From: Vitrella brassicaformis CCMP3155
Taxonomy: Eukaryota > Protista > Chromerida
DNA length: 64,000 nt
Assembly (NCBI GenBank): GCA_001179505.1
Contig: CDMY01000271.1
Location: 76,803-140,802 of the forward strand
Reading direction: 5' to 3'
Shown: one piece after another, positions 1-64,000 of the stretch
How the letters are laid out: the number at the start of each line of letters is the position of its first letter
Position numbering within the stretch: position 1 is the stretch's first letter
The notes under the pieces: generated by a model
The model's input: the letters and a program-made list of their open reading frames with translations, nothing else
Databases searched by the model: none
What the model was told of the DNA's origin: nothing
Position numbers and translations under genes: made by a program

Positions 1-1774
1 CTGGACAAGAAGGCACCACAGGCGGGCCACCACGGCCAGCAGACCGCCGAGCAGGGTGAGGGTGACGAGGCCGACGACGACGCCACCCAGCATGAGGAGG
101 CCGACGGCCCTCCTGAAGGCGACGAGCTGAGACGCGCAAGCGACGACCAGACATACAATGGGACCATACAGGTGAGAGAGAGCGGGACTGGCGCATTGGG
201 ATCGTCTACGGCTCTGATATCCTGTGTACGTGTCTGTGTGTTCAGCTGTATCGGAGTGTGAACGGGATGCCACTGTTGTCGAGTGAGGCGCTGTCATGCG
301 GGCTGACGTCCCTGATGGGCGGCTTCCTCCGGAGAGAGGGCGAGCAGTACGGCATCACACTCAACAACACGCACAACAATACCACAATCGCACAAGCCAA
401 CCAGGATGACTCTCAGGGGTAGGGGAGGAGAGAACGAACGAACGAAAGAAAATATCGATATGATTGGATACAAGGAAACCAGGCCATCCGTCTGTGTGTG
501 GGATTTGTGCACAGTGGCATGCTTGGGGGCGTGGAGTGCGTGACGTTCACCATCGCAAAGAAGACAGACGACTGGACGCGGCTGCGAGTGGTGGGGTGCT
601 GGCCAACACAATACTACAAGGATTCGTCTGACACATTTGCACTCTGTGTGTGTGTGGTGTGTGTCGTGCGTCGTGTCGTCAGTTTGTGAATGTGAGCGGT
701 GCGTCGATGGAGTTCGGTTCGTTTCAGAAGTCTTTTGTCAAGGCATCCCACCACCTGGAGACGGCCGTGCTGCAGTGCACAAGGGCCATCTTCAAGGCAC
801 TCAGACACAAATGCCCCGACGCGTTCCAATGCGACGAGGAACGACGGGTGAGAACGCACACACAGATCCACCGACAAGAGGTGCCTGCAGGTGAGCATCG
901 CTCTCCTTCTTGGTGTCTCTTTGTGCAGTATGAGGCGGCCAGGACGATTTTCCTGCCCGTCATGTCCAGCAACCTGTGCGACATCGTATTCAGAAGTGAG
1001 CCAGACGCGCAAGGCACAGACGAGACATGAGCCCTGTGCTGCCTTGCCCTTCTTCTTGTTCAGGTCAGAATGGTGCGTTCCGCGATGAGGTGCTGTCGCT
1101 GTTGTCACTCGCAATGCAACGAATGGGTAAGTGAGATACGCTCTCCCTCTGGACCCACACGCCTCCTTGTGGTTCTCAGAGGCCTCGGCGCAGCTTGCAG
1201 ACGCCCCTGACGCCGCTGCGGGTGCTGCTGGTGATGGTGGTCCCCCCGACTCCCAAGCCACCATCCGCGTCGACTCGCAGCAGCATCAGGAGCATGAGGC
1301 ACCACCACCACCACCACCACCCCTCTCCCGCCCCCAGGCCGAATCCATCCTCACAGCCCTGCTGCAGAAACGGCTCGACCGACTCAGCGGCGGCCCCAAC
1401 GGCGCCAAGGCCAAGAGCAAAAAGAAGAAGAGGCGCAGGGCGGCGGGTGCTGGTGTGGCGGGTGGTGGTGTGAGGGCGAAGGCCAAGGCCAAGAGGGCGC
1501 CGGCACCGCGGGCTGCACGTGACATGGATGACACGCTGAGGGAGGAGGACGGTGGCCCGGAGGAGGGAGAGGGAGAGGGAGGCGAGGGGGAGGGGGAGGA
1601 CGAGCAGCAAGACGACGATGCCAACATGCAAGACACGTACGGACGCCTACCCCCGCAGCGTGGCCTGCAGCATCATGGGTGTGGTGTGTGAGAGTGTGTT
1701 TGTATTTTTGCAGGTATGATGAGGAGATGGGCGGTGGTGGCTCGCCGTACGAGGACCTCATCGAAGGGTGGTGA
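1..1774 (+). CDS. 3' part of a DNA topoisomerase VI subunit B-like protein (transducer domain; TOPOVIBL/MTOPVIB candidate); 5' end lies outside the window
   Basis: Spliced exons at about 1-171, 246-418, 515-590, 683-847, 929-995, 1064-1126, 1180-1636 and 1714-1774 join in frame. They give IQLYRSVNGMPLLSSEALSCGLT...YGITL, RLRVFVNVSGASMEFGSFQKSFV...VLQCTRAIFKALRHKCP and IFLPVMSSNLCDIVFRSQNGAFRDEVLSLL, which parallel the Topo VIB transducer motifs (RFANRxPLL; FVHxxSTKxPF). A basic patch (KSKKKKRRR) and an acidic tail follow. Confidence 0.6.
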
Positions 1775-1979
1775 CTGACTGACTGACTGATTCAACCATC
1801 CCAGCATGTGTATTTGTACGCGACTGACTGAGTGAGCGGATGAATGCGTGCATTGAGGACCATCATCGCATTAGTGACATGATCAAAGAGCGGCTGCACC
1901 GCGCACGTCTCAAAAATCGCGTCCTATTCACCCATCCACCACCACAACTGCCTCGACATTTGTCTGCCTGCCTGTGTGC

Positions 1980-2279
1980 NNNNNNNNNNNNNNNNNNNNN
2001 NNNNNNNNNNNNNNNNNNNNNNNNNNNNNNNNNNNNNNNNNNNNNNNNNNNNNNNNNNNNNNNNNNNNNNNNNNNNNNNNNNNNNNNNNNNNNNNNNNNN
2101 NNNNNNNNNNNNNNNNNNNNNNNNNNNNNNNNNNNNNNNNNNNNNNNNNNNNNNNNNNNNNNNNNNNNNNNNNNNNNNNNNNNNNNNNNNNNNNNNNNNN
2201 NNNNNNNNNNNNNNNNNNNNNNNNNNNNNNNNNNNNNNNNNNNNNNNNNNNNNNNNNNNNNNNNNNNNNNNNNNNNNNN
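1980..2279. other. Assembly gap (300 N) followed by a poly-C run
   Basis: Run of N seen directly. Confidence 1.
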
Positions 2280-2517
2280 CCCCCCCCCCCCCCCCAGCCC
2301 ACGAGAAAAGCGCATGAAGGCTCGTACATCAGAATGTATGTATCCACCCGTCGATAAATTTAAACACCTAGCTACCAGTGCATGCCACGCCACACGCCAT
2401 GCCATGCCGCCCCGTCTGTACAAGTATGCAGCACGCGCTGCATCCACCCATCCATCCATCCATCCCTCCATCCATCCGTTGAAAGCTACATATTCATTCA
2501 CCCACTCATCTGTCTAC

Positions 2518-4214
2518 CTACGCCTCCCCAGCTGACACTGGTTGTGTCTGCCTCTCGCTCGCCTTCTCTACTCGCGGCACCTCCTCCTTGCCGCCGCTGC
2601 TGCTGCTGCTACTGCTGGTGGTGGTGGTGTCAGCTGCCATCGTGGTTGCCTCAGGGGGCACCAGTGCCGCCCCGGCAGCGGCCCGCCCGTTGACAGAGAT
2701 GTCCCCCAGTATCTCATCGTCCTCTCGCGGCCGCCTGGATGCCCGCGGCGGCACTGCATGCGTCTGCGCGTCCTTGAGGAGGTCCTCCCAGCTCATGTTG
2801 AGTATGTCCGACACGTCCGGTGTGGGCAGCATGTTCTTGAGCTCCTCTGGTATGATGTCGTCGAGCTTGATGTCATACTCGATGGGGTTGCTCTTGAAGT
2901 ACTGCTTGAGGGACCAGCTGATGGCCGTGACCAAGACGTTGCTGGCAATCCAGTAGATGACCAGGGCACTCGGTACCGACAGGGCGAAGTAGCCGATGAG
3001 GAAGGGAAGGTACTTGAGCAGCTCCTGCACACGTTTCGACTGCTCGTCCTCGGCCGGTGGCGTCAGGATGGCCTGCGAGATGTACTGCGAGATGACATAG
3101 ATGACGGGGACGGTCAGGTAGAGCAGCGTTGCCTCCCATCCGAGCGGAGGATTGGAGCCGTCCCAGCCAGTGGTGAGCCAGTTGAGTGCCTGTGCGGGGT
3201 CGGCACCGAATGTGGGGCCCTCGAGGTTGGGGATCCAGAGGAAGCTCTCGCTGAGCTGGCCGTCCTTGGCGAGATTGGACAGGCTGCGATAGAGGCCCAG
3301 GAAAATGGGAATCTGCACGAAGGCCGGCAGGATGGAAGCCAGGGGGTTGACCTTGGCCTCCTGGTACAGCTGCGCCGTCAGGAGGGTCTGGATCTGCTGG
3401 TTCTTGCCGAAGCGCTTCTTGATCTCCTGCACCACCGGGTTGAGGGCCTGGATCTTCTGCGTGCCCTGCATCTGGTTCCACGTTATGGGGAAGACGAAGA
3501 TGCGGATCAGCACGGTGAAGACGATGATGGCCCAGCCGAACTGGGGAATGCCTGCACACAACACGCGACAGGCAGGAGAGTGAGAGGAGACATCGAGATA
3601 TCCCTGGAGCCGCCGTGCTTGCTTCCCCTATCCCCTGTGCACTTGCTGACCGAATTTGTCTTCCATGACGTGGTGCACTTGATAGATCATATTCTCCAGG
3701 AAGCTCACGTAGTTGTCCCACCATCCCGGCTCCTTGGCCACCTCCTCAGTGACGGTCTGGACTGCCTGTCCGACGGCCTCCCCTCCCTCCCCGGCAGCCT
3801 GGGCCACACCCTGCAGCACCTCCATGACGGGCCCGAACCCACCGGCTGACACGGGTGGCGACGGGATGAACGACAGGGCGGCGGGGAGGAGGGCTGACAG
3901 GGTGGTGGGATCCAGCATGCGCGGAGAGGGGCGAGACCGACGCAATGGTGGACGAGAGGCCTGCAACGACCGCACATAATGGTTTGCCATCAGGCCTCAC
4001 GGATCCTGTCGTGTCCATTCTACCTGCAGCCTGTTCACGGCGGTGAACGCTGAAGTCCTCGCGAAGCCAGCCTGAATACACCAGACAGCATGCACGGTCA
4101 TGCTCCTTCCGTGATCTCTGTGTGCATGAGGATGCTCTTGCTCACGGCATAGTGGTTGAGGCCGATGCAGAGAGCCAGCGCAGCGGCGAGCCACTGCCTC
4201 CGATGATACCTCAT
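2518..4214 (-). CDS. ALB3: Plastid thylakoid membrane insertase ALB3 (YidC/Oxa1/Alb3 family) with bipartite presequence
   Basis: Large exon 2518-3550 encodes WAIIVFTVLIRIFVFP, LYQEAKVNPLASILPAFVQIPIFLGLYR, ESFLWIPNL and PSALVIYWIASN. Spliced 5' exons give MRYHRRQWLAAALALCIGLNHYA|AGFARTSAFTAVNRLQ|ASRPPLRRSRPSPRM, a signal peptide plus a transit peptide with SAF. Confidence 0.95.
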
Positions 4215-4438
4215 CCTCTGAACACTGCTGTTGCGTAGTCAACGCCAGATCTGCGCAACGATCCCTCGAGCTTAGCTCGCAAGTCAAGCTTGCAAACTCA
4301 GTCTCGAACTTAAAACCCTTCCTGCAGTCACAACTGCAAGGTAAAGCTGCAGCAACGTGCATTCGCCTCCATTTGTTTCCTTTTATCTGCAGGTTTTTCG
4401 TTCATTCCATCACAAGTGTTGCAGTGTGACTCACAAGC

Positions 4439-7400
4439 ATGAGCAGCGGCGGTCCATCGTCGGGCCTTCGTGGCCCTGAGGGCGAGGGCGGGAGTGTGCG
4501 GATGGAGTTCGACGGCGATGACATCCCCCCCTTCGCCAACGAGAGCAACAAGCGGCTGGATGCGGCCATCAAGCAGAAGAAGGCGCGGCTGGTGGACATG
4601 GAGGAGCAGATCACGGAGGTCACCGAGAGGGTCCAGACCATGACCAGCCACCTCAAGAATGTGCAGCAGGAATGCCAGCACACACAGGCCCTCGTCGAGG
4701 CCAAGAACAAGGAGATAGAGACGGAGGAGCATATGACACATCTCGCCAAGAGGCAGGCCGCCCGTCTCGGTGCCGAGTTGAAGCGATTGGAGGGGCTCAT
4801 GGAAGAGTACCAGGTCAGCAAGACAGCCATGACAACGCATAGCATATGTATTGCTGCGGTATGATTGTCTTTTATCTTTCTATCTTTGTTGGTTGTGTGT
4901 GTCCACAGGACCGGATGAATACGAACCAGAATGAGATCTTCAAGGGCAACGAGAAGCTGGACCAGTTCAAACTGGAGATGAACTGGAACCAGGAAGAACT
5001 CGAGCAGTGGGCAGTCGCCGCTAGACAGAAAGAGGTCAGCAAGCATAGCATCTGTACCAAACACACCAGTGGGAGACACGAATGTTGTATCGATGCTTGA
5101 TGTCCTGGCGTGTGCAGGAGGACAATCTGACGATGGACAAGTACCACCGTGCAGACGAGCAGAAGATCCGCGACCTCAACCTGGCGGTGCAGAAACTCAC
5201 GGTCGGTGCGCCCGAATATAATACTGCAGCGGAGACACCAGTGAGTGACATATGAAGACGCTTGGCTTCCTGTCCTGTCTGTGTGTGCAGATGGAGGCCA
5301 GTGAGAAGAAGGACGAGTTGGAGAAGGAGGTGACGGAGACACAGGCAGCACAGATTGAGCTGGAACGCACTGCCGAGCAGTTCAAGAAGCTGCACATCGA
5401 CCGACACGCACTCATCAAACAATGGTCAGTCATGCAAGCATGGCAACCATCGATTCTCCCCTGACGCCGCGCTTGTTGTTGTGTGTGTCAGGGAGGATGC
5501 GGTGACGGCCATGCGGAAGCGAGACGAGGCAATCCGCCAGGCTGGGGAACACTATGCAGCCCTCCAGAATGACATCAAAGTGCAGCAGCAGAAGCTCGGT
5601 GAGGATATATCGGTGAAGCCGTCCACATCTCCCTGTGCATACATACATGTCTTGATTGGCCTGTCAGGCAAAGCCAAGGCGTTTTTGGCTCAGGAGCGAG
5701 CCACCAACGATCAAGTGGAGACAGAGATTGGCAACACCGACAGACAACTCGTAAGGCAAATTTCTGCACCAAGACGAGAGAGAGGAGAGAGGCGCTATTC
5801 TCACATGTATGTGACTCTGTCAGGCTAAGCTCCGTCTTGAGTACATGGATTCCAAGAATGGCCTCGTTGAGTTCAAAGACGAGGTAGGTCACAATACGCA
5901 GACACATCCGGAGCTCTTGTTTCCAGGTGCAATATCTCTCATCTGTATCAGGTGGAGGTCCTTCGCAATCAGCTGGCCGGCGCTGCGACAGAGCTGACGA
6001 ACCGCAAGAACAAGCTGGCCAGCGTCACTGAGACACTCGAAGAGAAGAAGAAAAAGTGGGGCGTGCTGCAGAAGAAGGTCGAGACCACAAACAAGAAACT
6101 GGAAAACGAAATCAAGACAGCCGCCGACAAAGAGTCATACGCCAGAGAGGTCAGCGAGCCAGTCAAACGCACCTGGCCGTACGGCTTGTACGCGTGTGTG
6201 CCCGTCGTGTCTCAGGCTGAGGCACTGCACGCGGAGATGGACTACCGAATGCTTGAAGCAGAGAAGGAGCTCAAGAAAGTCAAAGAAGAGCTCTTCAAAC
6301 AAAATTCGGTGAGCCCTTGAGTCGCAACCGATAAGTCAACACACTGACGTATGCTCTCCTCACCTCAGGAGCTGTATGCGCTCAGAAACGAAGAGGCCAC
6401 CACTCTGGGCGAAATTTCAGGCGCACAGTCGTCCCTCAAGACACTCTCAGTAATCCATTCATTCTGGCACACATCTGTCTGTTTGTTTGTCTCATTCAGT
6501 TCCAGATCCACAAGCTGGACCAGGAGCGGCAGCGTCAGCAGGAGTTGCTTTATGCCGTCGACTTCCAGTCGCAGCTCATGCAGCGCAAGGTCGCTAGGGT
6601 GTCGGGGGAGCGCACATTCGAGGAAAAGGAGGAACTCAACAAAAAGATCGACCAACTCGAAAAGGTACGTACATGGGCACGGACACTCTATTCCCGAGCA
6701 TCGCGTGACGTCTATTCTCTTGTTTGTGTGTTGCCAGCAATTGGAGGAGCAGGCGGGTCTCTGGCAGATCCTCAGCACACAAATCAAACGAGTTGACGCA
6801 GAACTCAGGTGCGTGTGGCTGCGATTGACCACAGAAAGAGTGCGTCTCATGAGATGCTTGTCTTCCTCCGTGCTGCTCAGGCAGAGTCGGCGTGACATCG
6901 CCGCCGTGACCAAAGACGGCGAGGGCCTCAAGACCGTCCTCGATGAGATGAACCTGGAGAGCAAGTCGCTCAAGAGGGCGTTGCAGAACGCCCAGAAGGA
7001 GAGGGCTGATCTGCTGGTCACACACGACCTCCTCAAGCTGGATGTCAACCGTCTCCGCGAGTCCCTCAACGCACAGTCGGAGGAAGTCTTCGCACTCGAA
7101 AACAAAAAGTTCCAGCTCCAAATGACGTAAGCATGGGCCGAGAATACGATTGGAGCGGGCAATATCTATCGTGTCTCTTCCTTAGCATGGAGGAGCGCGA
7201 GAAAAAGGTCGAAGTCCACCAGGAAATTCTCAGAGCACAACAGGTGACAGAGGCAGCAATACGTGATCCTTGACACGCAGTAACTCGCCCTTTTCTCTTT
7301 GTGTGTCAGTGTTCAGCTGAGGAGGAGAAGTCGAAGATCGCCAAGGAGCTGGGGGAGCGCCGCAGCAAGATCAACATCCTCAAGTCCAAGTACGAGTCGG

Positions 7401-8723
7401 TCATGGCGAGAATGAAAAAGGAGGAGGGCGAGGAACACTCACAGGCCTACTTCATCATCAAAGCCGCCCAGGAGCAGGAGGAGCTGCAGCGACAGGGAGA
7501 CGAGCTGGACGCACAGATACGGCGACAAGAGAAGGAAATCCGCGCCCTCGAGAACACCCTGGGACACCTCCTCGAGCGCAATCACAGATTCAAAGACAAC
7601 TTCAAAAAGGTCCCTCCCCAAGTGCCGTCAGTCATTCGTGCCAGCAAAGTGACCTCCCTCTCCCCCTTGTCGCTTCCAGGCGGACGCGGCGGTGCACGCT
7701 GAGGCGGACGAGAAGAAGCAGCTGGAGAAAGAGGTGCGTTCCGCCAACGAGCAGCTGTTCGAGAAGAAGCGGACATTGAATGAGATCGAGAAGGAGTACG
7801 ACGAGGACGAGAGGCGGCTGTATGAGCTCAAGAAACACAAGGAGAGAATACAGCTCACTCTGCAGGTAGGAGGGAGGGTGGGACACACATACATGCAGCC
7901 GTCACTTGTGGGTGCGATTCTGTGTCTGCCTGCAGGAGTTGAGTCACAGCAAGAATGTGCTCGAGAAGGAGTTGGCGGACCAGGAGGACAAGATCGACAG
8001 GGCATTCAAGTCCATGCAGCAGAGGAGAAGGGCAGCCAAGGAGGCTGGCAAAATGGTAGGTAGCAGAGTCAGCAGAAATGCCTTCCGTGGCACTGCGTCT
8101 CGTGTCTCCTGTCGTGATCTGCGCAGAGTGACGCGACTGAGCAAGCACACAGCTCCTTGGAGCTCGACGCTCAGGTACTTTTCTGCAGGTGTTGGTCGCG
8201 AGTGTGACTGACTGATATTCTTCTCAAACCTCTCTCACCGCTTGGCAGTCTGTCGTCCTCAAAGACCAGAACCAGGCCATTCTCCATGCTATCGCGTAAG
8301 AGACACGCACGCGGGGAGAGACTGCTCTGACAAGAAGAGCAGATTGTCGTTGTGCATATGTCTGTGCCCAGGACCTGCCTGCAAGAGCAGCCTGACACGC
8401 TGCACTTCGTCCAACAAATCGCGCAGCAGAGAGGCTTGCATCTTCCCTCAAGGGCGCCCTCCGCGACACCGTCACAAGGATCAGTCCGGTAGGCGTGACT
8501 CGCCACGGAAAGAGCACGGTGTGACATACATACCTTTCCTGCTGGCAAATGAACAATAAATAGGAATGGCGATCCTGGCCGAGGGGCGGCCAGACCTGGC
8601 TCCGCTGGGTGAGTTCTCAAAGTCCGACCGAAGATGGAGGAGGCCACATTCACGCCCGGGCTGCTGCTCTGTGTGTGTGTGTGTGTCTGCAGGAGCCAGG
8701 GTGCCATCAATGTTGGTGGATAA
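4439..8723 (+). CDS. CCDC39: Coiled-coil domain-containing protein 39 (axonemal 96-nm ruler subunit, FAP59)
   Basis: Multi-exon gene with IPPFANESNKRL, IFKGNEKLDQFKLEMNWNQEELEQWAVAARQKEEDNL, EEHSQAYFIIKAAQEQEELQRQGDELDAQIRRQEKEIRALENTL, all typical CCDC39 segments. The 3' end is approximate. Confidence 0.93.
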
Positions 8724-9163
8724 GCTACGGTAGTTTGCGTATTTTTGTTTGTTCAGCGTCTGTCGATAGGGTGGGCCAACGATTGCGTGCGCTGGCCCGT
8801 GGGTCGGGTGGCTGTCTGGTGCTGACTGACTGACCAACTGAGTTCCATTAAAATTGCCTCTCGCGTGTCCCTCCCATTCATTGTCTGTCTGCGGAAGCAC
8901 CAACCAAGCCGACATATGTACCGACTGAACTGACACGAACAAATAAACAGAAGTGTCAGTGAGTGATGCATCTCCGTGCAAAACACCACACCCATGTAGG
9001 ATGTGTGTGCAACCAACATACACAAAAAGACAACTACTTACTGGCAAGGCAAGATAATAAGGCATATAGCTGCCTTCCGAAAATCAGACAATTGATGGAT
9101 GACACAGATCGCATCGTATACCATCCTCACCCCCACCCCCCAAACCCCGAGCACCACTCGCCA

Positions 9164-9406
9164 TCAGACCTTTGGCGGCTGTGGGTCATTGTTGATGGGG
9201 GACTGCGTTCCCGTCTCAGTTGACGTGTCGCCGTTGTTCTCATCCACTGGGCCCTTCCCCTTCGGCAGCAGAAGCTCGTCAGGCATCTTGCAGTGACGCT
9301 CTCCGTACTCGAAGAGGTAAACCGTCATGCACAGGAGCCCCATCAAACAACACACTGTCGACGTCAGCGCCAGGCCACCAAACTGGGATGGCTGCAACAG
9401 CCATCG

Positions 9407-9445
<39 letters not shown>

Positions 9446-11656
9446 TGGAGGCGGCGAGGTTACCTTCTACATCTTCGTGTGAGCCTCACTCACTTTGTTC
9501 CAGATTGCGCACGCAATGGAGAGGATAAGCGATTGCGCGGCGATTAACGACTGCTCTTGGGCATTGATGAGTCCCCTCAGCCTCGGTGGTGTGCCCGTCT
9601 GCAGAATCTGGCTCTGTCCAATGTCGAAGGCATACAGACCGAGACGCGACATCACCACACACACGAGAAAACAGAGCCCCAGCCACGACTAACCCGACAC
9701 ACCACACACCCCATAAGTGAGAACCGCCCCTCGATGTGGCCCTGTGCGCCAACCTACCCGTATGGTGGGCATTGCGGAGAAGAAGATCATTGCCACAGTG
9801 AGGCTGGTCCCTTCGATCAGGAGACAGCCCCATGACGTTTTTGCCACGCCCCACATGCCAGACACCAAAGGGAACAGCAACGTGCCAGTAACACCTGCCA
9901 AACACCCAACACATACGTACACGTACAAGTAGCCATCGTGGCAACGGCCAATATGTCCAATTGCCCATACCCGCGATCGCCCCAGCGGATCTGGCGAGGC
10001 CGACCTCATCTTCCGGCAGCCCCTGGCTCCTCAGCCACGCCAGAAACATCGATGATGAACCCATCACGTTGAAATACAAAAGAACCACAGCTATCACGGG
10101 CAGCAACATCTGCACATTTAAGGGACACCACAGGAAGGGCACAGCACCATCGAGGGTCCTTGGTGTTTCATCTATCTATCAGGTCTCCTTTGCTAACCGG
10201 TGACCTCAGCAGCACCCGACAGTTGTTGCAGAGTCCGAACAGCGGCAGCCTGTGCATCCACCCCACCATGAAAAGGCAGCAGTTCCTCGACTGTGGCTCC
10301 TCCTCGACGTCGCGGGCTTCAGGAGAGCTTTCACCGTGCGCCTCAACATCGGCGGACCTACAGTGACACCACACACCAAAACACCATTCCTGCGCCGTAT
10401 TACGACTCTGTCTTCTTGCGTGCTCGTGGATTCTCTCACCTTTGCAGGAGGTGTTCCTTTTCGGAATAGACCCACCTGATGTCACAGCCAGAAGCCAATA
10501 CAGTACCATGCACCGTGCAATCGTTTTCTCCGTCGGTTACGGCCCACCCACCTGAGCAACAGATATTCGAGAATGAACGATCCGGCGTTGACACCGACGA
10601 CGGCCAGGTACGCCACAGACAGGTTCGTGAAGACCATAACCAGACCTGCCACCACTGGACACCCAATGTCGTTAATCTGAAGAGCGAGGGAAGAGCACGT
10701 GCTTGTTCACAGGCAGTCACCGAGTCACCGATTCCGCTCACCAGGTCCAGCCTTTGCATCCAGCTGTTGAGTCGCGTTAAGCTGGCCTGACGCTCTCGGC
10801 CTGGTAGAGACGTGAGTAGAGACAGACAGACACTGTCCCATCTCTTCATTCATGCGGATGGTCATTCCCTACCCTCCGTGTATGCCAGTGCCATCTGTGG
10901 AACCCAGTCGCGACACACGGCTATGCCACGCACAGTCGCAGCTACCTGCACCACAACAGTCCAGAAATAAGGACATATGCGCCACCGCTCCTTCCGCTGC
11001 GTGCCCGTACCTCCATCATGGCTGCTCCAGTGAACAGCAGAACCACGGCGCTCCATAACCTATCCACCCACACACACGCACGCTCTCATCAGACATCCCA
11101 CTGACGTTGTCGCCACCTCCTCCATTCCATACCACATCTTGACCAGCGGTTCCTTGGCGCATTCGAGTGCCTCTGCAATCGACTCTGGTCTGCTGGGTGG
11201 CGGGTGGGGGCCGTGAGGTCCGGGCGCGGCGACTGGTCCCTCACGCTGGAATAGCAGGAAGGAGAAGACAGCGTAGCTCGACATGACCGTTGCGAGGATC
11301 TCTGCGCCGATCGAGGCGGTCACGATGCTCAGCCTGGAAAGAGAGAAAGGCACACAGACATGCTTCGTCCACGAGAAAGCCCTGTTTCTGTTGTACCTGT
11401 TGTGGCGCACAATTGAATCGGCGAAGCACGGTGTCATCAACCTGAAGGCAGGCACACAGATGGACACCTACTCACTCAGCTCTGTGAGGGTTCTCACTGA
11501 CAGTTTGCCGATGTTTTGCGAGAAAGCATACAAGGCGACAACGAGTAGGCTCCCAGGGAAAAGGGCATACAACAGCAGGGGGATGGAAAACATCCACGTG
11601 CGGTCACCGAACCGCGTCAGAAAGTGGGAGATCAGCAACACAGTCTCTCCGGCCAT
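9164..11656 (-). CDS. Ferroportin (SLC40/IREG) family MFS metal transporter
   Basis: N-terminus LISHFLTRFGDRTWMFS, then RHNRLSIVTAS, YFNVMGSSSMFLAWLRSQG, ARSAGAIAGM..GT, MSRLGLYAFDIGQSQILQ and RGLINAQEQSL. These match the FPN1 motifs in the expected order. Confidence 0.88.
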
Positions 11657-11792
11657 TCTCAGAGATTAATGATATCCTTGGCCCTGCACCGCTGTCAGCG
11701 CCGAGGCCAGATCACCAAGGAATCAACACACATATAGACTTCGTTCCACAGCTGTCAGCTCGCAAGCGTCTGCGAGCTTAGCGCAACGAAGA

Positions 11793-12693
11793 GTGAGCGC
11801 GGGCGCTTCAGGTCAGGAGATGAAGGCGGCGCACAGAACAAGTAGCTATAGCTACATCGGTCGCAAGCTGGGCAGCTTTGCCAATCGAGTTGTGTATGCG
11901 CCGACTGCATCTGCTGATCTGGAGCGCAAGAAGGCCGAGGCGGAAGCTGACGTCGCCTGGTCCCCGGGGCAGGCAGACAAGACCAATGAGAGGTGCGCGC
12001 AGCATGGCATGAATGGCAGAGTCGAGTAACGAGAATCAAGCTGTGATGGACTGCACTCACCTTGTTGGATGTAGGTTTAGTCCATTGCGTGGAGGCGTCG
12101 CGTCGGCCGTGAAGAACACCTTGCCCCAGCGGAGCAATACGCCAGTGTCCAGTGTCTCGACATCAGATGGAGCGGTGAGTCTGGCAGAGCACTGACCATA
12201 ACGCATTGTCACTGGTTGCACTGTGTCTATCCTTTGTGTGTGTGTGTGCTGCAGTCGGTTGCATCTGATTCGGCCTCAACGGGACACATCCACGTCCACC
12301 AGCCCGACGGCAAGGCCATCCGCCTGCCTCAATCTGCCATCATAATGGAGCGCATGTGGGACGCGACGTACCTCAAGACCCCGGTGGTCGGCATCCTGGA
12401 CACGATCATGCAGTACTCCTTGCTGTTCGTGCCGAGGCCCGATAGGTGGTTTCGAGGCACCCGCTGCCCCTTTTTGGCCATGTGGACCTCCGAGTGCACC
12501 GCACCATGCGTTTTCCGTGGTCCGCAAACTACGGGCCGGTGGACGACAGTGATGGCGATGGACGAGTGTGCCGAGAGGATGGCCCGGTGAGTCAAAGCAG
12601 GGATGCAGACGCTCATCATGTCATTTCTTCACTCGTTCATCTGTGTCGTGTTATCACGTCAGGGTGAGGCCGCCGAACCCGTATGACTGGTGA
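11793..12693 (+). CDS. Hypothetical protein of about 200 aa, no family recognised
   Basis: In-frame exons at about 11793-11992, 12074-12173, 12255-12587 and 12663-12693 with canonical GT-AG sites and a coding-like codon pattern, ending ...ERMARVRPPNPYDW*. Confidence 0.55.
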
Positions 12694-13142
12694 CGTGATC
12701 CAAGCAAGGGGATGGGATGCCTGACTAAGGTGCATGTGCAGAGTTTCTTTAGTGATTGTCGTGTGCTCTGTCTTGGCGAAGAGTGTGGTCGCCAGTGTGG
12801 CCTGGTAGTGCGGCACCTTCGGGCGAGCATCTTTTTGCTCACTCGCATGCTGTGCCTTCGGGCTGACGGCGGCCAGACAGTCGCTCTGACAGACGTGAGA
12901 TAGCGTGATATGTGATGATGCATGCTGCTTTTTTCTCTTCGTCATTGATTGTCCCTGCGAGCCTTGGAACGACTGCTGTAGCATATCAGTGTGAAGCTTA
13001 TGACTCACACACCATGTTTGTCTGTCTATCTGCCCGTTTGTCTGTTTGTCTGTCTTCTGTTGTGCATGTACATACATACATACATTTTGAGGGCGACTGA
13101 CTGGCTGTGAAAGACACGAGGCATTGAAGTGATCATCACACG

Positions 13143-14604
13143 ATGAAAGCGTCTCTTGTGTCATGCACTGTCTGCCTGTTGGCCTGCCTCGGCGCTGTGT
13201 CGGCTCTGCGCCGCCTCGTGCCGTCGGTGTCCATCCCCACACGAAAGATCGAGCGTATTGTCTTCAGCAAGTTCTTGTACTCCGAGGAGAAGAACTGCAC
13301 GAAGCAGCAAGTGAGTCCCGACAGAGAGCTGAAATTCAGCTTTGTCAGTCAGGACATCGCAGGTGAGTGAATACAGTGGCGAAGAAAGACATCTGTCGTC
13401 CGTCTGAGTGTCTGTTGGTCTGTGTGTCTCCGTGCTGTTTGTGCAGGGTGGCACAGTGGCTACGTGGAGGGCGGCGACAAGGCTGTTTACCATCTGGGCT
13501 CTGAGGACATGTTCTACAAGAAAGTAAGGGACCATCGCATCCAGCTACACATCCATACACGCACAAGAACAGACGGTTACTGCACCGTCGATCTGCTTTG
13601 TGCGTGCGCGTGTGTGTGTCTCGTCTGCAGCCCAAGATCAGCCCCCTCATGCCTGTGCCACAGATTGTCTCCGCCGCATCGCTCCGCAAGGCCATCATCC
13701 TCCGCAACTTCCAGTGCCCGTCGGCACACGTCTCCGTGGACGTCGCACTCGGCGCGCCGGGTGCCGTCAAGGCGGGAGCCGTCGGGCTTGTGCTGCGAGT
13801 GAGCATCCATGTGAAGCAAAGCCAATCGAGACACATTGTCTGCGTGTGTTGCGCGGCAGGCATACGACACAGAGAACTTCTTTGTCATCATGATCAACAT
13901 CAATGCTGTATGTATGCGGGACTCACAAACGGAAGCATGTCGGCCGCCACCGGTGTCTGTGTCTCTCTGCAGGTCGAGTTGTATCAAGTGGTGGACGGCG
14001 AGGCGACTGTTCTGGACACCAAGAAGAAGTGGGGCGACGGAAGAGAAGTTCAGCTCCAAGGTCAGGCAGGCATTCAGAGAGAGAGCGACCCACTTGTTGC
14101 TGTGCGGATGTGTGTAGGCTATCCCCAGTTCTACCGATTGGTTCTCGATGACGACTTAGGCGACGTTACGGTGTCGCTCACGAGCCTCCAGGAGGGCGTG
14201 CAACAGGACCTCAACTACACACGACCCCAACAATCACCCTCGGAACTCGCCAACCCGAAGGTAAGACACATAGCTCCAGAAGACACGAAAGATGACCGGT
14301 TGTGTCTCGATCCGTCAGAATCTCCCTCTGCCTCCGTGTATCTCTGTCAGGCTCAGGCGATTGGTCTTGTGACTTCGAATGGCGGCGGCTCGTTCAAGAA
14401 GCTGTCTGTGGAACCGATCGGTGAAAAACTATGTACCCATCTCATCCATCCTCAGTCCTTGCTCGGGTTGCATGTGTGTCGATGCATGCAGACTACGAGG
14501 CGCTGTTGCCTCCCAATCCGCCCCAAGTGACGCCTGCGCCCTTCAGCATTTCTGGCGGCGGCAAACAGGGCCTACACCCAGAGAGTGGCACGGATTACTG
14601 GTAA
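13143..14604 (+). CDS. Secreted protein with a ConA-like (levanase/LamG-type lectin) beta-sandwich domain
   Basis: Signal peptide MKASLVSCTVCLLACLGAVSA. Spliced exons give RNFQCPSAHVSVDVALG..GAVGLVLRAYDTENFFVIMININAVELYQVVDGEATVL..FYRLVL..AIGLVTSNGGGSFKKLSV, the G-x-x-x-R-x-x-D-x-x-N-F pattern of this fold. Confidence 0.65.
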
Positions 14605-15228
14605 CAGCAGCGCCAACGCAGCAGACTGAAAGTCGAATGGAAAGACGTTGATTGGTTGCCTTGTGTGTGTGCAGTCCCCCTGGCGCTCTCTGTGCTCCCG
14701 AACCTTACAAAGCCTTCCATGTCGATTAAGTGATCACCAGGACAGTGTCGCGTCACATACAGACATGCAGTGACTGAGCAGCAGCCAATCACCATTCAAG
14801 CGCATCATGTAAGTGTTCACGTCTCCTCTACGCTCTTCTTCTACACGCACCCATCTATTCAGCCACCCATCTATTCAGCCACCCATCTATTCATGTGAAG
14901 CTACCGATCCATCGATGCAATGCCATACGCGACACACACGCAGATTCGCCGAGCTGCATCATCACACATGCTGCAGGTACAATCGTTCGTGCCTCACTTG
15001 CCATGTATTGAGTCTTCCTCGCCGGAGCTCCTTCAACTTGGCCCCGGCCCCAAAAAATGGCGAACTTCCCCTCGGCCCCCTCTTGAAGCTGTGTGAAGGA
15101 AATCAGTGCAAGATGCAGCGCCCCCCCGCCACACGTTGGGAGCCCAAGACGATGATGGGGAAGGGCAAGAAGCCTCTATCGCCCGAGGACGATAGCGAGG
15201 ACGAACAGCCCCCTCCCCCTTCCTTTCC

Positions 15229-15528
15229 NNNNNNNNNNNNNNNNNNNNNNNNNNNNNNNNNNNNNNNNNNNNNNNNNNNNNNNNNNNNNNNNNNNNNNNN
15301 NNNNNNNNNNNNNNNNNNNNNNNNNNNNNNNNNNNNNNNNNNNNNNNNNNNNNNNNNNNNNNNNNNNNNNNNNNNNNNNNNNNNNNNNNNNNNNNNNNNN
15401 NNNNNNNNNNNNNNNNNNNNNNNNNNNNNNNNNNNNNNNNNNNNNNNNNNNNNNNNNNNNNNNNNNNNNNNNNNNNNNNNNNNNNNNNNNNNNNNNNNNN
15501 NNNNNNNNNNNNNNNNNNNNNNNNNNNN
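15229..15528. other. Assembly gap (300 N) flanked by C-rich sequence
   Basis: Run of N seen directly. Confidence 1.
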
Positions 15529-15708
15529 CCCCCCCCGGCCCAGCCTTCTCCTCCCCCGTCACCTCCCTCTCCCGTCCCCTGCCTCCCCCTGACGGGCTTA
15601 TCCCATCCCCCATCACACATACCCACTCCCCACCCCGTCGACGACGACCTGATAGGCTGTTTGGATTTGCTCCAGTGTCTGTTTCTGGTTGTGGCTCAGA
15701 CCGAGGTG

Positions 15709-18700
15709 ATGAAGAGTATCCTGGACATGGACATGCCACCATGTGCAGCAAAAGAACTCCAACATCCACGCGACCACAAGTGAGGAAGAATGAAGGAGAC
15801 ATGTACGAGCACATAATCCTGGCAAGTGAAATGTGTGTCTGTCTGCATAGCTCTCACCATTCTGGTACACTCTTCAGTCGCTCTAGCGATATGGAGGCAA
15901 AGGGGACTCGAGAGAGCCGGAAGAAGGATTTCGTGACGACAATTGAGAAGTGAGACATCAAACACATCTAGTTGTGTGTGGTGTGTATATCATCTGTTTT
16001 TCTCCATCCAGAGCAAAGCAAATTGCCGTTCGGTTCCTTCGTCAGCTGACGTTGAAATTGGATGAGTATCAAGCCGGTCAGACGATTGATACATTCTATC
16101 CACAGCTCAAAGACAGCGAACGACAGTCTCATCAGAAGGAGCGGGAGTCTTGGGAGGACAAGTCATCAAGCACTTCATTCGGGAAAGTGATGGACTTCAT
16201 CTTGAGGCATTCTTCCTACTGGGATCGTAAGCAGAGGACTATTGATGCAAGCCTACTGTGTCTCGCCTGCATCTTTCCTTTATTTCACTCTCTGCATCTG
16301 CATCAGTTCAATACTCAGACTCTCTTGAGGAACGTCTTGAAAACCGAATTCGACGGATGGGCGGGGTTTTTCCAAGCAACAACATGGAAGACGACCTGAA
16401 GGCCCTTCTTCGGGCATACTTCTTGTTGTCCGAGCGCTTTGTACGGCTCGTGAGCTATTCAAGCGAAAGGGCTATTCAAGAGAAGAACATGGACTTCAGA
16501 GTTCAAGAAACAATAGTCGTTCGCCAGCCAGCCAATGTCACCAAAGAGATGATCGCCAGGGATCAGGCGGAGCTCAGAAAGCCAGCTCCCGCCCCTTCTT
16601 TCTTAGCTGGGACTGCGGGGGACCTAAAGGGTGATCTGGCGCGCCCTCTGCGACGATCGAGTTGTGTTGAAGATGCTAGAGGACAGCTGGCGGCTATGGA
16701 GGTTATCCTTCAAGACAGGAACCGTGACCAGCTTAATCGTCAGAGTGATGATCAGCCGCTCACCTATCGATCCTGCCAGCCAGTAAGCAGGAGAGAGAGG
16801 CAGATGCGAGAATGCGCATCTGATCACTTAAAGCGTGTCTCTCGATGTTTAGGCTGTGGATGCGTTAAGAGGACGCTCCTATACAGCCGGGGAGAGCATG
16901 TTGCGTTGGCAGCTTCAGATGTTCGACAAAGCATCGCGGTCCACTTCTCGACTGCAGCCTGAGACACCTGCTATGGAGACAGCAAAGGACTTGTTCTCCG
17001 TGGCACTGCCGGCAGCTGTGGTGTTCGCCAGAAGTCCGTCTCTGCCTCCGCTGGAGTCAGTGATAGCGGCTGCTTCAATAGGAAAGGTAGCTCCGTCAGC
17101 GCAGAACAAAAAAGAATGCAGACGGGGATACAGCGACGCCAATCACTGCGTCTCATCCTTTCTTCACTGCTCTGTTTTCGTTCAGAATGCGCCTGAGGAA
17201 GATACGGACGCTCACCCACCTTCGCTGCAGGCAAGTGATGTGTGCCTACCGCTCAGTGTGCGGCGTGCGATGCTCGTTTCCGGCTTGTCACTGGAGGATA
17301 TCTCGGCGATGCAGGGGCAACAATATGGAGAGGAGAGCGGCCTATCGGACGAAAATACATGGAGACGCCCTCCAAATGTAAGTCACCTCAAAATTAAAAG
17401 AACTGGCTGTCGCACACCATGATTAATTACTGCTGAGTGCTTGTATCAGGCTGGTGTGGTGGAGGAGACACCGGATTGGAATGACGAGATAAATGCCAAG
17501 ATTGCAGCGGCGCAAGCAAACAGGGTACGAGAACTAGAGCACGACATCGAGGAGCTGCAGCGTCAGAAAGGGAAGACGGACGAAGAGAACGCGGCCCTTA
17601 AAAACGACATTCGGGCGGTGAAGAATGAGAAGGAGCGGATGGAGACGGACACAAAGAACCTATGGCGGTGTAACAGCGAACTCCGTCAACACCTGGAGTT
17701 GGCCGAGCAGCACGAGAATAATATCAAGGATCTCTTACAGCAAAACAGAACGGCTCTGAGCGAGCAGGTACGGTCCCGGTATCTGAACACTTTAAGCACA
17801 CACTTGTCTATCACTCAAACATTCACTAGCATGCGTCGATTGCCGCGTGTTTGTCCCTTCTTACAGTTCCCACAAGTCCTGCAGAGGATGTCGAGGCTGG
17901 AAGAGAGACACGAGGAACTGAACAACACTGTGATGACTGAACTTCCTCGTCTCAAACCACCCCCCTCCCGCGCAGACGAGAAGCTCACCGAGGTGCTGCA
18001 AAAGCTCTGTCACTTAGAGGATCTCGAGGCCAAGATGACGGACATGCTCGTCAGCATCCACGCGAAGGAAGCCGCCCAGGCATCGAGCCCCACATCACCC
18101 CGTAACAAGGCGGTCGTACAAGAAATCGTGAAGGAGCTGCGAACGGAATTCGAGGAGCCGTTACAGAGACTCGGCACTTTCCCGGCCGCCTTCGAGGCAG
18201 AAGTGCAGAAGCTTGGCAAGCTGCATGGCGATATGGAGGGAGTCTTGTGCAGCCAAGCCAACGCTGATGCCATCAAGCCGTCGACTTCCGACAGCAGTCC
18301 GCCCCCGATGACTGATGTGGCCGTTCCCGCCGCGCTAGAGCGAAAAGGATCGTTGTTCAGTGAAGTAGTTGACGCAGAAGCACAGGGAAAGGTAGTTCAG
18401 TCAGACAAGACCCAATAAAAGCCTCATTTATGGATATCGACCTCGCGCTTCATGTCGTGCTTCTGCGCAGTTGAAGGAGGCACAAGAGACCATTGAGAAT
18501 CTCAGAGGAGAACTTGCGCAGGCCGCAGGGCTGAGGGATCGGCTCGAGACCAAGACAGACAAATTGGAGTACAATCCACCATCCTTGAGCCATTGAGAAT
18601 CGAATCGCTCATGGCGTGTGTGTCTCGATCGATGTTCGGTGTGTGTCTTAGGCAAGCGCTGCACGACAGTGAGCTGGAGAGGACAACCGTCTACGGAGAG

Positions 18701-21700
18701 TTCTCGAAGCTCAAAGAGTGCATCCAGGACCAAGGCGTAAGGATACAGTTCATGGAACAAGAGCTGGTGGCCACCCGAGAGCGCGATGGGGCCAATGAAG
18801 AAAAACTGCTGTTTGTCATGTCAAAACTGCAGGAAAGGGTTGCATCTCTCACGAAGCGTGTGGCAGAGCTCGATGCTCAGGTAAAAGGTGGAAATGGTCA
18901 CTTCTCGAAAGATGTATCATTATATTGCGGTGATTTTTGCTTCATTGTCAGCTTGAAGAGAAAGACGAGGCCCTCAGGAAGGCTCAATTGGAAATTCAGC
19001 GAGAGAAGGAGGCACGCAAGCGGCTGGACGACGAGACACAGCAGCGACTGACAGCGCTTCAAGCCGTCAATGATCGCTGGGACAAGACGCAGACCTTTGA
19101 AGAGCTGGGAGATGGACTCAAGGGAGAGCTGCAGTTCATGCGAGAGGACAAGAAGAAGCTGCAAGAGCAGCACGACAAGCTTGCCACGGAACTAGTTCAG
19201 GTGCGTGCTGATAAGCACTCATGCGACAGGGCTCACAGCGAAACGATGAAGGAGCTCATCGCGGCACGTTCCGAGGCATCCAAGAAGAGCAAGGAGCTGG
19301 AAATCTGCCAGCTTGAGGCTGGTAAGACAGAAAGTCATTGCACTCTCTCGAGTCACTTGTTCTCTTCTTCTTGTCTTTCCCATACAGAGCTTTTGAAAAC
19401 GGAAATGAATGCTGCACTCGCCGAGAGCAAAGGGCTACGCGAGCAGCACGCTGCCGAATTGGGAAAGCTGCGCATGAAGGAGCAGATCCTGGAGCAACAG
19501 ATTGAGCAGATGCAGCAAGAGATGTCGCACGCCAGGGCGGAGAGCGACCGGCAGCTGACAGAGCTGAGAGAGCAGGTCAGTGGACAACATGACTAAAACA
19601 TGATGCACGGGCGATTGGTGGCAATATGTGTGCAGGTCAAGGAAAAGGACTGTGAATTGCAGAAGATGATCGGCGCCTACAAAGCCCTCGAGGAGGAGAA
19701 GGCAGCCCAACAGGCGCACTACACAACGACCCTACACGAACAGGCAACCAAAGGAGAGAGACACGACCACACAGCACAGCCCCAGACATTTTGGCGTTCT
19801 TGTCTGCAGAAAGCCGAGCTACAAGGACAGCTGGTGGCTCTGACCGATCAGCTGAGCAGCGCCGAGGCCGAGAAGGCAGCTTTTGAGGTGAAGCGGGATG
19901 CCCTGCAGCAGTTGGTGGACAACATGATAATGGAAAAGGACGAGATCGATAGCGAGCTTAAAGACTTGAAACAAAACAGGGTGCAAAGTGACCGACAGCT
20001 GACAGAGTTGGGTACACAGGTCAGCGGGCTACAGGGGGTGAGGCACAATGCAGAATGGATGATTGGTGGCGGTATGCTGCAGGTCAACGAGAAAGACGCT
20101 GAACTGCGGAAGATGGCCGAGGCTTACAAAGCCCTCGAGGAGAAGGCAGCCCAGGAAGCGCGGCACACTAACACCCTCAACCAACAGGTTAGTAACCAAA
20201 TGAGAGAGGCAAATGGCAACAAGAGAGCGATCGGCATCCTTCATCGATGGTCGTGTTCATAATGTATATTCCTGTGGGTTGGTGTCTCGTCTTTTTTCCG
20301 TTATCATGTCAGCTCAAAAAGACCTTTGAAGGGCTGGCAGATGGCCTCAAGGGAGAGCTGCACTCCATGCGAGAGGACAAGGCCAAGCTGCAAGAGCAAA
20401 ACGACAAGCTTGCCGCGGAACTAGCTCAAGTGCGTGCTGATGAGCATTCAGGTGACAAGGCTCACAGCGAAACGATGAAGGAGCTTATGGCGGCGCGTGT
20501 TGAGGCATCCAACAAGAGCAAAGAGATTGCTGATATCACCGCGCAGCTGGACAAGTGCCAGCTTGAACCTGGTAAGACAGAAAGCAGTCATTCTTTCTCG
20601 ACTCACTGTTGTCTTCTTCTTACTGTCTTTCATATTCAGAGCGGGTGAGAACAGACACTCGAGCGACGGAGGAGGCTGCAGCCAACATCGACGCACTACA
20701 GAAGCAGAATCAAGTGGGCGAAAAGGATTAAGTACTCACTGCATATCATCTTGTGGCTCTCGTCCCTCTTTTCAGGATCTGAGAAGCCGTGAGGTTGCCA
20801 GGAAGAGTGAGAGAGACGCGGCCATGCAGGACCTCGAGCGCGTCAACAAGACAGAGGTGAGCATGGTGCATTGGTCAAAGGTGGAAGCGTGGGCAAAGGC
20901 ATGTCTGTATCATGGCTCTCACGTATGCAGGAGGCCACTCGCAAGCACAATGAAGAGCTCAAGAAGAAGATTAAGGAAATGAGCGAGGAGATGAAGATCC
21001 TCAACGACCGCCATCAGCGACCCAACGTACGAAACAAGACGCTTCATGGGCTTCCCTGCATGTCAATCATCCCTCCTGTCTGGTGTTGTTGTGTCGGCGG
21101 TACAGGAGGAGAGCACGCAGACTTTTGAACAGCTGGCAGACAACCTGAACTCCATGCGAGATGAGGGTAAGAACGCAGGCATGCTTGCACACATCTGCCA
21201 GCAGCCGCTGCTTTTGCCTTCCATACACACATACAGCAAAAGCATTCTGCCTTCTCATGTCTGTCTCTGACTGCAGTCAAGAATCGTTTGGAGGATATCG
21301 TGCGGGTGCTCAACAGTCACACGCATCATAACGGGTCGAGCAGGCCTGAGCAATCTGTAAGTGAAAGGCTCTCAGCACGCACTTGCTTCACATGCTTCCA
21401 TTTCATTTCAGGCTGAGCTGCGTTCGATATTGAGGGAATTGTCGAGTGAGGACATCGAGGAGAAAAGCAGAATGGCTGCATTTCTCCTCTGGAAGAGCGA
21501 TCCCCACAGACACGCCGACGAGGAGAAAAACTATTTTGAGGTACGGGAAGGCGAGATGGAGGATCAATCTGCCGTTTCTTGCCTTACCTTCACCTGCATG
21601 GACTTGTGCAGGCAAAAGCGAACGTGCTCCAGAGTATAATTCTTGATCGTCTGAAGCTTTCTCCTGAGCTGAGAGTGTTGTCGCAGCGTGAGGGGAGGGG

Positions 21701-21719
21701 GGAGGGGGCTAGCCCATAA
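15709..21719 (+). CDS. Large hypothetical coiled-coil protein with internally duplicated exons; true start may be upstream
   Basis: Many in-frame E/K/Q/L-rich exons (e.g. 17441-17767, 17868-18380, 18952-19321, 19388-19575, 20312-20571). Final exon is AKANVLQSIILDRLKL...GASP*. No P-loop or other catalytic motif seen. Confidence 0.7.
19091..20607 (+). repeat. Internal exon-block duplications within the coiled-coil gene
   Basis: About 19091-19352 resembles 20320-20607 (TFEELGDGLKGELQFMREDK vs TFEGLADGLKGELHSMREDK, including the donor ggtaagacagaaag). About 19540-19745 resembles 19985-20190 (SDRQLTEL..QVSG; VKEKDCELQKM vs VNEKDAELRKM). A third short copy lies near 21119. Confidence 0.9.
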
Positions 21720-22045
21720 GTCGTATCGGACGTATTGTTGTAAGGAAAGAAACGCTTCGGACGAGATCTCAGCCAGCAATCTCGTTGCTTGAATCTCCCT
21801 TAATATCATCTGCAGACACTATCTTAACCTCAACTGACACTTGAATCATGTCTCACACAATGCACCTCACTCCTTTCTTTTTTGCACTTCCTGCTCAAAA
21901 ATGCGTCCCTTGATCAGAAAAAGTCTCTTTCCCACCCTGACACGTGCAATGATCCCCCATTTTCTTTGCCATCGCGACATACGGAAAATGTGGAAGCGTC
22001 TGTTCTTGTACATCTGTATCTCTGCATATATGGTGAGGACAGCCG

Positions 22046-22089
<44 letters not shown>

Positions 22090-22093
22090 TGTG

Positions 22094-22782
22094 TGCCTGC
22101 CTGACCTTGGAGCTGAAGTTCTCTCCCGTCGCCCCACTTCTTCTTGGTGTCCAGAACAGTCGCCTCGCCGTCCACCACTTGGTGCAACTCGACCTGCGGA
22201 GAGACGTAAAGACACACAGAGACACCGGTGGGGGCCGACATGCTTCCTTTTGTGAGTCCCGCATACATACAGCATTGATGTTGATCATGATGACAAAGAA
22301 GTTCTCTGTGTCGTATGCCTGCCGCACAACACACGCAGACAATGTGTCTCGATTGGCTTTGCTTCACATGGATGCTCACTCGCAGCACAAGCCCGACGGC
22401 TCCCGCCTTGACGGCACCCGGCGCGCCGAGTGCGACGTCCACGGAGACGTGTGCCGACGGGCACTGGAAGTTGCGGAGGATGATGGCCTTGCGGAGCGAT
22501 GCGGCGGAGACAATCTGTGGCACAGGCATGAGGGGGCTGATCTTGGGCTGCAGACGAGACACACACACGCGCACGCACAAAGCAGATCGATGGTGCAGTA
22601 ACCGTCTGTTCTTGTGCGTGTATGGATGTGTAGCTGGATGCGATGGTCCTTTACTTTCTTGTAGAACATGTCCTCAGAGCCCAGACGGTAAACAGCCTTG
22701 TCGCCGCCCTCCACGTAGCCACTGTGCCACCCTGCACAAACAACACGGAGACACACAGACCAACAGACACTCAGACGGCGAC
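22094..22782 (-). pseudogene. Near-identical inverted partial copy of 13397-14072 (four internal exons of the secreted lectin-like gene, with introns); pseudogene or chimeric gene
   Basis: The reverse complement matches 13397-14072 apart from scattered substitutions (H>R, Y>H, V>L) and a small intronic insertion. The signal-peptide exon and the 3' exons are absent. Confidence 0.85.
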
Positions 22783-22859
22783 AATGTGCATGGAGGATTT
22801 AATCGAACGTAAATGGCGAGAATAGTGAGCGCGTCTTTTTGATTTCTGCACTGTTTCAT

Positions 22860-24390
22860 TTTCCGCATCGCGCCCATCCAAGGCCTAACGGCAATACCGC
22901 CCGCCGAGGAGCCACCTTCGCTCGACGACCTCCAGCACCCTTTTCATCAGCTCGTCTGGCGACAGATAAAGCACACATCGAGGAGCCAAGAGAGAGTATC
23001 CTCGAGAGGGTCGGTTGTGCGTGCCATGGGAGAGTGATGCCGACAAGGAGGGCGACGAACGATTGATACATTCTATCCACAGCTCAAAGACAGCGAACGA
23101 CAGTCTCATCAGAAGGAGCGGGAGTCTTGGGATGACAAGTCATCAAGCACTTCATTCGGGAAAGTGATGGACTTCATTTTGAGGCATTCTTCCTACTGGG
23201 ATCGTAAGCAGAGGACTGTGATTCAACCATGCTGTGTCTCGCCGGCATCTTTCCGCTCGAGGGCCTTTCGGCTGTTGATTGGTTGGTGTCCTCTCCTAAG
23301 CGTGTGACTGTTGCTCGCCTGGTGTGACTGCAATACACCGTCGGTCACAACTCCGCCAAGCAGGCCGTAATCCGTACAATCCGGTATCACAATGCAATTA
23401 CTCCTTACTGCTTGTTGCCTTGCATTGCACATGTGTGTGTGTGTGTGCTCAAGGTCCCAAGGATCACAAGGTGAGGCTGTATGTACCTGAGTATGGTGTC
23501 TTTGCATATCTTTTTTTTTCCCCTTTCAGTGCTGCATCCAGGAGGGGTTTAGCCAGGAGACGCTATCAAGGAATCAGACTGCGCGATCCCGAAGGACTTC
23601 GTGCTCATCAATTGGACCCATGGCAGCGATCAGGGACGGCAGATTGCACCCATGATGCGGAGGCTGCCACCACATCGACGAGACCTTCAGCTTTCGTACT
23701 CGAGCTTCAGCTTCCGCGGCGTGTACAAACCGCAAATCCCGAGGGTCGAGAGAATCTCCGATGTGAGATCGAGAGCGGCATCTGCTCAGGCACACACGCT
23801 GGTATCGTCTCCTGGACTGGGCGGGCTTCTGGCTTGCTAACGCTTATGTACTCGAATGAGCCGCTGCAGCCAAACAACGTCCGAGAGCCCTTTATAGATA
23901 TGAAAGCCCCTCGTCTTGACACGGACCTTGCTCGAGACGTCATTCAAACAGCCATTGAGGGCGACGGGAAGCTTCTGGATCAACTCGGGACGTGATCGCG
24001 CTTCCTGGACGTCTTCGGCTATTCGTGTGTGTGGCCGCCATGCTATCTGGCGTGTGACGAGTTGGGGAAGGCCCCGGAGGTCAAGGCGGCCCTCGGCGGA
24101 GGCTTCGCCACTGAGACCGAAGAGGGCGAAGTAACTCGAAGCCGGGCTTCCACCATCAAGGGCATGATCGACAAAGACGCCCGAGAGCTTCGAAAGACGC
24201 CCCCCGCCCCTCCTTCTCTGACGGGAGCTCCTCTTGACGTGTATGAGGATCTGCCGGGCCTGATGCGACAAGGGACTTGTGTTGAGGGACGAGGGCGGGC
24301 GACGGCCTTGGACATCCTCCTCCAAGACAAAACAGACGGCTTAGACCACGACAAAGGTGACGATCAGCCGCTCACCTATCGGTGTAGCCA
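22860..24390 (+). pseudogene. Diverged, probably disrupted paralog of the N-terminal region of the 15709-21719 gene
   Basis: KGMIDKDARELRKTPPAPPSLTG..CVEGRGRATALDILLQDK..DDQPLTYR (about 24160-24380) is homologous to KEMIARDQAELRKPAPAPSFLAG..CVEDARGQLAAMEVILQDR..DDQPLTYR (about 16545-16770). The upstream part has stops or frame changes. Confidence 0.55.
23059..23217 (+). repeat. Direct copy (about 159 bp, few mismatches) of 16082-16240
   Basis: acgattgatacattctatccacagctcaaagac...gggatcgtaagcagaggact occurs at both positions. Confidence 0.95.
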
Positions 24391-25736
24391 CTGTGTAAGC
24401 GCAACTGAGGGAATTAAGGAGAAAAGAGTGTATGTGTGTCTCCTCCCTCTTATTTAGGCCACAAGCAGGCCAAGCGAAGAGCGGAGAAGACAGCGGAGAA
24501 ATAGCGGCGGGCTGAGTACTACTGGATAGCGGCGTCGAGAAATAGCGGCAGCCGCCTCACCCTCGCCCGAAGAGGAAGACGGCAGGCGTAGGGCTGGTTG
24601 ATGGGCGGCCACTGTGTGCTGTGCAGGAAACCGGGGGTGTGAATATTCAGAAACGGAAGGCACGCGAGGCTGTGACGTGCCTGCCTTGCACACCCAGCCA
24701 TGTCTTCACCGATGAAGTCGATGCCATCGCCACAAGGAGGTAAGTGGCCACAGACGGTGTCCGTCGATCTGGTGAGTGGTCACATGCATCGGATGTGTGT
24801 CTTTCTACGTCCTTTCTGCAGGCATTTCGATGCGCAGACTGGATCGACACAGTTGACACTGCTGTGAGTGACCGCACAGTACTTTGATAGGTGCGAGACA
24901 GCCATGGATGGATGGATGGATTTCTCTCTTGTTGAATAGATGGGAAGCGAGACGGATAGAGGCCATCGTTGCCTACATTTTATATTGGTTGGGCTATTTG
25001 ACCGACACGAGACACGCATGAGTCGGATGGTGGTTCAACTGATTGCCTTCCGTCGCAGGAGATCAGTGGATGGTGACACCCCCGTACTCGAACAAGGCAT
25101 TGATTGCTGAAAAGCGCGTCACGAAGCCCAATGCGTCTTTGTGTGTGACGCGTTGTGTTGACCCTAATCAAATGGATGTACCTGTCTGTCGTGTGTTGAT
25201 TCATCCTGTCCGTGCTTGGCAGTTTGATTTGCCACACCAGAGCGAGCGAGCGAGCGAGCGAGCGAGCGGGGCATGGATTGCTACCGCCGCTGCTCTTTGT
25301 CAAAGGATGCATAAGAAGACAAAGAGTTGCAACCATCAATGCGTCTTGTGTGTGTGGTGTGGACGGCAATACCCTGCGACGCGGTGCTTGTGTCGAGAAG
25401 TGCTTTGAAGAAACTCGTCAGTCACCCGACAAACATGCATTCATTCATCGAGTGGTCCGGCTGAGCATGTTTGTGTACATGCCGGGCGTTGAGGAACATG
25501 ACCGATGGAATAATACTCTATACTCATTCAATTCGGACCGCATCCATGTGTCCCCCAGCAGATTCTGCTCAATCCCAAGACCAATGCAATGCCACTTCGT
25601 GCATAAGGTTGTATGGACAATCGATCGTTTATGCTACTGAACAGACCCACACATTGCTAGTAAAGGAATTGGCAGTGCTACGTGCAGTGCTCCCAATGCA
25701 ACACACCCACACACGTGAGGCGGCAAAGCAGCACAA

Positions 25737-27613
25737 CTAGGATGGATCGCCAGGGCCTTCTTTGCCTTCCTCTTCCGTTGACCGGCCTGGCGCCTGGTCG
25801 CCTCCTCCAATTCTGGCTCGTTTGCGCGGATGATGTGGCGGGAAGTCGATGCAGTCGGGCAGAGCTGTGCTGGTGTAGAGGTCCAGGACGACCTCTTTCC
25901 TCTTCGCGTCATAGTACAGGAGGCCCTGGTTGTGATCCTCGAGCTTGTCGAGAAGGAAGGCAATCACATCGTAAAGGAAACGGAGGCACACCTCTGGCTC
26001 CTGAAGCAACAACAAGAAACAAGAGATGGCACATGGATACCTCTCTCAAAGAAGACAGACATGGTTTCCTGTACCCATAGCGGTGTCCTTTTGTTGCTGT
26101 TGACTATCACGGGGATCTGAAGAGTGCTGCACAGCAAAGAAACATGGTGACACTCGCACAATGGTGGTTGTTGTGTCTTGCAGTGCAGGGGTACTCGAAG
26201 GTCTCGACAGCTTGGAGAGTGCCTCTGTCGTCTCGGAAGCCACCTGTGTCAGTAACAGGGAGAAAGAGAGAGAGACGAGGAGAGCACCAGACAGACAGAC
26301 AGACAGACAGGGCGGGAGGGTGTTGTTTGGGTCGATATGATGATAGCTCAGATAGGCGTCATCGCCACACTGCTCTGATCTCACGCCCACATAGGATCTT
26401 GGGCACGCCGGGCATGTATGACTGAATCCAATACTTGAGCAGCTTCCGTTCGAAGTTTTGTCTGGCCCGTCCATTGTCGATTCGTGGAGTGACCTTGAGC
26501 TCAACATACTCACCCTTATCTGAGCTCAGCACACAAACACCTTTATGGCGGTGGCACGCTGGTATGGTTGTCTTTCCTTGTTTGCGCAGCTGACTGACCA
26601 TCGATACAGTCGATTTCTGATGAGAAGAGTATGTTGTAAGCACCAATGCGCCTGTCATCATCGTACTCGGCAAGTGCTGACGAAACAAGTGTGTTGTAGT
26701 TCTGCAATGGTGACAGAAAGGAAAGCTCAGCTGGTGGCAAGCAGCGCGTTTCCCGTTTGTGAGGTCACCTCTTTGCCGCCACATGGCTTCGACAGATCTC
26801 CCCCAGTCACGCAATGCTCAAACTGACCACACAGCAACATATCCACCTACGAAGTCAGTCGGTCCATGCTGCAGCTCACCCTGTGTCCCCTGTAGTTGAT
26901 TTCGTGCGGGATTGGGTTCTTCTCCGTCTCCTCGTTGATGCGGACATCCATGATGAGGCAACCGTGACGCCTGACCATCAAACGCGACAGAGCAATAGCC
27001 CCGATATGCCTCTTTGCAGGTATCTCGGCTGTCTACCTGTAGACGGCGAGTATCCACGGAAACCGGTCATTGTATGGCGTGCCCATTATTTTGTTGATAT
27101 TGTTCCTGTATGTTATCAGGTGGCTGTCGTACACGTCGCCGTCCTCGCAGAAGTGCGCATGCATGGCGAAAATGTGCTCGAGCGGAGCACCGGGGATGGG
27201 CTGGAAGGGATCAGGCGCTGGCTTCTTGGCGGCCTCTTGTCGCTGAATCCACTCATCGAGAAAGGCATTCAGGTCACACGGCAGCTGGGGAATGCACAGC
27301 TTGGCCTGCAGAAGAACGAGAGAGATGCAATGGGGTCACATCACAGACAAGCTGCTGAGATCAGATCTTGTTCATCTCGCACCAGACAGGATTTGTTCAT
27401 GCGGCAAACGCCTCCCTCAGCCTCTGACGAGCTGTAGCCAATCTCGCGCTGCAAACGAGTCCACAGATCCACCCCTCACCCCTGCTTGTTTTTGTTGCTT
27501 TTGCTTACTGGTCGTTCGTAGTCGATGTTGGTTTGCCGCCTTTGCAGCTCCCTCAAATCCACACGCATCGAATGGCTCGAGAGAGGCTTGCGCGTATCTT
27601 CAGTCGACGCCAT
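25737..27613 (-). CDS. DXO: DXO/Rai1/Dom3Z family decapping exoribonuclease
   Basis: Spliced exons give MASTEDTRK..YERP|REIGYSS, HLITYRNNINKIMGTPYN, NILFSSEIDCID, EYVELKVT, KLLKYWIQSYMPGVPKILCG and CLRFLYDVIAFL. The RAI1 motifs (R, ExD, ELK, WxQS) are present. Confidence 0.92.
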
Positions 27614-27684
27614 TTCGCAGCAGCGATTGGGAGCACCCTAGCGATACCGTGAAACCAAAGGAGAGGGATTCGCTAAAAGAACCG

Positions 27685-30600
27685 ATGGAAGACACAGCAG
27701 AATCAACTGAAGACAAGCACGTAGAGAACAAAGAGCATGCATGTGTGCTTACTTGTCACCTGATGCGTGTGTTTCTCCGATTGTCCTTCTTTGATTGAAT
27801 CTCAGACAATGAGGGCTCCACCTGGCGCCGTGCTGCAACCCATTGCCGTTGAATCATGGCTCGCGTGGCAGAAGGAGGCTTTACAACCGCTGTCTCGGGG
27901 ACAGGCAAGATGCAGCGGCCCTCCTCCGTCTTCTTCCCCCTCGAGGACGACACGAATACTGCAGAATGCATGGCAGAACCGGCAAGGAGTACGGCCGTTC
28001 ATCAAGGATCCCTATGAACAAACAATGCCCACAGACCTCACGCCCATTGGCCCTCGCCTGCCGTCGATTGGCGGTGCAATCAACCGCATGGATCCGCGCA
28101 TCGAGCCTCCCCATCTGCACCTCAGCGATGGAGGAGTAAGGCTTCACCAGGAGCTCAACAAGAGCAGAGAAGGAGGGACGCGAATGGTCGGTATCGGCCC
28201 GCTCGAGGCGTCTACTCCTGTCGATATGTACGAGAAACAGGTTGCGAGGAGTGGTGTGGACTTGGAGGCCAGCGCACGGGCGGCGCAGGGAGGTGTCACG
28301 GTCAATACAGAAAAAGGGCTGGACGAGCTGACGAGCAAGACAGATGGAGTGGGCGGCTTCGTCCAGTCTGTACCACTCAATGGTAGGCAACTAGTAGTAG
28401 GGCAGGTCAGTAATCTGATGCTGTATACGTGGACATTCAGTCCTGTCGAGAACTCCACCAGCAGCCAACCTCGTCAAGGTCAGCAGGACTGAAGGAGATC
28501 CAAGGAAGACGTATTTATTCATCCATGCATACTGACATGGATGGCATTTGCCCAGCTGCATCACTACCTCCACGTGGAGGCCCCTCGGCAGACGGAGTGG
28601 GCAGCCAAGATTGTCTTCAAAGAGGACCAGCCACCCCGACCGCCACCGATTCGAGTTCAGACCCGGCCCGCCCCGGAAGAACTCACTCCTCCTTCCCCAT
28701 TCCAATACAGTGACGGCTCGGCGATTGACTATCATCGGGACTTCACACGCAAGATGGTTAGCGGAGGCCTGTCTTGTACAGAGCGCGGCGACGTGTCTCA
28801 CCTTCTCTTGCACTGCTCGTCAGATGGCGTGGCAACGTGCTGTGCTGGATCGTAATGCGACGAGAATTCAGCGAGCATGGCGGCAAAGGGGAGGGAAGAA
28901 GCTGTCGTTTTGGCGGGGGAAGCCGATGGAGCGACTGTCGGCCAAGGCCAATCGATTCATGGAGTAAGCATAAGAAACAGGGAAACGACTCAGCCAAAGT
29001 ATGCTCCGGCCTGTAATCAATTTGCAGCGGATGGAAGACAGCTCAGAAGACAGCTAAGGTAGCTTCGCAATCCATGCTTTTCCCGTGCCCCATGTGCGCT
29101 TGTGTGCTTCTCTTCTCGTCTCAGGAACGGAATGAGGAGGAGCAGCTCAGGGTACAAGAAAGAGCTGCCACTCTGTTCAAGTAAGGTCTTTACGGCACAA
29201 AGAGCACATGTGGTACAGACGTGTGCTCATGTCGATCTTTCAGAGACTGGATACCTTCAGAAGAGAAACCGCCTGTCGAGGCTCTCCTTCGTCCCGCCAC
29301 TGCCCCGGTGGCACCGTCGGCTGTAGAGGGCCTTCTTGGAGAGCCTTCGCCTCCTCCTGCCGCCATTGCTGACTTGATCTCCGGTCGGCCGTCAGCGGCT
29401 CCCTCTGCGCCTCCTTCTGCTTCCCGTGCCCCTCAGGGTCTCCTTCCTGAGACGCCATCGGCAGTACAGGGTTTGGTCAGTCCGCCAAGTGCAATCGAAG
29501 GGCTGGTGTCAGAACAGCAGCCTCCGCCGACATTGGCTGGACTCGTCGACGAAGAGAGACCTGCAATTGCCGGCCTGTTGCCAGAGTATGGCGAGGCCCC
29601 AAGTGCGCTGGCGGGTTTGGTGCCCTCTGCGGTGTCGACGAGCCCCAGGGAAGAGAGGCGACGTGTGAGTGAGGAGACACTGCAACAGATGAGTGTATTG
29701 CTGAGAAGAGCCGAAGAGAGACGCCGCAAGCAAAGGACAGAGGAGCAGCATGATCGAGCCAGGTAAGAAATCTTCATGCAGATCGGCTGATGTGCCTCAC
29801 GGATGCGGCTGATGTGTGTTCCAGCTCTATTCGTGAGCAGTTTCGGACGGTGAGGCCTGTGGCGTTCCATCAGATGCGCATGCGCGAGGAGCTTCATCGC
29901 ACAGAGGATCGCAGACGCAAATCGATAAGGCAAAAAAGCGCAAAGAAGGCAAAGGTGGAGGGAAAAGCACGGAGACGAAGCTTGCTGTAAGCCCATTGTG
30001 ACAATTCATCAACAGATCACTGTGCCGTGTCTATGCATCAGAGAAGGGCTGCTCGGTCCGACTCAGCTGGCGGACTTCTTTGCACCCCCCACGAGGACGA
30101 CCCCAGTGACACCAGCAATGATCCCGCCCCCTGCTGCCGTGTCTGAGGAAGAGGGGCTGCAGAGACAAACTGCAGCCAGAGACATACAACGAGCATTCCG
30201 GTCAGCTGTATGAATGGCACAGATGTCTTCATTAATGTTTGATGGTGGATTTCTTGCACATATCAGAGGTAGTCTAGTCAGGCAAGAAACAAGCGCTCGG
30301 AAGGCTCGACTTGCTCACGAGGTACTCTTTGGCTTCGAAGTAAAACTCGGCCATCTACTTGTTTGCCTCGTCCAGCAACTTGAATGGGGAGAAGCTGCTC
30401 TGTACATCCAGCGGCACTTCCGTGGCATGAGAGGCCGCAAAATGGCCGCAACCAGGCGCAAGGAGGTGAGCTGGAGCGCGCTGCGCTGATCATTTTTCAT
30501 GTAATTCCTCCATGCGTTATCAGGAGCAGGAGCGCCAGGCAGCGCTGTGTATTCAGCGGCTATTTCGTGGCCGCAAGGGAAAGACCATTGCTACCAAAAT

Positions 30601-33493
30601 CAGGCATGACGTAAGTGCCTGGTTGTCTGCGGTGATTGTCTTGCTGACGTCTCTTCTTTGTACGTCTGCTGTCAGCGCCTCAAGCATGATTCAGCTGTGC
30701 GGATACAGCGGCTCTTCCGAGGCAGGAAGGCGAGAGAGAGAGCCGACCAAATGCGATCCCAGGTAACAGAGACATCACCAATCCAAGCGGCCTATTTGGA
30801 GCATGTGTTGGATGTCAGGAGCTAGCGTCGGGCCATTTGTCCTTCCTCTCCATGGACCGAATCCTCGAGAATCTTCAGGTACGACTGCCTGCCAATCCGT
30901 CGCCGCGCTTCAATTTAGCCCTGCCTCCCTCTGTACATGTCTCAGCGTCGATTAGAGACAGTGGCGGAGAACGAGCGACAAGTCATGGGCAAGGCACCTC
31001 CCTCGGTGTCTGCACCCCCGACCCGTCGACCGACGCCCATTCGTCGCCCGCCATTCGCAACTACTCTCCCAGAGGAGGTGCTTGAACGACGCCCACCGGA
31101 GAGGCCAGCGATTCATCGTCCGCTGGAAGGGACAGTGCAGCCACAGTCGGCTGTCGTGGCTGAGGTGCACACGCTCACCAATGAGATATTGGAGCTACTC
31201 GGGCAACCGCCGACTGAGTTGCCTTCCTATCAGCCCCAACCACCACAAGAAGAGGAGAAAAGTGACGGGGAGCTTCAGGTCGCTGAGGAGCGTGAGAGCG
31301 TCAAGGAAGAGGCCGCGGAGCGAGAAGATGAAGAGCGTCTCGAGCTCGAGCCAGCGAATCGTGCCTCAGACAAGCCATCTCGAAGAACAACGCTGATGTC
31401 AAAGGTCGCTTTTGCCACGCTTGCCTTCATGCGGCCACCACCTGAGAAGAAGGGCAAAAAGAAGAGAGCTCCGATGCCAATGCCCGCGATCACCAAGAAG
31501 GGCCAGAGGAGGGACTCGAAAGAAAGAGACGTCTCGCCAGTGCATGTGAGGTTGATGAGACGCCAGCTGGAACGCGTGGAGCGTGAGCGTGTGTTCCAGC
31601 GGAGACGCGACATGCTGAAGTGGAGGAGGCAACAGCGAAGAGACAAACGATGATACATGAGCCGCCGACCATGACAGTGCCACCTGCGATACAAACCCTC
31701 GAGCGTGAAGAGGCTCCCAGCTCATCTGACATCGATGCTGATCACGGCGGCAGGATTGAGACCGTCACGATGGCGCAGCGCATCATGAAGTAAGGTCACC
31801 AAATCGTTCTGCCTCTATGTCCCTCTGTTTGTCCAGTCTATTCACTGTTCAAGCCACTGCTCCAGACGAGCACAGGCAACGATCCATCGCCACACCAGGC
31901 AACGATGTCCAGAAGTTGATGCGGTCCGTCAAGGCCTTCCAGACCGCCAAAGCTATGGCCTATCAAGCTGCCAAGGGGGATGGCGGCAAGGGCAAGGAAC
32001 CGCCACCAGAAGGAGGCAAGGCAGCCGAAGCTCAGCCATCCGCAGCAGCCAAGGCTGCATCCAAGCTCAAGAGGGTGACTGTGGCAGCTGCGGCTCGAGC
32101 CGCAGGCCCAGCAAGCAGTGGCAGATGGGGCTCTGAGGCCGAGTCGTCCGCCCCGTCGGCCGAGTCCTCTTCGTCCTCATCTGAGGTCGACGCCAAGCAG
32201 TTCAGCAGACTCAGGGCCTTGACGACGGCTCAACGATTCGCAAGGTAGTACAGAATGTAGACAAGAGCTGGGCTGAGACGAGAAGTGGGAAATGACCTAT
32301 TTTGTGAGCAGTCTCTTGAGCGTCCAAGCGACAGCCATCGATGACGAAACCCGCCGTCGGACAGTAGGAACGGCGGGGAGAGACGTGCAACGAATGATGC
32401 GAGGAGTGAGGGCCTTCAAGAGCGCTGCCAGTGACAAGGAAGCCAAGTCAGAGAAGAAGCTCGTGGCGTTCAGCAAGGAGGAAGGCACCGAGGCAACGAA
32501 AGAAGGCAGGGCGGCATCGATGCTCAAGAAAGCGATCTCCAAGACGAGCGGCGAGGAGAGCGCCGTCTCAGCCAGCTCTGCAGCGGAGACATCGGAGAGC
32601 AGCGACAGTCAAGAAGCCGACGCTGGCAAAGTCGAGACGCAAAAAGACATGTCTCCTACGGAGCGTCTTGGCAGGTCAGCGAGAGTGTGGAGAAGCGCTT
32701 GAGCTTTGCCCATGGTCACGCCTGGTTTGTCTCTACAGACTGTACAGTGTCCACGCTTCTGCAATCTCTCAAGAAGGACGGACTTTCAGTCAGGCAGGGA
32801 CCGACGTGCAGAGGCTGCTTCGAGGTGCTGCAGCGTTCAGAGCTGCAGGAAAGAGACGAGCCACCGCACCGTCTGCCCCTCCGCAAGCTGACGAGGACCA
32901 GTCGCGAGAAGCTGCTTCAGCCAAGGCTTCGTCAGCTTTTCCAAAGAAGGGCTTGCCACAAGGCATTGCATCGAGGCTGAGATTGAAGGCGAAGAGTGCG
33001 GCACAGAGCGGTAAAGAAGGTGGCGAGATATCGGAGGTCGCAAGCAGCTCAAGCTCGTCTGAAGTCAAGGCCGAGGACTTCGAAAAGCAGGAAGGCGTGA
33101 CGACCACCGAGAGAATGGCCGAGTAAAAGAATGAACATACACCGCAGACAATGCGCATTCTTTTACTCGGCCAATTCTTTTACTCGGTGTGCGTGTCTTT
33201 TTATTCCCTGCAGCCTACTGAGAGCCCAAGCTGGAGGTCAGTACAGGTTGCGATGTCTGCATTGGTTTCTTCTTCATGTATCCTGTGGATGCTTAGCAAT
33301 CGCGGAAGAGCGAGGCAGAAGCATGAGCACGGCAGGCCGCGACGTGCAGCGAATGCTGCGAGCGGTAAGTGCCTTTCGCATGAGTTCTCCAACCCCTCCT
33401 CAGCCTTCTCGTGGCGGCGAAGGGGAAGCAGAGCAACGAGAGGGAGGCAGAAGACGCGGAGGTTCGTCGTCAGCTCAGCGATTCATCAGGTGA
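27685..33493 (+). CDS. Large low-complexity protein with multiple IQ calmodulin-binding motifs and repeated C-terminal exons
   Basis: IQ motifs ATRIQRAWRQ, ARDIQRAFRS, ALYIQRHFRGMRGRK, ALCIQRLFRGRKGK and AVRIQRLFRGRKAR lie in successive exons. Start and stop are approximate, and the region could be more than one gene. Confidence 0.65.
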
Positions 33494-34127
33494 AACCGTA
33501 CCAATCGATTCACACAGCGAGGCATCTGTTCGTACCATATTCGTTCGACACATAATTTTCCATGCAGTATGTATCGAGCCGAGCGCAAGAGTGAATGACA
33601 GGTGTGTATGTATGTATTCCTTCCAATGCTTCTCTCTTTTTTCCCGTGCCGTTCATGTCCCGTGTCTCCCTCACAATGTTCATCAATTATGAGTCGGGAA
33701 CGAATTCTTTGCCTGGTGGCACAGGCTGGTGCGATTGCGTTTGAGGCGTCACACTGTGGCTGTAGAGATGGGATTTGGTTCTGTGCGGGATGGTCGGTCA
33801 TTGTGTTCAAGTGTTACGAGACTTGTGTAACCCCAAAGGGCCTATCGATATTGCGCACAAACGTGGCAGGACGGGGACAAAAAAAAACGGAAAGGGAGAA
33901 AGAAGAAAAAGGGAGAGAGAGAGAGAAAAAAAAGAGAGAAGGCTGACGTCCCAGACCCAAAACTTAAGTTTCACGCGGGTGTCACGTCTCAAACACTGGA
34001 AAACTCTCTCCACTCTGAAAACTCTCTCCACACTCTTGGCGCACGGAGAGGATGAAGGATGACTGGCCTACACTGTTTGCGAGACTTCCGTGTCAGCCGT
34101 ACCAACCACCCGCACCAGACGACAAGC

Positions 34128-35041
34128 ATGGCTACCATGATGGTGCTGTCGGGCTATCTTGTCATTCTCTTGATCATCATCCCTTCATGTTCCGCTTCTG
34201 CTTCGCTGGAGTCGCTGCGCCTGAGATCAGGTAGGCTCTACACGGCTCAGTGCATGACGGGGCAATGATCCGTGCTGTCTTTGGATGCAGGAGGCTCCCT
34301 TGCCCTTCAGCTTGGCACGGCCAACGAGACTGACGCGGCGAACGCGACGGAGGGCCTCCACCAAGGTGAGCAGACGCACCTTACACATTGATTCACTCGA
34401 CACTTCGTTTGCCTTCTGTTGTCTTGGCTGCAGCGCACAAGGGTGCCGATCTTCAGGCTAAGACACACGGCGGTCAATCGGTACAGCAGTGCCCGGGCAT
34501 GAGTCCCGCTGTCGTCGCGCAGCCAGCCTGTCATTTCGCCCATGCACAGTGTGGCCGGGGAGCTGTTGATCCGTCCGTCCCTTCAGTGACGCAGGGAAGC
34601 CTCAACTGCGTAACTGCTCAAGCCTTCTGGGGGCTTAGCGCGTGCCTGACCGATGGCGAATGTGGTGTCCGATGCGTCAGCCATGCCCACCTCTACATCC
34701 AGGTACGTGAGCACAGCTCTTTCCTTTGCCTTCACACACACAGAGACGTCGATCTTGTGTTGCGTGTGCTGTTTGCTTTAGTTCTGCGGGAGGGACCACA
34801 ACGGTGACCACGGTCACTGCACATCCGTCCAATTCTACGAAGCATTCCGGGAAGGACTGGAGATGCAGTGTGGAGCACGCATACCCCACCGTCAACTTGG
34901 TAGGCCCAGGCAGTGCCCCCACGAGAGAGGTGTACGACAGCACTTCATGCCTGTATGGCTCGTTTTGTTCCTTCAGCGAATTGGCGCCCAACAGCCCCGC
35001 CGGCGCCCCGTTCTGGCCACGTCCCAAGTCTCGGCCTGTAG
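34128..35041 (+). CDS. Small secreted cysteine-rich protein
   Basis: Signal peptide MATMMVLSGYLVILLIIIPSCSASA. Spliced exons give QCPGMSPAVVAQPACHFAHAQCGRG..LNCVTAQAFWGLSACLTDGECGVRCVSHAHLYIQ|FCGRDHNGDHGHCTSVQFYEAFREGLEMQCG (about 10 Cys). Confidence 0.6.
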
Positions 35042-37099
35042 AGAACTATGAAGCCTTCAACTTGGCTGCCCTCGACGCCCTTGTGACCACTTCGTGCCCA
35101 TACATACAAATGCATGCAGTAGCTTTGTCAATGTGGACCCAGTGTAGTCTCTGGGTCGCCGAGGGATGATTGACTGACTTGACGATTGAACTGTAGATAG
35201 CTTGACGATTGAGCTGTAGATAGCTTTGTTTTGTGAGAGAGAGTGCCTGTCATGGGACTGTGCTTTTGGTCAACGAACGGTTGTCGATAACTTGAGCGAA
35301 GAATGGAGACTCGATGGTGTGTGTGTGTTGCCTCGATGGGCACAGCCCAGGCCAACATGACGTGTGACTGAAGAAATTAATCAATGGGAGTCCAACCAAT
35401 ATCGCATGCAGGCAACGACGTGAACGAACGCACAGAAAACACACACACGTGCATTCAGAGGAGGGAGTCAGGCGTGCATGCGTATGCATATCCGCCGTTC
35501 GAACACGAATATTGAGTTCGGCAAAAAAGTGCAAAGTGAGGCTACGCTGCCCCGAGACAAACGGAGAGAGACCCGTTCGCACTGAGAGTGAGGAAAGCAA
35601 TGCGAAAGGACAGGTGCAGCCCCCATGGTCGTGTGTATCATCCTGCCTTACAGAGGCGTATCGCATCGTCTGCAGCACCCACCTCTCTCGATTGGTCGTG
35701 TCCGCCGTCTGTGTGCCCGGCTGGCTGATTGTGTGATGTCTGTCCTTCCTGGACGAACTCGGGTGGGAATATGAGATGAGATGTGTAGAGGAAGGGACAA
35801 ACAATCCGTGAGACACGCAGTGACGCACACGAAGGGGCGACAGCAAGAAACGAACCCCTCATCAGGGCGCAAAAATCCCATCGAAAGAAAGACCCGTATG
35901 CGGGGCGCGTCCTTGAAACCAATATGACACGCCCTCTGGCTCACGAAAGATAGAGAAAGTGCCACACACACAACCCCGTGTACAAATACGACCCTCCTCT
36001 TCGCGCAGACAGACACACAGACAGACAGACGACAGACACACAGATATATAGGCAGGCACAGGCAGGCAGGCAGGCAGGCACTCACTAAAATTTCGCGCAT
36101 TCTCATGTTGTCTGTTTGTTTTTCGCGCGTGCGATGTCAGTAGACGAATGGACGGCACGCACGTGTATTGAGGGGGCGGGGGGAGGGGAGGGGAGGGGAG
36201 GGGCAGCGTGGGGTGAAGATGGGTGTCGCTCAAGGGAGTTCGCTCACTGCTCAATCAAAAGATGATGAGAGATAGTAGCTGAGGTCAGTTAGGTGCCATG
36301 TTCCATGCATTTCTGATGCATGCATGCATTCATCCGTCCGTCTGTCTATCCATCCGTGTACACATCACATCCTCCCTGCCTCCCTCCAATCCACATGTGT
36401 ATAGGTTACACACACACACGGCCGGCCACCCCCCCACCCCATCCAATCCACCCACTTCGCGTATGCATTACGGGCGTACTGACTGAGGAGATAGAAAAAC
36501 AGCCAATGACAGACACGGGAGGGAGGGGGACCGACGGACTGCAAAAACGCGACCCTCCACACAACAGATCGGTACGTCTGCGCAAAATACATACGAGCAT
36601 GGTGCTACATAGGATCTCTCTCTCCCTCTCTCTCTCTCTGCATGCAGGCACATCACATGTACATGCGATATAGACGGCGGGCGAGCACGCACGTGGCCGG
36701 TCCAACCCTAGGAGCTGGTGAGCCGAGGCGCGCGAGCTCACTTTCATTCATTCTCGCGCTGAATGAATGCAGAGCACGCAAACGAGGAAGAAATGATCAC
36801 ATGCATACCAACATACGCACGAGCAAGACATACACACATACACACATACACACAGACATGAACAGCCACGCACACAAGGCAGGCATGAAAGCGGGAAGGG
36901 CATGCAGCAGCCAGCCAGTCAGTCAGACAGACAGACGGTAAGCATCCAGCCAACATACATCCATACCATGCACCCACCCGAGCAAGAATGACCATGTCAT
37001 GACCATCAATCACCATACATACAGACGAGACAAAACTCCCCTTGATTGCTCCTTTCTCTCTTTCCCGCCCGGGGTGAGCAGAGCATGCACCTCTCCTCC

Positions 37100-39066
37100 C
37101 TACGCAGCCTCTGTCTGCTGTGTCTGCTGTGTCTGCTGCTGCTGCTGCCTGTTGGTGGCCGACTTGAGCATGCCGACCACCTTGTCGCGTGTGGCGTTGA
37201 GGAGCGGGGTGGCATGCTCCCGCACCCGCACCGACAGGCCCTCCAGGTTGCCCTTGAGGTTCTCAATGGACGTGTTGGTGTACTCCTTGACGGGCACCGG
37301 AATCTGCAGGTACCCCATGTACACCGCAGCACCGATGCCGCCCGCGAGCACGAGCAGTGCCAGGATGGTGATGAGGATGGTGCGGCAGAGGGTGGATCGG
37401 CGAGGGGGCTGTGGCGCGCCCAGCAGAGGGCCGCTGGGATCCTCCTCCGTCATGCGCGGGGCCTCGGACGCCTCGGCTATCGTCGGCACCTCAGTGCGGA
37501 TCGATCGGTCGGTCATCATCGACTGACAAATATATAAACCAAGACACACAATCACCATCCGCCCCAGGTGTTGTGCCTCTGTCTGTCTGTGGTCTTCTGT
37601 CTGACCTTTTCCTGGGTCTCCTCTTGTGTGGTGTCCGTGGTGAGTGTGGCCCCGGTGGTCTCTCCGCCCTTGCTTCGCTCGACGGTCTTGCCCATGTCCT
37701 CGGTGCTCGCCGAAGCAGCAGGGGGCAGCTCCGCCTTGATCAACGGCCGGTGCTCCGCGTCAGGCTCGTCGCTGTCCTCACTCTTGCTCGGTGAATCCTG
37801 TAAGTAAGCAAACAGACACCAAAGACACCCATCCCATGAGAGAGGTTGTGGGTGCCAATCCTGTTAACTAGCCTTACTCCCCTCACCTGTCCGGGTGGCA
37901 TGTCGGCCCTCTGCTGGTACTGCACGCTCGATGGCGAGGCCGTTGCGGTGGCGGTGGCCCTCTCCACGTCCACAGTGGCATCGACGTCATCTGGCGGCTG
38001 AGAGGGTTCTGGCTCCTCCTCGTTGACGACCAGCTGCGGCTCGCTGGATGACTGTGCGGGGGGCTGGGCGGGGGGAGGCGCCGCCGACGCAGTGGCTGAC
38101 GGGCTGATCGAGGGATGCATAGATGGGATGGACAGGAGGGAGACAAATGTGCACTGCACATGTCTGTGAGTGTAGGGACCTTGGTGTCCGTGCGGTGCGT
38201 ACCCCTCGATGAGCAGTTGTCCCTTTCCGTCGGTGGTGACGTCCCCGAACTTGCCGTCGTTGACCGCGAAGTTGGAGGCCTCGGGCATGATGAACATGCG
38301 GTTGATGGAGAAGTCCTCCCAAGACACCTGGTCGCCAGGCTTCGTAATGACGTACTTGTACTCCTGTTGGTGACAGACAGACACCAGCAAACACACACAC
38401 AGGGTCCCAGTGGCCCACCGTTTGCCGTGTCTGTCTGCGTACGATCTGCATGCCGCTCTTGGACGATCTGAACTCGGTGACTGGCGACGACCACACGGGG
38501 AAGTTGTCCCCGTCTGTCGCCATCAACAACGCGTTGGACACCTGCCAAACAAAGGACACACACGGGCAACACAACACAACGTGGGTGAATGTCCTGGACA
38601 TCCATCGATTGATCTGCGCTGCTCTCTTTCTGTGGCCGGCATCCCTACATCCCAAGATCTGCACACAGACAGACAGGCATACAACCGGGACAGATGGACA
38701 TGACATGAAAACTGCACGTTGCTCTGCTCTGCTCTGCGCCTGGCTCCGCACGCATCTTGCTTACTTACCCCAGCTCGTCGATGTTGCCGACCACCCGCAC
38801 GGATTCACCCTGGGAGAACCAACACAACAACCAAACCAGGCAAACCAGAGCAAGGAAGTGCGCCGAGACCAGACCACCGTGCGGGCAGTCGTCGTTGTGA
38901 GGCGTACCAGCGAGGTGTTGCAGGAGATCTGAACGAAGCAGACACGGCAACACACAGACAAGCACAGCGGGGTCACCGTTGCTCTGTGCCGTTTCCAGCG
39001 GTCTTCACCGATCTCCCTGATGGTAGATCGTGTGGTTCTCACCTTAAATTTTCCGAAGCTCGACAT
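37100..39066 (-). CDS. CBM20 starch-binding domain protein with disordered linker and a C-terminal transmembrane anchor
   Basis: MSSFGKFK|ISCNT..|GESVRVVGNIDELG..|VSNALLMATDGDNFPVWS..|EYKYVITKPGDQVSWEDFSINR is a CBM20 signature. TM segment ILITILALLVLAGGIGAAVYMGYL lies near the C-terminus. Confidence 0.85.
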
Positions 39067-39218
39067 CGTGAGGGGAAGGAAGGACGCAGCGACGCCAAAA
39101 ACTTCCCCTTCTCGCCCGTCCCCTTTGTTGCGAGCTCAAGGTATGCGAGCTAAGCGTAGGTTCGGAGCGTGTTTTCCGGAGATCTGCAGGCCTGTGCGGC
39201 CACGTTGTCGTAGAAGCG

Positions 39219-40833
39219 ATGCCGTCATCGGGGCGTTTCCAGGTGCGGGACGGTGAAGAGAGCAACGGAGGGCGGGAAACGAAAGATGCGCTTGCCGACT
39301 GATCAATGGTGTGTCTGTTGTGTGTGGTCTGTCTGTGTGTGTTGGCGGTGTGCAGGTGACGTGTCAGACAGAGCTGGTAAGCACCGAGGCACTGAGGACC
39401 TATCTCTCTCACTTGTGGATCACATCTCCCTGTGCTATCATCACGGCTGTTGGTGTGCAGGGTGAGGAGGTCCGTGTTGTGGGCAGCATCGACGAGCTGG
39501 GCCGATGGGATGTAAGTCGCAAACACTGCCACACACCACAGACCGGACAGCGTCAACTGACGCATCCATCCATCGGTGGTGTGCTCGCCGCCCGTGTCAC
39601 TCAGGTGTCGAAGGCCCTCCCCCTCACCACCGACGAGCGCAGCTACCCTCTGTGGTCCTCGGAGGTCATGAAGTACCCCTCGCTCAAGACAGGCATGAAA
39701 ATGGTGGGTAACAACCTCTGCAACTCTCTTGCAACACAAGCAAGCGTTGGTTGCTTATTTGCGCTTGTGTGTAATGTCTGTCCTTAATGACTGCAATGCA
39801 GGAGTACAAGTATGTGGTGGTCACTCCCGATGGCGAGGTCAAGTGGGAGGAGTTCCCCCTCAACCGGCTGTTTGTGTTGCCGCCCTCGTCTCGCTTCCGC
39901 GTGACTGACGGGACGTTCGGTGAGATGTCGCCCAACGAGACCAACAGGTCCAAGGTCATTGTCGAGGTCTACGCACCCCCCGACTGGACAGTCGTCGATG
40001 GGTGAGGAAGGAACAGAAAACACCTTTAGAACAAACATGCCATGCCGTGCCAACGAGGTGTGGTGTCTGTCACATGCTTGAATGTCTGACAGGTCGTCGA
40101 TGGAGTCCCCGTCGCCCAACGTCTCTCCCCAGTACTACCCGCCCTCTCTGCCCCCTCCCCCGCCCCCCAAGCAGCCCCTCACAGAGACCAGCGAGACGGT
40201 CGTCATAGTCACCAAGGAGACCCCGCCGCCAACCGCACCCATTCCCATACCCCAGCCAGAGGAAACAGTCCCCACCACAGTCCCCTCTCCCTCACCCGCA
40301 GCAGCATCGCCTGACGCCACCACAGTCAGCCCCTCGTCGTCAATCGCGCGTATGGCTGCTGTGCCTGCCCCGGAGGAGACCAAGGAGATGGGGTCGCCGA
40401 CTCTGTCTGCCGAGGGCATGACGGCCGACAGCGAGGGAGATCTGGACGAGGGCAGCCATGCCCCCGTTACGGGGGAGGGTGTGGTGGTTATGAGCGACGT
40501 CAAAGAGGCCTTGTCGCGTATCTCGGAGGGTGAGGAACTGACCAACGATGATGTCAGCGGCGGTGAAACCAACAAAGTGCAGCAGCAGGTAAAGGGCAAG
40601 CCAAGCCAGCTCGTCATTCGTGTCTCATATCTGCAGACATTGTGTCGCTTTTTTGTCCGTGTGTCTTGCTGTTATATGCTCAGAGTGCCCCCGTGTGTGT
40701 GTCTGATGTACGCCAAGTGATGCCTCCCGCGCCTCCAAACCGGTCCCTGTTCGGCCCTTCCTCACGCAAGTCGACCCCTGCAGACATCGAACGATCCCGG
40801 GCATTCCTCAGCCGCATGTTCGGGGGCGTCTAG
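39219..40833 (+). CDS. CBM20 starch-binding domain protein with Pro/Thr/Ser-rich tail; paralog of the upstream gene
   Basis: MPSSGRFQ|VTCQTE..|GEEVRVVGSIDELGRWD|VSKALPLTTDERSYPLWSS..|EYKYVVVTPDGEVKWEEFPLNR, with the same exon layout as the minus-strand paralog and no TM segment seen. Confidence 0.85.
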
Positions 40834-42143
40834 GGAGAAGAAAGGCAAGACTCAACCTCCGTGCCCTTCCTTCTTTTTCTCTGTGATTTTTCTGGCATAC
40901 CAGACGCCTGCAATCAAATGATGGATGGATGCTAGGCTGCCTGTTGTCGCCTGTGACCGTTTGTTTTCATGTTTCACAGAGAGAGGGAGGGAGTTTTGGC
41001 GAGCAGGGCAAGATCGTAGGGAGGGAGGGGGGAGGAGAGGAACGAAAGAAGTGTTTCTGTCTCGGATTTTTCTCTTCTCACATCATGTGCACACAAGACA
41101 TGGCTGCTTTATTCATTCATCCTTCCATCTATCCATCTGTCATCGCATCTTTTCTTTTCGTCCGTTTGGTCGTGTGTGGGAATGCGTCTGCACACTGACG
41201 GCGCAACGGCTGACAAGAGGGGCGCTCTTTTGGCTCCATCGAATGCATTGCGTTACATTGCGTATATCGCACACACATGGGACATGGGGGCAGAAGGAGG
41301 GGGAGGGGAGGGGAGGGACGGGAGAGACAGTGACTGACATATGCCGGGGTGTTTTTCAGTGAGGAGAAAGTGGGAGTGAGAGCTGCCGACCGGCCGGCCG
41401 GCCGACTAGAGGAGAGGGAGAAGTGTCTACTACCTGCCCATCCTGTCTGCCTCTATCGCTTCTATCCTTTCCTCTCTCAAACCAGACAGAGGCCATTTCC
41501 TTCCATTAATTGCGGTACTTAGTGAAAGCGCGGGGGGGCGGGGGGGCGGGGTGTAGTGCTGCGCTTGGCGGACAGTTGTATATATAGAGAGGGAGAGAGA
41601 GAGAGCACGATGAATTAGATAGATCCAACGACACGACACACATCAGACAGGCCGAGAGCAGGCAAGAAGAGCGAGCCAGACGGGCTGCGCACCGTCCATT
41701 CCCTTAGATTATCCAGTGCCGGCCGTTGCGTGAGTTTATTCAGAGAGAGATGATCCATCCATCCATGAGTGGCAGACTGCCTTGATCGCATCCATCTCAC
41801 TCACCAGAGCAGGTTTTGTGCTGGCACCATGGACAAATTGGCAGGCACCTCCCGCAACCGAGAGCATAGCGTGTACTCGTGAATTCGGAATGACGTGTGT
41901 GCGTGTGGGGGAGGTGGTGGCTCGTTTTGGTGTAGTGACAGACACGACAGACACCCCTCGGTCTGGCGCGGCTGATGACTGATTGCTGGCAGGGCGCACA
42001 CGGTGGGCATGGTGTCAGCACTCAAGTACCACGTGCATGACAGAGCAATAACTCAGGAAGTGTCACTTATCATAGTACACAGCACCCAAAAAGCTGACGA
42101 CCGGTTCAATCACATCACACGACGACTGCAGGCTGGCCGGCTG

Positions 42144-42433
42144 TCATGGCCTCAGATCCTTGATCTGCCATGCATCGAGCTTCTTCTTCTGCCGCTCTAT
42201 GTCACGGAGAACACCCGAGTGACGTTTCTGATAGATCAACAGGAAGAAGCACACACACAGGACAGGCAGGCAGCGATGTGACGATGGATGGGAATGACAG
42301 CGATCTCTCTCTCTTTTGGTCTGCTTACGTCCCTGTTGTCTTCTTTGTACCAGTTGACGTACACAAACATTCCCAGGAACCACACGCTGGCCGTGCCGAC
42401 CCAAAAGAGCTCCCGCCTCGTCCAGGTGCTCAT
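42144..42433 (-). CDS. PET117: PET117-like cytochrome c oxidase assembly factor (62 aa, 2 exons)
   Basis: Exon 42433-42329 plus exon 42227-42144 with a clean gtaag...cag intron gives MSTWTRRELFWVGTASVWFLGMFVYVNWYKEDNRD|KRHSGVLRDIERQKKKLDAWQIKDLRP*. This is a single TM followed by the H-x-G-V-x-R-D-I-E-R-Q motif of PET117. Confidence 0.72.
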
Positions 42434-42772
42434 TCAAAGGCTCGGCTTCGGCGGCACGCCAAGCCCATGGACTCCTGAATGGCTGGCTGCACGATTCGCG
42501 CGCTCGCCTTAGGGTACTATGGAACCAAAGAGTTTCACGAAGTCTCTCAAACCCTAAGGTCAAACCCTAAGGAGGGAAGACTTGGAAGAAATCAACTCGC
42601 CGCGAGGGAGGACAAGGAAGGACATCGTCACACAGCAGATCCAGCCCACATCCACCCCAGATCCCATCAACGAATCGCATCAACCTCACTCAAGTGATCA
42701 GTCAATCGCACCAGCTCTCTCTCTGTACCTACCGCACATCCTTCCATCTATCGCACTCACCCGTCGCACTGA

Positions 42773-44256
42773 ATGAAGGTTCCAGCAGCCGAGAAGCAGG
42801 GCGTCCCCACCGACCGCACCCTCGCCTTCCAGAAGGCGGCAACAGCCTCGGGCGGCGACGATGCCGAGCGGATCGTGCACCTCTTGCGCTCATGGGACAC
42901 TGACGGAGATGGCATGTTCAGGTGGGCAAAGAGAGAAAGGGGGGCAGGGAGACACGCATGCGTGGGTGGGTGTGGGACTGACTGGTTCTGTGTGTGGGAT
43001 GTTCGTGTGTGCAGCGTCCAGGAGGTGTTGTCGGCTGCCCGCCAGATGATGTCTGAGCGCAAGACCAACCGACGCCTTCTCTGGGTCATCGCTGGCGTGG
43101 CCGTCCTTTATGGTGAGTGAGATCACACCCCACACACACTGATCACTGAAGCATCCGTCATGCACACGCTCTCTCCCTCTGTGTGCCTGTGTGCAGTCCT
43201 CACCGTCGCGGTCCTCCTGGGCATCACTGTGGGCGCCGTCGAGCTCGCCAAGGATGCCAAACCCGACGAGAACGGCAACATGATCAACCTACACGGAGCC
43301 AAGGATGTCGTTCGTAAGTCAGACACGCACGGAAGGGACAAGGGAAAGAACACCGCTTTCTTGCAAAGTATGAGTGTCGGTTCTGTGGTGCTTGTCTCTT
43401 CTATCTGTAGACACCAAGGCGAAGACCGACGTCGCCTCCCCGTTCGACTTTGTGACTCAGAGCCTCGCCGACCTCGAACAGGTGACAAGGCACAAACGCA
43501 CACCGCTCCTTCATTATCGGTGGTGATGGACGCATCTGTCTGCCCTCCCTCGTGTCATCGGTTATCTGTGTGCAGATCGACGCCCTGTACATTGACGATC
43601 TGCTCACCAAGGAGGGCAAGACGATCGAGAGATACTACAAGGTCATGACGGTCTCCAGAAGCAAGGACGACGGCTCCGTCAAGGTACGCAACACGACATG
43701 TCGAGTTGTTGCATCGCACCACTTTGGCCCACATCTCCTTCCCCTCTGGTCTCTCGCTGGTTGCCTGCAGGTCGAATTCTTCGGCGGCGACTACCTGGAG
43801 GTGGACAAGGAGCGTGCACTGCTCTTCCGGCCCAAACCGGAGAGCGGCTGTGGCGCCGAGGCCGAGGGCTTCGAGGCCCCCGAGGGTTTCTGTCCCGTCG
43901 CCGAGATCATCAACGGGGCCGACCCTCGTGACGCTGAGGCGAGCGGGGAGCCCGACGCCAGACGTCTGCTGCGCGACGGCCGCCAGCTGCAGGCCAGAAC
44001 CTCCATCGTCGGGCCCGCCTACAACACTGGCCCGCGCGGCGTCGGCGGCAACATCAATTTCAATACGGGCCGCATCTACGGCAGCGGTAAGGACGACGAA
44101 CGTCACACGTGGCCTCATTCTATCATGTGCGCCAACCTCTCTGTATGTATGTGTGTTTTGTGGTGTGTTGCAGATGGCATCGTGTCCTTGGGCAGATCGC
44201 GGTTCTTCGGGCAAGGCCAGTTCCGCAGCTGCAATGGGCCTGCGTGCTCGTTCTAA
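42773..44256 (+). CDS. Hypothetical membrane protein with an N-terminal EF-hand, a long hydrophobic segment and a lumenal domain
   Basis: Spliced canonical EF loop DTDGDGMFS|VQE, then hydrophobic LLWVIAGVAVLY|VLTVAVLLGITVGAV, further in-frame exons, and an ending RRLLRDGRQLQ..FRSCNGPACSF*. Confidence 0.7.
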
Positions 44257-45254
44257 GGGACACCTATCGCGACAGGCGACGTCTCCGGGGTAGGGGAGGG
44301 GTAGGTTTTTTTTCGCTCGTTCGTGTAGGCGTACATGTGTGCGTAGCCTGCTGCCTGCCTCACCACTGCTTTTTTTCTCGGGGCGAGGCAGGCCTGTCTG
44401 CTCGCGGATTGCACAGGGGGGTGTCTGTGGGGTTCTGCTGAGGCGCGAGTGTCTCTCTCGGCGTGTGTCGGTCGTGTCACTGGGCCGAGTCTTCTCAGCC
44501 AGCCCTGTCTTGTCTTGTCGACCACCGGGTGTATTTGATCCATTCCTTCATGTGTGGCGTGGCTTCCAGCCACTACCTACTCGCTTCCCTGCCTGCCTGC
44601 CTGCCCATCACGCACTCACTTGGCGCGCAGCCTGTCTGTCCATTTGCCTACTTGCTCCCTGGTGCATGTGCATATATTCATGTCTGTCTGTCTGTCTGTC
44701 TGCGTGGACGTTTTTCCGTATTCCCATCCCCTCGCTGCACCCTCCCCCCGCGTGCGTGTCTGCGCGTGTGTGTTTGTGCCGCTCTTTTATGGAGCTGGAC
44801 GTGCGTGCTGGCATGCTCTCTGGGGCGGTGGGTGCGTGAGACGGTTTTCTAGTCGTGCGTGCGGTGTATCGAAGCACCTATATGCCAGTCAGTCGTGGCG
44901 CATGCTTGTTTATGTGATGTCTAAATGTCGTGTGTCTCAGTCTTGTGTAGGTGCATATATCACATCCATACTTTCTTCTTCACACGGACCGCTCAGCGTG
45001 TGGGGGGATGGACAGGACTTGGGGACGGACGGCTGCATCATTCATCGATTCTACTGAATGGCATTACTTCCACCATTCTTTGTAGAAATGGATCACACGA
45101 CTCGCATGTAGTCATGGAAATAATATGACACCACACAAAGCCACACGTTGTCCATCCATCCATCCATCCATTCGTCGATCATTTTCTGAGTCTTTCACAA
45201 ATAGGCAGTGCCTGTCTGTCTGTCTGTCTGTCTGTCTGTCGACCAGCCATACAC

Positions 45255-46802
45255 TCATCTCATACCAATGCTAGAAGGGCCCCCCCGTCCCCCCGACCCG
45301 AGGGAGAGCTTGACAGCCGCCCCAGCTGCCGGCACCAGCTCCTCCGCGCCCCTGTCCTCCCCCCGCCTCAGTGCACGGTTCCTTCTCCGCAAAAGTGCTA
45401 GCTTCTCGGGCGCCTGCGTCTTGACGAGGTTGAGGCGGTCCCGCAGGTCGGAGTAGTCCTCGCTCTCTACCACCTTGCACTTGTAGTATAAGTCGCGCCG
45501 CTTCTTGGGGTAGAGGTAGAGCATCAGGAAGTCGGCTGCCAGGGTGGCGGTGCGGAGGAGGGCCATGCAGGCGCCTATCTGGATGACAATGAGGGTGAGG
45601 GCGACCTTCCTGCCGATGCCCTGCGAGTCGACGAGGATGCGGATGCCCCGCATAAAGTACGCGTCTCGCCGGTCGGTCTTGCTGCCGCTGTCTCGGTAGT
45701 GGTGCGCTCTCTTCTGCGTGAAGCCCCCACTCTGGGTGCCGATCTGCTCTGTGGTCGATGCGTTGAAGTCACGATCCAGCCGCTCCACCTTGACGTCATA
45801 CGGCTCACACTTCATCGTGACGTCGCAGTCCCACAGGAAAGTGACCCCCAGCAGGACGCCGGTGTCGCTCACGGCGTCGATGGTCAGCGATGAATGAGTT
45901 TTGTTGAGCAGCCCTGCCAGGGTGATGTTGCGGAACTCAGGGATGGAGGCCACAAAGAGGTAGTTGCCGATGTTAGGGAAGGCGATGCCCGCCTGCAGGT
46001 CGAGGACGAGCTTGTCCAGCCCCTTGACCTTGGTGATCTCCATGTCGCTCGACTTGTCGGCCGTGGCCTCATTGATGGTCGGACACCAGTTGGCGCCCTT
46101 GCAGTGCTTTGTGGCCTCGTCACACGTGGCTGGCGGCCGGCAGGGACACGGGTCGGTGAAGTCAACGCAGTCGCCCACCTGCTGGCCCCTCTGCACCATG
46201 ATCTTTGAAGCGATGAAAACGCCTGAAGCCTCGATCTCTGGGAAGCGGAGGTCGGATATGTCAAAGGCCCTCTGGGGGTTGGCGGCGTCGATGCTCTTGC
46301 CCTTGACTTTGGCTACGATAAACCCGTTGCCGGGCTCTTGGAACTGGTGGCGGCCCTGCTTCCACAGATTGAAGATGGCGAAATACAGAATGATCATTGT
46401 CACAATGCTCCAATACAGAAGTCCCAGCCACCGATCCTGAAGCCATCCATCCATCCATATGTGTGTGTGGGTGTGTTGGCTGCAAGGCAATGGTGATGCA
46501 CCTCACCTGGATGTTGACGACTTTGAATGTGCGGTACCTGCACAGCACAGAATGGACAGCGCGCCGCAGCACACAGACCGATGCACAGTGTGGATGCGTC
46601 AGATCTGTCCATCAACTCACGCGAACACACGGTCAAGATCCACTCCACAGAAAAGCTGCGGATCCTCATCCCCCTCGCGATGGTACGCACCGCTTGCTGC
46701 TGCTGCTGCAGCGGCGCTGGACGACGTGTGCTGCGCTCCTGGGCCGCCAGACATTGCAGGAAGCCTCTTCCCTCGGAGATTTACGTCAAAGCTCGCAACC
46801 AT
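45255..46802 (-). CDS. P2X purinoceptor-family trimeric ion channel (start at 46802 or 46754)
   Basis: RVFA|YRTFKVVNIQ|DRWLGLLYWSIVTMIILYFAI (TM1 with the YxTxK motif), AKVKG, QQVGDC, WCP, GVLLGVTFLWDCD, RGIRILV..GIGRK, TM2 IQIGACMALLRTATLAADFLML and C-terminal YYKCK. Confidence 0.92.
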
Positions 46803-46921
46803 GAACCCGCTGCGTCTACCCTTAGAGCCCAAAGGCCATGATTGCAGCCGCGTGCTCTGCTGTTTGTAGCGGGGAAACAGCACCTGCAGATCTTGGCGCC
46901 TCGTCCTGATAGCTTATCGCG

Positions 46922-49103
46922 ATGTTTGGTGGCGGCCTTGGCGGTGCGAGCGCAGTCAACTACAACACCAACGGCGACTACGAGGTGCCCCAATGCCCCA
47001 CAGACGGTACGAATGAATGACCTGACGTGCCGGTGAAGATGTCAATCGTCCATCGCTCCGTCTGCTCGTGTGGTTGGTTCGTTAGGTATATCTGAAGTAG
47101 CTTGGGCGAAGGGTCGCAACATTCTCGCGTGTGCGTCATGGGACAAGAGTGTGCGGATATGGGAAGTGACGGCGCAGCAGAGTGAGGGAGGGGAGGGCGG
47201 CAGAGAGGGATGGGGGGGAAGAAGAACGCGTTTGTGCGTGTCATGCGTTTCGTGTGTGGCATCTAATCTCCTGTTGTGTTCCATCAGCGTTTGGTGCCGC
47301 CGGTGGGTACACGGCAGCGCCCAAGGTGTCGTACAACCACGAGAGCCCGGCACTCACATGCGAATTCTCACACGTGAGCAACATTGGCTGAAGAGGACAG
47401 ACAGACAGACAGGCAGACAGCCTAGAGCCAGGCAGGAGTCATGTTGTCCTTTCTGTCCTTTGCGTGTGTTAGGATATGCAATACCTGTGGAGCGCTGGCT
47501 GCGACAAGAAGATCAAAGTGTGCAACCTGGGGGCGGCGGGCAACCCCACACAGGTGAGGTCGGTCAGGAGAGCGAGCGCACAAGAGAGGACACATACACA
47601 CATGCCCATCCCTGATGCGATCGTCTGACTGTGTGTCCATCTCATCTGCCTGTTGGTGTCATGTCCTGTGACGTGACAGGACTGTGGTACCCATGATGCG
47701 CCTATTCGGCATATCAAGTGGTGTCAGGAGCTCAACATGCTCATATCTGGTACGTGCCTCCCACATATATCAGCGACACCTACCTGCATTGTTCGGCTCT
47801 GTTTCTGTCAGGCGGTTGGGATCGTACGTTGAAGTTCTGGGATTTCAGGCAGGGGCAGCAGGCCACCACGCTGCAGCTCCCAGAACGGGTGGCTGATTGG
47901 AAGGAAGGGGCGGAAAGACGCGCAAAAGGCGACCATCAATCTTTCACTTCACTGGCGCTGTTGTGTCCTTGTCATGTCAGTGCTATGCTATGGATTTGAA
48001 GTACCCTGTGTTGGTTGTGGGCACGGCTGACCTGCACGTGCTCATCTACAACCTCCAGAACATACAGCAGACCGGCGCGCCCGTCAAGGTAAGTAAGGTA
48101 CACAGGCAAGACAAGACGTCAATCAGCCGAGCCCTGTCAATGCATTGCAATGCGTTGTGTGTGTGAATGATGTAATGTGTGCAGACGGTGACGTCCAACC
48201 TGAAGATGCAGACGCGTTGTGTGTCCATCTTCACCGACAAGACGGGATGGGCTACGGGGTCGGTGGAGGGGCGCGTGTACATCGCATACATCGACGAGAG
48301 CCAGTCGTAAGACACTCACACCCACACCACACCACACCACACCACACCACACAACATCCACCGCACACACCTGCCTGACGGTGGTTGATTGTGGTGCGTG
48401 CTGTCTGTGCAAGCTCCAGTGGCAAGAGTTTTGCGTTCAAGTGTCACCGTGTGGATCGCGGTCACAACGAGAGCGACATCTACCCCGTCAACTCCATCGA
48501 CTTTCATCCCCAGTTCGGCACATTCGCCACCACGGTGCAATGCACTTGACGAGGTGGCGCCCTGGTCTGATTGATGTTGTGATTCACTTATTGCAGGGAT
48601 CTGATGGGACGTTTGTGTTCTGGGACAAGGATAACAAGCAGAGGTCAGAGGCACGCAGGCCGAGAGGAGAGGAGGGAGGGCAGCGATGGAGGATATCGTG
48701 CGTCTGTCTGCCTCATATTTATTGTATGCACAGGTTGAAGCAGTTCAAGCCCGTCAACATCGCCATCCCCTGCGCCCGCTTCAACTATGACGGCTCCATC
48801 TTCGCATACGCCTGCTCATACGACTGGCACAAAGTGCATCCAACACGCAACCCACAACAGCCACCCACACGCAAGGTGAGGTGGCTGTCTGTTGTGTCGT
48901 TGTCTATCAGGGTCACGATGGCGCTCTCTCGACCAACCCGAACAAGATCTTGCTGCACAGGGTGGGTAGAGTGGAGGGCCAACGATGGATGGATGGATTG
49001 CCACGCGTGTGTTGTGTTGATGGGATGGATGGATGCCACGCAGGTGACCGAAGACGAGATCAAGAACAAGAAACCACAAGGCGGTGAGGGAGAAGTGCAA
49101 TGA
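46922..49103 (+). CDS. RAE1: mRNA export factor Rae1/Gle2 (WD40)
   Basis: MFGG..DYEVPQCPTD|GISEVAW..ACASWDKSVRIWE, GGWDRTLKFWDFRQ, TLQLPER, YAMDLKYP, LKMQTRCVSIF, GSVEGRV, FAFKCHR, IYPVNSIDFHPQFGTFAT, GSDGTFVFWDKDNKQR, IFAYACSYDWHKG. Confidence 0.95.
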
Positions 49104-49482
49104 ATGAAGAAGGGGTCAATGCACAGCCTTAATTGTGGGTCCCCACTGGTTGCTTTCGTTCGAACAGGTGGTGGCCGCCGATAGACAGCGGGACGGGATG
49201 GGACAGGATGTGCGCATCTATCCCTCTAGAGCTGCGTTCGTTGGGGGGATACTGGTGGGTGGGTGGGTGGATGGATGGATGGATGTTGTACAGCTGTTCG
49301 TTCCATTCATGCATGATTGCGATGCTTTATACATTCACGCGCGTGGCGGACTGGGTGAGTGTCCTGTGAATGATAATTCTCTGTGTCACCGTGATACTCC
49401 GAGATTCTGTCAGGCATTCACCGCCATGTGTCGAAGTCCAATGCATACGCATACCAGAAAACCATCGCCACATTTTACCAGC

Positions 49483-50093
49483 TCAGCACCAGTGCTGATA
49501 CCCATTATTGACAGCGAAAAGGACCTTCCCCCCCACCCCCATCTCGATACAGTCTCGATGCGATATCACACCGACAGGCGTCTGCATGATCCACAGACCT
49601 GACGGACATGGACGCAAGCCATCGATCGAGGGCTGGCTGGATGCGCACGTGCATATGACCTCATCGCTCACCAGTATTGAAGCGTGTGCGATGCTTGAGC
49701 TCATGTGGCAGGAGCCATATGTCACGGCTGGGCTTGGACACAACACGAACATTCCGAATCACAGGGGCACCTGCAACCCCGCAGATAAGCAGAGATCTCA
49801 CATTTGGTCGTCCGTCTGTGCCCATCTATGTATCGTTTCATCGCACCGCTGACCTTGATATTGTTTGAGCAGTATCCTGATCTTGATGCCCTCCACCCTG
49901 AAGCCCCGGATGTAGCCCTCGCGTGTGAGGAGGTCCAGGATCTGCACACTCAAGGGAGTGTAGACGGTGCGCTGCTCCAGGGCCTTGGTCCGCAGCAGCG
50001 CAACCACCATCTCACACGCATGCTGAAGAGATGAAACCACATCCATTCGGTCGGCCAGTGCGCTGCGTCCTTTGTTTCTTCTCCCACCTGCAT
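49483..50093 (-). CDS. Nucleus-encoded mitochondrial ribosomal protein uS8
   Basis: Three exons give MQ|HACEMVVALLRTKALEQRTVYTPLSVQILDLLTREGYIRGF..LKQYQG|APVIRNVRVVSKPSRDIW..GLWIMQTPVGVISHRDCIEMGVGGKVL. These are S8 motifs (L..EGYI, SKPS, T..GV.S). Confidence 0.88.
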
Positions 50094-50828
50094 TGAGGAC
50101 GGTCAGCAAAAAGCGCCTGGATCAGCGCATTGGTGCTCAAACATCCTGCCTTGGGGCACGTTGCGCGAAACGGAAGTTTCAGCCATACACTTGCAGAAGA
50201 GATCTGACATTCCCACGGTCCCCTGGCTTGCTGCAGCCCTTCCACTTGAATCAACTGGTGGCGAGAAGACGCAAACAATGAACACGGCTGCCATTCTTGC
50301 AAGGAACGGGAGAGCATTGTTGCAGCTGGACCATGAGCTGAACGGCACTGCAAGCGGCAGTAAGGCGTGCCTATGGACGACTCATTGACTGAAGGACAGC
50401 TTTATGTTCTTTACATGGCGTCAGACAGCCAGCACAGACCAAGTCTCACGGCGCTGTTCATCAAGCCTTTCGGGCAGCCAGTGACCGAAATGCCACAGTG
50501 ATGTCCAATACAGAAGAAATATCAGGGGTACCGCACGGGCACAGGCAGCCTAATCATTGCGAATAAATCGTCCAGTATCGACTCCCAAGGCCGTCATAAA
50601 TCAAAGAATGCAACCACGTGTGTGCCCCGTGGGGCGAGGCGTCGTGTGTGCCCGTAACGTGCTTTCTTTCAAGTGACCCTGGTGGGCAGTGCAGTTATTT
50701 CTGATTCGGCATGACTGGTGACTCGCATTTATCCTTTCGATTCGATAGCTTGCATCGCATCTGCTATTCTCTGATGTCACCATTGCTATGTTGAACCGCC
50801 ATGAGACGACAAGAGAAAAGAAACAACA

Positions 50829-53800
50829 CTAAGACCACCCCAATCCCATCCCCAGTACGCTGGTCAATGAGTGATCCAAACACACAGGCTGCCTCAGGCC
50901 CATCTCCTCACACACCACACCCATGACCTCCTTCCGAACGCGCTGCTCAAGCGACAGATGATTCACCAACACGACTATGGACACGTTCTCCTGAGGATAC
51001 GATACAGCGAACGATCCCCCAAACGACTGATACCCTACTGCCTCACTCCGACCATCAGCCCATCGCCTTATTGACTCTGAAGGAAGAGGGAAGGAAGGGG
51101 AAGGCGAGCGCTGCTGGCCAAGCCCAAGGCCTCCGCGGGCAGCAGGAGGGGACGGCGTACAAGCAGACGGAGAGGGGTCACCCACGCGCAGCACTTCCAA
51201 GCCCTCAGAAAAGCTGCCGAACAGCATAGGAAAGCCATGAAGCGAAGAAAGAAAAGCTCTCTCGTGTGCCTGTGCCTCACCATCTCCTCCCGAAGAGCAC
51301 TGAGTCCTCTGAGGCCTTCGCCACCAGCAGTCGCCTCCGCGAGTCGCTGTCCAGCGTGGAAAACAACCCCCTCCCCCTGAGATCGTGCCACGTCATGGCC
51401 GAGAGGAGCGATGCCAACGCACGTGCAGACGCGTAAACGCCAAGCGCCGGCGGTGGGCTGGCGCGCACGCGCTGCGCATTGAGCATGGAAGGGTCCGTGA
51501 CGATCTCGGTCATCGATGCCAGCTGCCCAAAGATGCCGCCTGTTGCCGAGAAAGGCCCATGCTCCCACTCTTCCCGCTTGCTGTCGTTCTCATCCTTGCT
51601 CTCAAATAGCGCACCGATGTCATCGAGATGAAGAGAGAAGAGGGCCGCCGCGGCTTTGGCGATTCCATTCGACACAAGGGCGATGGATCTGCCGCCCTCG
51701 TCACGACCCAGCGCCCCCCCGCCACCACCCTCTGTTTCAGTCTCGAGGCCAAATCGAAGCTCATTCTCCACGCGCAGCGCCCTCGCCAGTCGTTGAGTGA
51801 GTCGACTCAATGACACGTCCCCTCCAGCTGCCTTCAGCAGACGGCCACAGATCACGCCCATGACATGGTTGTGATACTTGGCCGTGCCACGGTCGCGTGT
51901 CGGCTTGGCTCGACAGACCATGGCCTCCACCTTAGATGGGTCCAAGAGGTCGCTGGCGGGCGTTTGTGGTGGGACGGCGCTCGCCAGTCCAGCCGTGTGC
52001 GATAGCACCTCGCCGCATGTCACGTCGCTCTTGAAATCGGGCCAGTGGCTGCTCACAGGATCGTCAAGACTCATCCTCCTCTCGGCGACGGAAGAGTAGA
52101 TGAGAGCCGTCAAGACTACCTTCGATAAATCCATGGCCGGCATCAGCGTGTGCTCGTCCACTGGCCGCGCATCACTTCCCCCCACTACGCCGGCTGCCAG
52201 GCTGACGAGTGGACTCATACACTCACCTCTCATGATGGCCACCTGAATGCCGAGTGACTGCTCATCATCCTCCCACAGGCTGGCGACAAGGTTGCGCAGA
52301 CGCTGCTCGAGGCGAGACGGAACACAAGAGGGTGGAAGGGGCGCGAGGTGCGCGAGGGCACGCTGGTCGGGAGGGGTGCTGGAAAGAATAGTGAGACGCG
52401 CGTAGAGGGACATGGTATCCAGGTACGACACCTGAAGAATACGTACACATCCAGATATCATACATGCCATGCGCCGACTGAGTGGATTGCGTGCTGTTTG
52501 GCATTACTTTCGTGTCGAGGGTGACCGACAGGCCGCGAATGAGGCCCAGGACACGGAAGATAAAGCCGAGCTCGTCTGGAATCTGCGTCATGAAACGACT
52601 GACGAAAACAGAAAGGAGAAAGGTAGCTGATGGACAGGTGAGCAGATGGCAATGTGTTCCGTGCCTTTCGGTGTTTCCTTCGCTTCGGTCTCGCTCTCTT
52701 TGTTTCCTCCTCATACGAAAGAACTTCTTGGTGTCTTCGTAACTCTCGTCCCTGAGAGGAACGCCAGTCACTGTGTACATCAGCTCGCTCCTTCTCCGTT
52801 GTGCCTCTTACTTAGTCTTTGTGTCCCTCATAAGGTAGCGAAAGAACTCTAGGTCGCGCTCGGGTTTGTGGTCCGACTGTGAGTTGGCGTACCCCACATC
52901 GCGCAGGGCTTTCGCTGCTCCCTCCACATCAAACTCATGTAAGCTCGTCACGAGCTGACAGTAGTGGACTCGCTGGGCAGGGGTAATCGATAGCGACATC
53001 CCAAAGTCGAGGAGCACCAGTTTAGCCTGGTCGCCATCGATGGACACCATCAGATTGCCGGCGTGGGCTGCACACACACACGCCGATTGGGTGCGTGGGG
53101 TGGGCGTGCGTGGGTGGCTATGTTCGTTGACTGACGATCAGCATTGAAGAAGCCCCACGTGAATAGCTGCTGCGAGTACACCTGAAGAACACGCATAGAT
53201 GCACCGACAGAGTGGATTGCGTGCCGTTTGGCATTCGTACCTGTATGACTCTGAGCATAAGATGCCTGGTGTCGACCTGATAGAGGGCCAGCTGGTCCTT
53301 ATCGGTCAATTTGAATCCGTGAATGAACGACATCGTTAGGACGCGTGGCGAAGTTAACGACAGGTGAGGCGTGGGGACGATGACATCAGACAAACTGACA
53401 GACAAAATCGAGACAAAGGGGGTCTTCTGCCGGCCTTTTCCTAGTGAGCCCCGTTCTCCCTTCAGATGGTTACCCTCCGTCCTTAATGTGTCGTGCCATC
53501 TTGATCAAATTGTCAGCTTCTTGCCGAAAGTCCAGCTCCTTATCCATGACCTTCTGCTGCCAGGCCTGCGCGAGAAATCCAGGACGCAAACCGATTCCGT
53601 CATGTTTAATGTATCCATCCATTTCTCTCTCCGGTGTGTGTCTGTGTGTGTCTGTGTGTGTGCATTGTCGATGCATCGTTTCACCCAAATGTCTGTACCT
53701 GAAGCACTTGAAGAATCACTCCGAGCTGCGACATGCACGTGAGTGAAATCATTTGTTGTGTTGTGTTTTGCTGTGCGTCGTTGAGTGATCTGACCTGTGG

Positions 53801-56155
53801 GTTGAGCCACTGGAGTGTCCTGGCAATGCACAGGGCGTAGAACAAATCACTCCTGACCAGCTGCGCTATGCCCCTGTGCTGGAGCTTGATCACCACCTCA
53901 TCGCCAGACCGTAGGACGGCGTGATGGACCTGGGCGATTGAGGCACTGGCCATGGGGGTCATGTCAAAGAACGAGAACAGCTCATCGAGCTCGCAACCAA
54001 ACTCCTCGCGGATTACACGCCGGACATAGCCTGGTGGACACGCTGGCAGGTCATCCTGAAGGAACAGCAAAAAAGGATCAACGCCGTCTCCTCCTTCAGG
54101 GTGCCAGGTGTTGCTACGTTTCTGTTTACCTGCAGCTTTGCCAGCGTCTGGCTCCATTCTCTCGGCACGATATCAGCTCGCCTGCGAAGTGACAGAGCAC
54201 CAACGATACCACTGTATACTCACCAATACGCACGCATTCATGCTGCTTACCCGCCTAGGTATTGCCCAAACTTTACGAAAAGACTTTGCAGCCGGATGAA
54301 AGTGTCGCAGACATAGGGCGCCAGCCAACAATCGAGAGTAGCGAAGAGCCGTAGCCGCTCGGCCCCCTCTATGCCCCTTCTCTCCACCCACTTGTTGACG
54401 ACAAAGTACATGCCTATGCTGAACGTTGCGCTTGTCGCGATCATGACTCCCCTTCTCAGCTTGGAAAAGAGAGAGACAGGTATCATCAGCAAGAGTGCCA
54501 GTATCCCCGTGAGAATCTTGCGAGCCATCATGGCATGCAGCAGTCGACTGCATTGGACTGCAAGCAGTCGGTTCCATGAACTGAGCCCTGCCGTCCGGCC
54601 AAAAAGAAGTAGCCGCAGCGCGAGTGACAGGAAGACCGCAAATGCTCCGCAGGCGTCCGAAAGAGCGAAGAAGACGGTGAAGGCCAAGCTGAGGACGGTC
54701 GCGGAGGCGGATGAAGGAACGATATCGCCGAGGAGCGGCCATGAGACGGGGAACACAATCAGCAACCACACGAGGATGCCCAGTGCTGTTCTCAGCGTCC
54801 CCATCCACCTCTCGTAGGCACCTTTCGCATCACCCGTTCCGCTGTCTGAAAACAGCCTCCACCCCCCGAGCGCGCTCTTAGTCTGCTGCACCATCCTCTC
54901 CAACCGATGCATCCTCCGCAAAAGCTGCTGCTGGCTCTGATGGTTGGCGAGCACGGCACCCTGACACTTGATGGGCTCACGTTGCTCTCGGGAGATCTGG
55001 CCCTTGAGTCGATTGGCGAGAATGCCCTCGTCTGTCGCAGTCGGGTCAAGCAGGCCGCCTCCCTGTTGACGTGGTTCCTGGACGGACCGTGTCGCCTCGG
55101 GCGAGTTGGTGGCCGCGCTCGCGGGCAGACGGATCGACGCGATAGCTGTTGTTTGCTCGCGGGTGGTGTTGACCGACGTGAGGAAGGCGGGGTTGACGCC
55201 GCGCCTCGTGTTTGTTGACGTGCTAGTAGTCTCGACAAATGACGGCGAGAGAGACGGTGACTCTTTCGCTCGCCTCTCGGCTGCAAACGGCTGGAGTAGA
55301 CCTGAAGCAAGTGCCGCGCATTCGTTGCACAGGCGGCGTCTGAAAAGACAACATAATCTCACTTCCTCAAAGAGTGCTGAACTCCTACACAGTGCACCAA
55401 CTCTTCCTTCCTTTGCTCTTGTTCTCACCGAAACAGGCGGTGTTTGCTGCATCTCCCACAGCAGAGGACCCCGCACACCTGCAGAGAAGAGACGATGATA
55501 AACTGTGTCGATCATCTGTCCCGCCGCGGCTCACCCTGCAGTGATGGCGCCGCTTGACGAGGGTAAATCGAGAGCCACATCGTGTGCAAGTAGGGCCATT
55601 CGGCGCCCACTGTCCGCGAGTGAGCAGCAGTTTACCCTCCTCCCTCTCGCGCACTTCACCCTCCCTGACGCGCCTCGCGGCCGACATGAGAAGAGGAATC
55701 AGTGACTTGATCATGCCCTTGTCCCCGTCGATGCGCACATGCCCCTTAATCACGGCCGTGACTGGATTCAGCCGCCTTTCGAGGAGCAACTGCAGTCCCT
55801 GCAAACCAACGAGTTAATCAATACATCCATCCCATGCACCTTTTGTCTCATATAATCCATCCACATGAGTGGATGTCCGTATCTGTGTGCCTACTTCTCC
55901 GCTCAGTGTGACGCTCGTGGCGACCTGCGACTCGCGTATGCCATTGCTGGGGTGGAGTGGTCGGAGGCTCGAGAGATCGGTGGTCACGCGGGGCTGGCCA
56001 TGTGCATCGATGCCGAGATAGTAGATGTGCGGTGTGGTGTCGGACGCCAGCACCAGCTTCACGACTCTGTTATCTCGTTGCATGGCTGCTGGTGGACTCC
56101 ACGATCTGAGAGAGTCTTGAACAGCCTCAACGAAAGGGGCAACGGTCACCTCCAT
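50829..56155 (-). CDS. Multidomain protein: SCP2 lipid-binding domain - FYVE zinc finger - TM helices - ABC1/UbiB atypical kinase - beta-lactamase-fold domain
   Basis: In-frame spliced exons. SCP2: VTLSGE|GLQLLLERRLNPVTAVIKGHVRIDGD. FYVE: WAPN..CTRC..F..KRRHHCR|VCG..CCGRCS..RLCNEC. Hydrophobic helices follow. ABC1: FVKFGQYLGG, PMASASIAQVH, VVIKLQHRG, ELDFRQEA, FFNADPHAGN, LLDFG. Beta-lactamase fold: GIQVAIMRG, LDDPVSSHWPDF, VLSHTAGL, SARALA, VGYQSFGGS. Confidence 0.85.
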
Positions 56156-56475
56156 GTTTCAAAAACTCGACCTGTGTTTTATCTTGCTTGGTTGGTTATT
56201 GTGTTTAACGAGACTCGTGTCTGTGATCTTGGTCTAAGCACAGCTCGCTAGTGTTTCGTTTCACGCAGCCCCGCCCGAGTCTGTGTTTGCACTGCACACA
56301 GCCATTTAAATGGTGCTGGAGGTCTTTCATTCTGTTGTAGGTCCGCCGCTACGCAAAAAGGGACACAGGCTGTTTGCAGTCTCCTGGGCCAAAAACAAGC
56401 CCAACATAACACAAGCAGCAGCCCACTTTGACAAAAGAACGAAAGCTAAGTCACGTCACCCAGCAGCCCCCAAAC

Positions 56476-59072
56476 TTATCGCCGGCTGCTGTCCGTCTGT
56501 ACCTTGGCATATAACATCGGGTCGCGGACCTGCAGATGAGGGTGGTCAGATTGAGATGACATGCCAGACACCAGTCAGATTGCCAGTGCACCTTTGAACA
56601 GCGTGGCTGTTGTCTTACGTTCGTCATGGAATACATAGTGTAGACGGCACCCAGGGCGCCAAGCACCAACGTCACCGACACCCTGGAGAAAGCAACAATG
56701 CGCACAAGCTATTTCCGCATTCACAACGGATCCTCCTCATGACTGACTATCTTGTCCTACCATAGAGTGATCTGGAATTGTGTGGTGTGAACTGCCTCTC
56801 CTTGGCCCTTATTCGTTGTCGGTTGTGCAGCCCTGGGCGTCGCGGACGGCTTGGCAGCGCCAGCCTGGGGAGCTGCGGGCTGGGCAACTGTTGGCTTTGC
56901 GGTTCCCGTCGTGCCAGCAGGTTGCGAAGCATCCTGCAACGACTGTAAGCACCCATACGCGAGAAGCACATGTGCAGTAGCCAACAACTTCGGTTTCGTG
57001 TGCTTACTCGTTTAGTATGTGCAACAGACGTCTGGAGCAGGTGGATGAGGGCGGTGGGCGACTCGTGGATGGGGGCCGAGATGTTGGTGGAACTCGTGCG
57101 CCAAGTGTCCTGAACACGGTGAGGAATCTGAGACTCCTGCAGACACAAAGGACACAAATGCACGAGTGCAAGCCATGAGTGTCAGCTTCGCATTTGCACC
57201 TGTCCGTGCACAGGAGGCTTCAGGTTGAGAACGGCACCCCACATGTGACCGTCACTCTGCTTCTTCGCCGATGTCAACACCTACAGGGGCAAGGAGAGCA
57301 AGCAAAGGTCGGAGCATGCATTGCGGACATTGGTTCATCTTTTGTGTACTGTACCTGGTCAACTGCATGCATGGTAAGCGCCGATGCAAGCTGATGTTCC
57401 ATGCTACCCTTCCCGTAGCGGTCAGCAGCACACTGAAACACCAATCGCGAGATGGAACGAGGCTATATGAATACATGACTCTTCCGCCTCACCTTGGTTC
57501 CAAGTGTTGGAGCGAGCATCATGACGATTGGACGGCCCTCGGCCTCAGCAACTACACGGCTCCTCTGCATGACACAAAACGCACAGGCACACATGCGTCT
57601 GGTATGCTCCGCATGCCCACCCCCATGACCCTCCCTCACCGCTAGAGAGGAGAGAGCGGCTGTTTCGCCCATCATGACCCTTGTGCAGTGATGGTTGGCG
57701 TCGAGGGTGCCCTCAAGGTCGAGGAACGACATCTTGAGCACGTCAGGCGCCTCGCCAGGTGTGCTCTGCATCACTTCGACAGCTCCAAGGTCGCCTATCA
57801 GGCCTTGAACGGCGTCGAGCTGCAGCACTTGGCTAAGGGGGGCGGGAGGGACGGAGGGGTTCTCCTCGAGACCACTCAAAGCGGACCGCATCGTCTCAGC
57901 AGCCTGAAATGCGGGCGACAGTCGAGAGGATCGTCATGACGCTGTGTGCAAGGCAAAGGGGCGCGTATTCTACCTGCTTGTTGGCATTTTTCACAGCCGG
58001 AGAGTTGAGATGCTGGAACTGGTTACAGGACCCCAGCTCGAGAAATTGGGGGTCACCGGACACGCAGACGGTCAGAGGGCCGTCAGACTGAGGACACGCA
58101 AAAGGCAGCGACAGTCCACGCCGTGGAAGCGCATGAGTTGGTGTGACCTTACAGTAGACGTGGAAGATAGGAGCTCCTCAGTTATTGTGGTTGCGAGTGG
58201 GCGAGACTCTGCTACCTCGAGGAAGGCAGTCACCTGGTGACCTGGCAATGGGCAACGAGTCACTCATCGGGTGCGCATCCATCACGTCGGCCTCTTCCCT
58301 TCTGTATTTACCGTGTTCATCAACCCAGCTAGGTGCCACGACCCCGTGGCTGCCAGAGGGACTTCGAGTCAAAACCGACGTGGTAACGCACAGCTGAAGG
58401 CAAAAGCAAACGCGAGCAGCGGATGAATGGGCGTCACGCGGACATCGCCGTACACGTGCGTAGCCTACCGATGTCTGGCATGACGATTCCAGCACCGTGG
58501 ACTCTTTATCTTTGGGGTCCAGACTGAAGTAGTCGGACTTGAACGCAGGCTTTTCTGGCACACGACCATCAACACACGAAAGAGGTCCAGCTGTCACAAA
58601 TGAATGCATGATCCCTACGAACACGCACCTGGGAACGATTCAAGAAAGACGACCGCCTGAAGAGCACAGAGGGCCAATAAGCCATCACAGCCACGTGTAT
58701 TGACCTTCTCGTCAACGTACCGATACACGTGGTTTCTGGAAGATGTTCGATGCCGCCTTGGTCGTGTACAGGTCAGTGAGCAGGGCTGTGGCAGCTTCAT
58801 GACGCGGCGCCAGGCCTACCTCATGGCCCAGCAGGTCACCAAGCAGCTCATCGCTCACGCTTGGCAGGTGTGTGGCGGCTTCATAGAAGGGGAAGTACAC
58901 CTCGCCAACTGCAGCGGTTGCAGCCTACCAAACACATGAATACCAATGCTTTCCAGATGTTTCTCCGCCCTGGCTTCTCCGTGCCACCTTGCTGCATCAC
59001 TGCACTCACCAGAGCTGACTTGAGCGTCCCCTGCGCCAACGCAAGCACCAGCAATGCTCCGCTGATGGGCAT
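56476..59072 (-). CDS. ATP6AP2/renin-receptor-like V-ATPase accessory type I membrane protein
   Basis: Signal peptide MPISGALLVLALAQGTLKSA. Spliced C-terminus TTQFQITLW|VSVTLVLGALGAVYTMYSMTN|VRDPMLYAKVQTDSSRR* matches the FxIxLW-TM-M..D..LY pattern of the Renin_r/M8.9 family. Confidence 0.7.
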
Positions 59073-59249
59073 CGTGGCTCCCTTTCTGTGCTCTGAGAGC
59101 ACTTCCAGGCAGTCCCGTGTCGATGGCCCTTCGACGATAATCTGAGTGCTGCACCCTCTTCAGGGCAGGCCGTGAAAGTTTTCTAATGAGGCAGGAAAAC
59201 CCATGGAAACCACGTGAGATCCCTAAGGCGAGAGCAATCCGAGGAAACA

Positions 59250-60503
59250 ATGGTCTTTTCATGGGCGAAATGGGCTGAGCTGTCGTTGGCAGTCATCTTT
59301 GCGTCCATTCTTTTCACTTTCAATCGTCCAAGCGACGCCTTTCGGATCCCCTTATCACTGCAACGTTCGCTATCTCGGCAACCAACTCGCCTGAAGGAGA
59401 GGCATCAAGATGCGGGTTCAGCAAATGAGGCAGATGCTTTGATCTCGAGGAGGCGCCTTATCGAGGGGCTGCCTGTTGCTGGGCTGCTGCTGATCCCAGC
59501 AGCAGGCACTCCAGCGCGGGCTGACGATGAGAAGCTGGAATACATGCCCGGACTGGTCACTGGCGGATCCCAGCGCTTCGGCAAGACGAGAGCAAAGTGA
59601 GTCAAATGAGGCTACTCTGCGCACATGGGTGAATGGCTGGTTGATGTGTTTGTGCGCAGGTATCCTGATTTTGAGCAGACTGCCTCTGGTATGTGCGTGA
59701 GGTCGTCACGTCACGCACACCGTCTCTCAGTACTGCACGCCTGACGCTTTCTGCATGTTTGTCAGGTCTTCAGTTCAAAGACGTCAAGGAGGGTGAGGGG
59801 ACACCGCCTGCCAAGGGAGACCGAGTGGTGCTTGACTGGGAGGGATACACAATAGGTTACTATGGTACGGTAGGCATGGAGGAGCGGGCTTTGCAATGCC
59901 ACGTCCAGCGACATGTGCGTCGTTCAGGTCGTATCTTCGAGAAGAAGAGTGGGGTCGTCAAGGGCTCTGCATTCGCTGACAATGTGTACAACGACCCCAA
60001 AGTACAACGCACGAGGAAAGGCTGAGGCATCAGCCCTATTGTGCCTGTTGCCATGCGCTGTGTGCGTCAGCTCATGCGGTTCGTCGTCGGGTCTGGCTCG
60101 GTGATTCCAGCCATTGATGAAGCAGTGCAATCGATGAAGCCTGGAGGGATCCGGCAAATCGTCGTCCCGCCTGAAATCGGTAGGGAATATCGTCATGTGT
60201 TGTCGCCTATTTGTCACGTTTCTGTTGGGTGTGTTTTTTCCTGCAGGTTATCCGATGGAAAAGGATCCGAATCACGAGATGGTCGGGCCGAAGCCATCCA
60301 CATTTTCCGGACAGCGTTCGCTCAACTTTGTCCTTGAAAATCAGGTCCGTAGGGGAAAGAAGCAAGCGCCCAAAGGCCGTCAACATGCCTATCAGCGTTG
60401 TCACGTGTGTCATTTGCAGGGGCTGGTGGACAAAACCCTGCTATTCAACCTGAAGTTGTTACGAGTGGATGCCTCAAGAAAGCTGGCAGGACTCAGCTTT
60501 TGA
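59250..60503 (+). CDS. FKBP19: Thylakoid-lumen FKBP-type peptidyl-prolyl isomerase, FKBP19-like
   Basis: YPDFEQTASG|LQFKDVKEGEG..GDRVVLDWEGYTIGYYG|RIFE..VIPAIDEAV..GGIRQIVVPPEIG|YP..GPKPSTFSGQRSLNFVLENQ|GLVDKTLLFNLKL. The presequence has a signal peptide, SDAF, twin-Arg SRRRL and an ARA cleavage site. Confidence 0.92.
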
Positions 60504-61041
60504 GGTGTGTCGTTTGAGTACGGACGTGTAGACAGAAAACAGAGCATGTCCCGACGAATGCACAATTGGTGAGGATGGTGATGAATATGCACCGGAGCAG
60601 AAAAGCTAGGCCCTGAGGTCAAACCTGAACCTCTCGACAGGGCCGACGCGGCCGTGTGCCCATGGTCCGTATGGCGCGGCAGCTGACTTGCTCTCTCGAA
60701 TAGCAGCCAAGACTTCCCATCTCACCATCACATCATGTCTTCAATGCATCCTTCTACCGCCTCACATCCGCCTCTTTGCATCTCTGCTCTGGGCAGCCAC
60801 CTGTTGCTGCGCCCAGGTCAAATCCGTCACTGAGCCACATACACAATGTCCGTGAGTCCCGCACAAGTACAGACCAGTGCTGGGACGTACACTGTACACA
60901 CAACGGTCATCCTGGCCGATCCGAATCTTTTGCTTGTTTGCTTTTGCGAGCACATCCGAGTCGGACGTTGTGTCCGGCCGTGACGCCATTCGCCCTGTGC
61001 GTGAACCGCCCCCCCCTTCCAGAGCTGGGTGTAATCTTGCA

Positions 61042-61742
61042 GATTCAGGGTCGGACCAGCTCTACTGCTTCAAAAGGCTACAGAAGAAAAGACAGGTGAG
61101 GGGTTGGGAGGCTGGATGATGATGACAAAGACCAACCTGTGCTTTGCTTTCCACGTGGTGTCCAGTTGGAGGAGGATGTGAAGGCCATCATTGCTCACCG
61201 CATCTCTGAAGGCGGGTTTGTCCACTTCGGTGACGTTGTTGCCACTCTCTGCACAATCAGTGGCTGCAGCGCCCCTTCTTATTCTTGATTCACCCGGTTC
61301 CACACGAGCGAAGCAGTTATTCGATGTCGGGCACCCCTTCTGACCCAGAACCAACAACGCCGCGCGTGTCCGGTGAATCGTGGCAGCAAATGGTGGTCCA
61401 GCTGAAGGCTTTCCCGGAGGCGCGCCTCCATTGGCAATCAGGCCTCTTGGACGATGATGCGCGGGACTACTACAGCTCGATGCTGAACTACCTCTCGGGA
61501 CAGAGACAAGTCCCTCCCATCCGCCACGAGGGCAACGCAGCACGCGACGACTACCTCGAATTCGTGCGGAATGTCGTGCGTCCGCAATGCGTCGACGACC
61601 AGGAGAGGGCGTTCTGTGACGGGCTCTTTTACGCTCATGGTATTGTTATAGAGCAGGTACATACGAACACTCATTCGGATGTGTTTGCAGGTGGATGACT
61701 GCATCACGGTCAAGCTACTATGTAACACACCATCTGCTGGTA
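61042..61742 (+). pseudogene. Possible disrupted or unknown coding remnant
   Basis: Exon-like pieces DSGSDQLYCFKRLQKKRQ|LEEDVKAIIAHRISEGGFVHFGDVVATLCTISGC (stop at about 61283) are followed in another frame by SWQQMVVQLKAFPEARLHW..LFYAHGIVIEQ|. No family recognised. Confidence 0.3.
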
Positions 61743-61953
61743 GGCAAGAACCAAGCGATGGACTTCCATTCAATCAATTAGATGAGGTCCACTTTACAGG
61801 GGAAGCCATACGGCATCAGTCGTACGGTGGCCAGCACAGTTTCCTGCATCAATGAGGCTGGCGGCTCAATGAGGCCGGCAGCCCTCTGGAGTTCCACGGA
61901 CCCACTGGATTCCCAGAGGAGGTCCGAATTTTCTCTCTTGTCTCGTTTTTTTA

Positions 61954-62298
61954 AGGCCCTTCGGGGCTAACCATTTGCACAAGTCGCTTCCAGTGCAGAC
62001 GACGGCAAAACAGACGACGGCACAACAGAGGAGCACGGCACAACAGAAGAGCGCGGCACAACGGATGAGCACGGCACAACAGAGAAGTGCGCCTGAAGAG
62101 CGCGGCACAACGGATGGGCGCGGCAAAAATCCCAGTGCGCCTGAAGAGCACGGCACAAGGGATGAGCGCGGCACAGCAGACAAAAACCCCAGTGCGCCTG
62201 AAGAGCACGGCACAACGGAAAGGGACCGGCACAGCAGACAAAAACCCCAGTGTGCCACCTGTAGGCCCTTCGGGGCTAACCATTTGCACAAGTCGCTT
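61954..62298. repeat. Minisatellite (core GC(A/G)CGGCACAAC, variable 15-40 bp units) bracketed by two identical 36-bp direct repeats
   Basis: aggcccttcggggctaaccatttgcacaagtcgctt at 61954-61989 and 62263-62298, with about ten cggcaca/cggcaaa units in between. Confidence 0.9.
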
Positions 62299-62911
62299 TC
62301 TGTGCACATATTTGCCTTGTGCAGCTGGCACTTGTACGTACACACACACATTTGCCTGAGGGCCGTTTGCAGATGTCAGGCAGGATTGCACTACACCATA
62401 CCATACACCCTATACTGCGCTGTATGTCGAATGGACTCCTCATGCTCGCCACTGAGCATCCGAATGCTCTCCTGAGAGGACAGACACGGGGTCTTTTTTT
62501 TGAACCTCTCGTGTGGTGATTGCAACTGCCTCTTGTTTGGACCATGTCGCACAGAGACGGCCATTTGAGAGTATAGTCGCAAAGGACTCAATCATGAGCC
62601 TTTGAGTGAGAAATTGGTCTCTGGTGCATGTCACAATGGCACAACGCTGCCCTGATGAAGGGAGGGAGTCTACTCCCTCTGTGGCCATTCCTGAAAATTG
62701 TCAGGGCACATTGACTTTCTCGCGGGATGGTGAGGGAAGGGGAAGGCAGGCAGTCAGCTGTCGTGTCCAGAGAGAGAGGAGAGAGCGAGAAAAAGAGAGA
62801 GACTTGATGTTTTGCACGTATGGATGCACTTCGGCTTTCCTTCTGCGCTTTGCACGCTGCACTGCCACAGCAGCACGCTGATACGTATGCACGCTGCCAT
62901 TCAATCCAGGA

Positions 62912-63930
62912 TGGCCCTCTTTCTTGCGGCCTCGTGCAGTTTGAAGCAAACAAATGGCACAGTGATTCTCCCCTCTCATCGAGCGTGGATTTTGTGCCTG
63001 TTCCTTGCCAAGAAAATTCTGCAATTCGTCTTGTGGTGTCCACACAAAGACATCGCAGTACAGCCTCCCATTCCCGCCTCATCGAGTTGCTGCTTTAGAC
63101 GACAGCACCGGTGCCTCTCACAAGACCTCTTTCGCACCCTTGCGACGTCTTCGTTTACCGGACCAATTTCAGGACGGCCCTGTTTGCGGCCTCGTCCACT
63201 TGTGCAAGAGAAACTGCACAGTGGTATTCTCCTCTCATCAAAGGTGGATTCTATTGCCAATGTATGCACCCCCAGCACTCCGTGCGTGGTTGTTATAAGG
63301 GCGTGTTTGTGTGTGACTGGGCGATCTGCACTGGCTGGCCACCTGGGGATGGGCGGTATCTACGTATGGAGTCATGGTGCCTGCCGCACGCACGCACGCC
63401 GCCTTCAAGCTGCTGCTGGGGTGGCGTGTGTGCGACGCTGTGTGCCTGCTTGTATGTGACCGTCGTTCGCAGCGCATTGCATATCCTCCTGTCTGCTGCA
63501 TCTGCCCTCTGCGTGCTGCGTGTTTCGTGTCCGGGTTGCATGTTAGGGTGCCTGTTTCATGTTGGACAGACCGACAGGGGACTTGGCCGTCAGGCCACCT
63601 AGGGTGCTCCCTGAAACCGCTGCTGCAATGTATGGCGAGGAAAATTCTGCACTTCGTGTCGTGGTGCTCAAGTCATGCGTCCAAAGACATCCTGCTACCG
63701 CCTCCCATTCTCGCCTCTTTGCATCCCTGCTCTGGGCAGCCGACTTGCTGCGGCCATTACAGCCAGGAGAGGCCCCTTATGCACCCTTGCGACGTCAGAA
63801 AACCGCTCGAGAATACCCAGGCCCCCATACTTGTCTCACGGACAAGTCTAGCAGAGGCCCTTCTCGTCTCTCCTCGTGTTCGCTGAGCCAGACAAACTGC
63901 ACAGTTTTGTTCCCCTCTCATCAAAGGGGG
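62912..63930. repeat. Degenerate dispersed/tandem repeat unit of about 240-290 bp (three copies here, plus a partial copy at about 60737-60810)
   Basis: gaaaattctgca.ttcgt..gtggtg...caaagacatc...gcctcccatt..cgcct at 63011 and 63639. ggccc...cctcgt...aaactgcacagt...cctctcatc at about 62912-62990, 63176-63245 and 63857-63925. Confidence 0.8.
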
Positions 63931-64000
63931 AGAAACTGTCATTAACCGTAACACTCGTCTGTGTGTCCGTGATACTCATACAAATACAGTCCCATCAGCA

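What the first reader, a model, noticed from the sequence alone, without database searches (positions are those of the whole stretch)
50829..56155. SCP2-FYVE-TM-UbiB kinase-beta-lactamase fusion: candidate self-contained lipid/quinone trafficking machine
Seen: phase-consistent GT-AG junctions (55895>55798 and onward) link an SCP2 domain, a FYVE finger with 8 Cys and RRHHCR, several TM helices, an ABC1/UbiB kinase with intact KxGQ, AxASIAQV, DPHxGN and DFG, and a beta-lactamase-fold domain in one frame. Established: ABC1-beta-lactamase fusions exist in plants. SCP2 binds hydrophobic lipids, and bacterial UbiJ is an SCP2 protein that works with UbiB in ubiquinone synthesis. Yeast UbiB-family Cqd1/Cqd2 redistribute CoQ. 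FYVE binds PI3P, which marks endosomes and the apicoplast. Inference: this Rosetta-stone fusion could extract and carry prenyl-quinones or other lipids at PI3P membranes outside mitochondria. I do not know this five-part architecture from any described protein.
Basis: partly seen in the sequence, partly recalled or inferred. Interest (0 to 1): 0.8.

Follow-up and report, generated by a model that had tools for sequence, protein, structure and literature searches.

The report
Lipid-handling kinase fusion, membrane-anchored, conserved in protists
This alga (Vitrella brassicaformis) has one real gene joining a lipid-carrier domain, a membrane-address finger, membrane anchors, a UbiB-type ATPase/kinase and an inactive-looking beta-lactamase-like domain. 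The same layout occurs in many distant protists, so it is an old, unstudied protein family that may move oily molecules between membranes.

Summary
Window 56155->50829 (minus strand) is one 15-exon gene of 1421 codons. All junctions are in phase: 13 GT-AG and 1 GC-AG. Spliced RNA contigs confirm 9 of the 14 introns. The model equals the deposited Vitrella brassicaformis protein CEL98500.1 / A0A0G4EM34.

Domains:
- SCP2 fold, weak by sequence but clear in the predicted structure
- short FYVE finger
- four hydrophobic helices
- intact ABC1/UbiB domain
- beta-lactamase-fold domain

- The architecture is not unique. SCP2-FYVE-TM-ABC1-beta-lactamase proteins occur in Chromera, labyrinthulids, a raphidophyte and choanoflagellates. 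Related forms occur in ichthyosporeans, Corallochytrium and a green alga.
- In haptophyte members of the same clade a PX domain replaces FYVE, and choanoflagellate members add a START domain. This supports phosphoinositide targeting plus lipid handling.
- In the Vitrella clade the beta-lactamase nucleophile Ser is Asp/Glu and the other catalytic motifs decay, so this domain is probably not a hydrolase.

I found no paper describing the family. Function is inferred: a cytosol-facing, membrane-anchored UbiB ATPase that works with SCP2 at PI3P membranes. Quinone specificity is untested. The scan noted a similar FYVE-TM-ABC1-beta-lactamase gene on another piece of this genome (s1-242748).

The parts
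50829..56155 (-). Complete coding region: 15 exons, 1421 codons plus stop. Equals the Vitrella brassicaformis protein CEL98500.1 / A0A0G4EM34 (P0151).
   Evidence: Exon table with phases. All exon peptides found in P0151. Identity of P0151.
50735..50828 (-). 3' untranslated region, as far as the RNA contig reaches.
   Evidence: RNA contig X2 record 8 runs 50735-51213 and is spliced to 51281-51734.
55634..56155 (-). SCP2-fold domain, residues 1-142 (exon 1, intron 1 at 55799-55894, and the start of exon 2).
   Evidence: Pfam SCP2 is below cut-off in Vitrella (16.6 bits) but above it in orthologues (28.5-41.7 bits). AF2 model pLDDT 84.5. Top Foldseek hits are SCP2 proteins, E 8e-7, TM 0.57-0.69.
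55300..55618 (-). Short FYVE zinc finger, residues 148-205, split over exons 2, 3 and 4. It holds WAPN, RRHHCR, R-L-C and the 8 canonical Cys plus one extra.
   Evidence: Sequence reading. Pfam FYVE 35.0 bits against a cut-off of 27.8. Model pLDDT 92-97 over the finger. Foldseek hits to the endofin, EEA1 and Leishmania LM5-1 FYVE domains.
54802..55299 (-). Low-complexity linker, residues 206-371. It is transcribed.
   Evidence: RNA contigs at 54833-54993 (X1) and 54865-55029 (X2). No Pfam hit.
54463..54801 (-). Four hydrophobic, TM-like helices, about residues 372-484.
   Evidence: Kyte-Doolittle 19-mer peaks of 1.7-2.25. Relatives have two to several such segments at the same place, most of them two.
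52592..54357 (-). ABC1/UbiB atypical kinase domain, residues 520-882, over exons 4-13. Motifs: KFGQ 54262-54273, ASASIAQVH 53924-53950, VVIKLQ 53879-53896, NADPHAGN 53054-53145 (spans intron 10), LLDFG 53000-53014.
   Evidence: Pfam ABC1 215 bits. Alignment to COQ8B (9tvk), E 3e-26, with all motifs aligned. Coordinates.
50940..52293 (-). Beta-lactamase-fold domain (PF00144), residues 957-1385. The nucleophile position is Asp (D-L-S-K, 52120-52131). Y-H-N is kept (51868-51879). The third motif is degenerate (Q-S-F-G-G, 51015-51029).
   Evidence: Pfam 94.6 bits. Alignments to family VIII carboxylesterases 5gmx and 8j5v place D1011 on the catalytic Ser. Family alignment.
53699..53725 (-). 27-nt micro-exon (exon 7).
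   Evidence: Both flanking joints are seen in RNA contig X1.
52599..52664 (-). GC-AG intron (intron 12).
   Evidence: The joint is seen in both RNA runs. Ends are CT..GC on the + strand.

Best explanation
This is one real, transcribed Vitrella brassicaformis gene. It encodes a member of an old, uncharacterised family of eukaryotic UbiB (ABC1) proteins.

Shown here, in order along the protein:
- SCP2-fold lipid-binding domain
- short FYVE finger with its basic phosphoinositide-binding residues intact
- disordered linker
- four hydrophobic helices
- UbiB-type domain with every ATP-binding and catalytic motif intact
- beta-lactamase-fold domain that has lost the serine nucleophile

The N-terminus starts directly with the folded SCP2 domain. 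I saw no stretch ahead of it that could be a signal or transit peptide, but I ran no targeting predictor.

Inferred:
- With an even number of membrane spans, both the SCP2-FYVE head and the UbiB/beta-lactamase body face the cytosol from an endomembrane.
- The FYVE finger (PX in haptophyte relatives) holds or steers the protein to PI3P-rich membranes such as endosomes, vacuole or autophagic membranes, possibly bridging two membranes.
- The UbiB domain uses ATP to lift a hydrophobic, probably isoprenoid, lipid out of the bilayer.
- The SCP2 domain (plus START in choanoflagellate relatives) receives and carries that lipid.
- The beta-lactamase-like domain acts as a non-catalytic ligand-binding or regulatory module in the Vitrella clade.

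The cargo is unknown. A prenyl-quinone is a reasonable guess by analogy only.
For: - Gene model and splicing.
- One exon (55339-54251) joins the FYVE end, linker, TM helices and the UbiB start. RNA contigs lie on the linker.
- Domains. SCP2 and FYVE folds.
- Same architecture in Chromera (P0123), Hondaea (P0075), Mucochytrium (P0195), Chattonella (P0152, a transcript) and Salpingoeca infusionum (P0106, a complete transcript ORF, plus START). FYVE-ABC1-beta-lactamase without a detected SCP2 occurs in Didymoeca (plus START), Chromosphaera, Corallochytrium and Cymbomonas.
- An ABC1-domain tree puts Vitrella in a 100/100-supported clade in which two SCP2-PX members interleave with SCP2-FYVE members. 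Two unrelated phosphoinositide-binding modules therefore sit at the same position.
- Two to several hydrophobic segments, most often two, lie between FYVE/PX and ABC1 in relatives; plain ABC1-beta-lactamase proteins have none ahead of ABC1.
- Published view of UbiB proteins: they are proposed to extract UQ precursors from the membrane for the soluble UbiJ-containing complex (bioRxiv 10.64898/2026.03.05.709815), and they regulate cellular CoQ distribution in yeast (PMC8346625, listed).
Against: - There is no experimental datum for any family member, and no paper was found.
- No RNA contig covers 55031-56015, so the N-terminal three introns and continuity with the kinase rest on the open frame, the deposited model and orthologues.
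- The WxxD motif reads WAPN and the FYVE hairpin is unusually short, so PI3P binding is not assured.
- TM number and topology come from a hydropathy scan only.
- SCP2 is below the Pfam cut-off in Vitrella itself.
- The SCP2 fold matches generic SCP2 better than UbiJ-SCP2, so the UbiJ-UbiB analogy is not specific.
- Some plant ABC1K proteins are reported as protein kinases (PMC8956952, listed), so lipid extraction is not the only possible activity.
Confidence: 0.55

Rival explanations
1. A PI3P-recruited protein kinase. The ABC1 domain phosphorylates proteins at endosomal or vacuolar membranes, and SCP2 acts only as a lipid sensor that regulates it.
For: All kinase-like catalytic residues are intact. 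Weak Pkinase and RIO1 matches appear in a relative. Plant ABC1K6 is reported as a Mn2+-dependent kinase (PMC8956952, listed).
Against: The UbiB-specific KxGQ motif and Ala-rich loop are present. From my own knowledge of COQ8, these occlude the protein-substrate cleft and favour ATPase activity. The recurrent joining with lipid-transfer domains (SCP2, START) points to a lipid substrate.
Confidence: 0.15
2. A lipid-modifying enzyme. The beta-lactamase-fold domain is an esterase or amidase acting on a lipid delivered by SCP2 and UbiB, as in family VIII carboxylesterases.
For: The best solved relatives are family VIII carboxylesterases. Holozoan, raphidophyte and plain ABC1-beta-lactamase relatives keep S-x-x-K, the Tyr and H-x-G.
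Against: In Vitrella the nucleophile is Asp (D-L-S-K) and the third motif is lost. Across its clade the Lys and Tyr also vary: DLTR, DLSQ, ELSN, and Y to S or V. A serine-hydrolase mechanism is therefore excluded for this gene.
Confidence: 0.1
3. A gene-model artefact: two neighbouring genes (SCP2-FYVE, and TM-ABC1-beta-lactamase) wrongly merged.
For: No RNA contig covers 55031-56015, and introns 1-3 are unconfirmed by reads.
Against: The last FYVE cysteines and the ABC1 KxGQ start lie in one 1089-nt exon with no stop. Transcript-derived ORFs of Chattonella and Salpingoeca infusionum hold SCP2, FYVE, ABC1 and beta-lactamase together, and that of Didymoeca holds FYVE, ABC1, beta-lactamase and START. 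The N-termini of relatives align with Met1.
Confidence: 0.03

Closest known systems
Chromera velia Cvel_28739 (A0A0G4HLH0, P0123) and Hondaea fermentalgiana GBG26407.1 (P0075): uncharacterised orthologues
   Same: Both have SCP2-FYVE-TM-ABC1-beta-lactamase with Asp at the beta-lactamase nucleophile position. They fall in the same 100/100 clade. Identity over the aligned part is 41% and 38%.
   Different: Lengths and linkers differ (1681 and 1395 aa). Neither has been studied. Their names come from automatic annotation ('FYVE-type domain-containing protein', 'Lateral signaling target protein 2-like').
Plain ABC1-beta-lactamase fusion proteins of plants and algae (Atlas clusters 'ABC1 atypical kinase-like/Beta-lactamase domain-containing protein', commonest in Streptophyta)
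   Same: The UbiB domain is followed by a PF00144 domain.
   Different: They have no SCP2, no FYVE or PX, and no hydrophobic segments ahead of ABC1. The KxGQ motif sits about 120-170 residues from the N-terminus, and the S-x-x-K serine is kept.
COQ8A/COQ8B, yeast Cqd1/Cqd2 and bacterial UbiB (UbiB family)
   Same: They share the KxGQ motif, the Ala-rich loop and the catalytic Lys, Glu, Asp, Asn and DFG residues. The family is linked to handling of prenyl-quinone lipids (PMC8346625).
   Different: Those proteins are mitochondrial or bacterial and have no added lipid-transfer or phosphoinositide-binding domains. This protein has no stretch ahead of its folded N-terminal domain that could serve as a presequence, and it carries FYVE.
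E. coli UbiJ (SCP2) working with UbiB
   Same: An SCP2 lipid-binding domain is functionally coupled to a UbiB ATPase. Here the two are in one chain, a Rosetta-stone type of link.
   Different: The SCP2 here matches generic eukaryotic SCP2 (E 8e-7) better than UbiJ-SCP2 (E 1e-4). There is no sign of common descent of the pairing.
Protrudin (ZFYVE27), from my own knowledge and not tested here
   Same: It has a hydrophobic hairpin anchor in one membrane plus a cytosolic FYVE finger that reaches phosphoinositides on another, forming ER-endosome contacts.
   Different: Protrudin has no SCP2, UbiB or beta-lactamase parts. It is a resemblance of layout only.

Membership tests
UbiB / ABC1 atypical kinase family (PF03109) | Profile match above the curated cut-off | tested here: met
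   215 bits against a cut-off of 22.9, residues 570-818. COQ8B 9tvk E 3e-26.
UbiB / ABC1 atypical kinase family (PF03109) | KxGQ motif and an Ala-rich loop in place of the Gly-rich loop | tested here: met
   KFGQ at 548-551. ASASIAQVH at 608-616 aligns to AAASIGQVH of COQ8B.
UbiB / ABC1 atypical kinase family (PF03109) | Catalytic Lys, alpha-C Glu, catalytic-loop Asp/Asn and DFG Asp | tested here: met
   VVIKLQ, FRQEADN, NADPHAGN and LLDFG all align to COQ8B.
UbiB / ABC1 atypical kinase family (PF03109) | Lipid-stimulated ATPase activity | not testable with these tools
   This needs purified protein.
FYVE zinc finger (PF01363) | Profile match above the cut-off, and the FYVE fold | tested here: met
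   35.0 bits against 27.8. Foldseek to endofin 3t7l (TM 0.73, rmsd 2.5), LM5-1 1z2q (41% identity) and EEA1 1joc.
FYVE zinc finger (PF01363) | Eight Zn-binding Cys, R(R/K)HHCR and RVC motifs | tested here: met
   CxxC, RRHHCRVC, CxxC and R-L-C-x-x-C are present.
FYVE zinc finger (PF01363) | WxxD motif | tested here: inconclusive
   It reads WAPN (Asp to Asn). The same Asn occurs in several relatives, while Chromera has WEPD.
FYVE zinc finger (PF01363) | Binding of PI3P | not testable with these tools
   This needs a liposome or lipid-strip assay.
SCP2 sterol-carrier fold (PF02036) | Profile match above the cut-off | tested here: not met
   16.6 bits against 21.3 in Vitrella. Orthologues pass at 28.5-41.7 bits, and a family HMM aligns residues 1-129.
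SCP2 sterol-carrier fold (PF02036) | Alpha/beta SCP2 fold | tested here: met
   AF2 model pLDDT 84.5. The top 21 Foldseek hits are SCP2 proteins, including UbiJ-SCP2, with target TM 0.44-0.69.
Serine beta-lactamase / PBP / family VIII esterase (PF00144) | Profile match above the cut-off | tested here: met
   94.6 bits against 27.
Serine beta-lactamase / PBP / family VIII esterase (PF00144) | S-x-x-K with a nucleophile Ser | tested here: not met
   D1011-L-S-K. The Asp aligns to the Ser of S-T-T-K in 5gmx and S-C-T-K in 8j5v. The clade has D/E at this position.
Serine beta-lactamase / PBP / family VIII esterase (PF00144) | Tyr of Y-x-N, and the third motif (K/H)-(T/S)-G | tested here: inconclusive
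   Y1096-H-N is kept. The third motif is Q-S-F-G-G where relatives have G-H-(T/S/A)-G.

The most novel reading that the evidence does not exclude
This family is a pan-eukaryotic, extra-mitochondrial UbiB machine, lost in animals, fungi and land plants. It couples ATP-driven extraction of isoprenoid lipids (CoQ, plastoquinone or similar) to SCP2/START-mediated transfer at PI3P-marked membrane contact sites. That would make it a dedicated non-vesicular route for distributing prenyl-quinones beyond their organelle of synthesis, with a retained pseudo-beta-lactamase as the cargo-binding or gating module.
Probability: 0.2. Interest if true: 0.85.

Novelty: new variant of a known kind. Interest (0 to 1): 0.6.

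Why it matters
What UbiB proteins do at the molecular level is a long-standing question, and lipid extraction is proposed but not proven.

Here a UbiB domain is permanently joined to lipid-carrier domains (SCP2, sometimes START) and to either of two unrelated phosphoinositide-binding modules (FYVE or PX). This layout is conserved from chromerid algae to choanoflagellates. It is independent comparative support for a lipid-handling role.

It also points to a UbiB function on cytosol-facing endomembranes, outside the mitochondrial and plastid settings studied so far.

Several carriers are, to my knowledge, genetically tractable (thraustochytrids related to Hondaea, Corallochytrium, Chromosphaera), so the idea can be tested directly.

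The conserved Ser-to-Asp/Glu change gives a natural pair of catalytic and non-catalytic beta-lactamase-fold partners to compare.

Tried and rejected
- Pfam on single exon translations did not find SCP2. Exon 1 gave nothing and exon 2 gave E 0.044. The domain is split by intron 1 and is divergent.
- An Atlas feature search with exon 2 gave no usable hit.
The identical database record P0151, returned by the listing of cluster members, was used for all full-length work.
- The word-based search with P0151 scored only the 8000 candidates sharing most words and returned 19 hits. It gives examples, not a census.
- No apicomplexan (Toxoplasma or Plasmodium) protein appeared. These searches cannot prove absence, and I ran no further search on it.
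- Five literature searches for the domain combination gave nothing relevant. The Stentor kinome preprint mentions FYVE and ABC1 only separately.
- The RNA runs gave no coverage of 55031-56015, so the N-terminal introns could not be checked with reads.
- A specific UbiJ affinity of the SCP2 domain is not supported.
- Merged gene model: considered and rejected (see rivals).

Full report
**1. What is in the sequence**

The region 50829-56155 holds a minus-strand gene. Reading the minus strand gave the first junctions:
- Exon 1 (56155-55895) ends before GTAGGC.
- Exon 2 starts at 55798 after TTGCAG and ends with the codons for RRHHCR, followed by GTGAGC.
- Exon 3 (55478-55429, 50 nt) encodes VCGVLCCGRCSKHRLF.
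- Exon 4 starts at 55339 and continues RRLCNEC.

A script that tracked only coordinates and phases, translating exon by exon with no joined sequence, gave 15 exons, 4266 nt and 1421 codons. Every junction is in phase and no exon has a stop in its frame. Thirteen introns are GT-AG and one is GC-AG.

**2. Transcript evidence**

Two public runs (X1 and X2, flagged as possible RNA) hold contigs identical to the window that skip nine stretches with CT..AC or CT..GC ends on the + strand. The DNA runs X3 and X4 cover the whole region colinearly and show no joints. After choosing the register with GT/GC..AG ends, the confirmed introns are:
- 51214-51280
- 52599-52664 (GC-AG)
- 52752-52811
- 53182-53240
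- 53395-53473
- 53566-53698
- 53726-53794
- 54056-54129
- 54182-54250

These include the two introns flanking a 27-nt micro-exon. The transcript reaches 50735 at its 3' end. RNA contigs also lie on the linker inside exon 4 (54833-55029). None covers 55031-56015, so introns 1-3 (and introns 10 and 13) are not confirmed by reads.

**3. Identity**

A search of the 1.84-billion-protein library with the beta-lactamase exon, given by reference, found a 271-aa fragment at 99% identity. Its 90% cluster also holds P0151, a 1421-aa protein: CEL98500.1 / UniRef A0A0G4EM34, 'FYVE-type domain-containing protein', Vitrella brassicaformis CCMP3155. All my exon peptides occur in P0151 at the positions the exon table predicts. 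The deposited model and mine are therefore the same.

**4. Domains**

Pfam on P0151:

| Domain | Residues | Bits | Cut-off |
|---|---|---|---|
| ABC1 | 570-818 | 215 | 22.9 |
| Beta-lactamase | 957-1385 | 94.6 | 27 |
| FYVE | 156-200 | 35.0 | 27.8 |
| SCP2 | 75-124 | 16.6 | 21.3 |

SCP2 is below the cut-off in Vitrella, so I tested the fold.
- An alignment of 22 N-terminal regions of relatives (A1) gave an AlphaFold2 model of residues 1-215 with mean pLDDT 84.5.
- Foldseek against the PDB returned SCP2 proteins as the best 21 matches. These include Yarrowia and human SCP2, insect SCP2 and UbiJ-SCP2, with E from 8e-7 and target TM 0.44-0.69.
- FYVE domains (EEA1, Leishmania LM5-1, endofin at TM 0.73) matched the second half of the model.

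The FYVE finger has the eight canonical Cys plus one extra, RRHHCR and R-L-C. It reads WAPN where WxxD is usual, and it has an unusually short hairpin, a feature shared by most of the family.

Four hydrophobic 19-mers lie at about residues 372-484.

The UbiB domain aligns to COQ8B (E 3e-26). KFGQ, the Ala-rich loop, the Lys, Glu and Asp/Asn residues and DFG are all in place. DPHAGN is created by splicing exons 10 and 11.

**5. The beta-lactamase-fold domain is probably not a serine hydrolase**

Its best solved relatives are family VIII carboxylesterases. In both printed alignments Asp1011 of D-L-S-K sits on the nucleophile Ser of S-x-x-K.

A family alignment shows two classes.
- The Ser class includes Chattonella, choanoflagellates, Chromosphaera, Corallochytrium and plain ABC1-beta-lactamase proteins. 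It keeps S-x-x-K, the Tyr and G-H-x-G.
- The Asp/Glu class includes Vitrella, Chromera, Hondaea, Mucochytrium, Chrysochromulina, Picozoa and several metagenomic proteins. It has Asp or Glu at the nucleophile position, and the Lys, Tyr and His positions vary.

**6. The architecture elsewhere**

Screening the hits with the exon peptides, small family HMMs and Pfam, with sources, gave:

| Architecture | Organisms |
|---|---|
| SCP2-FYVE-ABC1-beta-lactamase | Chromera velia, Hondaea fermentalgiana, Mucochytrium quahogii, Chattonella subsalsa, metagenomic proteins |
| SCP2-FYVE-ABC1-beta-lactamase-START | Salpingoeca infusionum |
| FYVE-ABC1-beta-lactamase-START | Didymoeca costata |
| FYVE-ABC1-beta-lactamase | Chromosphaera perkinsii, Corallochytrium, Cymbomonas tetramitiformis |
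| SCP2-PX-ABC1-beta-lactamase | Chrysochromulina tobinii (named source); P0115, P0140 and other unnamed metagenome proteins |

- The Chattonella and choanoflagellate proteins are ORFs of single assembled transcripts, which independently shows that the parts are co-transcribed.
- An Atlas cluster of 80 members (about 1555 aa) carries ABC1, beta-lactamase and SCP2. Two further clusters, commonest in Streptophyta, carry ABC1 plus beta-lactamase only.
- Relatives with an N-terminal module have two to several hydrophobic segments ahead of ABC1, most often two. Plain ABC1-beta-lactamase proteins have none there.

**7. Tree**

I built a maximum-likelihood tree of 60 ABC1 domains. I left out near-identical cluster members, the truncated P0168 whose full-length cluster mate P0195 was kept, two distant Volvocales proteins, and any protein whose matched ABC1 span was under 330 residues.

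Vitrella and Chromera are sisters (99/99). They sit inside a 100/100 clade with the labyrinthulid, Picozoa and haptophyte-type members, all of the Asp/Glu class. In that clade the two SCP2-PX proteins interleave with SCP2-FYVE proteins. The PX segments show the RR(Y/W)S and R-x-x-L-x-x-Y(L/F) signatures. Two unrelated phosphoinositide-binding modules at the same position argue that phosphoinositide targeting is what selection keeps.

**8. How it most likely works (inference)**

- The protein starts directly with a folded SCP2 domain, and relatives' N-termini align with Met1. No stretch ahead of it could be a signal or transit peptide, though I ran no targeting predictor.
- The membrane spans are probably even in number (four here, two in most relatives). 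That places the head and the body on the same, cytosolic, side.
- UbiB proteins are proposed to extract quinone precursors from membranes for a soluble SCP2 (UbiJ)-containing complex (bioRxiv 10.64898/2026.03.05.709815). They also control CoQ distribution in yeast (PMC8346625).
- The simplest reading is a membrane-anchored, PI3P-directed UbiB ATPase that hands a hydrophobic lipid to its own SCP2 (and START) domain, possibly across a membrane contact. This would resemble ER-anchored FYVE tethers such as protrudin (my own knowledge).
- The cargo is unknown. The beta-lactamase-like domain of the Vitrella clade would bind or gate rather than hydrolyse.
- Rivals are a PI3P-recruited protein kinase, a lipid esterase (excluded for this gene by the missing Ser) and a merged gene model (very unlikely).

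**9. Novelty**

The gene and its relatives are in public databases with automatic domain names, so the architecture is neither unique nor unannotated. Five full-text searches found no paper that describes or studies a FYVE/PX-UbiB or SCP2-UbiB fusion. I rate it a new variant of a known kind: a UbiB family member with an undescribed, conserved, extra-organellar layout.

The scan had already noted a similar 'FYVE-TM-ABC1-beta-lactamase' gene on another piece of this genome (s1-242748). I did not examine that locus.

Noticed in passing
window 53182-53240 and 52432-52507: Introns 9 and 13 of this same gene share a 37-nt core at 92% identity (53199-53235 and 52469-52505). There are 2 matches in the window against 0 expected by chance. 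This may be an intron duplication or an introner-like element.
   Followed up: partly
window 56183-56224: A 42-nt element lies 28 nt upstream of the ATG and holds the palindrome ACGAGtCTCGT. It is multi-copy in the organism: word depth is about 2900 against 23 in a DNA run and about 250 against 5 in RNA runs, and many contigs have different flanks on both sides. It is single-copy in this window. Its nature is unknown; a dispersed repeat or a shared promoter/5'UTR element are possibilities.
   Followed up: partly
window 52599-52664: A GC-AG intron, confirmed by spliced contigs in both RNA runs.
   Followed up: yes
window 53699-53725: A 27-nt micro-exon (9 codons) inside the ABC1 domain, confirmed by an RNA contig.
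   Followed up: yes
relatives P0032 (Didymoeca) and P0106 (Salpingoeca infusionum): The choanoflagellate members of the family carry an extra C-terminal START lipid-transfer domain after the beta-lactamase domain.
   Followed up: partly
relatives P0140, P0115/P0162 (Chrysochromulina) and P0014, P0128: Some members have SCP2-PX in place of SCP2-FYVE. P0014 and P0128 have the SCP2-like head with neither FYVE nor PX detected by my small HMMs.
   Followed up: partly
window 45255-46802 and 37100-40833: Other first-stage notes lie on this window: a P2X-type channel gene and a head-to-head CBM20 gene pair. I did not examine either.
   Followed up: no
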